A stretch of 64,000 nt of DNA from Schizochytrium sp. TIO01 (lineage: Eukaryota > Protista > Bigyra: Labyrinthulomycetes). Each line of letters opens with the position of its first letter. Within the stretch, counting starts at the first letter, position 1. The position numbers and the translations under genes are program-made. The notes below the pieces were generated by a model. That model was not told where the DNA came from. It did no database searches and worked only from the letters and a program-made list of their open reading frames with translations. The stretch lies in NCBI GenBank assembly GCA_004764695.1, contig SMSO01000032.1, positions 3,876,483-3,940,482 of the forward strand. Direction: 5' to 3'. Of this stretch, positions 1 to 64,000 are shown one piece after another.

Positions 1-196
1 AATAAAAATCTGATTTTATTTTTAATTCAAAAAGAGAAAAAAGAAAAAACGATATGATCGATCCTACATCATTTGACGATCACTGAAAATCATGATAGAT
101 TGTAAAAAATAAAATTAAAAAATCGTAATGAACTTGCTTGATGCAAAAGCAGCAGTTGTGGCCGAGACGTCAATCTTGAACCAACAAAAACGCAAG

Positions 197-1645
197 ATGA
201 AGTCCCCGAGACGGGAGGGCGCACGTTGCGCTGCAGTGCTCGTGTGGATCATTGCTCTTCTCATCGGGGAGATTGGTGTGTTCTGGAGGGCCGGTCAGTG
301 TCAGAAGGGACTAAGTTCTCCTTCAGGGCTCAGTCACGATGACAACGGGAACCGGGCCGTGGTTGCCGTCATTGCAGATCCGCAGCTGACAGACTCCTCA
401 AGCTATGGCCAGCGGCCTGGATCTCTTGGTTTATGGCTCACAGAGTTCTACAGCGATTTGTTCATGCGCCGAGCCTTTCGATCTCTTATGCGTTTACACG
501 AACCAAATAAGGTCGTATTTCTCGGGGATCTATTTGATGGTGGACGAACTGCAGATGACTATTCGTATATTGAGCTTGTGGAGCGCTTCCAGAGTATCTT
601 TGGCAGCGACTGGAGGAAGTTCCTTTTCATGGCTGGTAATCATGATGTAGGGTTAGGGAGATATTTCTCTTCGCAGGCAGAAAAGCACTTTCGCGATATC
701 TTTGGTCAAAGATCACACGCCCAGGGCCTTTGTAAAAAACACCTTGTCATGATCGACTCTCCTTCTTTAGTTAATGCTGCGCATCAGAATCGTGATGACA
801 CAGTGGCTTTACGAGAAGCAATGTCTACGATTCAACAAATTCCAGAAGGCTCAGACACTATTTTATTCTCACATATTCCACTTTGGCGTGAACCTGGGGT
901 TTCGTGTGATTCGAGTATGCCTCGCCAAAAGCAACAGCTGCAGCAAGGTTTTGGCCCGTCTTATCAGAATTTATTAAATGCACAATACACATCGATGCTC
1001 CTTTTACACACTCAAGCAGGTATGATTTTCTCCGGCGATGATCATGATTTTTGCGTAGTTAATCACGACGTCCCTGGAAGAAACAATGCCAAAACTGCGA
1101 GAGAATTTACTGTTGCCTCATTTAGCTGGCTGCAGGGTGTTCGCCACCCAGGGTATGCGCTTCTTAGCATATCAGGATGTAAAGCTCCTGCTGGGCAGCA
1201 GTCGGTAGAAGTCGATCTTTGTTCTCTGCATGATCAACTGCACGTGTATTTCCATTATGTGGTTCTTGCAGCTGCAACTATCATTGTGTTGGGCTGTGAC
1301 AGCCTGATGATGCGTTCCAAAGTGATGAGAGATGGCTCGAAAGCACATAAAGATGGAGATTTAATGACAGGTACACCGGAGGGCGTGACTTCCCCTGTTT
1401 CTGAAGCGAAGTCCACCTCAAAAAATACACTACGAGCTCGAATGTCGCATTCACAATTGCTTGCCGCTGTGGAAGCTGGAGATCACACGATGACGGACAC
1501 GGAGCAGACATTTTTAAATGGGGATACAAATCAGACATCCTTGCCAACTCGTGAGGTATCTGGGTTTTGGCATTTCCTTTCGAATGTTCGATTTGTTGCT
1601 TGCTGGGGTTTATCCGTGTATATTGTGTTGCTCTTCCTGTTTTGA
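197..1645 (+). CDS. Cdc1/MPPE1 (PGAP5)-like calcineurin-like metallophosphoesterase, membrane-anchored (GPI-anchor remodelling family)
   Basis: Metallophosphoesterase motifs in order: ADPQL, LGDLFDGG, GNHD, SHIPL, SGDDHDFC (Cdc1-type). N-terminal signal anchor (VLVWIIALLIGEIGVFW) and two C-terminal hydrophobic segments. ATG at 197 preferred; an in-frame upstream ATG at 128 is possible. Confidence 0.85.
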   Translation: MKSPRREGARCAAVLVWIIALLIGEIGVFWRAGQCQKGLSSPSGLSHDDNGNRAVVAVIADPQLTDSSSYGQRPGSLGLWLTEFYSDLFMRRAFRSLMRLHEPNKVVFLGDLFDGGRTADDYSYIELVERFQSIFGSDWRKFLFMAGNHDVGLGRYFSSQAEKHFRDIFGQRSHAQGLCKKHLVMIDSPSLVNAAHQNRDDTVALREAMSTIQQIPEGSDTILFSHIPLWREPGVSCDSSMPRQKQQLQQGFGPSYQNLLNAQYTSMLLLHTQAGMIFSGDDHDFCVVNHDVPGRNNAKTAREFTVASFSWLQGVRHPGYALLSISGCKAPAGQQSVEVDLCSLHDQLHVYFHYVVLAAATIIVLGCDSLMMRSKVMRDGSKAHKDGDLMTGTPEGVTSPVSEAKSTSKNTLRARMSHSQLLAAVEAGDHTMTDTEQTFLNGDTNQTSLPTREVSGFWHFLSNVRFVACWGLSVYIVLLFLF

Positions 1646-2259
1646 TTTGATTGGAAATGCAAACCATGCATAAATCAGCTATTTTGATTTCCCGTTTGAT
1701 GTTCCTCTTCACTAAATGAACTGTTTGCAGGTACTGTTAAAATACTAAGAAAAAAAATGAGGTGGAGTTGGTGTTGTCTGCGACCTCTTAACCATTAAAA
1801 AGACCCACTGATGTGATTTAGATGGTGTTTAACTCAGTGCATAAACTAATGGAGTAAGCTGCTCTCATCGAGCTTAATCTTTCGAACCAACTCCAGATTT
1901 TAAAATAGCAAAGGTTTATATGAAATTCAAAAGACAATTAAGAAAATATATACACAACCAAAACAGAAAGCCTCACATACTTTTATCATTACTTGTTATA
2001 GGCTAGTAAGGGGCAGGCACTACCTTGTATAGAGACAAAAAATCATGTGAAGGGAAAGAGAACCTTGTGTTGTGACTGAACGCATGAAGGAATGCGAACG
2101 CGTCAATATATGCCTGAATACTATTTCGTTGGTCTATTCAATCGGTTTCGTTCAATGCCCCCTTTTCTTACTTATTTTCTTTCTTTTACTTTGCTCTTGC
2201 TTATTCACTATTTTTTGGTTTCTCTATAAAAAGGTAAAATTGCAATTAACCAGAGATTT

Positions 2260-4104
2260 TTAAGCAATCTCCAAATCAGCAGAAAGAATGCCGTGGTCAG
2301 AAGGGAAATTGAGCGTCGGGAAAACCGAGTTCTCAATGTACTGCTTGTTGCCAGTGTTGTCCTTGATAACACGCTTAACTACAAAGGTGTCTTGTTTAAA
2401 CAAAATGAAATCCTTCGGGTTAACATCACCCTTGCTACGAACCTCGGACTTCGTGGCAGCCTTGTTGAGCTGAGCCTGCAGGTAGGTACGGCCATTGTAG
2501 GTGGTGAAGTTACGCGGGTTGGGGTGGAGACCCCAGCAGGAGTCAAGTCCGAGGCGAGCGTACTCAACAGAAAACTCTGTTACGTCCTGCTTGACGCCAG
2601 CAATTCCCTTTTCGTAGGTGTTGGCATCAAGGCCAAAGAGAAGAAGCTCAGGATTTGCAACCACTTTGGCGACAGCACGGACCACAGGCACAGTTTGAAG
2701 GCCATTGGTATCACCATGAAAGGATGCAAGCACAAGGTTATTGGAAAATACATCAGTGGCATGGACAATGGTCACGTCTCCAGAGGCCACCTTCTTACCA
2801 GCGTTTTCGCCATCAGATGAGTCGAATTTGAGACGGTTGGTGATGTCTTCAGTGATGCCCTTGGGGAAGCGTTCCTTGGAAAGCAGAATCACTGAGTTTT
2901 GATCGCTGTTGCTCATCTTCTGCGGGCCAATAATGTGAAAGGCACTAGCAAGTACCCGGTGCTCCCTGGCACGTTCGATAAAGGCACCAGCGACTTCCTG
3001 GAGAAAGATGATCTCGCGGTCGAGGTAGGTGGTGGAGAGAATTTCCAAGATGCGGTCATTCTTCTTCAAGTTGAGGGAGTGGCAAATCTGGCTGCGAAGA
3101 AATTGCCACGGGGACTTTCCTGAACCATAGCTTGCACTGGATACGCGGCCATCCACAACGCCCATCATGTGGACAAGAATAGCATCAAAGATCGCTCCAC
3201 AAAGTGTCTGAAGTGGTACACTGATCTTGGCCTCCTGTTCAGTGATCAGAGGGTACTTTTCACGGCTAATTGGCTTAAGCATTGCAGCGGGCACGATGCG
3301 TCCACTCTTGACGGTGTCGATTGACTCTTCAAACATGAACTTGCGCCACTTGGCCCACCACTCCTCCTGTGAGTCCAACGAAGACCCAAAGCAGTTGATC
3401 ACTGTCGGTCTGTACGAGAATTCGCCTGATTTCAGTGGAATTGTGTTTGTGACTCTGTCTGGCATTGAAGTGAGTCGCTTCTTGCCAAGATCTCCATCTT
3501 TCAAAAACCCGCTCACAATCTTGCGGTTGCGGTAGTTAGATTTCCACAAACGCATGGTACCTTGAATGGCAGTCTCGTCAAAGTTACTTTGCTTGCGCAT
3601 CTCCGTTACCAGCTCTGAGAACATGCTGTCTGTGAAAACCTTGTACACTGGGATATCACTGTCACCAGGCTCCTCGATGAAGTTCTGTACATGCTCCATG
3701 AGTTTATCGTAATCCTTGTTGCCTTCCAGCGTGAGCCAGTATTCGAAAGGGTTATTGTTGATAGCAGCCATATTCCATGTGGCCACGTGAAGTTCACGCT
3801 TCATCATGCTCGCACGAAGTCTGCTTGCGAGCATATTTGGTGAGCTGCCACTCTGGAAAGCCAAGCCTAGAAGAACCAGAAGTCCAGTAGCGCAAAGAAT
3901 AAGCTTCGCATTGTAGAAGCTTTTCTTCGAAGCTTCCTCCACGGAATCTTCATCACCCTTGCTCAAGCTTCCCTCAATGCCAAGGGAAGCGTTTTCCTCA
4001 GAAGGACTGGCAGCTCCACCAGAGCCGAGTCCGGAGCCGATGAAGGCCTGCTCCTCCTCATCAGCTCCGGAAGAACCTCCGCCGCGACGACGCTGGACCT
4101 GCAT
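2260..4104 (-). CDS. Type II membrane protein with endonuclease/exonuclease/phosphatase (EEP) fold; substrate unknown
   Basis: EEP motifs: ATWNM (Asn), FLQEV (Glu), SFHGD, GLDANT (DxN), KDFIL, PSDHG at the C-terminus. Single TM (LILCATGLLVLLGLAF) after an acidic cytosolic tail. First ATG at 4104; the ORF-track start at 4152 is not ATG. Confidence 0.75.
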   Translation of the reverse strand: MQVQRRRGGGSSGADEEEQAFIGSGLGSGGAASPSEENASLGIEGSLSKGDEDSVEEASKKSFYNAKLILCATGLLVLLGLAFQSGSSPNMLASRLRASMMKRELHVATWNMAAINNNPFEYWLTLEGNKDYDKLMEHVQNFIEEPGDSDIPVYKVFTDSMFSELVTEMRKQSNFDETAIQGTMRLWKSNYRNRKIVSGFLKDGDLGKKRLTSMPDRVTNTIPLKSGEFSYRPTVINCFGSSLDSQEEWWAKWRKFMFEESIDTVKSGRIVPAAMLKPISREKYPLITEQEAKISVPLQTLCGAIFDAILVHMMGVVDGRVSSASYGSGKSPWQFLRSQICHSLNLKKNDRILEILSTTYLDREIIFLQEVAGAFIERAREHRVLASAFHIIGPQKMSNSDQNSVILLSKERFPKGITEDITNRLKFDSSDGENAGKKVASGDVTIVHATDVFSNNLVLASFHGDTNGLQTVPVVRAVAKVVANPELLLFGLDANTYEKGIAGVKQDVTEFSVEYARLGLDSCWGLHPNPRNFTTYNGRTYLQAQLNKAATKSEVRSKGDVNPKDFILFKQDTFVVKRVIKDNTGNKQYIENSVFPTLNFPSDHGILSADLEIA

Positions 4105-5716
4105 GGGAGAGAGGCTCTGCGCACGCAACGGATGATCCGCCGTGCAACACAATCCAAGATTATCTACAGGCTGAGCGAAGCAACCTCAGGGGGCACCGCT
4201 CCGAATAGGAATTGTATTCGATTGACGATACGATCTGACTCAACTTCAATCTCTCACTCTCACTCTCACTATCATTTCTTTTCATTTCCTATTGCTTTGT
4301 CTTTGAAATTGAAATAAAGTTTAAAACCAAAGATACTACTACTAGTACATAATTAACTACTACCAACAATACCTAACAGCAGTACAAAAGAAAACATCGA
4401 AGAGAAGACAATAAACAAATAATCTGGGCACCTTCGCTGCTGCAATTCCTGGTCCGGAACGGAACTTGCAGTCGTGAAGAGTCTAAGTGGAGATCGCGCT
4501 GCTCCATTCCGAGTGCATGCACAGAGATATTTGAAGGCGTGGATAACGAAGAAGAAGCTGGCTGCGATGTTGAAGATGATTTAAGCAGTTAGGTACCCCA
4601 TGTACTACCTATTAATAACAGATTGTACAAGGTAAGAGTGGCGTTGCTCTGGCAACGCCATGGAAGTATAGATGTTGCAAGACGAGGAAGAGGGCAGATG
4701 TATACGGGCCATTCGAGGTGAGTTATGAGAAGCCCGAAGGTCAAATCGTTGAGGTGGTATACGAACCACCTCGCATAAAACAAAATGACTCAAGTATCGT
4801 CGCTGGCTTATCATTATTTGTCCAAAATTGTTTTGGCTGGTTTATTTAGGTAGTAGTCAAATACATGGAATCAGATTCTCAAGATTGACTCTTCACCCGT
4901 CATTAAAGAGACGAAACGAGATGGTTTGGTTTCCACGTTTAGCATTTGCAACTGTGGTTGAAGCATAATGAATTCTCTAACAATGTTCTCTCGATGGTGA
5001 TGGAGAGGCTTTATTTAGTATAGCAACAGTTGTATAGCTTTGACTTTCTCTTATTTATAGGCGTCAAATGTGACCCTTAATCTCTTCATGATGTTCAATT
5101 ATCATCCCCGAACAAAGCTACTTCCGCGCCAGCTCAGAATGCTAGATGCCAATGGCTACTTATCTGTATTGTTCTTCAGACTCCAACGCTGCAACTCTCG
5201 CTTCGCTACTCTCTAGCACGCGTAATCTCTTTCTGCAATGAGTCCCAAGTCGTCTCCCTTCTTAATGTCCCTTCCCAAGTCCCCCATATTAAATATCTCT
5301 CGTTGTATCAGATACAACTTTAAAAAGGAACTATCCAACGCCTTCTAAAAAACCTATTCGTGCGTTCAATGCCCGCAAACCTCCTCTCTTAGACTGCAGG
5401 ACTTCAGTTTTCGCCGCCTGCTCAGCGTTCGTCGGCGGCCTGGAGGGTCTGTCTGCCACGCGCCCCTGCTCAAAATTAGCAGGACCAAGGGCTCTGGGAC
5501 GAAGAACTTGGAGTGAAAAGGATAAGATCTGCAACGAGCTCAAGCTCAAGGCCAGTACGTACTTCTCCTACACTCCACGGACAGTGTTGTGCTGCGCATA
5601 GTGCAGCGAACTGCTCATACGGCGACATCAGTCACGAGTCCGTGGTATTCGCTTGCAAAAACAAGAAGATTGCGTGCGTGATTTGAGGGTTGGAGAAGTT
5701 ACTCTCGGGGGGGACC

Positions 5717-6589
5717 ATGTACTTGAAGGATGAGGCTCTCGTTAAGGAGGCCGGGTCTTGGGCGCATGCGGTGAATGGCCGTGAGCAGCTCGCCGATGCT
5801 GTTGGGTCACGAACAGTTCGAAGGATTGAAGTTGATGTGTGCTGGAACTCTGTACTGAAGGTGCCTGTTATGCGCCATGCAAAGGTCAGCGAGCTATCTG
5901 CCATCGAGGAATGCACCGTTGATCAATGGATGCAAGCATGCTTGTTGGCCATTAAGAATGGTAGGCCCATTGAGGTAATCAAGCTGGACTTTAAAGATCT
6001 TGTTCGATCACCTCCAATTGCACTTCATGAGCTAGAGATGGCCACCTCCAAGTTAAGGCTCTCACAGAGGGAACTCCCGGAAATTTGGCTTAATGCAGAT
6101 ATTTTAGGCACTGATGGGACCTGGGACATTGATGAGGTGGAAGCCTTTTTTAACTCCTGCGGAGCTTTTATCAAACGGAACCTGGATAAGTTCAAGACCA
6201 AGTATTCACTAGGCTGGCGCACGCACTTCGCTCCATGCTCGTTTCGGGAAAGTGCATACGACCCGGGCTGCATTCGAGAGATGAAGGTGCTCGTTAAACA
6301 ATTTACACCTCCTGATGCCCAAGTGACTTTTGCAGTGCGTGCTTCGTTCATGGTAGCGTCACTAGATGATTTACAGAATTTACTTCTTGACCCCCTTTCT
6401 GCTGACACCAAACGAAAAGAAGTCAGTCTCACAGTGTGGACTGGTTGGGAAGGTATTCCGATCGCCGAGTTGATCACCATTTATAAACGATGCAAAGACG
6501 CTGACATCACAGCTTATTTTGACACTACAAGAGGTAATAAACTTTCCTGGTTTAATCCAATGCGCTTCTTCTATTATGCAATGGATTAA
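5717..6589 (+). CDS. FAM151/menorin-like (DUF2181) PLC-like phosphodiesterase-fold protein
   Basis: Motifs WAHAVN, IEVDV, MRH, IKLDFK, IWLNADIL, SLGWRT, VTFAVRA, SLTVW match the FAM151/menorin pattern. First ATG at 5717. Confidence 0.8.
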   Translation: MYLKDEALVKEAGSWAHAVNGREQLADAVGSRTVRRIEVDVCWNSVLKVPVMRHAKVSELSAIEECTVDQWMQACLLAIKNGRPIEVIKLDFKDLVRSPPIALHELEMATSKLRLSQRELPEIWLNADILGTDGTWDIDEVEAFFNSCGAFIKRNLDKFKTKYSLGWRTHFAPCSFRESAYDPGCIREMKVLVKQFTPPDAQVTFAVRASFMVASLDDLQNLLLDPLSADTKRKEVSLTVWTGWEGIPIAELITIYKRCKDADITAYFDTTRGNKLSWFNPMRFFYYAMD

Positions 6590-6833
6590 GTTTAATCATT
6601 GACGTCTCAGAACTCGCTCTAGGTTTTAAGTGACTGGGTATTACTTTGTCCTACAACTAGCTCTCAGAATTGTTTTCCATGCATAATAAATAGTTTAAGG
6701 CTTCCTAGGTAGCACACATGGCAAAGCTACTACATTTTCAATATCGGTTGCATGTTCCTCTATAAGATCTCCTAACACGTTGTTACGTGAAAAGACAAGA
6801 GGAATATAGAACTATCGTGCCTACTACACGAAC

Positions 6834-6870
6834 AAGCATATTACCTGAGGTAAACACAGGTAATATGCTT
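6834..6870. repeat. Perfect 14-bp inverted repeat with 9-nt spacer
   Basis: AAGCATATTACCTG (6834-6847), aggtaaaca, CAGGTAATATGCTT (6857-6870). Confidence 0.9.
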
Positions 6871-8147
6871 ATTGAATTGTCTATTGTAAATTCACTTATC
6901 CCTTTGAGCGATTAACCTGGTCATTTAATGTGTCAGACTCGGAGGCGATTTTTCATCATCCTTAAACTTGATTAAAAATTTAATCTATAATATAGGATGA
7001 ACAAGTATCGATTTGTTTGACGAGAATACCGCCACGCGCTCCCTTACATCACTTAATAAATTACTATACTATTTTCTTGCCTCTATATTTTGGTATTTTC
7101 AACATATCTTTAGTGTTGCAAAAAAAAAAGAAAATTTACATTTTGTTTAACATATTGTTCTTGATGTGACTCCGCTTTCCCAAAGTTGTTGGGTGTGGTA
7201 GCTTCGGTGCCACCATGGTTCTACAAGCTGGCTCGGTCTATTTGTAAATGTAAGTTGCACAGATCCTGGTTCAACTCTGCAATTAGAGCAACTCATCAGG
7301 GTGTGTATGTACCACTCTGCCGTGCTATACATTATAAAACCTTGTACCAGTTCTGGAGCAAAATCTATAATTTCATAATGTTTCCGCATCATGAAAAGGT
7401 ACATATGCGCATCCTGTTCTAGGACTTTTGAGGTTCATCTATAAAATAACCCTTGGCCCGCCTTGCCGCACTTCACTAAACAAGTGATATGCATTTGCAT
7501 CATAGTCCCAGTGAATCCAAGTGCTAGGACTTTTCCCACGAGTTCTAAATTAAAAATTAGAATCTGGACTGCAAGATCTTGGCGCTCTTATACCGTGCAT
7601 CTAGGTAGGTGTCTACTTTAAGAAATGGACACCTTCAAGTTTGACGATACTATTCAAAGTTTATTATTATTGCAAACTTTCTCGTCCCAGATTCTCAACA
7701 ATAAAGTGCCTCCACAATTTCTCTCAACGATCAACTTTGATTCAGAATCAGATTCTTCAGGAACTATAACCTGTCTAATTAGGGCTGTCCTTCATGCTCT
7801 CAAAACCTGATTGAAAGCGACCTTAGTTCCCTGTTTTTAATCAAAACTTCTTCTCCTTCTCCTTCTTTCGTGATGATCTAGAAGGGGACGAAACAGTTCC
7901 TAGCTATTGCTACCTACTGCTACCTACTGCTATTTTAAAATGAGATAATTTCTTTTCTAAAAAAAAAAAAAAGAGAGCCGAAAAGAATTCTGAAAGATCT
8001 TCTATCATAGAGAATAAAGAGAAATTTAAAAGATATGGGCCAGGGTTAGGGCGCACTTTCTTCGGCGCTGCTATGCGCCGGAGTTAGGAGGATACTGACT
8101 TGACAGAGAGTGCTTCGTTCACTGGCAAACGACTGATCGACTGCGCG

Positions 8148-9057
8148 GTAGGTGCCTCGCTCTCTCTCTCTCGCACGCGTCTCGGTGGCAGCTGCTCAGG
8201 TGTAGCAAGCATACCGTGGTCTTCTATCTTCCCGCATGGATTTTCATTGAGCCCATTGGGCCATCTGGCGCGACGTAGTGGTCCATGTCGTGGCCGGCAT
8301 CATGAAGCATCATGCCAGAATGAAGCAACGAATGTTCAAAATCGTCCCTACGCTTCGGAGCTATCGTTATCCTCGACTAAAGTACTCTGCGGATCATAAA
8401 GTTTACCTGTGATTGAAGGCTTCTTATCTCAATGGATTCCTTTCGCCAACTTAGACGCGATGGGCTTGCGTCTCGCGAAGCCTAAGGCTCATTCATGAGA
8501 GCGGCGGTTTTATTTGTTTCGCTAGGTATACACTAAGTGGTCCTGGAGTGCCTTGGTTAAGCTTCGGTCCTTCTCTTCCTCTGGTTACTTTGACGATGAC
8601 TTTGTTGGGGATGTATTGTGGTTGTTGATTTCGTCTGTAGACAGTCTCTTGGGAAACCACGATAGTTGTTATCGCTTGCACAACTTCATAGGTTCCAAGG
8701 TCCGTCGTTAGATGTTCAATTCATAAAAGTGTCTTCAATGTCGAAATCTGAAGGAGAGGTAAATCTACGGGTTACTTGGAAAGGGAGGAGTGCTCAAGTG
8801 ATGCGCGACGATTTACTTTGTCATGGCAATTCATTATTGTATATGACTGATGGAACAGTGTTGCTCCATTTTGGGTGGAAGAAATTAGATCATGGGTAGA
8901 TTAGAGATGAAGGTTCTCTTTGGATTGGGAGAATAGGCAGAAATCATGGTGTATTCATCAATATGCATTGAGGTTTCCATGCTCATAGTAAACTATGTGA
9001 ATAGGCTGACTAACTGAGTTTGTAATTGATGCGTTGTTTATGGTTCACTCTCAACAG
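8148..9057 (+). other. Probable 5'-UTR intron of the RanBP1-cystatin gene
   Basis: Acceptor ...ctctcaacAG at 9056-9057, 36 nt before the ATG, with branch-point CTGACTAAC at 9006-9014. Candidate donor GTAGGT at 8148. The acceptor is better supported than the donor. Confidence 0.55.
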
Positions 9058-9093
9058 GTTCGCTAAACGGAATCAAGCTAAATAACAGACATA

Positions 9094-10149
9094 ATGTCGG
9101 ATACCGAGGCCCAAAACGAGACTGCCGCCCCCTTCGAGGGCGCCGATGAGGCCGCTGGCGATGCCACGGAGTTCACCCCCAAGTACAATATGGAGAAAGT
9201 AGACGTCAAGACTCTTGAGGAGGACGAGGAGGTCTGCTTCAAGCAGCGCTCTAAGCTCTTTGTCTTTATTGCTGAGGACATTTACGGTGGTGAGGTTCGT
9301 AAGAACTGGTGGAAGGAGCGTGGCACTGGTGACGTCAAGCTTCTCAAGCACAAGGAGCTGGGCAAGGTTCGTCTTCTAATGCGCCAGGAAAAGACTCTCA
9401 AGATTTGCGCTAACCACTTGGTCAGCCCCTACGTTGAGCTCAAGTCCAACGTTGGTTCCGACCGCTCCTGGGTTTTCACCGCTGCTGACTTTGCTGATGA
9501 GGAACTTAAGACTGAGACTTTTGCCATTAAGTTTGCCAGCTCTGAGGTTGCTAACATGTTCAAAGAAAAGCTCGAGCTTGCTAAGGCCATTAACGCTGGT
9601 GAGAAGAGTGCTGATGAGCTCAAGGCTATCAGTGATGACGCTGATGAGGGTGCTTCAATTGAGAAGGCAGCTATTGACAAGCAGATCGAGGAGAGAAACA
9701 AGCGTGAGGAGGTCCGCCGCGACTCCGTTCGCGCCGAGAGTGCCGCTAACGACAGCGACCATGACAGCCAGACCGAGGACGTAAGCGAGGGTGCTGAGGA
9801 GCGTCTCAAGCAGACCGTCGGTGACCACTCTGGCGCTGATGACCTTGCTGAGGGCATCTCCAAGATGAACCTCCCCGGCGTTCCCGGTGGATTCAGCGAG
9901 GCCGATGTCGAGTCTGATGAAGTTAAGGAGGCCGCCGAGTTTGCTGCCAAGGAAATTGGCAAGGGTGACCTCGTCAAGGTCGAACAGGCTGCTCAGCAGG
10001 TGGTTGCCGGCATGAACTACCACCTTGTTCTTCACATCAAGCACGAGGACGACGCCCTCCACTCATACACTGCTCTCGTCTTCAAGCCCCTGCCCCACGA
10101 GGACAAGCCCATGCAATTATCAGAGTCCACGCACAACGGTGCTGTGTAA
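9094..10149 (+). CDS. RANBP1: Ran-binding protein 1 (RanBP1/Yrb1) with a fused C-terminal cystatin domain
   Basis: RanBD motifs [57 protein letters not shown]-like [10 protein letters not shown]. Then PGG...QVVAGMNY...KPLP cystatin signature. Strong C/G-ending codon bias throughout. Confidence 0.9.
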
Positions 10150-10648
10150 AACAACTACCTTTTCCCTTTTGAACAACAACAAACACTCTGTAGCCTTGCT
10201 TTGCTTTTGCTCTTTTTTATCTTTTTTGATTCCTTGTTTCTTCTTTTCAAGCTTCACTTGTCCCTTCCTTTCGCAAAGCAAAGTCCTACTCTGGCTCAAA
10301 TGATTTAATTATTTACCTTGTCTTATAAATTAAATTCAACCCCTCTAGGTGTGATACATTCAGAGAGCTTCAGGCGAAGCTATTCATTGAAGGTCCAACC
10401 TTGGTGATTTTGCGCAATTTAGCGTGAGACAAATAATGGAGTGCCTATTATGCTCCATGTCACGATGCACTGGAATAAAATACATATGGTGGAAAAGGAA
10501 AGCGTGATAAGTAAAATGAATCTGCTCTTAGTGATTAATTACACTGTAACAATCGAGCGTACATGTCAAACACCTTATTAGGTATAAAGAGGCAAGAAAA
10601 GAAACTAATGCAACTGAAAAAACAAAAAGCAAAAAAAAAAAAACACGC

Positions 10649-12961
10649 TTACTTTACATCACGTTGCTTCGAAGATACACTTTTACAAGGTGAGTTGATA
10701 CCATCAGGTATTGAACCTGAGCTAGGCGGTGGAGATGGGGTCACAGAAAGCCCTGAGCGCTGCAAATCTGGAGCTGAGGTGCTATGATCAATATGATCTG
10801 AATCATTATGACGTCCAGAAGATGAATGCCCAAAATGCTTCCTTGAAGACCCTGTGTTAAGTACGGCCTGGATATTGGCGAGCCAGGTGTCTCGTGGTGA
10901 GCGCTGGCTCCCAAGGCGTCCACTTCTACCTTTACTTCCCCAACTTGAGCGTCGGAAGCTATCCAGGAGCCCACCTGAAGATCCATTCGAATGGCTGCTC
11001 GAGGTTGGGTGAACTCGGTCGTCTTCATCATCCATGGATGCATCAGAGCGATCAATGTGCTTATTATTATTTCCGAGGCCAGGGTGGGAGCTGTATCCTT
11101 CATTAGTTCCATGAAACCAAGGCTCTTGGCGAATCAGCGAGAAAGTAATACGCTGATTAGGGTCTCGCTCAAGCATTTTCAAAATGAGGCGCCGGACATC
11201 TTTGGAAAGCTTTGGTCGTGCGGGAAAACTAATTGGTGTATCTTCGCAAATCTCTTTGGTCAGAGATTCAGCATCTTTGGAGTGCCATGGTAGCGTTCCC
11301 GTGACCATACAGTACAGAGTCACGCCTGCTGCCCATACGTCCGCGGGACGTCCATGGTAGATATTATCTGGCCCACAGCCGAGTGCCTCGGGGCACATCA
11401 TTGCAACTGTACCAAACCCACCTACATAGATCAGGTCATCCTCGCCCAACACCTTGGCGCTCTTTTCACGATTGCATAGCGAGGAAACACCGAAATCGCA
11501 TACCTTCACCCTAGGTTCGCCATTTTCAGTGTTATTGTCGATAAGCATGTTACTGGGTTTGATATCACGGTGGAGCACGCCATGATTATGAAGATATTCC
11601 ATGCCGAGTACAAAGTCACCAAACAGTCGCCGAGCTCGTTCTTCGGGGATAGCAAGTTCCGGACCGCCATTCATTAGGTCGAGATCGCCCATGACACCAC
11701 CACCTTGAACATAATCAATGACAAGATACAGACGGTCATTTTCAAGATCATCAATGACCTCATAGAGCTTGACAAGGTTGGGGTGATCGAGCATCTTCAT
11801 AATACCAATTTCATTCTTCAGTGAATTGATACTTGATCCAGGTTTCCTGCGTTTTCGCAACGAAGCATTCTCCAGCGCTTTAATCGCATAAATTTTTTTG
11901 TCTTTGAGATTTAGACACTTGTACACGGAACCCTGAGCTCCAGAGCCAATCCGATCAAACATTACATACTGATTCACATGACCCATAACGGTTTCATACT
12001 TGCGAATCCAATCTGGAATTTCGTTGATAGAAAATGATGGGTTGCCGCTTTGACCATGTGGTTTCTGTGACGACGAGATACTCGGAGTGGCGCCCACCAC
12101 CAATCCGTTGCTCGCTGCCACAAGAACTTCTTCTCTACCAAATGGTTTTTGCATAGACTCCATTTTCCCGCGTGGATACATTGCTGGAGATGCGCTTAAG
12201 TTTCCAGAGCTGGCAAGGCTTGATGAGGGGAGAGATGATGACAGGATCGTAGCAGCTAGTGACCCTCCGCTAGTAGCAGACCCATGGTTTTCTGCTGGCC
12301 AGTCTGTTTGGCGAGAAGGGGAGTGGCTTCCCAATGATTTTGATGAAGTAGAGCGAGCAGGAGCAGGTGGAACAGGCGGCTTACCAAGGTCTACATAATT
12401 ACGACCCGAAGCGCCAGTTGGAGGCTGCTTCCCTACATCTCCGGCTATTCTGGAAGAGTTTAATGTTTGAGTTGAGATGTTTGTTTCTGCATTTGGTTTT
12501 TCGTTCACAATGTTTTCATCAGGTGTTGTTGGTTCCTCGCTTTCCATCGAAAATTGAGATTCGATGGTTAATGGAGTTGTCGACTCTGTTAGCTCTGTTG
12601 GCTCTATATTGTTTCCATTGCTGTATCCAGGAGTACTATCCATGCTTCTAATTGTAAGGTTTGAAGAGTCTCTCTGCGTTTGCACCAACATGGGTGGTGG
12701 TGTAGGTGGTGGGGTAGCGGTCAATACATTTTGGGTGTTGGGCTGATAAGAGGCTTGCATGTGGTGATTAATACCGCTACTTTGTTTTTGTACCCTTGGT
12801 GGAAAACCCACCGCGCCAAAACCATGATGGTGGTTATTTGACGAAGAGCTTGCGCTCGTGTGTGATGTGTTGGATGATTTGCGAGCAGTTGATGAGCGTT
12901 TTCCAGACCTTGTCCCTAAAGATGCCAAGTTATCTGATGATGAAGAGAACCCGTGCCCCAT
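10649..12961 (-). CDS. CaMKK/SAK1/GRIK-like Ser/Thr protein kinase with long low-complexity N-terminus
   Basis: GSGAQG, YAIK, EIGIMKMLDHPNLVKLYEVIDD (CaMKK-like), HRDIKPSN, DFGVS, YHGRPADVWAAGVTLYCMVTG. N-terminal MGHGFS fits the N-myristoylation consensus. Confidence 0.85.
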   Translation of the reverse strand: MGHGFSSSSDNLASLGTRSGKRSSTARKSSNTSHTSASSSSNNHHHGFGAVGFPPRVQKQSSGINHHMQASYQPNTQNVLTATPPPTPPPMLVQTQRDSSNLTIRSMDSTPGYSNGNNIEPTELTESTTPLTIESQFSMESEEPTTPDENIVNEKPNAETNISTQTLNSSRIAGDVGKQPPTGASGRNYVDLGKPPVPPAPARSTSSKSLGSHSPSRQTDWPAENHGSATSGGSLAATILSSSLPSSSLASSGNLSASPAMYPRGKMESMQKPFGREEVLVAASNGLVVGATPSISSSQKPHGQSGNPSFSINEIPDWIRKYETVMGHVNQYVMFDRIGSGAQGSVYKCLNLKDKKIYAIKALENASLRKRRKPGSSINSLKNEIGIMKMLDHPNLVKLYEVIDDLENDRLYLVIDYVQGGGVMGDLDLMNGGPELAIPEERARRLFGDFVLGMEYLHNHGVLHRDIKPSNMLIDNNTENGEPRVKVCDFGVSSLCNREKSAKVLGEDDLIYVGGFGTVAMMCPEALGCGPDNIYHGRPADVWAAGVTLYCMVTGTLPWHSKDAESLTKEICEDTPISFPARPKLSKDVRRLILKMLERDPNQRITFSLIRQEPWFHGTNEGYSSHPGLGNNNKHIDRSDASMDDEDDRVHPTSSSHSNGSSGGLLDSFRRSSWGSKGRSGRLGSQRSPRDTWLANIQAVLNTGSSRKHFGHSSSGRHNDSDHIDHSTSAPDLQRSGLSVTPSPPPSSGSIPDGINSPCKSVSSKQRDVK

Positions 12962-13974
12962 GGGTAATTCTAAATTTGGCCTGCGTTGTCCAGGACAACA
13001 GCAGGTCTTTCAGAGTTTTGCAACAGCCTGGCTCGCTGATAAGCACTCCTGTCTCCAGTACAACCAATCCGAAATGAATACACTGATGCCTCTGCTCCTA
13101 CGAAGCGCCAACTACACTTCTATGTAGAGAGGCAATTAAGCAGTCAGACAAAACTGAGGTCTTGCAAGTAGGCGCTCTGGGACCTTTTGATGCTTTCGTT
13201 TTACTTAGCTGTGACAATTCCTGTTCCTCGTTTGCTGGTCGTCAGTATTCTTTGCACCTGGAAAAGTACGCACAAAGAGAAAGCACAAGAAAAATAAAAC
13301 AAAAAACCAACGCGAAAAGAAACAAAACCAGATGTGCAGCTTGTCAAGAAGGGCGAAGATTAAGAAGAGTTTCGCCTCTTTCGTGAAAGCCACTGCGAGT
13401 ATTAGATTAAAATTTTCTCTCCGTATTCCGCACCTTTAAAATAGGAAGTCACAACGACCCCTCGGTCAGCGTAACCAGACCACGTCTTTTTTGGCGTTGC
13501 TAAAAACCACTGCCGTAGACTCCAAGACTTGTCTTCCTAGTGATCAGTGCGCGTGGAGGAGCACAAGACGGCAGAGATGCCGCCAGTCGGAGCTTTTCGC
13601 GGGACCCGGCGTCTGTCTGCCTGTTTGCGTCCAAGTCGATCTCCCCGCAAGGACCTCTGCCACTCGCCCAAGCGTGTCACCTCAACGCCAGGGTGAACAC
13701 CGCAGGGTCGCGAAGCTCGCAGGACCCGAGCGAGCGTGCGTCTCCGTCGCCTGGCAGGCGCAGGCGGAGTTTAATTGAATTGGGAAGCCTCGGAAAATCT
13801 TCTGCTCTCTTTCGCTCTTTCTTTCCTCTTTTTCTTTTTCTTTTTCTGTTCGGCCTCTTTCAAATCGTCAGAAAGCACTAAGTAACTGCTACCCGCTCCC
13901 TAGTACTCGTACCAGCAAGAATATTAACAATGTATCACCAAATTAGCCTTTATATGTATTATGTATATAGCATG

Positions 13975-13978
<4 letters not shown>

Positions 13979-14008
<30 letters not shown>

Positions 14009-14108
14009 TGTATGTATGTATGTATGTATGTATGTATGTATGTATGTATGTATGTATGTATGTATGTATGTATGTATGTATGTATGTATGTATGTATGTA
14101 TGTATGTA
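13979..14108. repeat. (TATG)n microsatellite, about 32 units
   Basis: Directly visible tandem repeat. Confidence 0.97.
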
Positions 14109-14265
14109 CTACATACAATATAAAGAAGTAATCAATAAGGAGAGAAGCCGAGTGAGTGTAAGTTTCATTCTGCAGTGCGATTGGGCAAACAAAATGGGAG
14201 AGCTAGCAGCGTCATGCTTGATTGAGCTGCGCTTGAATCAATCAGGGCTTTGGAAGATTTGTGAA

Positions 14266-14331
14266 CTAGCTAGCTAGCTAGCTAGCTAGCTAGTGAGTGA
14301 GTGAGTGAGTGAGTAAGTAAGTAAGTAAGTA
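14266..14331. repeat. Compound microsatellite (CTAG)n-(TGAG)n-(TAAG)n
   Basis: Directly visible; three related tetramer tracts abut each other. Confidence 0.9.
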
Positions 14332-16120
14332 CCCAGGCACTTCGGTTTTTATTCTCTTGAGCAAGCGAGCCATCTTGGCCGGCTGTTACTTATTTAATAA
14401 CCTCTTTAGTTTTATAAATTGCTTGTTTTTTATAGTTTTAGAACAGCAGAGTAGGTGGGCAGGTACTCACTATTGCTTGCTCCGCATAAAGACGAGCTTA
14501 CACCCGCATCGTGGCAGTGGCACTTTTGCATCTCTTCCTAAGACCAAGTTGGCGAGCTGCGTTGTGAGATTGTAAGTGAAGGCGAATAGTTTTCATGAGT
14601 TCATCGCTCCAAGATTGTTTCAAGATTATTAGCCTGTGGCTGACTATAAGGTTAAAATAAAGGCTGATGATGTTGTCTACTGCCAACTAACCCAACCTTA
14701 GTTTGAGCTACTCGGTATTGTATTTTGTCTCCCTTGGTCGATGTCGTCTTTGGCCTGGCTGGCAGAGACCTGAAAGATTGTTTGTAACTATCAGGAACTT
14801 GAAGACTTCTGTTATTTGATCATTCTGATTGATGTTCAGATGCTCGAAAACGTTTATTTCTGTGTTTTCAGACTATGGCCTGTTCTGAGCTCCAGCGAGG
14901 AGCTTGACTGCTCGTTATTCCTTGCAAAATGTGCTCATGCTTCGTCCACAAACGTGCCGTATCAGCGTGGTGCCCTGCTACTAAGCATCTCTCCCCGTCC
15001 ATAGTTCGTGTGCCTTGGACATGTCTGCTTCTGTTTTCTTATAAAATGTGTATTTTCTTGTGCCGGTTATTCTGTCTTCATACGTACGTACTATCGTGGC
15101 AGTATTCATGCTTAATTTGTGCATTTGTCGCGCTTGAGACATCTCGCTCGCTCTGCAGCTTCTCTCTTGTTGAGCAGTTTTCATTTGTCCGGCCCCAGCG
15201 GCATCGCCCGAGGCATAACTGTAGCGTATTGCAGCGTTGCCACGCGAGCGCGGGGGGATCTAGAGCTTGCGTATAGCGATTGGGAGGCCGGCTTCAGGTG
15301 GGGCAACAACGACTCTCGAAGTTGGAAAACGCAAGCCTTCATTTCTGTGGAAACGATAACGTAATATCGCAGAAACAAGTGAAGAAACCAAGTCGGGTCA
15401 AAAGCAGGCACGAGTGGGCAATGCGATCAAACATTTGGCAATCGTTCGTTGGAAATATTTATTTATGGACAAAAGCTCAGAAGAAGCGTACGCCAGAAAT
15501 GGCACATCGTCATCTCAAGTTAGTTAGTTAATCAAAGACGAAAGGACACCTCCAACTTCTTCTTCTCCTTCTTCTTCTTCTTTCGCCAGTAGTACCTTCT
15601 ACGAATGAGATGTACCAGTAGTGTGTAGGTGGGTAATACTACTATTTTACGATATTGTAACCTAGCTACAGGTCTCTCTACCTGATCAAACTCCGACTGG
15701 TACCTGGGTACTGCTGCGAGCTGACGCTGGTGATGTTGCTTGCACGTGCGCACTTGACGATAAACATATCGACGCACGTATAGCACAATCAGCAGTCGGG
15801 TAAGGAGGAAGATTGAAGTCGACCCATCGAGGAAGGTCTGCGTAGGAAACGCATACTGGAACATATTAGAGAGGTGCTAACTAGCAGGTCATAGGAGTTC
15901 TTGGTAGTGGGCAGTAGCTTGCTATGTTACACTAAAACGAAAATCATCGTGCTTTAGTAATGGTCCTGATTTCGATCTCAAATCCTGGGACCTATCTGCT
16001 GCAGCATGTTCCTACACTTTTTTCTGCTGAGAGAAAGAATTGATCGGGCAGTGTTAAGGGTTCATAGCTCAGCTGTTTCACTATTTAGGCCCTTACTTTA
16101 GTTTGTCATGTCATGTCATG

Positions 16121-17107
16121 TCATGTCATGTCATCATCATCCTCATTCTCATCATCTATTTCGTTTTCGAGGCGAAAGTTATCTTCACCATCATCTTCGT
16201 CATCATTGTCGTCGTCATCGTCTTGACCAAACTCATCATGAGCGCTACCACGGAGAGGTGCCAAAGAGACCGAAATAGAGTACGCAGATCGTTTGTGGCC
16301 AAACACAGAGAGAAAAATTACAGAAGGCACTGCAGCAGGTTGATCACTACGCGCGAGTAAAGCTTCCTGGACGATGTCTGCCTCTGTAGACACACTGATA
16401 CGCTCTTGAATATGGTTTGCAGAGATAATATCAGAATTCGCCACATGTGGCCACGGTTGACTAAATGATACATACAAGTCCGGATTGCCCCATTCGTGAG
16501 TGACCTCCACTGCTAGATGAAAACTGCGTTTGGTTTTGACACATATTTGATAAAAGTCATAATCATCTTCTTCCACTAAACCCGTCATAGTCGCATGGTT
16601 TGTAAGAACCTTTGGCATGCGTCTTGCACCACGTACATTGTCCATTTGCCCGCTATCTAGCGCCCCTCCGTGCGCGCTATCAAACGGCAGAATTAGTTCA
16701 TCGCACGTCAAAGACGAGTTACTATTTCTGTTAAAGGCGCGAGAATTCAGATGTGACTTCACGTTATCGCCTTTTCTAAATTCTACTCTATTGCTGGCGC
16801 TAGTGCTGGTGTCGCCTTCACCGCTAGCCTTGAGCAGGCCCCCGCTCCCCCCGGCTCCTCCTTCCTTCGGCACGCCTCCGTTTGCTCCTTTCGATTCCTG
16901 ACGGCTAGGGCTGCTCATCGAGGCGTTACGGACCTCTTCATGTGCTGCTGCAGCTGCTGTCTGGAACGCAGTTCCGAGGACTGCCATAGCCGTGAGCGCC
17001 ACAAGCGATAAAAGTACCATTGCCGTCGCCTTGCGCCGCCCGGACCACCCGCCCCCTTGAGGCGGGATGCGGCCCTCCTCAAGGAGCGGCGTCGCGTCCG
17101 CCATCAT
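16121..17107 (-). CDS. Type II membrane protein of unknown function with a PPC-like beta-sandwich domain and acidic tail
   Basis: 328-aa ORF from ATG 17107. DATPLL dileucine motif, TM (MVLLSLVALTAMAVLG), motifs DYDFYQICV and GNPDLYVS resembling PPC-type domains, Asp-rich C-terminus. Confidence 0.65.
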   Translation of the reverse strand: MMADATPLLEEGRIPPQGGGWSGRRKATAMVLLSLVALTAMAVLGTAFQTAAAAAHEEVRNASMSSPSRQESKGANGGVPKEGGAGGSGGLLKASGEGDTSTSASNRVEFRKGDNVKSHLNSRAFNRNSNSSLTCDELILPFDSAHGGALDSGQMDNVRGARRMPKVLTNHATMTGLVEEDDYDFYQICVKTKRSFHLAVEVTHEWGNPDLYVSFSQPWPHVANSDIISANHIQERISVSTEADIVQEALLARSDQPAAVPSVIFLSVFGHKRSAYSISVSLAPLRGSAHDEFGQDDDDDNDDEDDGEDNFRLENEIDDENEDDDDMT

Positions 17108-20100
17108 GAGCAACGCGCACGACGACCAAAAAGTGAATTGGAATTGGAATTGGAATTGAAATCGAAAGCATTTGTTGATGATCTCTGTTCTCTTCCTTTT
17201 CTCTCTTTCTTTCCCATGATACCTTCTTTTCTCCCTCCACCCTCGAGTTGCTTTATTGGAAAACCAATAGGTAACTATGTGTGATTAGTTTCAATCTTTT
17301 TACTCTGCTAAAATAAGAAGAGAAGTAAGGCATACAAACAAACGTCTTTCGTCCCTCTCTTTTTCTTTCTTGAACTCTCAGATGACTCACCCTGATGAGC
17401 TTCTCCAGGCTCTCCTGAGGCTCCTGCTCTGTGGTGTGATCTGCGGCCTGAGCACCTAGGCAGGCAGGCAGTCGATGGCGTTCGACGAAAGTTAAGCTTT
17501 CTTGCGGTCAAGGTTTTGGTTTGTTTTATATTGTGAACAACTTGAATGTCAAAGTTTAAGCATCAGTTCTCCAAAATCTAGTGCTTTAATTTTCATGTTT
17601 ATTAATTTTTATTTTTTAAAAATTCTATTCGATTTTATTCGATTTTATTGATCGTGCTTTTTCCAATAACATGATCCTTCAAAGAAAACAAACAAAAAAC
17701 TTAGAACTCCTTCGCTTCGCCTTTGGTTCTTCGGTGTCATGGTCTGCAGCCCGGCGCTTGGCGGGTTCCAGGAGAGAGGACGACCGCCAGGGCTCGACGT
17801 GGGCACGGCAGAGCCGCGCCGGATCGCTGTCCATACGCTTTTCCCTGAGGCCGACTCGCCAATGGCCTTCGATTTCCCGCGGCGGCTGTGCAGCACGTGA
17901 ACTTAAGAATGCTGACCCTGAACCTCATTTGTTTAATGTGCGAGAATACTAAAATAATGATAACCAGAGTCCTAATAATTGTAGGTGACTGGCTATCTAC
18001 CAAGGTACTAGCAGTACGCTAGCTGGAGGGAGTAAATAACATCGTGAGGTTACTTGGTCAAATTGAGATCGCAGCACGTGACAGGAATCCACAGCTTGAG
18101 GCCGATTCAAAGAGATTTGGCATGTCTTGCTACAACGCATTGAAGGGGATTATTTGGTTCAAAGCGCCGTGATCGTGCAAGCTGGAGATGCAGAGCGCTT
18201 GTGGCTTCGTCAAAAGAGGCGTGTTTTTGTGGGCCAACTTGAAGTTGAACTGTCAACAGCTAAAACGTTTTTGTGTTTTTATTTTTTATTTTATTTTTTA
18301 ATATGTATGCATGTATGTATGTATGTATTTTATAAAAATGATTAACTAGGTTATCTCTCTTATTGTTACTGTTATTCTTACCAACTGAATTTTAGTTTTT
18401 ACTTGCAAAAATGGAGAAAGCACACTTAAAGAAAGACACTGACATGTCCAAACTATCATACGTGAACTTCAAGTTCAATTTGGGGTGGGGAACTCAATCT
18501 GTGATGGCCCCCAATCGATAGTAGATATCTTTGGAGATAACCAGGTAGCTCATAAATATAAACGTGCAGTAGGGAAGAAGAGGAGATCGAAGGGCTGCCC
18601 GATTCTGATGGACGATCTTTCGAGTGAACTACTTTCTTTCTCTCTGTTTGTTAGAAAGAAAGTGCCTAGTAACTACTACTAGTAGTACTGTTTGCTATCT
18701 GGCACTCATAACTCACCATCGCCAATGATTCCGGCACAGTCGAGAGCTGACTGTATCCTCATGGGAACCTTCAGCTCGCTTGCAGGGTTGCAAATACCAA
18801 TTTCCCTGGAGCTTTGAGGATGTGGAAGTCTCGCTCTTGGCCGATGGCATCTCACGACTCACGAGAATTGGCCAGGAAGTCGAGTATTCTTGCGGAATCT
18901 GATTTTACCGTGGCGGTTAGCTGGTTGTCCCTTGGAGACAGACGATGATTTCTATATTGCTCATTCATTACCTGAATAAGTATGCGTAGTAGTATGTATG
19001 TACCATGTGCAACTGAAAAGGTCTGGAGTCATGGCGTTCAAAGAGAAGAACTATAACTACCTATAGGAATCGCTGGGGAGAAGGACTAGAGTAGGATTAG
19101 ATGGGAGGTTCTGATCTAGTTTACAGTCTTGCAATCTCCAACTTTAAGTAAACCGCTTTGTCGAATCAAGAAATGGCAGAATTGTTTTTTTGGTAATGTT
19201 TGATCGATCGATCGCGTATATGCGTACATGATGGAAAACTTTGCTTCTAGAGGCCGGCGAGGCCGGACATTAACTTAAATTGAACTGGTCGCCTGGGCCA
19301 TCTTTGCGATAGCACCATCAAACGAGTTCATGGGGAAGCTACTTGTAGTCTTGGAAACTTTCATACAAAAAAAGATCGTTGCCAAGTAGATGATTCGAAA
19401 TGATCTCACAAGCATTTCCACATTGCCATCACACATGAGCATTTTTGGCATAAATACATCAAAGGAATCTGAACTTTGGGAAGCCAGTCTCTGCGAGTAT
19501 CTAACCTCAAGTTCTTCATTGTAAAATATAGCGAACGTTACGACTAGAGCTTGCTCATTTGATGTAAACTACAGCTGTCTCATAAAACAAGGGATTATAT
19601 ATGACTCCATGCGGAAACACTTTTTGAGCAAAAGAAGGGGGGTTTTATACTATGCTCTTTAATCCTTTGAGCCTGCTCCATTTATTTTCACCCCCTCGAT
19701 CGACCACCTCTAAAAACAAATTCTAACTTTGTGCTATAGTTTGTCGTAAAAAGCATTCAGTACGCAGCGCATATTATAAAGAATTTTGAAATCTCGTTAG
19801 ACTCGTCAAAACCTTTGCACTATGTGCGGATTGTCATTGTGAGATGGCGCTTACTTAGCATTCCGTGTTGCAAATAGATTTTGCGTTATGATTGAATCTG
19901 GGGTTGGCGTTTTTAGTCTTTGTGAGCAACTTTATGACAGGCCTCAATCGCCATCCTCGTATCCTTTGTTCGAGCTCATACATGCAACAATCGATTGATT
20001 TAGGAATGGACCAGTTTCTTTCGCAAAAACAAATTAACTTGCCTGAGCGAGACGCTTATTCTTTCTGCACAATCAATAGTATTTTATTGTTTTTGTCAGA

Positions 20101-23100
20101 ACCAAAACTAGGTACACATTTCAAAATACTGCAGCCCGCTGCTTCACAAGGTAATGTGATTTGCCCTACGTGCTGAGATCTCCAATCGAAGGAACAAGTG
20201 AACAAGACATTGCTAGAGTTCTTGGTGTCCCTTTGTAAAACCCATTAGGAATAAGGTTTACATTAGAACAAGAATAAGCAGCCAGACTGACGTGGCTGCT
20301 GAAGTCAAGATCTAGAAGTGTGAATACACATCACCGACACCCAAGCTTGGTTTAACTTGGATCGATGGTGAAGAAGGTTGGATAATCCAACCTCATCGAT
20401 TATCTCTAACCATATTCAAGAATGTCTTAATCTCCCTAATTACTACATGAATCCATCTGTCCTGGTATTCATTCCTCAGGACAGCAGATCGCTAACTCTT
20501 AAATCAACCTTCGTATAGCCTTCATCAAGCCTTCTACCTTCATCTTTACAGTCAACCTCACGCTAATCAGTATCACCTTTCAGCACTACGCATGTTCCGG
20601 TGATTTTCATTTGAAAAAACGGATTTCGGATATCTTTTCTCTCGGAAGCTACCAGCAATACTGATGTTAAAGTACACAAGCGCCAGCACTTGCATACCTC
20701 TCGTATAAATTACTTTGCGCGCTATTATGAGCCCACGGGGATGGTGTTTTGATAAATTAATGAACCTTGTGAGCAGGGACTTTGGGCGCCGCAATAATTA
20801 AAATTCTGAAACGCAAGCTTCATGTCTGATTTATATATTAAAAAAAACAAAAAAACTAGTCAACTGTATGTTTTCGAGGCGGGGCTTGTCTTTAGTTTTG
20901 CAGAGAATGCTAAAAAGTAATCAAATGTGTAATTGCACTTGGCTGGTACACTTGTATTAAGGAGGAAAAACTCCGAGTTTGCTAGTGTTCTTCATAACGT
21001 GCAACAAGGACTTACGCACATACAGGAATAAAAATTGCCCAATATAATTCTTCTTTCACTGAATATATATCTTTATTTGCTGATCTCTTTGTCGTGTCGC
21101 CGAATCAAAGACTATATAAAAGACAGTTGAAGCAAGAAACTTAAAAAAAGATATCATGTGAATATTTCACATCAACTGATCTTGGTTTTCGTTTACGCAA
21201 GTTCTTGCACAATTGGATTTATGCAAAAACTAAGGACAATCGGTCTTACACATACACTGTTTTTAAAGGACCAGACCACATTGACCTACGTGAGGCTCGA
21301 CTTTTGTAATTTTCTTGTTCATTCCTCTCACCACAACATCAGAGGAATCTTGCAATGAGCCATGTCTCACAAAATTTCGACTCATCCTTCCATGCGTAGA
21401 GAATTGATCCTCTTCGCTCTTCTCCAGAATGTGATCAACTCATTTTGTGACGGTTGGTAGCAGGATGCTGGTCATCCTTGCATAAACTTGAGTTAGGTTG
21501 GAGCGCCAGCCTATAGATTGTCGCATAGCACCGCTTTTATCTATTTGGGCGATTACAAACAAGGATAAAACAAATCTGTCTATGGCTGTTACGTTAAGCG
21601 AGAATATCTAGAACGATGCAAGGGTCCGCAGATAGATCGATTTAGATATTACAACTCAGCAGAAAGATTCTCTTTAGAATCGTACCAAATCGAAGTAACG
21701 AGTAATTGATTGCTGATGAGAGTAAAGAGTTATCGTCAGAGTTCTTCGGCACTTGTAAAGGCATCGTTCACATCAGGCATTAAAAAACAAACAAAAAACC
21801 TTAGCAAGACACATAGTTGCGCACATATAAACGTCAGGCCGCCTGGCGATATGTAATTTTGCGTTGAGGTTCACATGTACGGATCCTATTTATAACAAAA
21901 CCAACCCGAGGTTTTGTGAAATTGCATTTGAAGTCTCAGAAATCCTTTTAGCAAATTCTTCTTTCGCAAACCTTACACATCACGAAGAATATGAATATGG
22001 TATCGTATTATATTCAAATATCTATTCATAGACTTGATTAAATAAGCTAACATCTCTGCAAATTGCGCAAACCCAAAATTGAAAGAGGAATTTGGGTAGT
22101 CCTACGTTAGCAAAACAATCTTGGAACTATTATGGTAGCTTATTTCGTATGTTCTCTTCGGCGCCTATGTGCGCCGGAGCGCAGCGAACCCTCTTCCTAA
22201 CTACCGCCTAAAGATCTCTACCATGACATTTTACTCCCTTCTTTCTCTTACATGTTCTCATCACAATGGGTCTTCCTACTGCAACTCATAGAGTCACTAT
22301 AGGTGAAAAGAACAAAGGTGTTGGGAGACCTAAAGAACAGCCTCTCAGTTAGTACCTTTAAGAGTAAACAAGCACGAATTGACAAGTAAAGATGTACGTA
22401 TATGTGTGTTACTCCATCGTGAGCTTTGAGAGCAAATTGATTTATTCCTAGATAGACCAAGACCAAAAGATCGTTGTTGAGCAAGTCTTTCAGTTTGCCC
22501 AGAAAACTGATATTCGCCAGCCAGGCCCATCGATAAAGAATGAGAGCAACCAAAGGTTTTAGTGATATCCATAGCTATGACTTACAAGTTAGTAAAACAC
22601 AGAAGACAATAGCTCAGCCACGTTGGTAAAATTCAATCTTGGTCAATTTCTACAACCAGCATGCTCGTTAGGTGTAATACAAAGAGAATAAATTCACGAC
22701 ATACCAAGTTTCAAGGAAGCTACAACAACTACTTGTCATACGTCAGGCAATAGGAAGTGCTTTCTCAGAGTTATTATAAAATAGAAACTACATTGCCAGT
22801 AACTAGCTTGATCGTAGAATTATACTTCTAGGCTACAAGTGATTAAAACAGGAGTAAACACTACTAGGATAGTTTGTACTACCTACATGCCTTGGTAGCG
22901 ATAGTTTATGTGTATGGTTTAATAATCAAACTTTTAAAATGATTCATCCTCGAGACCCCTGTTGTAATCATGAGCTTTGAAACGTAGGAACACGGAATGG
23001 TGAAGTGTATCTCAAAACAATCACCCTATCTCGAATTAATTTCCGTGCCGAACAGTTGTCAGCACTGTAAATGTAGAATTTCATCGTCCAGGCTAAAGCG

Positions 23101-24235
23101 CCAGACATTAAAGGAACGAAACTTGATCCTTCTTGTCTACATGACAACATAAACACATATAAGTTACCTAACGGTGAGATTGTATCTTCAGTGTTAAACC
23201 ACAATGATAGCCACTGCTATTACAATAGTTAGTGAAAATAACTTTTTAATATCAACTCAGGTTGCTCCTAATTTAAAACCAAAACTCACCTTTACATCTT
23301 TGATATGGTACGTAATGAACTTTACACCACATCACACTACTGCCGTGACCTTCACGGGTTTGATCCCGAAGTGCATTTGCTCTTCACCTTGCTCTGCTGA
23401 CCTAACCTTAAAATAGCAACGATCATTCATTGTAATACCTTTTTGTCAGGTGAAAAAAACGTTAGGCAATCACCCAAAGAAGATTGAAAACAGGTTGTTT
23501 ATATCATGAGGCATCTCATATGCTTCTTTATAGATAAGCCTAGACTAAAGTATATAAAAATATTTTAATTTAAGCTAGTGTATCTACCTTAATTTTAAAA
23601 TATCACGACGATCCTAGTAAACCATAAGTAGTTGTACCCACTGGTATTATTTATTTATTTGTTTTAAAAAATATTAAAAATAGCAATCATCGAAATCGCA
23701 TATTACTGTGTAGCTGGTTTATCATTAGTACTCATGTCTCTTAACTGGCCGGAGTGGTATTGGCTACATAGTACAAACTGGTAGGAACATAATGTTTGAT
23801 TTGATTTTGTATTATTTAGTGATTATAAAAATGCTACGATGGTACAGTGAAATAACAGTTGAAAGGGAGATATAAGAGGAAACAAAGAGAAGAAGAGAGA
23901 AGAAAAGAGAAGAAAAGAGAAGAAAGCGACTGAGAGATAGCGAGACAGCAGCAGCAACAGCAAGGCAGACCACGCTCGCAGACGCCGCAGACGCAGCAAG
24001 AGGCAATCGCCACAGCCAAAGCTCTGTTCTTGCGCCGCAGGGACGAGGTCGAAGCCACCTCCACCCGCCGTATTCGCGCGGCAACTGAGTTGGAGGAATT
24101 CGATCGATCGATCGATCGACCGCTTGCTCACCCGCCCGCTCACCTCTTCGAGCCACTTTTCAAACGACTTCTCCTAGCGTGGAGGAGCTCGAAAAACTTT
24201 CGCTGGTATCCGTTGACCCGTTTGCAATACCCGTC

Positions 24236-26309
24236 ATGGCTTTCACCATGGAGCGCGCCCGCGACGTGGGCGTCTCGTAAGTTGAGATGGAATGGAATTG
24301 AGTTGGAGCACCAGCCAGACAAACACGGTTTTGCCCTGTTTAGGAGACCACAGTGGACTGTCGATTCCTTTGCAGTCGAGTAAGGAAATACTCATGAATT
24401 AGGGAATCATAGGCAGTGACTTGTTCAACTGGTTGCATTTAGTTTGTTGATTTTCCTGTTTGCATAACTAAAAAGCAAGATCAACATAATGCCCGTGGAA
24501 TCTTTGTGAACCTACTCCAGAGGATACGTTGCTGCAGTGCTTCAGAGGGGTTGGAAATGAACGTATTTAAGACTGACGAGAAAATGTTGTTTATTGACGA
24601 ATTAACCTGCTACCGATCTTTTGGCACATGGATGATTTTCCTGATCTTTACTATCGGGAACACTGATCAATCTGTGATGACCGGCATCAATATCTTTGCA
24701 AATGATTCCTAATATGTGGCACTATGGTATCTAATGGCGAAATATCAAACTATATGTGGGTATTTTGTTTGAATTGATGCGTACCTTGATCGCGGATTTG
24801 GACGTCTCTCTCCACATTTACGTTGGGCACAGTTTCATCAAGTTCTACTATAAGATGCTCTTTTTCATGACGGAAAACATTGGCAAGCTTTACATGGATG
24901 ACGCTACTGTGTGCATTCAAGATAAGATCTACCGTGGCCCGGAGGAGATCCAGGGCGCCTTTATTAAGCTTGGTTTCCAGGACATGCAAGTAGACATCAA
25001 GAAAGCTTCGTTTGTGCCTTCCCACAACAACAGCATCCTTATTGTGGTGTCCGGTCGCTTCACTTCGGACAAGGGTGGCCCTTCGCGTCTTATTTCCCAG
25101 TCTTTTGTTCTTGCCGAGGCCCCTCGTGGCGATGACGAAACCAGCCAGGCCTCTTTTGTTGTTCTTTCCGACGTCCTCCACTGCCTTGAGGGACCTGACT
25201 TCGGCGAGGTCGCTGCCCCTGTTGCTGAGGCCCCGAAGAAGGCCGAGGCTGAGGTCGAGCCTAAGGCTGCGGCCCCCAAGAAGTCTGAGTCCTCCAAGGA
25301 GTCCAAGGAGGTCTCTCAGGATAAGGCTGAGACCCCTAAGAAGGCTGAGGCCCCTAAGAAGGTTGAGGCCGAGCCCAAGGTTGAGGCCCCTGCCAAGGCC
25401 GACAACGAGCCTAAGGCCGCCAATGGAACTGCTGTTGCTCCGGCTGCCGAGCCTAAGGTTTCTGTCGCTGAACCCAAGAAGGAGAAGCCCGCTGCCAAGG
25501 CGGAGCCTGTCAAGGAGGAGCCTGCTGCCCCGGCTCCCCCTGCTCCTGCTGCCCCGGCTCCCCCTGCTCCTGCTGCCCCCGCCAAATCTTCTGAGACCAG
25601 TGCGCCTGCCACGCCGGCCCCATCCACTGGATTCTCTTATGCCCAAATGCTCGCAAAGCCAAAGGCCCCTGTTGCTGCTCCGGCCGCTTCTGCTGCTGCC
25701 CCGGCTGCTGCCCCGGCTGCAGCTGCTACCCCCGCTGCTCCTGCTGCTGCTCCTGCTGCCGGCGCAAAGGGCAAGGCGCCCAAGGCTGCCGCACAGGCCA
25801 ATGGTACTGCAGCTCAACAGCAACAGCAGCAACAAGGCAAGTCCCGCCGTGAGGGTGGAGCTCAGCGCAAGGCGAACTCTGCTGACCTGAGCAAGTCACT
25901 GTATGTGAAGGATATGCCGCGGGACTACAACGAGGCCAAGATTCGTGAGTGCTTTTCCCAGTTTGGCGAGGTCGTGAGCGTGGAGCTTCCGCCTGGCAAG
26001 CACTTTGCCTTTGTCAACTTTGAGTCCATTGAGGGCATGAAGAAGGCCATGGCTGCAGAGGAAATCACCATGGAGGACAGCAAGGTCTACGTGGAGGCTC
26101 GCAGCGCTACTGGTGGCAACCGTGGCGGTAACAACAACAACGCTGGAACTAGTGGCCGCAACGGTGGTCGTCGTGGCAACAACAACAACAACAACAACGG
26201 CAGCGGCAGCAACAACAACAACAACAACAAGAACTCTCGTGGAGGTGCATCAGGTCGGGGTAACCGCGGTGGTGCTCGCCAGCAGCAGCAGCAGCAGCAG
26301 AGCAAGTAA
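24236..26309 (+). CDS. G3BP/Rasputin-like NTF2-RRM-RGG RNA-binding protein; exons 24236-24276 and 24833-26309
   Basis: Splicing TC|GTAAGT...cacAG|T gives MAFTMERARDVGVSFIKFYY, the typical first helix of NTF2-like domains. Then SQSFVLA, a Pro/Ala/Glu linker, SYAQM motif, RRM (SLYVKDM, HFAFVNF) and RGG/Asn-rich tail. Confidence 0.88.
24277..24832 (+). other. Phase-2 GT-AG intron of the G3BP-like gene
   Basis: GTAAGT donor and CAG acceptor; removal restores the frame and the NTF2 N-terminal motif. Confidence 0.85.
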
Positions 26310-29300
26310 AGAAGAAAGAAAAACCGGTGTCCTCAACTTGCAATCTTTCTCTGCGGTAAACAATGGGTGACCGTGGTGTAAGTCGTTTTGAGGTCAGTCT
26401 TACTCGATTTCCTTGCTTACTGTGGCTTACTGAGCGATTCTTTGCGGTGACGCAGCCATCCTCTTCGCACACATATAAGCTAATCTTGACCAATCCAATT
26501 TCTACCCGCGCGAATTTCAGAAAGGCAAATACCATTGAAAATTCCATTCCGTGCGGGAACTGGCCTAGTCTCGAAATGATACCTCTCTGAAGGGAAGGAC
26601 ATGTCAAGACTTTTTCAAGAGCTTTCTTTAATCTTTGTCATTGCAAAGCTTGAAATCTGCTTTGTTTTTTTTTCATTTACGCCTGCAAAATCTATTATGG
26701 ACCGTGGGTGTTTAATATTCTCTCTTTCTCTATCATTTCCCTTTTACTCGCTATCCCTCACTATTTCTTACTCTTTTTTTTTTTTCCTTTTTTTTGTTTT
26801 GGCGAACGCAAGGAGGCCCGACATGAAGACCTCTATTACTCAAGATTTTTCGAACAGTCATTCCTATACTTTAATATTCTATTTCTGTGTACGCGCAATT
26901 GTAATGACTCTCTAAATCAATCTTACAAGCTTAGCTCACGCTTTTTCTTTTGTTCCTGTTATGTTTAATGTTTCTTGTAACAATACACAACCTAATGTTT
27001 ACGATCAGTGATAGAGTCTTCCCCGCGCCAATACCCCATAGTCAAGTATCAGATTTGTGACGGCAAATAGAATTCCCCGCACAGATGAATTGTCTTCATA
27101 CTGAGACTACACTATCTTCCAAAAATACAAAGCATTGCTCAAAGGAGAATTTGTTGGTCTGTGGTAGAGCTCATTTAGGATATCTTGTTTGTGAAATGCA
27201 TATACAAAACAATGTCACATAAGCATACATTAAAAAATTATACATGCATCCACGGTTCTGCCGCCTTGATATTTATCAATCTGGTGATGATTAATCTTCG
27301 TCTAGGATTTATCAATTATGCTACCCCAGGCTTCAAGCTTGTCATTTTGAATTAAAAGGAATGACATTTATATTTTGTGTAAGGGATATACATGCAATGT
27401 TCGTCAGTATGTATAAATCTCAACGCAATATAGCACATGTAGTAGGGCTTGTTTTAAAACTATAAATCTATTGTTACTATTAATATTTTAAAAACGAAAG
27501 GAAGACACCGACTTTCTCGGGTTCAAAAGTTTATTCAAGCGCTACAAACGATCTACATCTCAAGCCTCAATCCTGGGGGGTCATAACAACATATTCCTCG
27601 AAGGTACAAATGCTCATACTGTGAACCATGCTGAATCAGACTGCAGATTCTTGATTTAAAAATAAAATAAAAGTGCCCTCTGTAACCAAATTGGTCACCG
27701 GCCTAATGTCTGACCTATCAACCAGTCAAGAGAGCAAATGCAGTCGAACAATAAACGAGGATGTCACTCTTCCACACCAAATTTAAGGAGTCTTACCGTT
27801 ACTGCATATCCTGCAGGAGACTAATCTTTCTGCTGCAACTTTTCTTCTAACTCCTAACAATAAATAACCTCAAATCTGACTCAAAGTCAGTACAGTCCAG
27901 CCTCGGAAGGATTTCTAATTGATTCTAGTTGCAATCTCCATGTCGCATTAAATTAAGATTGCTCTCTAACTATTAAAATATTGATATATTATCGATGGAT
28001 GCAACCCAAGGATCCTCAGTTCCCATTTGAGGAAAAGGGACACTAGAAACACAATTAACAACGACGTCTGGTAGAATTGTCTTATTTGCAATAACTCTAT
28101 AACGAGTTTTTCAAGAAATGAGGAGGAAATAAAATCCCCTTCCCCTCCCCCCCCCCAAAATTAAACATCACAAATTTTGCTACATTTTGATCAGCAATTC
28201 TTTACCATGCTCTTGTTGTTTGTCGTCATAACGACGCACAAGGGCATCCTCTAGACGCTAACTAGAAAAACACCTCGTCTACCCTCCAAAACCAGGTAAT
28301 GATTTAACGATTTGCTCCCTCCTTTTTCTTTTCGGCCGCACGGCTCGGCGGGTAAATTGTATTTTATTTGTTATGACTCAAAAAATGATCGATGCAAGTT
28401 TTTATCTCGATGTGTACTCATAAGGACTGTAATTGATATATCATATCTACAAGCTCAAGTTAATACCCTGTTATTAGCTCTTCTTTGATGGTAATGGGTG
28501 ATTGTTTTGGCTTAAGATTTTACCCCAACTAAAAGATTTGAACTTCTTAGCTCTGACTAAGGAGAACCTGAGTTTTAAAATCTTTTTTAAAATTTGACAA
28601 GCCAAGACAATAAATAGTCCTGCAGATGTTATTTTACATTTGTTAGTTTTCTCCAAACTTGCGACATTAACAACCACCAGACCAAGGAGTAGATCTCTAA
28701 GAGGGATGTATCATTCAACACATGACCTTCAGTACTAGGTATACGTTTATCTGATAGGGCTCAGGCAGGAAAATCTGTAAACGCAGCGGTGTCCTTCAGA
28801 GCACACGAGCAGTAAAGCTTTATCATTAAGGGGTCTCCGCGAAGTGCAATGAGCAGGTGCACTCAGCTCTCGTACTATAATCCGTAGGTATTACATTTAA
28901 AGTCCTGGCATTTCTGCGGCTGTCGCATTTTGTCTAAACTACACCTCTGTGTTTTCTGTTCGCATCGCTCCGCAATATGTATCGGTACTTATTTGGATGT
29001 AGGATAAGACTCTTCTTGCTGCAATGGTACAGCAACTTCTACACTAGAGTAGTTTGTTCCCGGTCCTCATATCTCACCCCGGAGTACACTTCTGCTAAGG
29101 GGGTTTCCAAGCACCTTTTTGCTGTAGTGCTTTCTTTCGATGAAAAAGTTAAACAAAAAGCCTCTTCAAAGTGGCGAGGCACTCTTACTTGCTATTTATT
29201 GCTTCTCTAACTTCACCTGCTCCCTTCTTTGGTCCACTGCGTTTCTCTAGCTAGAAAGTTCACATGGCTCATCGTCATTATCTTGAACCCAGTTCTGGCA

Positions 29301-30812
29301 TTCATTCATTTATTCATTCCTTCATTCTCTCAAAATATCTATCTACACTGAGTACATAAGAATTGATCGATCGATCAATCACAGTCTCTTACTAACTAAC
29401 TACCTATTTATCGCTTTCTGTCATCCATTGTATAATGCACATTGGCTTCGCTTGTCATCTGCACGAGCTCTTTCGTGACCTCTGATCATGGCCGGTGTAT
29501 TCGTTGCCTCCGGTCTCTGATGTCAGCGTTCGCGTGGGAGCACGGCTCGCTCGGCCTCTGAGGGAGTGTTATTTGTCCACAGCGATCGATGGCATTCTTT
29601 CGTTTTCCGCTTTTCGAGGTCAGTTGAGTCCTAATTCTTTCTTCTCATCCCTTTCTCTGACTAGTAGGTTCCTAATAGCTCCTATGGCGATTGCTTATTG
29701 CATGAATGAGCGATTGCATGCGCGAATGAATGCTTCTCCAGAGTGGCTTCGTGTATTGACGGTGACCTCTCAACAGGCGTCAAATCGACGAGTTTCTGCG
29801 AGGAACAGGTGTCTTCCTTCTTCACAGGAGCTTCATCTCGGATGGTGCTTTCCCGTCTTGGCTTTCTCGTCTTTGCTTTCTCAGCTTGAGAAGTTTTCAC
29901 GAAGATTACTTACAGACAGCCCTAGCCATGTACTAGGCGGAGAGCTAGCACTTGCTCCACGAGCACTCCTACTGTTGCTCCTGAGTAGGACCGACTAGCG
30001 AAGTCTCACTGCATTACTCCGGCGGCACATAAAATACACACTGCTGTCTCCCCTTACCGTTACGCCTATACCCTCTCTCTAGATGCCTGCGTATTTAAAT
30101 ATTAAAATACATATTGCTCTGCCGTAACTGCTATATTTTACGGTATGCGCCATTAGTAAGACTGCACCCTTTGCTGCTGACCCTCTTAGGATGCAGTAGC
30201 AGAGTGGTATGAGGTATAGTACAGCCTAACGACTGGAGGAAGTAGATAGGCACTAATGCTGCCTATGGAGAGAGAGAGAGAGCAGGATTTGCAAAATCAT
30301 TGACGGAGAAGCAGCGAGACTTCTGAGAACATGGAAAAAGGACACGCTCTGCTGCGAAGATAATGACGAAGATTGCGTCAATCGCCAGGAAAGATCAACC
30401 AATAAGTCCATCAATCAGCCGATTATCAATCACTCGTCAATCAATCAAACAAACAAAGCAACACCCAATTTTTCTTCGACGTCAAAGCCAAAGCAATGCT
30501 GAGTTTTATCGACAGATAAACATAAACACGTACACTCTGATCTAAAGTAAACTAAAGTAAACTAAATTAAAACTTAACTTAACGAAACTAAACCAATGAT
30601 AAAACCCAACGCAAATCAGATATACAACACATAAACAAATAAATAAATAAACAATCGCATATCTACAATACCATTAAAATAACTCTATTTCCACTATTTC
30701 CGCGTTCCTCTGTTCCCCTCTATTGTTATCGCGGTGCTATTTATTGTTCGTGGCGGCGGCGCTTTGCTTCTCCAATAGCTCCTGTGCCAGCGAGACAGGA
30801 AGGTTCCTCTAC

Positions 30813-30829
30813 CTTCTGTCTTCTGTCTT

Positions 30830-30898
<69 letters not shown>

Positions 30899-30900
30899 TC
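30813..30900. repeat. (CTTCTGT)n heptamer tandem repeat, about 12.5 units
   Basis: Directly visible, with one variant unit CTCCTGT. Confidence 0.95.
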
Positions 30901-31021
30901 GTGCGTCAATGACATTCCTTCTCCAAAGAGTAAAGCACAGAATAAGCGGCAAGCAGGCAGCGATAGGGGTCGCTAGGGCCCGCTAGGGCTTCCAGCGAAG
31001 GCGCAGCAGCGACGAATAAAC

Positions 31022-31024
31022 AAA

Positions 31025-31123
<99 letters not shown>

Positions 31124-31126
31124 ATA
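31022..31126. repeat. (AAAT)n microsatellite
   Basis: Directly visible. Confidence 0.97.
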
Positions 31127-31506
31127 GACAAAGAATGAGCGATGATGAGTGAATGGACACATCAACAAAAGCACAGAGAGACTGAAGTAAAGGAAAGAGG
31201 AAAAGAAGAAGGCTCATTAAGAGAGAGAGAGAGGGAGAGAGAAAAGAAAGGAAAGGAGATGTAATAGGCACGGGCGAAGGCGCACAGGACTCGGGGTATG
31301 AGCGGCGAGGGGAGGGGCGGAGGCGCTGGGTCTTGTAAGGGGGGGCGAGGCGAAGGTGTAGTAGCAGTAGTAGTGAAATGCAGTAGAGGGAAAGAAGGGG
31401 AGGAAAGGAGGGAAAGGAAAGGAAAGGAGAGCAAAGCATATTGATTGATTGATTGATCGATCGATTGATTGATTGATTTGACGTGGACGCAACGGGAGGA
31501 GGAAGG

Positions 31507-32226
31507 ATGGCCTTCGCTATGCGGGCTGCGTTTGCTGCTCGCCACGTCGCCGGTCGCGGGACAGTGGGTGCTGCTTCTTTGGGACTTGCACGCCTTCAAG
31601 GCGCGGCCGCGGTCTCCTGCGGAGGCGTCTCCGCTCGGGTGCGGGGCGCTCGCTGGATGAGCGGCGGCGAGGGCTCGAAGCAGCAGCAGATGGAGGACGA
31701 GGCACGCGCACTCGTCCACGAGGCAAGCCATGGAGGCAAGCCTCCCCCGCCTAAGGAGCCCGAGCAGGATGCCGGCCCCGAAGCATGGGCAGCGTACTTC
31801 AACGAGAAGTTTCTTTACGACATGGATCACTACGAGACACCCAAAGACATGGACCCTGCCAAGCCCTTGAACTTCTTGGACCTCGACGCCTACCTCGAAA
31901 GCGTCAAGCCAGACTGGGAAACGAAGCCGGCAGGCCTCGAGGACATCAGGCTGGAGTACGACTTTAAGATCTACCCTCCCTACAAGGCACTTTTCTTCAA
32001 GGACAAGTTTCAGCCGGACAAGAAGGTCAAGGTCACGCTCAAGGTCGAGGACCTCGCGCTCTCACCCTCACAAACGGACTTTATGATGCGCCTCCTCGGA
32101 AACAGATTTAAGCCCAAGCGCGGCACCATGAGCCTCGTCAGCAGGGACGGCAAAGACGTTAAAGAGAACATGGAGCGCGTCAAGCAGCTCCTCGCCCAGG
32201 TCGTTGCCGAGATCCGCAAGCACTAA
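31507..32226 (+). CDS. Mitochondrial ribosomal small-subunit protein mS35 (MRP-S28/Rsm24 domain)
   Basis: Arg/Ala-rich, acid-free N-terminal presequence (MAFAMRAAFAARH...RGARWMS). C-terminal KKVKVTLKVEDLAL...LLGNRF...SLVSR...EN..V.QLL pattern matches the mS35 domain. Confidence 0.75.
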   Translation: MAFAMRAAFAARHVAGRGTVGAASLGLARLQGAAAVSCGGVSARVRGARWMSGGEGSKQQQMEDEARALVHEASHGGKPPPPKEPEQDAGPEAWAAYFNEKFLYDMDHYETPKDMDPAKPLNFLDLDAYLESVKPDWETKPAGLEDIRLEYDFKIYPPYKALFFKDKFQPDKKVKVTLKVEDLALSPSQTDFMMRLLGNRFKPKRGTMSLVSRDGKDVKENMERVKQLLAQVVAEIRKH

Positions 32227-34207
32227 GCACTAGGCCGCCTCAGACCGAATGACAGCGGTGGCCGTGCCCATATCGCGTTGATCGAAGGATCGCATGATCG
32301 ATGTGTATAAATGCACGCCTCGCCGCAAGGTGCAGTCGGGCCGCGTGCAGGCTGAGCGATGTGACTTGACCCGAGAAAATTTGACTTCAAACTTGGGCCG
32401 GGCGTTGCTCTTGCATCGAATGAGCGGCCTCGATGATATATCTGTCCTCTCTCTCTCTATCATTCGTTTCCCTCTGTGGCCTCCGAAACGAAGCCTCGGG
32501 GCAGCACAATTTCTAGCAAATCCACACATACAACCACAAAAGTACTAAGCCAAAAATGAAACCAGACTGTGAAGTCGCTTACCTTACTATCCCGTTCCTT
32601 TGTGCATCACGAAGGTTTGTTCGTTCTCTTTGTTGGCTCACGCATAATGTATGAGAACAAACCTCGCTGCCTATATTGACCACAGCGTCGCTCTGCACAT
32701 CTGACACCTCTTCCTCGGAGCTCTGCAGCCTGGACTTTCCTCTCTTCTCTAAACGATCCAACCTCCTTTTTCACACGATATCTACTCTGACTTTGTAAGA
32801 TGGATAGTTCAAGCTTTCTTTTCTATTTGATACACCGATCCCTTCTTTTTCTTCTTCCTCCGTTTCTTCTCTCTTACATTGCATACCTTGCTCATCTCTG
32901 ACTCGGGATAATTTGTATGTATGTAGAAATAAGTGTTCCCGGAAGTGCACGACGAATCCCACTATTTTTCTTTTTGCCCTTAATCCTCTACTCCTTGTCT
33001 GGTATGTTTCACTCTATGCCATTGCACCCACCCCTTGGTTTCGGGTTTCTTTCCATCATGGTGAATCTTCTACTATTTTTTAATGTTAAAAATTGCAATG
33101 ATTTTCTATTTATTCTCAAAGCATGCAGAGACCAGAGGCCAATAAAGTAATGTTGAACTCTCTGCACTTTGTGATCAAGTGGGGTCTTCTTTAGCTAGTT
33201 TTGCTTTCTATAAACGATTTTGAACTATTGTTTGCTTGATGCTCGTCTCTTGAAAGGACGAAAATTGTGAAGGTCGCATCGTGTAGTACATTTCGATACT
33301 AGTATTTAGAACCTGCCGAATGATGGCCTTCAGGGAACCAAATTGGAGGTACATGGTACTTTAAAGAGCTGTATTGACACATTCTACAAAGTGAAACAAG
33401 AGGTTTTAACGGAATTAAAGCAAAACACAGATAAAGATATAAAAGAACGGGAAAAGGTGGAAACTCAAAAGGTTTTGTGAATAATGGCTTGTCATTCATT
33501 ACGGAAGGAGCTAAGGTAATGTTGATGTTGATGGTGGTTGTCAGAGTATTTATCGTGAAGTAGCTATAATTGTGATGGAGGTCTTGAAAGACATTTCATT
33601 GCCATCCAGGCCTTCCACCCCAAAGAGTCTGAACTTGCCGTGTCGTCAGGGTTACCCGTTTCATAAAGTTTGATTCGTTCGCCAAGGCAAGTTATCTTTT
33701 TTGTTTTTTCCGTTGCCTTGCCCCGGAAAAAAGGATGTATCCCACCCTAATTCCCAGATCGAAGCAAGCGAAGTGAAGCGCATGTACACAAACCCCTCTC
33801 TGTAGAGTTCTGCTGTCTTTGCAAAAACACAAACAGACAATTTCTCTCCGGTAGGGACGCATGTACACCACTCTAAGCATGCAAATATGTAGAAGAAGAA
33901 GTAGCAGCAGCAATCATCGTCGTTGATGAAAGCAAAAAGTGCGATATTTGTCGTTGTCGTCGCCAAAGTGATTATGGCAATCATCATGTAAGCGACGAAT
34001 AATACCCAGCCTCCAGTGTAAGTCAGTAATGTTCGAGTCTCTCACTGCCCAGACCAGATGAAGTCGCCAAGAGAGTCGCAAAATTGCAATGACTCAGGAT
34101 GGTCTAGTCCAAAGGTCCTCGCAAGTCAATCTCTGCGAGCTAAAGAAAAAATTCACTCAAACAAAACGTTGATATTCCTGGGCATACTGGGGAGAGGTTG
34201 AGCTTAT

Positions 34208-34684
34208 TTAGCGCTCGAGCTTCCAGTTGCGGGAAGGCAAGAGCGAGGCGTAGGTGGGGGTCTCGACAGCCTTGTTGCGGAGGACGGTGCTAGCGTCGAC
34301 GGCCTTGGCGGGGCGGATCTCGGAGGGGTTTCCGACAAACTCGATAACGGCCATGTCGGCGTTATCACCCTTACGGAATCCAATCTTAAGCACACGGGTG
34401 GTGCCGCCTGGCCTGTGCTCGTAGCGCTTGGCCAGCTCAGAGAAGACCTTGTCCACAGCGACCTGGGTACGAAGGACGCTGTTAACCTGGGCGCGGCGTT
34501 GAGGTGTGTCGCCCTTCTTAGCAACGTTCACAACATAGTCGGCCATGCGGCGCAACTCCAGCGCGCGAGGCTTGGTGGTCTTGATGCGCTCGTGGAGCAC
34601 CAGCGAGTCCACCAAGTTGCGCAACATGGCCATGCGGTGGGCGCTGTCGCGGCCCAGCTTGCGGAAGGCATCGCGGTGGCCCAT
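34208..34684 (-). CDS. MRPL17: Ribosomal protein bL17, nuclear-encoded mitochondrial type
   Basis: MGHR..RKLGRDSAHRMAMLRNL...HERIKTT..RA.ELRR, LAKRY..RPGGTTRVLK, R.GDNADMAVIEFV: classic bL17 signature. Confidence 0.93.
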   Translation of the reverse strand: MGHRDAFRKLGRDSAHRMAMLRNLVDSLVLHERIKTTKPRALELRRMADYVVNVAKKGDTPQRRAQVNSVLRTQVAVDKVFSELAKRYEHRPGGTTRVLKIGFRKGDNADMAVIEFVGNPSEIRPAKAVDASTVLRNKAVETPTYASLLPSRNWKLER

Positions 34685-37600
34685 CCTGATCCAATTCGAG
34701 TTACTCGCCTCGAAACTGCGTCTCCGTGCGGCTGTCGGCTCCGTCCAAGTCCTCTTTCGCGATCTGCGAGACGCTCGTCGATTTCTTCTCTTTTTCTCCT
34801 CTCTCTTTCTCTCGCCCTCCTCTCCTCTGCTGCCCTTTCCTTCGCTCGCTTTACTTTCCGAGAGAAATTTACTCTCTATACGTCAGTTTACTCTACTTTC
34901 AACAGCCCTTATAACCTACTTGTGGCGCTCGCATTACTATAGACCTCTTCGAGGCAGCGTACTGCTTCTGTGATTGCCCAGCTTCCTTGGTTTGCTCTAG
35001 TTTGTTCGCTGCCAAAACCGACTTTGGAGGGAGTATAGGTCACTATAACTTGCGACCTACTATAGGATATAAGCGCTATAGTCTACTTTGGAGTACAGAC
35101 CATAGCGAAATTGACTGATTACAATTCATCGATTGATGGTAAAGGCTGCTGAAGCTACTCCTAGCATACTGCTTTATTAGAATAATGGTAGTGCACTCTG
35201 TGGCATTACTGTCGTTGCATGCTGCGTGAGCTGCTGCTTTGCTCGATCAGAGAAGGCTCCTGACTGACTGACTGACTGATAGTTGATTTATTGAGAATTA
35301 ACAACCGACTGTAAGTGCAAGAGAGAGCCTGTCAGTACACAGAAACAGTGCGCTCTGCTGCTTTCTCAGTCTCTCTTGTGCTCTCTCTGCCACAGCTTTC
35401 CCTAAATCGACTAAATGACTTCTAGAGAGCAGCAAGTAGAGCTCACATAAGAGTAGAGTAGTGCAAATAGGTAGGTAGTTGGACGTCTTACAATGTGCAT
35501 ATTATATATTAATATAAGATGATATGTGGAGGATGTTATTAACTGTATAAGTATTGATTCACTCAACCCAGTCAGCTTGTAAAGACGACACTGTCTTGTA
35601 TAGAAAGTAGTAGTCACATTTATAGGGTGATATCTTAATGGCTTTTATTAGGAGATCGATGGGAGGGTTTGATTCTCTTTTAAAGGCAGGAGCCAAAGAC
35701 GCTCAGAATAGCCAATGTAAAGTTACTCTGACTAACTTATTGCGTTCTAGGTCAGTATTAAACATAGTTCTACCCAGGGATGATATAAAAGAACATTAGT
35801 ACAGCTTCTTTCTGAAAAAGAGAAATGTAACTTTAAAATTTGCCCTAAAACAAGAAATCCACCGTAAACATTCCATCGGTTGAGAAAACCTTTGTCAGGT
35901 TGGTTCGTCGGTTATAGGTAATAAATGAGGGTAGTTTTATTCATGTCAAACATGGTCTTTTGATTATGAGTGGGTATTAAAAAAAGGATTCTTTTTGGCA
36001 TGAGAACTGCATGTTGATCCTGGCTTTTGTTTCATAATAACCTTCAAAACTTATTTAAGAAAGAGTATCGAATACAATCCATAGATCAATTGCATTTTTT
36101 TTCGCAAGAAAAGGTCGAACTGCCAGTAGACATTAGCTTGGGAAGTCTTACATTATGGGAATTCATGTTGACTTTTGAAACACACTTCTCTTTAATGTCT
36201 TATGTGAACCAAAAAAATGAGACATTTAGTTATGGACAAGTGCAATAATCATTTTCTTGGCCTGATTACTTAGAGTATTTCAGTGCTTTTGTCTTGCGGT
36301 ATTAGTACGCAGTGAGGCCTTGCTTTGGAGTATTACTTATTTATACCTTTTAGCTTAGCAATTGCGAGGCAAGTAGGTCTCAACAAAATTAAATGATGTA
36401 TACCGAGTCTCCGTATGAATCTGAGAACTATTTGCAAGTAGTGTGCTTGCACATGCAAAATGATTAACGAATCTCAATTTTAAATCCTTCCCAAATGATT
36501 TGTAATCGATGACATCACGTTCCTCAGCAGGTGAGTTGCGGAATTTGCCCAGGTTCATATGATGTGTTGGGTGGTAGATCTGCAATTTGCATATATAGCA
36601 CCAAATCCTGCTTTGACCTAGTTATTTATCTTCGAAGTTCCATGATTTTGCCTATATACCCTTCAACCTGAAGACAGAGAGTAAATATTACCTTCGACAT
36701 TACTTTGCGTCCCTGCATTGGATTGTAAACTCGACCACACTCCTGTCCGGTTAAGCAATCTCATCCTGTAAAGAATCTTGGCCCAGTTTTACTTATAGAT
36801 GTCTAGCTAGGTGCACACTATGCGAGAAAAAAGATAAGTGAAAAGAACTTGAAGGAAACCAAATCAAGTCAGAAAGACGCTGCACACGCGCGTGCGCAGC
36901 CTTGCAAACATTTGCAACAATCTTGCAAGCAAAGCGATGGCGCATGTAAACCTTCCTCCACGAATCGTTTGGGTAGGCCTGGTGGATAGCCTACAAGGCT
37001 CACTCATGTTCTCGCGAACATGGGACACTGCAGTTCCGCTAAGGGAGATAAACGCCCCAACCGCGCCAGTTCAAGGTTTGACATCGAGCAGAAGTGACGG
37101 CGGGGAAGAGCCACGATTGGAAAGTGATCGACATGGCAACAATGGACGCTCTTCCACCTCGGCCTTGTCGATCACATTGGAGTCGCCACCAAACGGAAGA
37201 AATACCAAGGCACACGCAGGGGATCTTCGAGGGGCCTCACTAGCTGTGGCCTTGCTAGAGTGCAGTCGAATCACATGGGATTCTGCTAAGGACGAGGCAC
37301 GAATCTGTACATTTAGGTGAGTTGAGTCATTTCCGAAGCCTTGCAAACTACAAACTAATGTTAAATTTGTATACAGAAACAAAGGCCAAGATAGACCTAT
37401 TGTTCTTTTGACCAGATCATTACATGGTGTGATTTATATCGTTGCTGGAGTTGGCAACACTATAGAGTTGGAGTGTAAGTTTTGTCATGGAATACTAAAC
37501 ACAGAAATAACTGTTAGAATAAAGGGAGGACTTACTTGCTTTGAGTTATAGTGGAAAGCTTGCAAGAACAAATTATCGAATCATGTCATACAGCAGCTAA

Positions 37601-40600
37601 CACATCGCGCGTGACACCAGATTTGATTCGTGCTATTAGCGCAAGCATCTCTCTCATGGTCCATAACTTAGTCGAGACTTGATAGGTATTGTCTGAAGAT
37701 GCTACGGAAAAGTAAAGGCTAATTGTGCACCCACTGTATATTGGGTCATAGAAAATTTCACTCTATCAAAGGGTTTCAAGAAAGTACAGAAATCTCTTAA
37801 TGGCGTGAGACCAAGCCTTTGTGCAGATGGAAGAACTCATACAAGTCCTGGCCCATTGCATACTTGACGCAACCACACATGACATAAAGGAATTAAAAAA
37901 GAAAAGCACATGAAAACAAGCGACTATTATTGTGTTGCCTTAGCTGTATTCACGAATAGCACAGCAATTGAGCTGTTGCCGGTCAAGAAGTAACAAGTCT
38001 GAAACTGTAGTTTTGCTTTTCAAATTGAAAATTTGTTACCAACTAAGGATCTCATATTCATTTTTTTCAACTCTGGGAAATAAAAAATAAACAAAGAAGC
38101 AGAAATGGACAATCTTACTATTATCTTTGATCAGACGAGCAGATCAAAACAATATTCTTGAATACCCAACGTTCTCATCTTTCACCGGTTTATTAATATG
38201 ATGATGTCGATGTTTCAGCAATTTCGCATATTTTCGGTTTCGGGCGCGTGCATGTACGCTGCATCAGCGATCCTTCAGAAGAATTGCGCTGGTCACTCTT
38301 TCAAACAAGACCATCTCGCTCAGCTCGCGATAAAATCCCTAAAGTTGTTTCCTTGCTGCACTAATTAGTACTCACAACCACCATCTTTCATTCGACGTTG
38401 TTGTGTTTTGCTACACTGTAAATTGACCGTGCGACGTACTAGCACTCATCTCTCAGACTGCAAGCTCTTGGTTGACCATTTACACATGGCACGGCCTTTA
38501 CCCGAGTCAGCATAAAGGGGCCCGAAAAGCCGGCACTCCGGGAGCAGGAGTTCGTGGTGAGGCCCACATTTCACCTAATAGCAACCGAAGCCAACTTCCG
38601 GGTTCCCCAAACAAGCATCAGCAGGAGGTGGGTATACCTTCCTGCTGTGTCTGAGCCCGAGTTGAAACCAAATCCTGATCCAGCCATCGCGGCACAAGCC
38701 AACCATTCGCCTTCACATATCCTCAAGATCAACTTTTGGCCCTCCAGGGCATGCATTCACTTCAAACAGCGCAGCCCTCCTGGATGATGGAGACCTGCAA
38801 TTTGCAGTCTTTAGCCCCTGTCAGAGGTCGCCAGGAAGTCTTGCTTGCCCTCACTTCGTCGCGTCGAAGCGCTGGCTGCTGACCCCAACGAGTCCTCTTC
38901 AGCCTGCCACCAGGTAAATCCTCCGCAGCCACCATCACAGTCGCCGTCAAACGATGCTTCGTCGCCGCTCGCAAGAGCCACAGCAGAGTCAAGTCCATCG
39001 CCGCCCATCGCCGACCGGAGACATGTCGGCCCCGTCTTGGCACCTTGGCCAAGAATCCCTCATGTCCACGTTCATTCAACGGGCACTGGCACCCTGGCAC
39101 CTCGACACCTATCTACTGCCTCCACCGAGGCCGCAGATGCAAGCTGGAGTGGGGACAGCCGAGGCCTATGTCACGGAGGCCTTTCGGCCTCGGTGGTTGC
39201 GATTTGATTGATTCTGGTTCTTGGCGATGCGATTGATCGCTGCATTACAACTTGCGCCTAAAAGATGAGGCTGCGCCTTCGAGTTTTTCACGCGGAGCCG
39301 TATCGTAGGAGCGCCCTAAGAGAGACTAGGCTAGATTTTGTTTTAGTTTTCTTTTTCTCGCAACGAAAGGATACGTACGTTTGTTATTCTCGTTGTGAAT
39401 GATTTATTTGCCTCATTACAAACACAAAGAGAACAGCTGAGACATCGCAAGCAAAGTCCATGCAACAGCTTGCGGCAAAAGCTTCTCAAGACGTCTGGCG
39501 AAGGACGGGGCAGCAGAAACGAGGCCAGGCGAGTCAGGCAAGCTCAAAGGGCTCGCGGCGAGGAGCTCTGTTTCGATGCAGGCGCTTTTCTCAAGGCAAT
39601 CAGTTTGCCAGAACCCATGCATCCGCTCATTCTCTGCTGTGGAACTCGTGAGTACTAACTTAGTACCTTGAGACTTCGTTTTGCTTGAAGCAAACTTGCA
39701 CGCACACAAACGCAGTTCTCATGGCATGAGCTCGCAGAGTGAAACCAGCAGCGAAGACATCGCTCGAAGACATCGCTCGATAACGGCGAAGGGAGTGGAC
39801 AACCTCTAGCTAGTGCGGTGCCTTCGATACCTTGCTTGCTCAGTCAGATATCAACTAAGAGAACAAAACAATCTACACAGCCGAGTGAGGAATCGTGTTC
39901 GACGGTTTCGTGTCCCGGCTTGGGCAAGTGAACAAGCAAGTGTCCTTGTGGCGTTGACAACTAAATAACTAACAACTGACCAACTGACTAAGTACGTACG
40001 TATTTACTTATCTCGAGTTTCTAGCTTTGGCGAGGTATTGACAGGCTGAGTCGCCCCTCAAAAGCGGTTCGATGCATTCATTCAGTTTTACAACTAAGAG
40101 GGTTCGTTTGGGTTGCAAAGCAGCGAAAGCAGTTCTCACTTTAGCAGGGATAGCTAGCTCACAGAGGAGTCGAGAATGTGATACTTGAAAGTCGCGACGA
40201 ACGAATCTTGCTCGAGACCGAAAGACACAATCGCTATCGATGCATGGGTGAGTGTCGTGGCGCTATCGCCACGGATCGTGAGCAGGGCCATGGTCGCTGA
40301 GATCTCCACGAGGCCTACACAGTTAGTTCTAAGGTGCTCTTTTTTCAAGATTAATTTTATAAATAAGATTCCATTTTATTACTATTATTATTATTATTTT
40401 AATTAAAACAACAATCTTTTTTAATGAAACAGTTTAATAATAATCAATAATCAATAAAACCAAGAAAATAAATTGAGACCAGAATAAAGAACCGCAATCA
40501 CATCAGCTACCTTGGCGTGGGGAAGGCGAGGAAAGCTGGAACGAGATGGGAAAATGGTGACGTCGCATAGTGCCAAAAACATGTATCATATCACGAGCAG

Positions 40601-40830
40601 TGCCGCTCTGCAGAGGTCTATAAAACGGTGGCTCCCTTCTTTCACTGTCAGCACGCAGTCTTTATCGCCGTCTTTTCTCCTCGTAGGCCCGACGCCCTCT
40701 CAGTTTAATCCCGTATCATATCCTGAAACGCAGGATCTTTCTCTCTCGTTTCCCCGGATTTCTTCCTTCTTTCGCACTTGTTCACTCAATTATTATTATT
40801 CTTCGAAGACTCAGAAACAAATAAAACTTG

Positions 40831-41036
40831 AACAAACAAACAAACAAACAAACAAACAAACAAACAAACAAACAAACAAACAAACAAACAAACAAACAAA
40901 CAAACAAACAAACAAACAAACAAACAAACAAACAAACAAACAAACAAACAAACAAACAAACAAACAAACAAACAAACAAACAAACAAACAAACAAACAAA
41001 CAAACAAACAAACAAACAAACAAACAAACAAACAAA
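40831..41036. repeat. (AAAC)n microsatellite, about 51 units
   Basis: Directly visible, followed by a short (GAAT)n tract. Confidence 0.97.
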
Positions 41037-41985
41037 TGAATGAATGAATGAGTGAATGAACGAATAACTGAGGAAAAGAATTCTTAGACTCGAGGATATT
41101 CCGTAGCCGTGGATCATTTTTTCACTTGGGCATGCATGGTAGCGCGATCATTCTGCTCTTGGGAATGCCATGGATAGATAGATATAGATAGATAGGTCAA
41201 TGGCACGGCGCGTGATAATGGTTACTCCGTCCTGAGTTTGGCCCAGCGCAAGATATGAACAGATACCATCGATCGTTCTTGGTTTGGGAAGACATGTTTT
41301 TTGTTTTTTTCAACTTGTTGTTGGTTTTTATTCTTTGGCAATTGAAAAACTTTTTAGTTAGATTTGTTTTTCTCAACCTCTAGCACTAGCTTAGGGTTTT
41401 GATAGTCACAGAGAGAATATACCCTTTTAAAAAATAAAATAAAATAAAAAATAAAATAAAATAAAAGGAAAGGAAACAAACATCGTACACTGAGACAGTC
41501 AATCACAAATCCGCAACACCCGACACTTGCTCGATATCTCCCCGATCTCCACCCTCTTCGCGCCAGCACGAAGACAGATAGCACACGACGCTCGAAGTCG
41601 TGGCAATCCCCCAAGTCAGCTGCCGCGAGCTCTTCATCATTAACAGTAACAAGACAAGAGCCACTGCGAGTGTAGGCTGCTTGGCTTTTCTGATTCAAAC
41701 GCCTCATTGAAACGAGAGAAAAACCTATAAAGGCCCTCTTCGTGCCCGTTTGGAAGATATCTTTCGAAGCACCTAGATCAGAGTCAGCCGAGGGAGGAGA
41801 TTGACGACTTTGGATAGAATAAGCGCTGGTCTTGGAGAGACCCAAAACCAGTTCCTGTTTGATCGATCCCTGATCGATATTTCCGTTTCTGGTTGGTTTC
41901 CTTGCTTGCTGGCGCTTTTGCAGCGAGTACTCGAGGCTGTAAATTGCAATTAAGAAGTCAGTCAAAGCAAATAATTGTCGGCAAC

Positions 41986-44337
41986 ATGGACGAAGATCGC
42001 ATGGATCATGCTGTGGCAGTTTTCACAAGTGGTGGTGATGCACCAGGCATGAACGCTGTTGTTCGTAGTGTTGTGCGCAGCGGTATCCACCATGGTCGCG
42101 ACGTCTATGCTGTCTATGAGGGCTACCAGGGCCTTGTGGATGGCAAGGGCAAGATCCGTAAGATGGAGTGGAGTGATGTGCAAATGATGATCTACAAGGG
42201 TGGTACTGTAATTGGCTCTGCTCGTTGCATGGAGTTCCGCGAGAGAGACGGCCGTCTTCGTGCCTGTCAACACTTGGTGGAGCATGGCATTACCAACATC
42301 ATCTGTTGCGGTGGTGACGGCTCTCTCACCGGTGCCAACATCTTCAAACTGGAATGGCCTTCTCTCCTCGAAGAACTGCACAAGAATGGACGTGTCACTG
42401 ATGCACAGGCTGAGAAGTATGCCAACATTAACATCATTGGTTGTGTCGGCAGCATTGATAACGACATGGTTTATGATGGCACGCTCACAATCGGTACTGA
42501 TACCGCTCTTCACCGCATCGTCGACGCCATCGATGCCGTGCAAAGTACTGCCTCAAGCCACCAGCGCACTTTTGTACTTGAAATCATGGGCCGCCACTGT
42601 GGTTACCTCGCTTGGGCCGCTGGTGTCGCTACTGGTGCAGACTACATCTTCATCCCTGAGGCTCCTTCCAAGCACGATGACTGGGAGTCCGCGCTCTGTG
42701 CCAAGCTTGATCATCAGCGTAAACGTGGAGCTCGTCTCTGTACCGTTCTTGTTGCCGAAGGAGCCATCGACAAGCATGGTAAGCCCATCAAGACCGAGTA
42801 CGTACGCCAGGTTATTATCGACCGCCTTGGTCATGACACTCGCTCAACAATCCTTGGCCACGTGCAGCGTGGTGGATACGCTTCTGCCTATGATCGCTTT
42901 CTTGGCTCTGTTTCTGGCGCATTTGCTGTGGAGCGTCTACTCCGTACCAAGCCAGAGGATGCATCTACTATTGTTGGCGTCAAGGGATTTTCTGTTACTT
43001 TCAACCCGCTCGTGGAAACCATTGAGGCAACTCAGCAAGTGGCCAAGTACACGGCTAAGCTTGACTTCGAAAGTGCTATTCGTGCACGTGGTAATAACTT
43101 CCAGCGCTACTGGAACATTCAGAAGTCCATCAACCGTGATGTCGCAAAGCGTGAAGCAATTCCAGATGCTGGGAAGACAATTTGCATCATCTGTACTGGT
43201 GCCCCTGCAGGTGGTATGAATGCAGCTGTTCGTAGTGCCAACCACTTTGCTCTCAACCTGGGTTATGCGGTCTTTGCTGCTTCCGATGGTTTCCAGGGCT
43301 TCATGGACGGCCATATCAAGCCTCTCTCCTGGACTGATGTAATTGGCTGGGCGGGTGATGGTGGCACCAACCTCCGCACTGATCGCTCCACACCAACGGA
43401 TGCTGCTGCCATTAACAAGGTCTGTGAAGACTTCAAGATCGATGCACTTCTTGTTATTGGAGGTTTTGATGGTCTCATGGGCATCCACGATCTTCGTAAC
43501 AACATCAATGTGCCGGTTGCCTACGTACCAGCAACTATTTCTAATAACGTCCCGGGAACAGACTTCAGCATTGGTTCTGACACTGCTCTCAATGCAATTG
43601 TCAGTGCAATTGACACTTGCAAAAAATCAGCTGACTCTTCCAAGAGCCGCGTGTTCATTATTGAAGTCCAGGGCCGTTACAGTGGCTACTTGACAGTTCT
43701 TAGTGCCTTGGCCGCTGGCGCAGACATTGCTTACGTTCCTGAAATGGATGTGACTCTCCAGCAGATGCAGGCCGACATTGCGCGCATCAAAGAACAAATT
43801 GCAACGCACAACAAGCGCCACTTTGTTGTTGTTCGCAACGAATTCTGTAGCCCATCTTACGACCTTAATTTCATGGAGGTTCTCTTCCGTGAAGAAGGCA
43901 AGGGCTCCTTCTCTGTCCGTACTGTCAAACTCGGACATCTTTGCCAGGGTGACTACCCTTCGCCGCTTGACCGCATCCGTGCCACCACACTTGCTGCTGA
44001 TGCTACTGACCACCTCATCAAATGTATCAAGGGCCAGGCTACGGAGGACCTGACAAAGGTTGTTGTGGGTCTCTGTCACTCACACACTGTAATCCAGCCT
44101 ATGGCTAAGGCTTGTGCTGGTGCCGACTGGAAGCGTCGTGTCCCAGCTGATCGTCCGTGGGCTTGGCTTCTTGGTCTTCAGCAGTGCCTCTCTGGTTTTA
44201 TCACCCGTGAGGACAAGCAGACTGAGTACAACGAGACCGCGGGAGTAATATCCAACAACATTCTTTTGAATGGCGTGCCGACAGTTTGCAAGAAGGAGAT
44301 TCTGGACTCTTCCAGCGTTGATTCTCACTCAAAGTAA
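41986..44337 (+). CDS. PFK: ATP-dependent 6-phosphofructokinase, tandem-duplicated eukaryotic type
   Basis: N-half: TSGGDAPGMN, GGTVIGSARC, GGDGSLTGA, GSIDND, EIMGRHCGYLA, LGHVQRGG. C-half: GAPAGGMNAA, IGGFDG, PATISNNVPGTD, IIEVQGRYSGYL, LGHLCQG. First ATG at 41986. Confidence 0.95.
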   Translation: MDEDRMDHAVAVFTSGGDAPGMNAVVRSVVRSGIHHGRDVYAVYEGYQGLVDGKGKIRKMEWSDVQMMIYKGGTVIGSARCMEFRERDGRLRACQHLVEHGITNIICCGGDGSLTGANIFKLEWPSLLEELHKNGRVTDAQAEKYANINIIGCVGSIDNDMVYDGTLTIGTDTALHRIVDAIDAVQSTASSHQRTFVLEIMGRHCGYLAWAAGVATGADYIFIPEAPSKHDDWESALCAKLDHQRKRGARLCTVLVAEGAIDKHGKPIKTEYVRQVIIDRLGHDTRSTILGHVQRGGYASAYDRFLGSVSGAFAVERLLRTKPEDASTIVGVKGFSVTFNPLVETIEATQQVAKYTAKLDFESAIRARGNNFQRYWNIQKSINRDVAKREAIPDAGKTICIICTGAPAGGMNAAVRSANHFALNLGYAVFAASDGFQGFMDGHIKPLSWTDVIGWAGDGGTNLRTDRSTPTDAAAINKVCEDFKIDALLVIGGFDGLMGIHDLRNNINVPVAYVPATISNNVPGTDFSIGSDTALNAIVSAIDTCKKSADSSKSRVFIIEVQGRYSGYLTVLSALAAGADIAYVPEMDVTLQQMQADIARIKEQIATHNKRHFVVVRNEFCSPSYDLNFMEVLFREEGKGSFSVRTVKLGHLCQGDYPSPLDRIRATTLAADATDHLIKCIKGQATEDLTKVVVGLCHSHTVIQPMAKACAGADWKRRVPADRPWAWLLGLQQCLSGFITREDKQTEYNETAGVISNNILLNGVPTVCKKEILDSSSVDSHSK

Positions 44338-45052
44338 GAGTCATTGCTGAGATCTTTCTCCGTGACTGCCTTGCCAATTAGTAGATGACAAGCTCACTCT
44401 GTTCACCCGTAATCTCATTCAACAGTTGTGTGCAACCATCCTGTTTTTTCTCATCCCAACCTGGACTTCATGGTGATGTCTGTGTTATGATTTGCCCTCT
44501 TGCCTTCTTTGCTTCTTTTTTAAACAATAAAATCCACATTTCGTTTTTATGATTCAACACTACCGACCTGGCCCCGTCCTTGCTTAAACCTGAACATTAA
44601 TTTCATGGAGCCTGTTTGGGGCCTACATTCATCCTTGATTTACATTAATTTTCATTACACTACAAATTTGTTTAACATTTCGAGCTGCGTGTTATCTTTC
44701 AAAGAAGAAAGTGACGAATTACATTTCGCTTGTTCTTCATCAAAATGTAATATGTGCAGATATCCTTTGAAAATGAATTTTCTACAACAACTTAAATCAT
44801 TTGTGAAGAATCAAATAAAATATAATTGTTTTGATTTTCTTGCTCTATTATTGGGATACTGAGAAAAGAAGGCTGGCGAACGTTTCGAAGCAAATCACAT
44901 TGCACGATTTCTTTAAGTGGTATTACCATAAGTTTAGAAAATCCAATCTCAACCTGGGTCCCGTTATGTGAAAATGTCTAATTCCTTTTTCTATTTCCTT
45001 TTTTTTTTTTTTTTTATAAAATTATATAAGAAGTTCCACACACAGACTGCTC

Positions 45053-46297
45053 TTATGAGCCCGAAATGTGAAAGTGGTTGCGGTGGTAGTACATGATCAT
45101 CTCAACAAGCATCTTTTCAATGTTGTTGCCAATGCCAGGGAGGTGGCTAAGGCTGCCTGCAAACCGGCGCACAGCAGGGAGAGTCACACGTTCGAACAGT
45201 GGCGAACGCATAAAATAGAAGGCCAGCAATGTTCGGCGGCGGCGCATTTCATCATCAATAATCTTGATATCAGTTTCTGACGCCTTTGAGGAGCCGGACG
45301 ATCCAGAGATTAGTTTGTTAAACGCCTTGCTTAGTATTTCTGCAGGGGGGACATTCTCCTTTGTTTGAACAGCGCCTGGGGTGGCCACCATGCTACAACG
45401 CAACGAGAGCAGCTCCAAAATAAGTGAGAGCGCCCACGGCCGCCAGGTTGATTTCGCATCCTTCAAACGGTAAACCTGCATGATGTAAATCACAGGGCGA
45501 ATGATATGAAGGATTTCTCCAGCAGTCCTCAATGCTTGATCTTCAGGGCCAGCTTCAGATATAACAAGCGTCTTACTGCTGGACGAGCCTACACTTGTCA
45601 CAAGAGGAGACTCATGGACATTGTCGAATGATGCCAAAGCCGTAGAGAGAGGAATAGCTTTACCAGAACGACGACCCGCCCATTGTGGTGCAGTAATAGG
45701 TGTTGCATCCACCTTATCCTCAGGGGTCGTTGACTTTGTCGACGCCGCATCTGCATCCTCCTCCTTCTGAGAACTAGACTCTTCTACTCCATCAGTGATC
45801 TCGGTGATCGAGGCATTGTTTACTGAGCCCTTCGTGCTGCCTGCAGGCAAAGGTTGGAGCTGGCCACCATTGACGAGAACTGAAGCACGCTTAGAGAGCA
45901 TAAAAAGGATCAGACGGCCAATTGCTTTTATCCACTCAATGAGCAGAACAATTCGCTGCCGGGCACCATCACCCCGCAAAATACGCGTCAGCATCTCAAT
46001 CACGATCTCAGTTTGGCCAAGCAGGGTCAACACAATCTTGATAACACGAACAAGCGCTGAGCCTTGCTCTGTTTGACGAACTTGGTGGATAATCCGGCTG
46101 TGGTACAGGCTGACGAGACTCAGACCAGCATATGTGGATTCCTGGAAAACTTCTGAGTACTTTCCAAAGCGAGTGGTCGGCACCAACATGGTTACCAGTC
46201 GTCCCATCTCCTCCATACGCTTAACTTGCTCTGGGTGAGCACGGACCATCTCCTTGTATTGTGCCAGCATCGCACCGGGGCCCGTTTCTGACTGCAT
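45053..46297 (-). CDS. PEX16: Peroxisomal membrane biogenesis protein PEX16
   Basis: Y...V..H, ESTYAGLSLVSLYH, EIVIEM, IEWIKAIGRL, GRRSGK, GEILHIIRPVIY, WRPWALSL, EMRRR..LLAFYFMRSPLFE, matching the Pex16 motif order. Confidence 0.88.
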   Translation of the reverse strand: MQSETGPGAMLAQYKEMVRAHPEQVKRMEEMGRLVTMLVPTTRFGKYSEVFQESTYAGLSLVSLYHSRIIHQVRQTEQGSALVRVIKIVLTLLGQTEIVIEMLTRILRGDGARQRIVLLIEWIKAIGRLILFMLSKRASVLVNGGQLQPLPAGSTKGSVNNASITEITDGVEESSSQKEEDADAASTKSTTPEDKVDATPITAPQWAGRRSGKAIPLSTALASFDNVHESPLVTSVGSSSSKTLVISEAGPEDQALRTAGEILHIIRPVIYIMQVYRLKDAKSTWRPWALSLILELLSLRCSMVATPGAVQTKENVPPAEILSKAFNKLISGSSGSSKASETDIKIIDDEMRRRRTLLAFYFMRSPLFERVTLPAVRRFAGSLSHLPGIGNNIEKMLVEMIMYYHRNHFHISGS

Positions 46298-47205
46298 GAT
46301 TGCGATCTTTCTTGATCAGAAGGCAAGTATTGACAAGGTGTCAGAACCTGAGTCTTGTCAATGTCAAAGAGCGTAAAGTAATTGAACCTTTTCAAGCCAA
46401 TGTTTACTTTCTAACTGTGGTATCAGGCAGGAATTCGAGGGCCCTTTGGCTGAGTGGGGCTAGACTTGTTCACGAAGCGCTGCCTCAAGCAATCAAACAA
46501 AAATTAGACGCCTTCGAGGTCGCCACAAAGACAGCAACCTCAACAAGCCCTTCAAGGCAGCGTTCTAGCAAGAAAGCAGCTTCCCAAGGCTGCCCACTAG
46601 CCACGTCGCCCGCAGCTATCGAGCTGCTACAGCACAATCGGGATCTGCTGCTCAGACCGAACCTGAGTTAGCAGAATACTTTCCTTTCTTTAAAGCAGAA
46701 GAAGACAAGACACAGGAAGAAAGAAAGAAAGGGAAGAAATACAAGATTTCCCAAATAACGACGAGAAATAAGGTATGAACCTACGAGTTGATATTTCCAG
46801 TAGAAACAATAGAGAGCGCTGGTTGGTATGGCGATGACATTTACGAATGTGGTGATGGAGTCAAATGCAAGGAACCGCTCAAAACATTAATGCTCTTCTG
46901 GGGGTTGAGCATGTACGTATGATAGGGAGGATTTAAGTCAGGTTTCGTCAACACTTTTAATAGGTTGACTGGTTTATTCTCTGCAAGAAATGTGATAAGT
47001 GTCTAAAAAAGGTTCTAAATGATGAACAGGATGACTTGTACAGATTACAAACAGCATAAGTAGGAATCTTTATTTAAAGAGACAGCGATGTCTATACGAA
47101 AGAGAATGTATGGTGGTGGGTATCAATACAATTATATTTATCAAAGGTAATGCAACACTCACGATGCATGGTAGTTTGAGATGTCTGAAACAAAATAACT
47201 TTTTG

Positions 47206-48387
47206 CTACTTGCGATCTGCAAGCAAATAACGTCGCCGGTGACGGCCAGGGGCCAGAGACGCATCTTGAAAAAATGTACTCTTGCTAAAATCATCACTTG
47301 AGTTGTCTTCATCTTCATGATTTTTTGAAGGGCTGCTCGTCGATTGCGATGCTTGCAGGAAACGGTCTTCAATATTATATGCGAATAGATCTTGCTCGCG
47401 CAAAGCGCGAAATGAACTCATTACATTTATATTTGGGTCGTTCTTTCCATCAAGATCACGAAACTTTGGTAGCATCGGGACCAAAGCGATGGCGCCCTGG
47501 GAAGAAGCTGTCTTGTTTTCATGTGGTGTCCTCGCAAATAAACGTACAGTCGGTGTCTCCTTGCCAGCATTTCTTTCTGAAGGAAGAAACCCAAGAGCAT
47601 TGAGGCGCCGCCTTGACCTACGTTGAAGCCGCTGTACTTTCTTTGCTACCTTGTCAGACTTGTGTGTAGCCAGACGATTCAAGGCCAATCGAGCCTTTTG
47701 CACCGCATTGTGGTCTGCATTTAGTTCTATGGTCTGTGCATCTGCTTCAGGAACCTTCTTCAGCTTTCTACCCCGTTTGCGTGGTTTTTTTGTAGGCTCA
47801 ATGGATGCAATACCTTGCTGTGAGAACGTCGTTGTTGGTTGCCCTTCAGCTTTTAGATCTGGATTTGGCTGTGGCAAAGTTGAGTTTGTAGTGGATCCTT
47901 GTTGCATTTGTATCGCATAATAAACATCGCGTGGTTGGTGCTGATACTGCAGCTCTAAAAGACGACTATATTTGGGCCAAGATGCGTCTCGAATTTTTTT
48001 GACTTGGAGAGACCTGTCCAGTCCCGATTTACTGTTATTCTTACGAGTCCCATGGTCAAAAAAGAATCGATCTCCACCTTCGCTTCTCTCGTCCTCCTCC
48101 AGAATCCGCTTGCCAGAACTCCTGGATACAAAGAGTGGAACGGTCTTCTGAGTCAAGATATCATCATCTGGTTCACAGCCCTCATATCGCCTCCACGTCT
48201 GGTCTTCTGAGTGATCTTGAGCCCTGTTTTGTCCAAATACGTCACCATTCTTCTCGAGTTTGATAGTACGTTTGCGGTATTTGCGGCGAGGGGCGAGATC
48301 ACTATCGGAGAGTCCAAGCGCTTCAGGATCTGCATACTTGCGAAGATCCTTAACGAGTGCGTCAAATGACTCCTCCGTTGTTGACAT
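47206..48387 (-). CDS. Hypothetical basic, probably disordered protein
   Basis: 393-aa ORF with ATG start and NLS-like basic clusters (KKPRKRGRK, RRSRRR); no recognised domain. Confidence 0.6.
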   Translation of the reverse strand: MSTTEESFDALVKDLRKYADPEALGLSDSDLAPRRKYRKRTIKLEKNGDVFGQNRAQDHSEDQTWRRYEGCEPDDDILTQKTVPLFVSRSSGKRILEEDERSEGGDRFFFDHGTRKNNSKSGLDRSLQVKKIRDASWPKYSRLLELQYQHQPRDVYYAIQMQQGSTTNSTLPQPNPDLKAEGQPTTTFSQQGIASIEPTKKPRKRGRKLKKVPEADAQTIELNADHNAVQKARLALNRLATHKSDKVAKKVQRLQRRSRRRLNALGFLPSERNAGKETPTVRLFARTPHENKTASSQGAIALVPMLPKFRDLDGKNDPNINVMSSFRALREQDLFAYNIEDRFLQASQSTSSPSKNHEDEDNSSDDFSKSTFFQDASLAPGRHRRRYLLADRK

Positions 48388-48916
48388 GGCAGTGCCTAGT
48401 CTGAAATGGAGTTTTGCATCACCGAGGTTTGCTTACTGTTGCTTCTTATGTTTTTTATATTTTCTACCCTACTATCTACCTATAGCTAGCTAGCTACGTA
48501 GTTGTTTAACATGAAGGTATGAGGAAAAACAAAAACGATCGAGTTATACTCTCGGTCGAAGGGCAGGTCCTTAAGCAAGAAGAATACATACTCCATAGAA
48601 TGAATGAATATTAGGGTTCATTGGCCTCCCCAAATTGCGTACACTACCTATGAGGGGTGAATACACGGCCTGTTAGAACGGCAATGAACGAAGACAATCG
48701 ACATGGCTTTGAGCGAGTTTGTGAGCTTTCGAAATCCTGAATAAAATTTCACGCATTACACAATGAGTAAAATGTATCATCGAAATATCTAACCCTTGAA
48801 CAAGCATAAATTATTATAGTACTTTGGAGAGAGTGATTTTGTGTGCAAATGATACCTTTCATGCGGAGAGAAAATCCGTAGCAAAAACGAAGTTATAATA
48901 TATTTCATTCATAATT

Positions 48917-51900
48917 TCACTCGAACAAGGTATACAAAGGCCGCCTTTGAGTAGTATTGGCTACAGCAAAGTTTTGGGGTCGTTGGTACCTACGATAGAT
49001 CACATGAAGGTTTGGGCTCAGAGGAGCATCTTGTAAAGATCCATTCATACGTTCAATGCATGGTTGAAGAAGCTTAAGGGGGTAGCCGGTGACAGCTTCC
49101 ATGCGTTCTTGTGAAATCGGAGCCTCCTTCAGGAAAAGTGCATAAGTAAGAGCAGCTGCGGCAACGCAAGACGGCATTTGCGGAATAAAAAAGTGTTCTT
49201 GAAGTGAGAGCTCGCACAAATATTGAGCAAGAGCTTTTGTCTCTTCGCTCACCGTCATATTTGGAAGACTTTCTTTGCCACAACGGCGGTCTTCTTCGCT
49301 TAGCACAGTGCAGTGACGATCTTCCTCGGGGTCGTATTTGATTCGTACAACAAAAACATTGAGAAAGTCGATCACTGTTGGGACAGACATGTGAAAGTCT
49401 AGGGTATTAAGAACGTCTTCCTCAAGGCGCAGGACATCTTCAGCTTGGTACACCTTATCAGCACAGACAACAAGATCCTCTACACCAATGTAGGATACGT
49501 CTTCACATTTCGACGCAACATGTAAACATGTTGCTCCTAAAAGTTGAAAGCGATTGCGCTGCACACGCTTTTGAGCGAGATACCGGTCTGTGTAGTTTAC
49601 GGCCATAAACACGCTGCGCAAAGACATATCAAATACGTCAATCACCTCAACAAGCCAGTCTACTAACATTGAGCGATGCAAAGGCTGTAGCTCGCTTTGG
49701 CTTTGCACATTACCTACCGCAGGATCCTGCCGTTCATTTAGCGTCCGGGAAAAGGGGCCGCCATGGTGATTGTCAGCAGGAACGGGAGTGGGAAAAGGAG
49801 CAGGAACAAGAGCAGGGGCTGGCAGAGCAGGGGTTGGCACTACAGTATTGTTTTGTGGGGGCAACACAGTTGTCGGAGCTGCATCTGCTGCAGCAGCTCC
49901 AAGAGTGACTACAATTGCACGTTCACGATTGAGATTGTTGACAGGCTGCCCTGCTGTGCCATTGTTTCCAGCATCAAGATTTCTACCAGCACCTTGCTGA
50001 TGAGCCAGCCCAATAGGCGTTTGATTGTCTACTACATTACCGAGCGCACCAGCTGGCGCCTGTGTTGTTGTTGTTGGCATTACAGTTCTCAAATCAAACG
50101 ATGTTGCTGAAGGTGCCCGTTCCGAATCAGCGCCAGCAAGATAATCGACCAAAGGAAACATCTGAGCTTCCAGAGCCTTCAGGTAATGGTAATAACGAAT
50201 CAAGTAATTGATATCACCAAGGCCTTGACGTCCTGCTGAAGTATGAGAAGCGAGCTCATCAATGCGAGCGGAATACTTCCAACAGGTTGACTTTGTCACT
50301 TCATCGCCGTCGTTATGCCAGCTCAGCGAGTTTAGGTCAACGCGACCAGGAAACTCATTGTCATTACCAAATTCTGCATCTAGACTCGGCGTCGCTGCAG
50401 GCGAAGAAGAAGAGGAAGAAGAGGAAGAAGAGGAAAATGACGTTGATGCTGATGAAGATGATGATGGTAGAACGGGAGTAACGCTCGACCCCTTCACTAT
50501 TTGCTGTGCCTGTTCACCTCCAACTTCAGCTTTGGAAGCTGGGCGAATTGGATCAAAATAGGCATGGCGGAGTGCATCTTCAGCGGTAATGCGAGTGTTA
50601 GGGTTCACATCAAGCATTTTTGTCATGAGGTCCACACCATCCTTATCAAGATCTGGAACATGAACTTGAAGAGAGCGACGAGGCCATCGAGGGAACTCAG
50701 TCTGGTAGTTCGGCAGGCTTGAAAATCCTGGCCAAGATGAATTTGTAGGAGTACCAAGCTTTAAAAAGATTTGGAACAGCTGGTCGATCTCGCAAATTCC
50801 AGGAAACAGAGGCTTGCCAAGGATCATTTCGGCAAAGACGCAACCCACAGACCAGACATCGACAGCAGCAAAGTAGCGACCGCCCATGAGCACTTCAGGA
50901 GAGCGGTACCAGAGGGTTACGACCTCAGTTGTGTAGTTGCGAAGCGGAATCGATGTAGAACGCACCAAAGCAAAATCTGAGATGCGAATGTGGCCTTCCT
51001 CTGCAGCTTCAAGCATACGTTCATAGACAGCAGGATCCATTGCCTTTTCAGCCCCACCAGTTTCATCTGGTTTGTTATCAAGTTCTTGGCACCTGGGTGG
51101 ACGTTGATCAGTAAGGCCGAGGATGTAAGATAAAGAGTCGCGTTCTTCACGAACAGACACACACCGGCGTGAAGAGTTTGCAACGCGGGGAATGTCAACA
51201 AGCAAATGCTTCGGCTTGAGGTTACGATGCAAAACGCCACGTTGGTGGCAAAACGCTACACCCTGAAGAATCTGGTATAAAAATCGACGAATCAAAGTGG
51301 GGGGTAGCGGTTTACCTCCATCAGCATCGTTGTTTGGGTTAATTAAATCAAACAAAGACTTTTCCATGTAGCCAAAGAACAAAAACAGCTTATTGTCAAC
51401 AAGAGAGATGCGCTCCACCGTGGCAATATGAGGATGCCGTAGGCCTTGCAAAAATGCAAGCTCGCGAAGCATATAGTAAGGCACACCTTCGCCGGTTGGG
51501 TAAACACGTGCACGTTTCATAGCAAACAGTCGGCCGGACCGGCGGTGAAGAACTTTATAGCAACTACCTTCCGTACCTTGGTTCTTTAATCCAAGGTATT
51601 GAAACGAAGCATTTCTAATGGCGCCACTGGGATGGAAAGTAGGAAATCTACGCCACAGGCGAGAACTAGTGCAGAGCTGATTCCACAATTTAGATGCCGC
51701 CCACAGTCCCTCGATGGAACCTTCTTCGCCGAAGACGAGAAACGAGACGATTTCCATTTTAATATCTTCGAGAAGATCATCAATCCTAATTTTTCTACGC
51801 CGCGCTTTTGCTTCATCATTCTCCCTCCGCCTGCGTTTCTCATCGAGTTCATCGTCAAGATCCAATTTTGACGGTGTCTCAATCATTTTGCGTTTATGAG

Positions 51901-52009
51901 TCATTGGGCTCGAAAAAGAGTCAGCAACAACCCGTGTGGGCTTCGGTGGATTTGTTTGCATGGGCTGGTTGCGTGGTGAAGCAGATCCATCGCCACAACC
52001 ACTATCCAT
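48917..52009 (-). CDS. F-box + CDK1/2-like (probable pseudokinase) + A/B-type cyclin fusion protein
   Basis: Single 1030-aa ORF. F-box-like IDDLLEDIKMEIVSFL...AASKLWNQLCTSSRLWRRF (about 51647-51784). CDK domain (about 50555-51604): EGVPYYMLRE, HRNLKPKHLL, DFA, YTTEVVTLWYRSPE, FPGICEIDQLFQIF. Cyclin N-helix YYHYLKALE (about 50140-50206) and cyclin box HRSMLVDWLVEV...DRYL...FQLLGATCLHVASKCED...LEEDVLNTLDF...YLCELSL (about 48960-49699). Confidence 0.9.
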   Translation of the reverse strand: MDSGCGDGSASPRNQPMQTNPPKPTRVVADSFSSPMTHKRKMIETPSKLDLDDELDEKRRRRENDEAKARRRKIRIDDLLEDIKMEIVSFLVFGEEGSIEGLWAASKLWNQLCTSSRLWRRFPTFHPSGAIRNASFQYLGLKNQGTEGSCYKVLHRRSGRLFAMKRARVYPTGEGVPYYMLRELAFLQGLRHPHIATVERISLVDNKLFLFFGYMEKSLFDLINPNNDADGGKPLPPTLIRRFLYQILQGVAFCHQRGVLHRNLKPKHLLVDIPRVANSSRRCVSVREERDSLSYILGLTDQRPPRCQELDNKPDETGGAEKAMDPAVYERMLEAAEEGHIRISDFALVRSTSIPLRNYTTEVVTLWYRSPEVLMGGRYFAAVDVWSVGCVFAEMILGKPLFPGICEIDQLFQIFLKLGTPTNSSWPGFSSLPNYQTEFPRWPRRSLQVHVPDLDKDGVDLMTKMLDVNPNTRITAEDALRHAYFDPIRPASKAEVGGEQAQQIVKGSSVTPVLPSSSSSASTSFSSSSSSSSSSSPAATPSLDAEFGNDNEFPGRVDLNSLSWHNDGDEVTKSTCWKYSARIDELASHTSAGRQGLGDINYLIRYYHYLKALEAQMFPLVDYLAGADSERAPSATSFDLRTVMPTTTTQAPAGALGNVVDNQTPIGLAHQQGAGRNLDAGNNGTAGQPVNNLNRERAIVVTLGAAAADAAPTTVLPPQNNTVVPTPALPAPALVPAPFPTPVPADNHHGGPFSRTLNERQDPAVGNVQSQSELQPLHRSMLVDWLVEVIDVFDMSLRSVFMAVNYTDRYLAQKRVQRNRFQLLGATCLHVASKCEDVSYIGVEDLVVCADKVYQAEDVLRLEEDVLNTLDFHMSVPTVIDFLNVFVVRIKYDPEEDRHCTVLSEEDRRCGKESLPNMTVSEETKALAQYLCELSLQEHFFIPQMPSCVAAAALTYALFLKEAPISQERMEAVTGYPLKLLQPCIERMNGSLQDAPLSPNLHVIYRRYQRPQNFAVANTTQRRPLYTLFE

Positions 52010-52984
52010 TATCTTATTTTAATCTGCCTCGAGTAATCTAAGATTTGGTGCACAGGGCTAAGCAACCCTGCACCGTTTAAGTCACTGTAAATAACTCGTT
52101 TGTCCTTTGCTGTATATGTGTCCAGAGACACTTATTCTTCCTTTTGTAGAAGCAAAATTCCTTCACAAAAATCTGCTTGCTTGGCGGTCAGAAAAGAAAA
52201 TGCCACTGAGATTGTCCGTCAGACAGCCAATCGCCTTTTTTTCTGCTCGTAGCACAAGCACAGCAACAGCCCCGGATGTATTTAACTCTATGAATCTTCT
52301 CTATGAATCTATCGGAGATAGCAACCCGGGTCCCTGGAGACTGCCTTTAAGGATCAGATTATCCCACCTGACCCAGGATTTGGCAGCACAAGTGCAACCA
52401 AAACAAAGAGCGACGGAAAAGGAAAAGGGACTTTAAAAGTAAAGAAGTAAAGAAAGAACGAAAGAACACTCAATGCACAGGAAGGAAAAAGCCCAACGGA
52501 GTCTCCGCTTCCCCTGACTTCCGCGCGCCTCGGCGCCCTTTGCACGGCCCCTCGACGTGAGGGTGGCCCTCTACCTTCCTAGGCGCGTGTCCTATGGCCC
52601 CGCACTCTGGATGATAGCCTGTGCTGGAGAAGGCTTGCGAGCCGACTTCTGTCTAAAAACTAAGAAACAGAAGAATGAGGAATGCAAAGAAAGAACGAAT
52701 GGATGGATGGAGGTGATGAAATCAAAGGAAGCACCAGAGATGCCGCCTCTCGATGGCCGCGGGGTCAAAAGAACCTACGTAGACGAGATTTGAGGTCCTT
52801 GCAGAGCGCCGCACGTTGCTCTCGCCTTGCCTCGCGTGCTGGGGCTTTCCCGGAGACTCGCACTGGGCGCTCTCACGTCACTATATTGCAACGATTATGA
52901 GATTGATCGATCAAGTGCTTAGAATCAAACTCATCATTCTAGCTATACCCTTCCTAGTACCTACTAAGTCCTAGAAACAACCAT

Positions 52985-53032
52985 AACCTAACCTAACCTA
53001 ATCTAACCTAACCTAACCTAACCAACCTAACC
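52985..53032. repeat. Imperfect (AACCT)n pentamer repeat; a (CTTGGT)n tract follows at about 53070-53097
   Basis: Directly visible. Confidence 0.85.
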
Positions 53033-55400
53033 GACCCTATCAGCGTATATGTGGGCTGGGTCCTCGTCCTTGTCTTGGTCTTGGTCTTGGTCTTGGTTTT
53101 CGATTCTTGGTCTCAAGCATGCGTTCTCCCCTGGATCGAATGAACTTGCTTGCGACTGGATTTTCGGTCAAAGACGCTGGCCAGAACAACCTCTTAGTGC
53201 GTGCCTAGATGAAAAGGCATCCATGCCCATGCTGGTGCGAAAATCAGTTTTCCCGCTATGGAATAAATTCACTTGGAGGGTGTGTGCAACGAACAGCTTT
53301 GAAAGTCTTCATGAAAGAAAGCTTTTGCGCGACTCGCGCGTGTAAACAACCATGGCTCAACATGAATGGTTCAAGCTCGCAACACAAAATGTGCAAAATT
53401 TGTTATTTTAACCCGCATTCTTAGCAGCAACCATTGCTCATCGGCTTTGCTCTCCTGGCAGTTGCAAATAAAGGTGGGGAAAATATCATAGTGGCGATTC
53501 TTGGTGTACCTACTAGAGTAGGAGACGTTAATTTCTCAAGTAATAATAGTACGTAGTGGGTTGGTAGGTAGGGTAATACATTGTACTTGTGTGTAGTATG
53601 GGAAGTATGCATTGGGGTTATATTCAAGCAAAAGCTTCGATGAAAGTAGGTAGCCTCTGACCAATGAAAGTGCTTATGTTGCCTGCTTTTGAAGAGAGGA
53701 TTAACTGTGATTGAAGCCACAAAAGCGAGACACAAGACTAAAACAATATCACCACCTCAGTCAGAGTCGCATTGGCCGACCCCCGAAGCGCCTATATTGC
53801 TGCTGAATTCTTCAGCATCAGGTACAAGCATCACAAATTCTGTCACAGGTTTGTAGACTGTAGAATCGCTAAAACCTAAAGTGTGACTCTCTAGACCAGC
53901 CAGTGAAAGGGCTATACCTTCAAATCAACATATCTTCTGTGCTCTTTTTGGTTAGGGAATCAGTAAACATGCAATATTCGATACTTATAAGAACCAAATT
54001 TGCTCAGTTATTTATTCTATAAAGCCGTATGCTACCATAGTGATGAGCAGTCTCAATAGGCGTCTCGTGCGTGCTGTACGAAAAGTCATTCATGAATGAC
54101 TCATTATTCAGTGTTGAGAATGAAGCTTATGATATATATCCCAAAAACATTTAAATACAGTTTTGTCAACCATTTTTAATTCAAATGGATATATTGGTCT
54201 TTCGCATCGAGCATCAAAATCAAAGTTGAACCCAAACAAAAATACCGTCTTGCAGTTATGAAAAGGGGTAATAACGTTATCGAAAAGGAACACAAATGGA
54301 GTCTATGTACAAAAAGAGCGGAAGTAGATTTTAGCCACTTTTTCTAAGAAATCGTTTTTATATGTGCAATTTCCAGCATCCTTCACCAAACTTTTGTCAG
54401 TTTCTGTAATTTAGGAATTTCAGTTTGCTTTTTCTAACCAAATTCATAAGTAAAATATGAAGACATGAACAGGAAGGAATAACTTGACAGTATTTTCTTT
54501 TAATTTCCTATAATCTGTTACAGACTCCTGTCAATAGCTAGCCATTAGCAAGAACAAGAACAGTGACAACGACATTTAGCAATAGCCACCAAGAACTTTG
54601 TGCAATCCACCAAGAACCATGTAATAATTCATTATCAACACTGCGCAAATATTTTGATTTTTAAAGAGCTTTCCCTTTCTTTATTTTGAATTCACCACCA
54701 AAACGATTTGGAGTTACTTGCTTTACAGATGGTAGATGTCTCTAGGAAGGCCTTATATCGTTCGCTGTAAATAGGTTTAATGTTTATGAATAGACTTTGT
54801 TGTGATCCAGGGCTTCATTCAGTTCTTCGTAGCATTCGTGTAACATGTATACTCCAGCTTTTTAGAGTTCATGAACAATCCTCTAGCCCTCAATTACAAC
54901 ATATTGTCAAAGTCACGCACCAATCGAGTTAAGATACTTGATCGCTAGAATGTCGGGTACAAACTCTTTAGTAGCAGGTGCTACATGCTTCAGTCACGAA
55001 ATTCATGAAGCCATCAAAGTTCTTTCGTTCCAGATTATGTTGAACACCTCACCGTGATCAGATCGTCAGCTTTATCCAAGTCGGAAACTCTGCCACATCA
55101 GGAAGAGTGAAGTTGTCTGTCGCAAACCTTGCCAAAAATTATCTGCTCCCCAGATCTGGCACACCTCGACGGAGAAACGGAAAAACTTAACAAAATAAGC
55201 AAGAGGTAGGCATATAGGGTCTACACAGTACCTCCTACCTACTTATAGAAGTAAGTTGATTTGAAGAAGAAAAGAAGAAGAAGATCATTTCCTCTTTAGC
55301 AGAGCCACGTGGAAAAGCACTGCGCGAGTGCTGTGCTGAAGCTTTTGAAGAGGCGTACAGCGCGCGTTGAGGGGGGCCTGGGCGCGGCGGAGGCCCACAG

Positions 55401-56963
55401 ATGTCTTCGTCAGGATGGTTCGACTTTTGTAAGTGGGCTAGCGAACAGCAACAGGTTGAAATTACAAACTTCTTTCCGACAGCGACGACAGCGACGACCT
55501 CAACTTCGAGAGAACTCTGTAAAGCGCATCAAAAACGGTGCAGCTTTGCAGTGATTACTCAAAGAGAATTTGCTGAGCGAGAAAGTAGAGGCAGTTTGTG
55601 ATTTTCTAGGAAATGAAATGTTACGAAGCTAGAGAAAAGTGCAATGCATGGGGTTTTTGCAGGAAACAAACGGCGTAGCTTCATCACATTTCTTCGCGAG
55701 TTTCATTTCATGTGTTTGTACTAAATGATTGTACTACTACGCAAGGATCTTGATGAATAGGAAACTAACGGCCAGTGGGGGTTGCGAATTGCTTTGCTTG
55801 TGATGCTCTGGGGCATTCTGTATTTTTTTAACTCTATTCAGACCAAGCGCCTGCGAGTAAGGCCATGTTCTTTAGTGTCGGTCTTGGAACGATTGCAAAT
55901 GCATACTTATCAAAGACACCATGGACAGGCTACGATGTAACTGCGTTTTCAGGAGTGAAACTACATCGTGTCCTAGCTGGTCAGTTTGTGTTCGGAGGAA
56001 TTGGCGAGCTCGTGTTAGGCATGGGTCTCATCTATCATTTTAGAATGTTTGAGCGACGCATGGGTTCATCCCGCTTCCTTTCCTTTACCACAATGTCTAC
56101 GTTGCTATCAATCACTTTCCAAATGGTAGTGCTCATCATGAACCCCGGATTCGATGGTCCCTCCTTGACCCAAGTTGCAATTGGCCCGTATAGCTACATT
56201 TTTGCCCTCTTTGTGCATTATTTTGTTTATGTGCCGAAGTTACAGAAATATAGGTTTCTTGGCGCAGAGTTCTCTGAAAAGACCCTCATGTATCTTTGGG
56301 GTAGCCAGCTTCTTCTTGCTCAAGGCAACAACTCAATGATCGCCTCGTGCTGTGGCCTCATAAGTGGGCTGCTTTGTCTTAGCGAGAAGCTCCCCTTCAG
56401 TAAATTCCATTTGCCAGAACCTGTTCTTCGCTTTGGAAAGGACTATGTTGCCCCCCTCTTTGCGAGCCGCAGCCCAGCAGAAGTCGCTGCTGAGCGCTCA
56501 CGGCGTCAACAGCAGGCTCTCGCAAGAATGGGCCTTGACCCAGCAACAATTGCAGTAAGTTTAGCTCACCTCGTATAACAGAGATGGAAAAATTATCGAA
56601 GCCAACATGCATGGTAAGATATTTGGCGCATGCTTGACACAGACGTAGAAACTAACGTACGCGATGTAAACACGCGAAAATTTTATTCGTATATAGCAAA
56701 TGCAACAAGAAATGCAGGGTCAGCAACAGCAACTCAATGCGCAAGGATACCAAGTTGATCAACTTCTTCCTGGACCTGGGTTTCTTAATGGCCCGGGTAT
56801 GGGAGGCCCTGGTTTCAATGCTGCTCCCCAGGCACTTCCAGAGCCATCCGAAGAAGATATTGCTCGCCTCACGGAAATGGGTTTTGATCGCGAACGCGTG
56901 GTGACTGCTCTTCGTAGGTGTCACAACAATGTCGCTCGCGCTACTGAATCCCTGCTCATGTAA
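55401..56963 (+). CDS. UBAC2/Dsc2-like rhomboid pseudoprotease with C-terminal UBA domain; exons 55401-55428, 55842-56554, 56697-56963
   Basis: Splicing gives MSSSGWFDFYQAPASKAM... Rhomboid-like core IYHFRMFERRMGSSRF, GPYSYIFALFVHY, FSEKTLMYL. UBA domain PSEEDIARLTEMGFDRERVVTALRRCHNNVARATESLL. Both introns have GTAAGT donors and restore the frame. Confidence 0.88.
55429..55841 (+). other. Intron 1 (phase 1) of the UBAC2-like gene
   Basis: GTAAGT donor; pyrimidine-rich ...ctctattcAG acceptor; frame restored. Confidence 0.8.
56555..56696 (+). other. Intron 2 (phase 0) of the UBAC2-like gene
   Basis: GTAAGT donor, ACTAAC branch point at 56651-56656, TAG acceptor; joins the membrane domain in frame to the UBA exon. 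Confidence 0.85.
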
Positions 56964-57901
56964 TCAAAAAAGGAATAGTTTGACAAAATGTCGCGAATCC
57001 AAACATATAAATAATACGTTTTCCTATATTTTCTCGTTCATGCCTCTTGTGTATCTGCTTCTGCATCAAATTGCACTTACTTAGATGTGAACATTATTCT
57101 TTTCTCCAAGAAGGTTTCTGTGCTCTTGCTAAAATGACTAATGACTAGGTGCGTACCATCTTTCTACATCGTACGATGTACTTTATGATATGCAATACTA
57201 CACCGTGCGTTACTTTGCTTTCCAAAGTGCCAAGTTTGAACCTGTCTGACCAACACGTGCTTGGAAATATGATCTGTTGGCCAACAATTGTCATTAGAGA
57301 CTCCTGCACGGTTTTATGTACTTACTGTCACCAAAGTAATTGCATCCTGGAGACTATATATTTAGCTAGCCTACTAATTATGTCTATCTGCCGAGGTGCT
57401 ACTTCCATATGAGAAAAGAAAAGAAAAAGAAGAAACCCTGGGTTACAATCTTCAAAAGCTTCTTCAAGTCTTTTATTCTAAACTTGCGCTACACTAGAGT
57501 AGACCATACGTAGGTCTTGAACACCATGTGAATGCACCTGTACTGATTCTTAGGAAAGATTAGGTAGTTACCTATGCATGCGGTTCCCAGGGACAATAAA
57601 ATAAAAGCTTAAAGATTGCCAGTGCAATAAAAATTCGTTTTCAACTTTAAGTATTTCTAAGGCTAACAAAAACTGCTATAATCAACTAACAAATACGATA
57701 GAACCCGCTCAACAAAACCGCCAACAAGGATCTGGGGATAAGAAAGACAAGTCTTCAACGAAGATCTTTCCAAGACCGCCAAAAACGAGACAAACCTCAA
57801 ACACAAGGTACCCCGTACGATCATCTCGACAACTTTCGATCGTTGCGGGCTCAGAGAAGGGTCTGGATTCTTTTTGAGGTAAAGCGGTCACACCATCGAA
57901 G

Positions 57902-59125
57902 ATGTCCACAATCGATGGTCAACGGTCCATGGCTACAGCACTGGCAGCAACAACAGGCGCACTGAAAGACAGAGATCTAGGGGCGTATCCGATATCTAAA
58001 TATACAAGCTCCTTAAGATCATCTGCTTCATCACACGCGATAAGCTCCTATTCAAGCTCGGATGTTCGTGCGCAATGCACCGATGGCGTCCAACGATGGA
58101 ATCTACGTGACTTTGAGATTGGCAAAGCATTAGGTAGAGGAAAGTATGGAATCGTCTATCGGGCCAAAGTCAAACGTACCAAACAAATTGTTGCTTTGAA
58201 AGTACTAGATAAGGAACAGCTTCAGCGCGACGATATGTATTCGCAGCTAAGGCAAGAAGTTGAGATTCACTCCAGGCTAAAACATCCAAACATACTTCAG
58301 CTGTTTGGCTATTTTTATGATCCTAAACGGGTCTATCTTATCCTAGAGTATGCTGCAGGAGGAGAACTCTATAAAATTATGAAGAAACAACCAGACGGCA
58401 AGTTCGATGAGAAAACAGCAGCACACTACATAGCGCAGCTCGCCAGTGCTCTGAGTTATTGCCATAGTTTTAACGTAATCCATCGCGACGTAAAACCTGA
58501 GAACCTTTTGATTTCACAGGATGGCTTGCTGAAGCTTGCCGATTTTGGTTGGGCTGCGCATGACCGCCGCGGATACAATGGATACATGAGTACAGCTAGA
58601 TTGCATGTACGGGGAGGGATTAGCGCATGTCCTGAAGAGAATGACCGCATGGCAAGCATAAATCATGGAAATCGCCGTACAACGATGTGTGGTACGCTAG
58701 ATTATCTTGCACCTGAGATGGTACATGGAAAAGCATATGATGAGACTGTGGACAACTGGACAGTAGGCGTTTTGGCTTACGAGCTTTTGGTCGGTGTACC
58801 TCCCTTCGAACCTTCACCTGCAGATGAGATGGCAAGTGCTGGAGCCATGGCAGGGACCCCGTACAGTCATCTGAATACACCAGTTGGAGGAAGTGCGCAT
58901 TACAGTGGACTCCTTGCTACACCACAGAGTTGTGTTTCAGATAACAATGAAGCAACCTTCCGCAAAATTAGCTCTCTTGACTACCGCTTTCCAAGTCATG
59001 TAAGTCCGGAGGCAAAAGATATGATTCGTCGCCTTTTACACAAGCATGCAGAACGCAGACTTAGCCTTTTCGAGGTGCTGCGTCATCCATGGATTCAACG
59101 GCACATTGAACTTCCCGAAGCATGA
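57902..59125 (+). CDS. Aurora kinase with two large loop insertions
   Basis: WNLRDFEIGKALGRGKYG, VALKVL, QLRQEVEIHSRLKHPNILQLFGYFYD, HRDVKPEN, DFGW, RRTTMCGTLDYLAPEM, C-terminal RLSL..VLRHPWI. Confidence 0.92.
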   Translation: MSTIDGQRSMATALAATTGALKDRDLGAYPISKYTSSLRSSASSHAISSYSSSDVRAQCTDGVQRWNLRDFEIGKALGRGKYGIVYRAKVKRTKQIVALKVLDKEQLQRDDMYSQLRQEVEIHSRLKHPNILQLFGYFYDPKRVYLILEYAAGGELYKIMKKQPDGKFDEKTAAHYIAQLASALSYCHSFNVIHRDVKPENLLISQDGLLKLADFGWAAHDRRGYNGYMSTARLHVRGGISACPEENDRMASINHGNRRTTMCGTLDYLAPEMVHGKAYDETVDNWTVGVLAYELLVGVPPFEPSPADEMASAGAMAGTPYSHLNTPVGGSAHYSGLLATPQSCVSDNNEATFRKISSLDYRFPSHVSPEAKDMIRRLLHKHAERRLSLFEVLRHPWIQRHIELPEA

Positions 59126-59353
59126 GTCTCTCTTCAGGAATATACATATATATTTCAAGAGGAAGTGCAGTACTTGCTTCAGATATAAGCAAAATCGATC
59201 GGATAAGTTCATACGTTGCACTAATATGTTTCATGCGAGATTCCTCATAAATAGAATACTTTAAGATGTACTAGATAAGATGCACTGCATTAATAGATTA
59301 GATGAATATGCTAATGATATTATAAAATTTTATTCAGGTTCTCGAGAGTTGAT

Positions 59354-61807
59354 TTATTTCATTTTATAGTACTTGTTTGTTTTCGGGCAGAAATAGCATT
59401 CGAGAATAGGATCGAAAACGAGATCAAGTTCTCCTCCGGCTTCATCTCCATTCTCGCATCCTTCATTCGCTTCACTCACTTTTGAAGAGGCACTTCGACT
59501 GCTGCTTTTCTTCTTGATTACAGGTTCTTTGCTTTCCTCTTCCACGTCATCATCACCACGAATTGGTGTTGCAAGATGATCCCCGTCTTGGTTCTTTACC
59601 TCAGCTGTGGAGCTTAGTTGCTTAAGCGCCCCAGAAATTGTCGACTTTAGAAATTGGGCGCTTAATTCATCAATAGGGTTTTGTGCATTTGTGTCTGATT
59701 TTACTTTTGATGAAGACTTGGAGGTCGAGGTTGGAGTAGCACGACTAGCGGAAGAACGATGTGAGCTCAGAACGGCCTCCTCCTCCTCGTCAAGACGTGC
59801 TTCCATTTTTGCAAGTTCCTCGCGCTCTCGCGCTAGCTTAACACGGAGATCGCTTTTGATCGGCGAGTCTAATGTTCCAGACAACTCAGCAAGGTCACCA
59901 CCATCCAACTCAAAGTCAGCTTCAGCAGGTTCTCCAAGTGAAATTTCATCATCCTCATCCAAGACATCTCCCTCTCTGTCAGCTAGTGCTTCATGACCTT
60001 CTCTTACGTCATGGTCCAGCTCATCTTCGTCTTGTGTGAGATTGAGATCCTCGTTGTACACTTCACTTCGTTCGAAACTTGTGTTACTCGCAATTTGCTG
60101 TTCGCCATCGTTCTCAGCATAAATCCCGTCGTCATCATTGACGTTAACGTTACTGTCATCATCGCTAAGTTCACTGTAGTTATCATCTTGCTGGTTAGCT
60201 GCTGGGAGTCCCTCATACAAGTGTCTTTGATTATGTAGGAAGGTAGATTCTTCCTCCTCTTCTTCTCTCCCCTCTCCCTCGTTCTCCGACTGAGTATCAT
60301 GATTGTCGTGAATATCAACATAGCCAGAAGAAGTAGTTGGGTAATTTTTATGGCTTTCTCCAGGATGTTGACTTTGAAATTCCTTGCCCACCGGTGAAAG
60401 CGGGGAGTTCGCAACGTATTCCTCATAGACATGTTCAGCTTCGCATTGCACTTGGTCGCACGTCTTCTTCTGACGAAGCGTGGAGCGTGAAGAGCTCATG
60501 CTTGCCCTGGCACTAATCGGTTCATTCTCTTGATTAGATGAGCGCGGACCTGCAGAGGACTTTTGCGAGTGCATGCTTCGGGAACTAGGTTGCCCACTTG
60601 ATGGCCTTTCCTCACGTATTGGTAACTTCAAGGATAACTTACGAGGGGATGGTGTACCTCCTTTTGCAGCCTTAGCCCGCGCGATGGCAGGCAAACTTCC
60701 AATGCGGAGACCTGAACGGCGTGCAGACGGTGGTCCATCCTCCTCTACGCGGCCAAAGTTCGATGCATTATCCTCCTCATCTGTAGACGCGCCTCTTAAG
60801 CGCCTGACACTAGTTGGCGTGGCAGATGCTTGCTTGGGGGTACCTGAAGATAAAGGTGTGTTCGTTTGAGGTACAGAGCCGTGCTGATTATTTCCACGTC
60901 GAGTCTCCAAAAGCCGTCTTGTGCGTGGGCTTTCAGTAGACATCCTAGTTCCCAGCGTAGAGTTACTTCGCGCCGACGCTGGAGGTCCAGCCGGTGACGG
61001 TCTCGATCGCAGAAGCTTTTTCGCTTGTGTTCTAGTTTGCGACATCTCACTCCGAGGCGAGTGATGTTCAACTCCATGTACGCTCTCCCAGGCGTAGACG
61101 GCGGTCATTGTGAAGAAAACCGTTGGTGGGTTCACGACAATTGTACTCGGAAATTGAAGCTGTCGCGGAATTGGTGCAAGTATGCGACTCCCACTCTCGA
61201 TACCATGCATTCCTGGTGGTTGGTCCTTCAACGTGAACAGTCGACGAGCTCGGCAAGTGCCATGCAAAACGATCTGCTCAAGGGCTCTGAAGTTGATACT
61301 TGGAAAATTAGAAGATACTATCTCTTGCATGTCCATGCAAAGCGTAAGCCAGCTGCCACGCGGAACTACTGTGTCATCGCGCAAGTCTTCGCTCTCGCCA
61401 AATTGTGCGTCGTAAACTGCTCCCAGCGGTAGCTGCACGTGCAAAGGGTGCGCCGTGATATTCCGAAATGCGGAGGAAATCACAAGGCGACGTCGTGTTC
61501 GTTGTGAGTCTGTGATAGTTAGCTCGATGCCGAAAGGATCTGCAGATGCTGGAAGAGCTATTTGCATGGCCAAAAATCTCTGTGTGAGTCCAAGGCTCTT
61601 TCGAGTGGCGGTTTTGCCTGGAAATTCAACTTTGCAGGTGGGGCCTCCATCGCAGACCAGAGCGTAGCTTTTAATATCCTTGTCAAATTCTCTACGAACT
61701 CTCCCACTCACGCCAACACCTTGTTTCCGAAGAGGGTCAGTGCCCTGTGCAGAGAAGATTTCGCACGAAGGCCCTCCTTGAAACCGCGAGGCTCCTGCGG
61801 TGCTCAT
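59354..61807 (-). CDS. CFAP20DC: CFAP20-domain-containing protein (CFAP20DC/C3orf67-like)
   Basis: N-terminal FQGG..EIFSAQG.DP, KSLGLTQRFLAMQI, F.IEL.ITD...RRRL, HVQLPL, W.TLC.D, CRARRLFTLK. Long disordered middle. C-terminal LDLVFDPILECYFCPKTNKYY motif typical of this family. Confidence 0.85.
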   Translation of the reverse strand: MSTAGASRFQGGPSCEIFSAQGTDPLRKQGVGVSGRVRREFDKDIKSYALVCDGGPTCKVEFPGKTATRKSLGLTQRFLAMQIALPASADPFGIELTITDSQRTRRRLVISSAFRNITAHPLHVQLPLGAVYDAQFGESEDLRDDTVVPRGSWLTLCMDMQEIVSSNFPSINFRALEQIVLHGTCRARRLFTLKDQPPGMHGIESGSRILAPIPRQLQFPSTIVVNPPTVFFTMTAVYAWESVHGVEHHSPRSEMSQTRTQAKKLLRSRPSPAGPPASARSNSTLGTRMSTESPRTRRLLETRRGNNQHGSVPQTNTPLSSGTPKQASATPTSVRRLRGASTDEEDNASNFGRVEEDGPPSARRSGLRIGSLPAIARAKAAKGGTPSPRKLSLKLPIREERPSSGQPSSRSMHSQKSSAGPRSSNQENEPISARASMSSSRSTLRQKKTCDQVQCEAEHVYEEYVANSPLSPVGKEFQSQHPGESHKNYPTTSSGYVDIHDNHDTQSENEGEGREEEEEESTFLHNQRHLYEGLPAANQQDDNYSELSDDDSNVNVNDDDGIYAENDGEQQIASNTSFERSEVYNEDLNLTQDEDELDHDVREGHEALADREGDVLDEDDEISLGEPAEADFELDGGDLAELSGTLDSPIKSDLRVKLAREREELAKMEARLDEEEEAVLSSHRSSASRATPTSTSKSSSKVKSDTNAQNPIDELSAQFLKSTISGALKQLSSTAEVKNQDGDHLATPIRGDDDVEEESKEPVIKKKSSSRSASSKVSEANEGCENGDEAGGELDLVFDPILECYFCPKTNKYYKMK

Positions 61808-63132
61808 GGCAGCGAATCTCGATCGACTGCCAGCGTAACAGTCTCAAAGGCCTCAAGCCTCGCAAAAGCTGTGCGTGAAGTCAAGCTTACGATTGTAAGG
61901 CGAAACAAAAACTGTCTCGCCTTAAAGATTTGCACAAGTTTGAGCCGGCGAGTTATGACTTTGTCTGCTGTTTATGAACTCATTACTTGTCAGTAATCAT
62001 TGCTAGTACATAAAAAGGAATTGCTCAACGTCCCTTTTTTGTACACTAGGTACCACTATCACACAACATGTCGCTTCTGCAAGTACTGTTGCTGCCAGTG
62101 CCAATATAACCATAAGAACCATTTTGCGACAAGCGAACGCGGATTTTCACTTATCCGAGACAAATGAGCACGCTATGTGTTGTTTCTACCAACGTGGACT
62201 TCACTGGTTCATACTAGGAGATTGTAATTTATAGCCTGTAGAACAAATCAAGGGAGCTGGAAAAAGGGGTGAAATAGAAAACATGAACTTGCATTCACTT
62301 AAATGATCAGTTTCCTGGTTCAAGAGGGGTCCAATTGTAGATGCCAAAATATGTAAACGACGATCAATGAAGACTAAGTGTCGCGTCATTCTCCTGACTG
62401 GATAGATATACAGTCAGATGACTTGAACATATAGCACAAAGTAAGCACGAGTGGAGGTTGTTCAATTAGTAGAACTACTTAGAGCGGTGCAAAGGTAGCA
62501 CATTTCTGTCAAAAGTGGTGTCTACATGATCAGCGAGTGGAAGAAGCTTACCAAACAATAGTCAAGCCAAGGTTAAGAGAGATGCCATAAGTGATTAAGA
62601 TTTTCATCGTGCTTAAATTTCAAGCATTTATAGAATTTATAGAAGAATAAAAACCCGATTGTTCATCCATTTATTCCAATTTGATCATTGAATGATGCTG
62701 TTTTCCTTTTCAGATGCGACTTGCTGGTTCTTAGGTACTACGTTTGCCTGCTACGTTGACCAACATGCGTATCAAGCTCGTCATCGTGAATCAGTGGTAA
62801 ATTTTACGTTCATCGCGTGGACTACGACAATAGCTGCGATGGTGCATACACACAGATGAATTTGGCCGCAAATATTCTATTGCGCCCAAAGAGCCTGGAG
62901 CCAGCTTTTTAGGATCACCATACTTCTCACATTGCCAAGCATGTAGATCCGTAAGTGATCGAAGAAACTCATTTGTCATCTACCAGGAATAACATTTCAA
63001 AGACACCAGAAATTGCCATATAAGGTCCTTTTTACAGAGTAGTTTGTAACCCTTGAGTGGATGGAAATAAACACAATCAGCTCATGCTTGACCGAGTGTC
63101 TAACTTACTGCAGTAGAACATGCTATATTGCA

Positions 63133-63136
<4 letters not shown>

Positions 63137-63171
<35 letters not shown>
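63137..63171. repeat. (AG)n microsatellite followed by a purine-rich tract
   Basis: Directly visible, downstream of the last gene. Confidence 0.9.
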
Positions 63172-63175
<4 letters not shown>

Positions 63176-63276
63176 AAGAAAGAAAGGAAAGAAGGGAAAA
63201 GAAAAGAAGAACAGAATGATGATCAAATGAAATGCAACAACGACTGGATGGAGATATAATTTGGTTGAGTAGGTAT

Positions 63277-63999
63277 TTATGCAGTGATGGCTGCCCAAAG
63301 GTGGGAAAGACTGAGTGCAGCGACAACTACCAGACAGGTATTCACAAAGTCGTGACCACGATTGACCATATTGAGAGCGAAGGAAATTGCACAAACATCC
63401 CAACGCACATACATGAGCACAAAGAGCGCGCTGACGCTCGCAACAGCCATGAGGAGCTTTTGTAGAGACAAGAGCATGCTCTGCGACATGATGTTCTTTT
63501 TAACCAATGTTTGAAGGAAAAATTCCATCACATAGCTGCAATTCAAAGATAGCCAATAAAGTCGAAACAACGGAGCTCGAACGAAAGTGCGATCTTCGGG
63601 AGTGCTGAGCGCAGCTGACACGTTTACACCATGTAACAAGGCATGCTTGTAGAACACATATTGCCATTTCTTAACACGATACATTAGAACCTCCAGGGAA
63701 TAATCACGCAATGGAATGTCCGTATAGTTCTTGGAGAAACTGTTCACTGGGAAGTAGCCTCGCACAAGCCACGGCGCCGTAACAAGAAGTAGCAAAGTCA
63801 TGTCTTGCCAAAATGGCCTTCCTCCATCTGTGTCCAAAATATGGAGGTAGGAGATTTGTAAAAGGTTTAATCCCTGATAAAACGAGTGCTCGATCATCTC
63901 GGAAAAGGTCACGGTTGTAGTTTTCTCGAGCGTTCCGGAGGCACGGTTTTTCACACGTTCGTGGTAGCGAAAATCAAACGCAGCTGTGAGGGTCACCGC
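63277..63999 (-). CDS. Partial (5' end outside the window) multipass membrane protein of unknown function
   Basis: Frame open to the window edge; several hydrophobic segments; motifs EMIEHSFYQGLN, KKWQYVFYKHALLHG, YVMEFFLQTLVKK look conserved but could not be assigned. Confidence 0.7.
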   Translation of the reverse strand, partial: AVTLTAAFDFRYHERVKNRASGTLEKTTTVTFSEMIEHSFYQGLNLLQISYLHILDTDGGRPFWQDMTLLLLVTAPWLVRGYFPVNSFSKNYTDIPLRDYSLEVLMYRVKKWQYVFYKHALLHGVNVSAALSTPEDRTFVRAPLFRLYWLSLNCSYVMEFFLQTLVKKNIMSQSMLLSLQKLLMAVASVSALFVLMYVRWDVCAISFALNMVNRGHDFVNTCLVVVAALSLSHLWAAITA

Positions 64000-64000
64000 A

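Follow-up and report, generated by a model that had tools for sequence, protein, structure and literature searches.

A stramenopile-conserved protein joining an F-box-like region, an apparently inactive CDK-like kinase and a cyclin in a labyrinthulomycete genome

The window, a 64,000-nucleotide stretch of the Schizochytrium sp. TIO01 genome, carries on its reverse strand an open reading frame (48917..52009, (−), stop included) that encodes an F-box-like region, an apparent pseudo-CDK and a cyclin in 1030 codons without interruption, a length whose chance probability as an open frame is about 7e-26 at 45% GC. The frame begins with ATG and stays open for only three codons upstream of it, and M1 is supported as the start codon by an N-terminal motif, GSASPxNxP..PPKPxRVVA (aa 7–30, 51920..51991, (−)), that is conserved among the orthologues of the labyrinthulomycete clade. 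Directly N-terminal to the F-box-like region lies a basic helix with clusters of Arg and Lys (aa 54–73, 51791..51850, (−); model and sequence), possibly a nuclear localisation signal, and after the kinase comes a linker (aa 486–597, 50219..50554, (−)) that is mostly disordered in the structural model and includes a Ser run. An earlier reading of the DNA, made from the sequence alone (hereafter the sequence-only reading), had described an F-box, a CDK-like kinase and a cyclin, joined by a Ser-rich linker, in one uninterrupted frame; Pfam domains, the 1030-aa length and the ATG start bear this out, and the Ser-rich stretch is present at about aa 515–536. The fusion gene is single copy in the 64-Mb genome.

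Evolutionarily, the gene almost certainly belongs to an F-box/pseudo-CDK/cyclin family conserved across stramenopiles, of which it is the single-copy orthologue in this thraustochytrid-like labyrinthulomycete genome. A named member, a protein of Hondaea fermentalgiana, shares 66% identity over 99% of the window protein, and oomycete members match with E-values of about 1e-180 and 42–49% identity across the aligned domains. An architecture search, which the sequence-only reading had suggested, returned homologues with the same domain order from labyrinthulomycetes, oomycetes and several ochrophyte algae, with more than 100 stramenopile database proteins in F-box–kinase–cyclin order, MMETSP transcript open reading frames among them. 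The kinase stands N-terminal to Cyclin_N and Cyclin_C in all aligned homologues, dozens of alignment positions show no variation within the family, and all four elements of the family signature (HRN[LI]KPKH, DFAL[VA]R, GTEG and PYYM[LM]RE) occur in the window protein. Members from the labyrinthulomycete clade additionally carry an insert of 51–149 aa in the kinase, long disordered linkers and the conserved N-terminal motif.

Part of this family has been described before. Phytophthora infestans encodes four kinase–cyclin fusion genes, termed ‘CDKs with integral cyclin domains’ and including PITG_21617, as against the one in the genome studied here, and a fusion was confirmed by RT-PCR (Judelson & Ah-Fong 2010, PMC3019232). 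Like the window protein, the P. infestans proteins have the kinase followed by Cyclin_N and Cyclin_C, and they belong to the same family by sequence; the Asp-to-Asn change in kinase subdomain VIb, which they also share, was already noted there (PMC3019232). The same authors reported related genes in ciliates and Theileria (PMC3019232), whereas our database searches of the 8000 candidates sharing most words contained no named ciliate or apicomplexan member. The term F-box has no occurrence in that paper, which covers the kinase–cyclin part and was the only one found in a full-text literature search; the search returned no paper on the three-part architecture and no functional study of the family, whose sequences have been in databases since about 2010. 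RT-PCR in P. infestans constitutes the experimental evidence on the family. The suggestion of the sequence-only reading that the architecture was undescribed therefore does not hold, since more than a hundred stramenopile proteins have it, some of them named for an F-box, and both the kinase–cyclin fusion and the Asp-to-Asn change were published in 2010: the architecture is not new, and the three-part form is pointed to only by database names such as “Cyclin-F” and “cyclin-dependent kinase with F-box domain”. An artefactual origin, whether as an assembly chimera, as two merged genes or as a decaying pseudogene, is effectively refuted by the unbroken frame, the nearly full-length Hondaea match, the many proteins of the same architecture (transcript-derived ones included), the P. 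infestans RT-PCR and the invariant positions.

The kinase domain (aa 135–485, 50555..51607, (−)) is CDK1/2-like in fold. Pfam Pkinase is matched at 8.9e-49 in two segments (aa 135–272 and 338–485), split by a 65-aa insert between strands beta7 and beta8 (aa 273–337, 50999..51193, (−)) that is restricted to the labyrinthulomycete clade; the best solved relatives are CDK2 and CDK1 (6e-79), and Foldseek aligns the kinase model to cyclin-bound CDK2 with TM-scores of 0.89–0.91. To this extent the sequence-only reading, which had called it a full CDK1/2-like kinase, was right, but the catalytic residues are replaced. The catalytic loop reads HRNLKPKH (aa 261–268, 51206..51229, (−)), with Asn for the catalytic Asp and His for the Mg-binding Asn (HRN for HRD, KPKH for KPxN); DFA stands in place of DFG (aa 345–347, 50969..50977, (−)) and is invariant in 53 of 53 aligned members; GTEG replaces GTYG; and the cyclin-binding PSTAIRE helix is not found as such, its place being taken by PYYMLRE, with Arg and Glu kept. 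All five replacements are invariant or nearly so across the 53 aligned members, and HRD occurs in none of those whose catalytic loop is visible. A motif scan of 155 fetched proteins likewise found HRN together with DFA in 99, and HRD in no family member. In the glycine loop, the first Gly is likewise replaced, both in the window copy and in the family consensus. With Asn for Asp and His for Asn in the catalytic loop and Ala for the Gly of DFG, in the window copy and in every member that shows these motifs, the domain looks, from its sequence, like a catalytically dead pseudokinase.

Other parts of the kinase have been kept, namely the ATP-binding Lys, the alphaC Glu, the DFx Asp, the T-loop Thr (T360, invariant across the 53-member alignment), TLWYRxPE and SEIDQLF, the last of which we take to be the equivalent of GDSEIDQ, the motif by which CDK1/2 bind Cks. 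Activity is known to persist in some kinases without the canonical residues, and the first four of these retained features would suit a domain that still phosphorylates through unconventional chemistry, which would make the protein a constitutively cyclin-activated CDK linked to an SCF ligase. We regard such activity as very unlikely, given that four residues have been exchanged: the catalytic base, the Asn that binds Mg, the Gly of DFG and the leading Gly of the glycine loop, the first three invariantly or nearly so among the 53 members.

The C-terminal part is an A/B-type cyclin with its N-terminal helix and both folds, as the sequence-only reading had it. The helix (aa 598–625, 50135..50218, (−)), identified from the model and the alignment, is separated from the first cyclin fold by a 140-aa low-complexity disordered insert (aa 631–770, 49700..50119, (−); model and sequence), and the two folds themselves (aa 771–1020, 48950..49699, (−)) are supported by Pfam, PDB and alignment evidence: Cyclin_N at aa 761–875 (3.9e-32, 111.1 bits) and Cyclin_C at aa 921–1020 (4.7e-16, 59.3 bits) both score above cut-off, and cyclin A2 is the best solved relative (2e-28), with solved cyclin F at 4.8e-18. 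The cyclin-box ASK..E signature is kept (S833, K834 and E836 invariant, A832 nearly so). The hydrophobic patch reads HRSMLVDW against MRAILVDW, with Arg, Leu and Trp kept, Met changed to His and Ile to Met, and the cyclin keeps an RxMLVDW patch.

The AlphaFold2 (AF2) model of the whole chain reached a pTM of 0.76 even though 257 of the 1030 residues (25%) are disordered, so that F-box, kinase and cyclin are confidently placed as one body. Within it, the kinase superimposes on cyclin-bound CDK2 with an rmsd of 2.2–2.5 Å, against 4.7–4.8 Å for free CDK2. From the pTM and the best-matching CDK2 conformations we infer that a CDK–cyclin interface forms within the chain, and the intramolecular CDK–cyclin mimic proposed in the sequence-only reading thus finds its counterpart in the model, as a predicted rigid one-chain assembly.

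The F-box-like region (aa 74–124, 51638..51790, (−)) is supported by orthologue alignment, hhalign and a Skp1 complex model. In the window copy the Pfam F-box-like profile reaches only E 0.2 and 11.9 bits, below the gathering score of 24.3. It still lines up with the F-box of the orthologues: at E ≤ 0.01, 36 of the 53 aligned members match PF12937 (best 8.5e-12) and 23 of 53 match PF00646. An hhalign comparison of the window and Hondaea sequences with oomycete F-boxes gave an E-value of 1.6e-4 at 50% probability, and searching the region alone against solved structures yielded chance-level matches only (E above 1). Structurally, it is modelled as short helices with pLDDT 79–92. Among the genome's own proteins are a canonical Skp1 and a Cks, and a complex model of the region with this Skp1 scored 0.83, whereas the best control reached 0.01; the score speaks for likeness to an F-box rather than for binding, and it may stem from the model's memory of solved Skp1–F-box complexes. 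At the mark used for such complex models, 51 of 78 solved complexes pass, and so do 2 of 108 mismatched pairs; here the runs share at least 82% of contacts, the partner pLDDT is at least 64, and residues 73–110 of the window protein lie on the C-terminal helices of Skp1. The F-box-like motif of the sequence-only reading accordingly stands by alignment with the orthologues and by docking on Skp1 in the model, though not by the Pfam cut-off, and the Skp1 binding for which that reading had proposed a structure prediction is predicted.

In its general design the protein recalls three known systems. Animal cyclin F (FBXO1), which serves SCF-cyclin F as its substrate receptor, likewise has an F-box N-terminal to a cyclin, and many oomycete family members are automatically named ‘Cyclin-F’ in UniRef; cyclin F, however, has no kinase, whereas the window protein has one of 350 aa between the two. 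Orthology with cyclin F is unsupported, the cyclin part being nearer to cyclin A2, and the likeness more likely reflects convergence than common origin. The SCF-Skp2-Cks1-CDK2-cyclin A complex, which ubiquitinates p27 (7b5l is an example of a related PDB entry), brings an F-box protein, a CDK and an A-type cyclin together on Skp1–Cul1 and presents a CDK-bound protein for ubiquitination; its components are separate polypeptides and its CDK2 is active, whereas the window protein has them in one chain, with a CDK that looks dead. Engineered cyclin–CDK fusions, such as fission-yeast Cdc13-Cdc2 (e.g. PMC4319789), show, as here, a covalent link giving a stable one-chain module, but they are synthetic, run in cyclin-then-CDK order, are active and have no F-box.

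Functionally, we posit that the protein is an SCF receptor with a dead CDK–cyclin binding module, a mechanism that, taken as a whole, we consider somewhat better than an even prospect. The dead CDK domain would sit permanently on the protein's own cyclin domain, forming a CDK–cyclin-shaped module that could bind partners and could not phosphorylate them, while the F-box would attach this module to Skp1, which would connect it with a Cul1-based SCF ubiquitin ligase. Partners that normally dock on a CDK–cyclin pair, be it at the hydrophobic patch of the cyclin, at the T-loop and substrate groove or perhaps by way of a Cks on the C-lobe, would then be held and ubiquitinated instead of phosphorylated. 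Among possible substrates, CDI/KRP-type CDK inhibitors had no match in the genome, which leaves one obvious candidate class without a detected member here, a weak negative given that the domain is short and fast-evolving. More tentatively, and with somewhat less than even expectation, we extend this to the family: its members may be SCF receptors in which a substrate-trapping dead CDK on its own cyclin selects CDK-docking proteins for destruction across stramenopiles, and such a receptor would correspond, in one polypeptide, to the Skp2-Cks1-CDK2-cyclin A assembly.

The same module could instead act without degrading its partners, as a decoy or scaffold that stoichiometrically titrates or organises CDK regulators (inhibitors, Cks, Wee1/Cdc25-type enzymes or CAK), with the F-box involved solely in turnover of the protein itself or in a Cul1-free partnership with Skp1. 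SCF is a common route for the turnover of F-box proteins themselves, and there are F-box proteins that partner Skp1 independently of SCF. The conserved pseudokinase signature and the retained regulatory surfaces would also fit a decoy, as would the suggestion of Judelson & Ah-Fong that the stability of the fusion protein might be under the control of its cyclin domain (PMC3019232). We nonetheless consider a decoy rather unlikely, since the F-box is conserved together with the other two domains in deep stramenopile lineages, for which a canonical receptor is the simplest explanation.

The SCF-receptor reading gains its interest from how CDKs ordinarily work. As a rule a CDK and its cyclin are distinct molecules, which allows destruction of the cyclin to switch the kinase off; a conserved natural fusion of the two, with a kinase that lacks its catalytic residues and with an F-box, suggests that the CDK–cyclin pair has been co-opted to recognise proteins for ubiquitination. 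The value of the present analysis lies in a sharper, testable hypothesis rather than in a discovery; if confirmed, it would define a new kind of function for pseudokinases and open a way into the control of the cell cycle among stramenopiles, a group that includes oomycete plant pathogens, brown algae and the oil-producing thraustochytrids.

The fusion gene (48917..52009, minus strand) is a single open reading frame (ORF) of 1030 codons with an ATG start, upstream of which the frame stays open for three codons only, and a stop-free run as long as this has a chance probability of ~7e-26 at the window's GC content of 45%. Pfam recognized a Pkinase domain (8.9e-49), Cyclin_N at aa 761-875 (3.9e-32), and Cyclin_C at aa 921-1020 (4.7e-16), all far over cut-off, and an F-box-like match in the N-terminal region at E 0.2 (11.9 bits vs a cut-off of 24.3). 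Among solved structures, the kinase part is nearest to human CDK2 and CDK1 (6e-79); for the cyclin part, cyclin A2 is the best match (2e-28), with cyclin F (4.8e-18) and cyclins D, B, and E behind it. Given this reading frame, these Pfam domains, and the CDK2/CDK1 and cyclin A2 matches, the layout proposed by the sequence-only reading is borne out, with each part lying where it had been placed. An N-terminal motif, GSASPxNxP..PPKPxRVVA (51920..51991, minus strand; aa 7-30), is common to the Hondaea homologue and database proteins P0003-P0007, and its conservation supports M1 over M17 as the probable start of the protein; P0001, a database prediction, starts at M17. This motif is possibly a phosphosite or degron.

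Evolutionarily, the gene is nearly certainly a member of a known fusion family. Database searches returned >100 proteins with the kinase-then-cyclin order, most of them with a precomputed F-box-like match, including a Hondaea fermentalgiana member with 66% identity across 99% of the query and members from oomycetes (Phytophthora, Peronospora, Plasmopara, Bremia, Albugo, Pythium, Lagenidium, Aphanomyces, Saprolegnia, Achlya, and Thraustotheca), brown algae (Choristocarpus and Discosporangium), and further ochrophytes (Chrysoparadoxa, Tribonema, Phaeothamnion, and one parmalean alga). Several matches are MMETSP transcriptome ORFs and therefore indicate a single mRNA in relatives; with these at hand, we give almost no credence to the fusion gene being an artefact. 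The named non-stramenopile entries, P0005 (Durusdinium trenchii, a dinoflagellate) and P0127 (Batrachochytrium salamandrivorans BASA81, a chytrid), are likely contaminants of their assemblies, since P0005 bears a labyrinthulomycete-specific insert and the N-terminal motif. In the 64-Mb genome the fusion gene is single copy, with ordinary CDKs, cyclins, and a Cks at other loci, and a search of the genome for a CDI-type CDK inhibitor found none. Its neighbors are ordinary: PFK (41893..44337, plus strand), Pex16 (45053..46297, minus), a rhomboid (55865..56578, plus), a Ser/Thr kinase (57902..59125, plus), and a protein of 817 aa carrying a CFA20 domain at its N terminus (59354..61807, minus); a 393-aa ORF directly downstream (47206..48387, minus) has no Pfam match.

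In Phytophthora infestans, four CDKs have been described that carry Cyclin_N and Cyclin_C domains at the C terminus, with the fusion confirmed by RT-PCR, a conserved Asp-to-Asn change noted in subdomain VIb, and the suggestion that the proteins may be inactive; related genes were reported from other oomycetes, ciliates, and Theileria, and were not found in two diatoms (Judelson & Ah-Fong 2010, PMC3019232). That paper nowhere mentions an F-box. Many members are named "Cyclin-F" in UniRef, "cyclin-dependent kinase with F-box domain" is the name given to entries from Achlya and Thraustotheca, and the name of a Plasmopara entry gives both a kinase and an F-box domain. With the kinase-cyclin fusion already published in 2010, the F-box already in database names, and homologues this numerous, the architecture is not the undescribed one it had been taken for, and full-text literature searches found neither a paper on the three-part architecture nor any functional study. 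Cyclin-CDK fusions are also widely engineered as tools, but these differ from this family in being active and synthetic.

The N-terminal region alone had no match in the PDB. In the family alignment, aa 74-124 fall in register with the consensus block D..L..FSFLV, VSK.W..L, LW, and the F-box families PF12937 and PF00646 were matched by 36 (best 8.5e-12) and 23, respectively, of 53 aligned members scanned singly, including P0003 and P0006, close relatives of the window protein; hhalign of a window-plus-Hondaea profile against the oomycete block gave E 1.6e-4 (probability 50%). An AF2 model places short helices at 81-92, 98-105, 107-113, and 116-121 (pLDDT 79-92). The genome encodes a canonical 172-aa Skp1 with both Skp1 Pfam domains, and a complex model of this protein with aa 62-135 scored 0.83, a mark that 51 of 78 solved complexes attained, as did 2 of 108 mismatched pairs, vs 0.01 for the best of three controls. 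Contact agreement between runs was at least 82%, partner pLDDT at least 64, and the modelled interface joins residues 73-110 to the Skp1 C-terminal helices. Because many Skp1-F-box complexes are already solved, this predicted score shows likeness to an F-box, not proven binding. The canonical Skp1 ORF (L001:1147-1665, plus strand) lies ~5 kb from a divergent 175-aa Skp1-like ORF (L003:1144-1671, plus strand), with a third, weak Skp1 match between them, in what looks like a small tandem cluster (contig C33, ~1.65 Mb). That the F-box governs the protein's own turnover, the whole serving as a non-degradative decoy or scaffold, we consider possible and on balance unlikely.

HMMER alignment to CDK2 shows that HRDLKPQN of the catalytic loop is HRNLKPKH in the window protein, the magnesium-binding DFG is DFA, the glycine loop GEGTYG is NQGTEG (Tyr15 to Glu), and the cyclin-binding PSTAIRE is PYYMLRE. 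Judged from near-invariance in the 53-sequence alignment, these replacements are not private lesions: Asn263 occurs in 52 rows, His268 in 51, GTE in 52, PYYM.RE in at least 50, and DFALVR in all. HRN and DFA occur together in 99 of 155 fetched proteins, among which HRD is confined to unrelated kinases that rank with the weakest matches. The domain had been treated as a CDK; with catalytic residues replaced here and across the family (HRN, KPKH, DFA), it is, on sequence grounds, a pseudokinase. Kept are K165 (the ATP lysine), E183 (the glutamate of alphaC), the invariant T-loop threonine T360, the TLWYRxPE segment, and the C-lobe SEIDQLF segment, which we take to be the counterpart of the Cks-binding GDSEIDQ motif of CDK1/2. 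The pattern is apparently one of shape and surfaces under selection, and not chemistry; an unconventional yet active kinase is quite improbable. Two other kinase-then-cyclin fusions, P0078 (937 aa) and P0086 (692 aa), look catalytically intact, in contrast to this family, because they keep GTYG with DFG or HRD; they could be genuine active fusions or merged gene models. Between beta7 and beta8 lies a 65-aa insert (50999..51193, minus strand; aa 273-337), parts of it modelled with high pLDDT; the position holds 51-149 aa in labyrinthulomycete-clade orthologues (window protein, P0002-P0010, P0037) and 15-21 residues in the remaining members.

The cyclin keeps signature residues S833, K834, and E836, and the MRAIL patch in an RxMLVDW version. 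The AF2 model from the family alignment had a mean pLDDT of 75, with 257 of 1030 residues under 50, and a pTM of 0.76, which is normalized across the whole chain; since this equals the ordered fraction of the chain, we infer that F-box, kinase, and cyclin are confidently placed as one body in the model. Foldseek top matches were cyclin-bound CDK2 chains (TM 0.89-0.91, rmsd 2.2-2.5 A), with free CDK2 chains poorer (TM 0.82-0.84, rmsd 4.7-4.8 A), and this agrees, as weak evidence from a model, with a cyclin-engaged conformation.

Functionally, of the proposed SCF adaptor, the three-domain layout and the predicted Skp1 binding (0.83 vs 0.01) stand, and the intact CDK does not. By architecture, the nearest counterpart is animal cyclin F, although it is without a kinase and its cyclin ranks behind cyclin A2 as a relative of the one here. 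The closest functional analogy is the Skp2-Cks1-CDK2-cyclin A assembly, which presents p27. We lean, if only somewhat, towards an SCF-attached module in which a dead CDK locked onto its own cyclin would provide recognition, the F-box would link it to Skp1-Cul1, and proteins docking on CDK-cyclin surfaces may be bound and then presented for ubiquitination.
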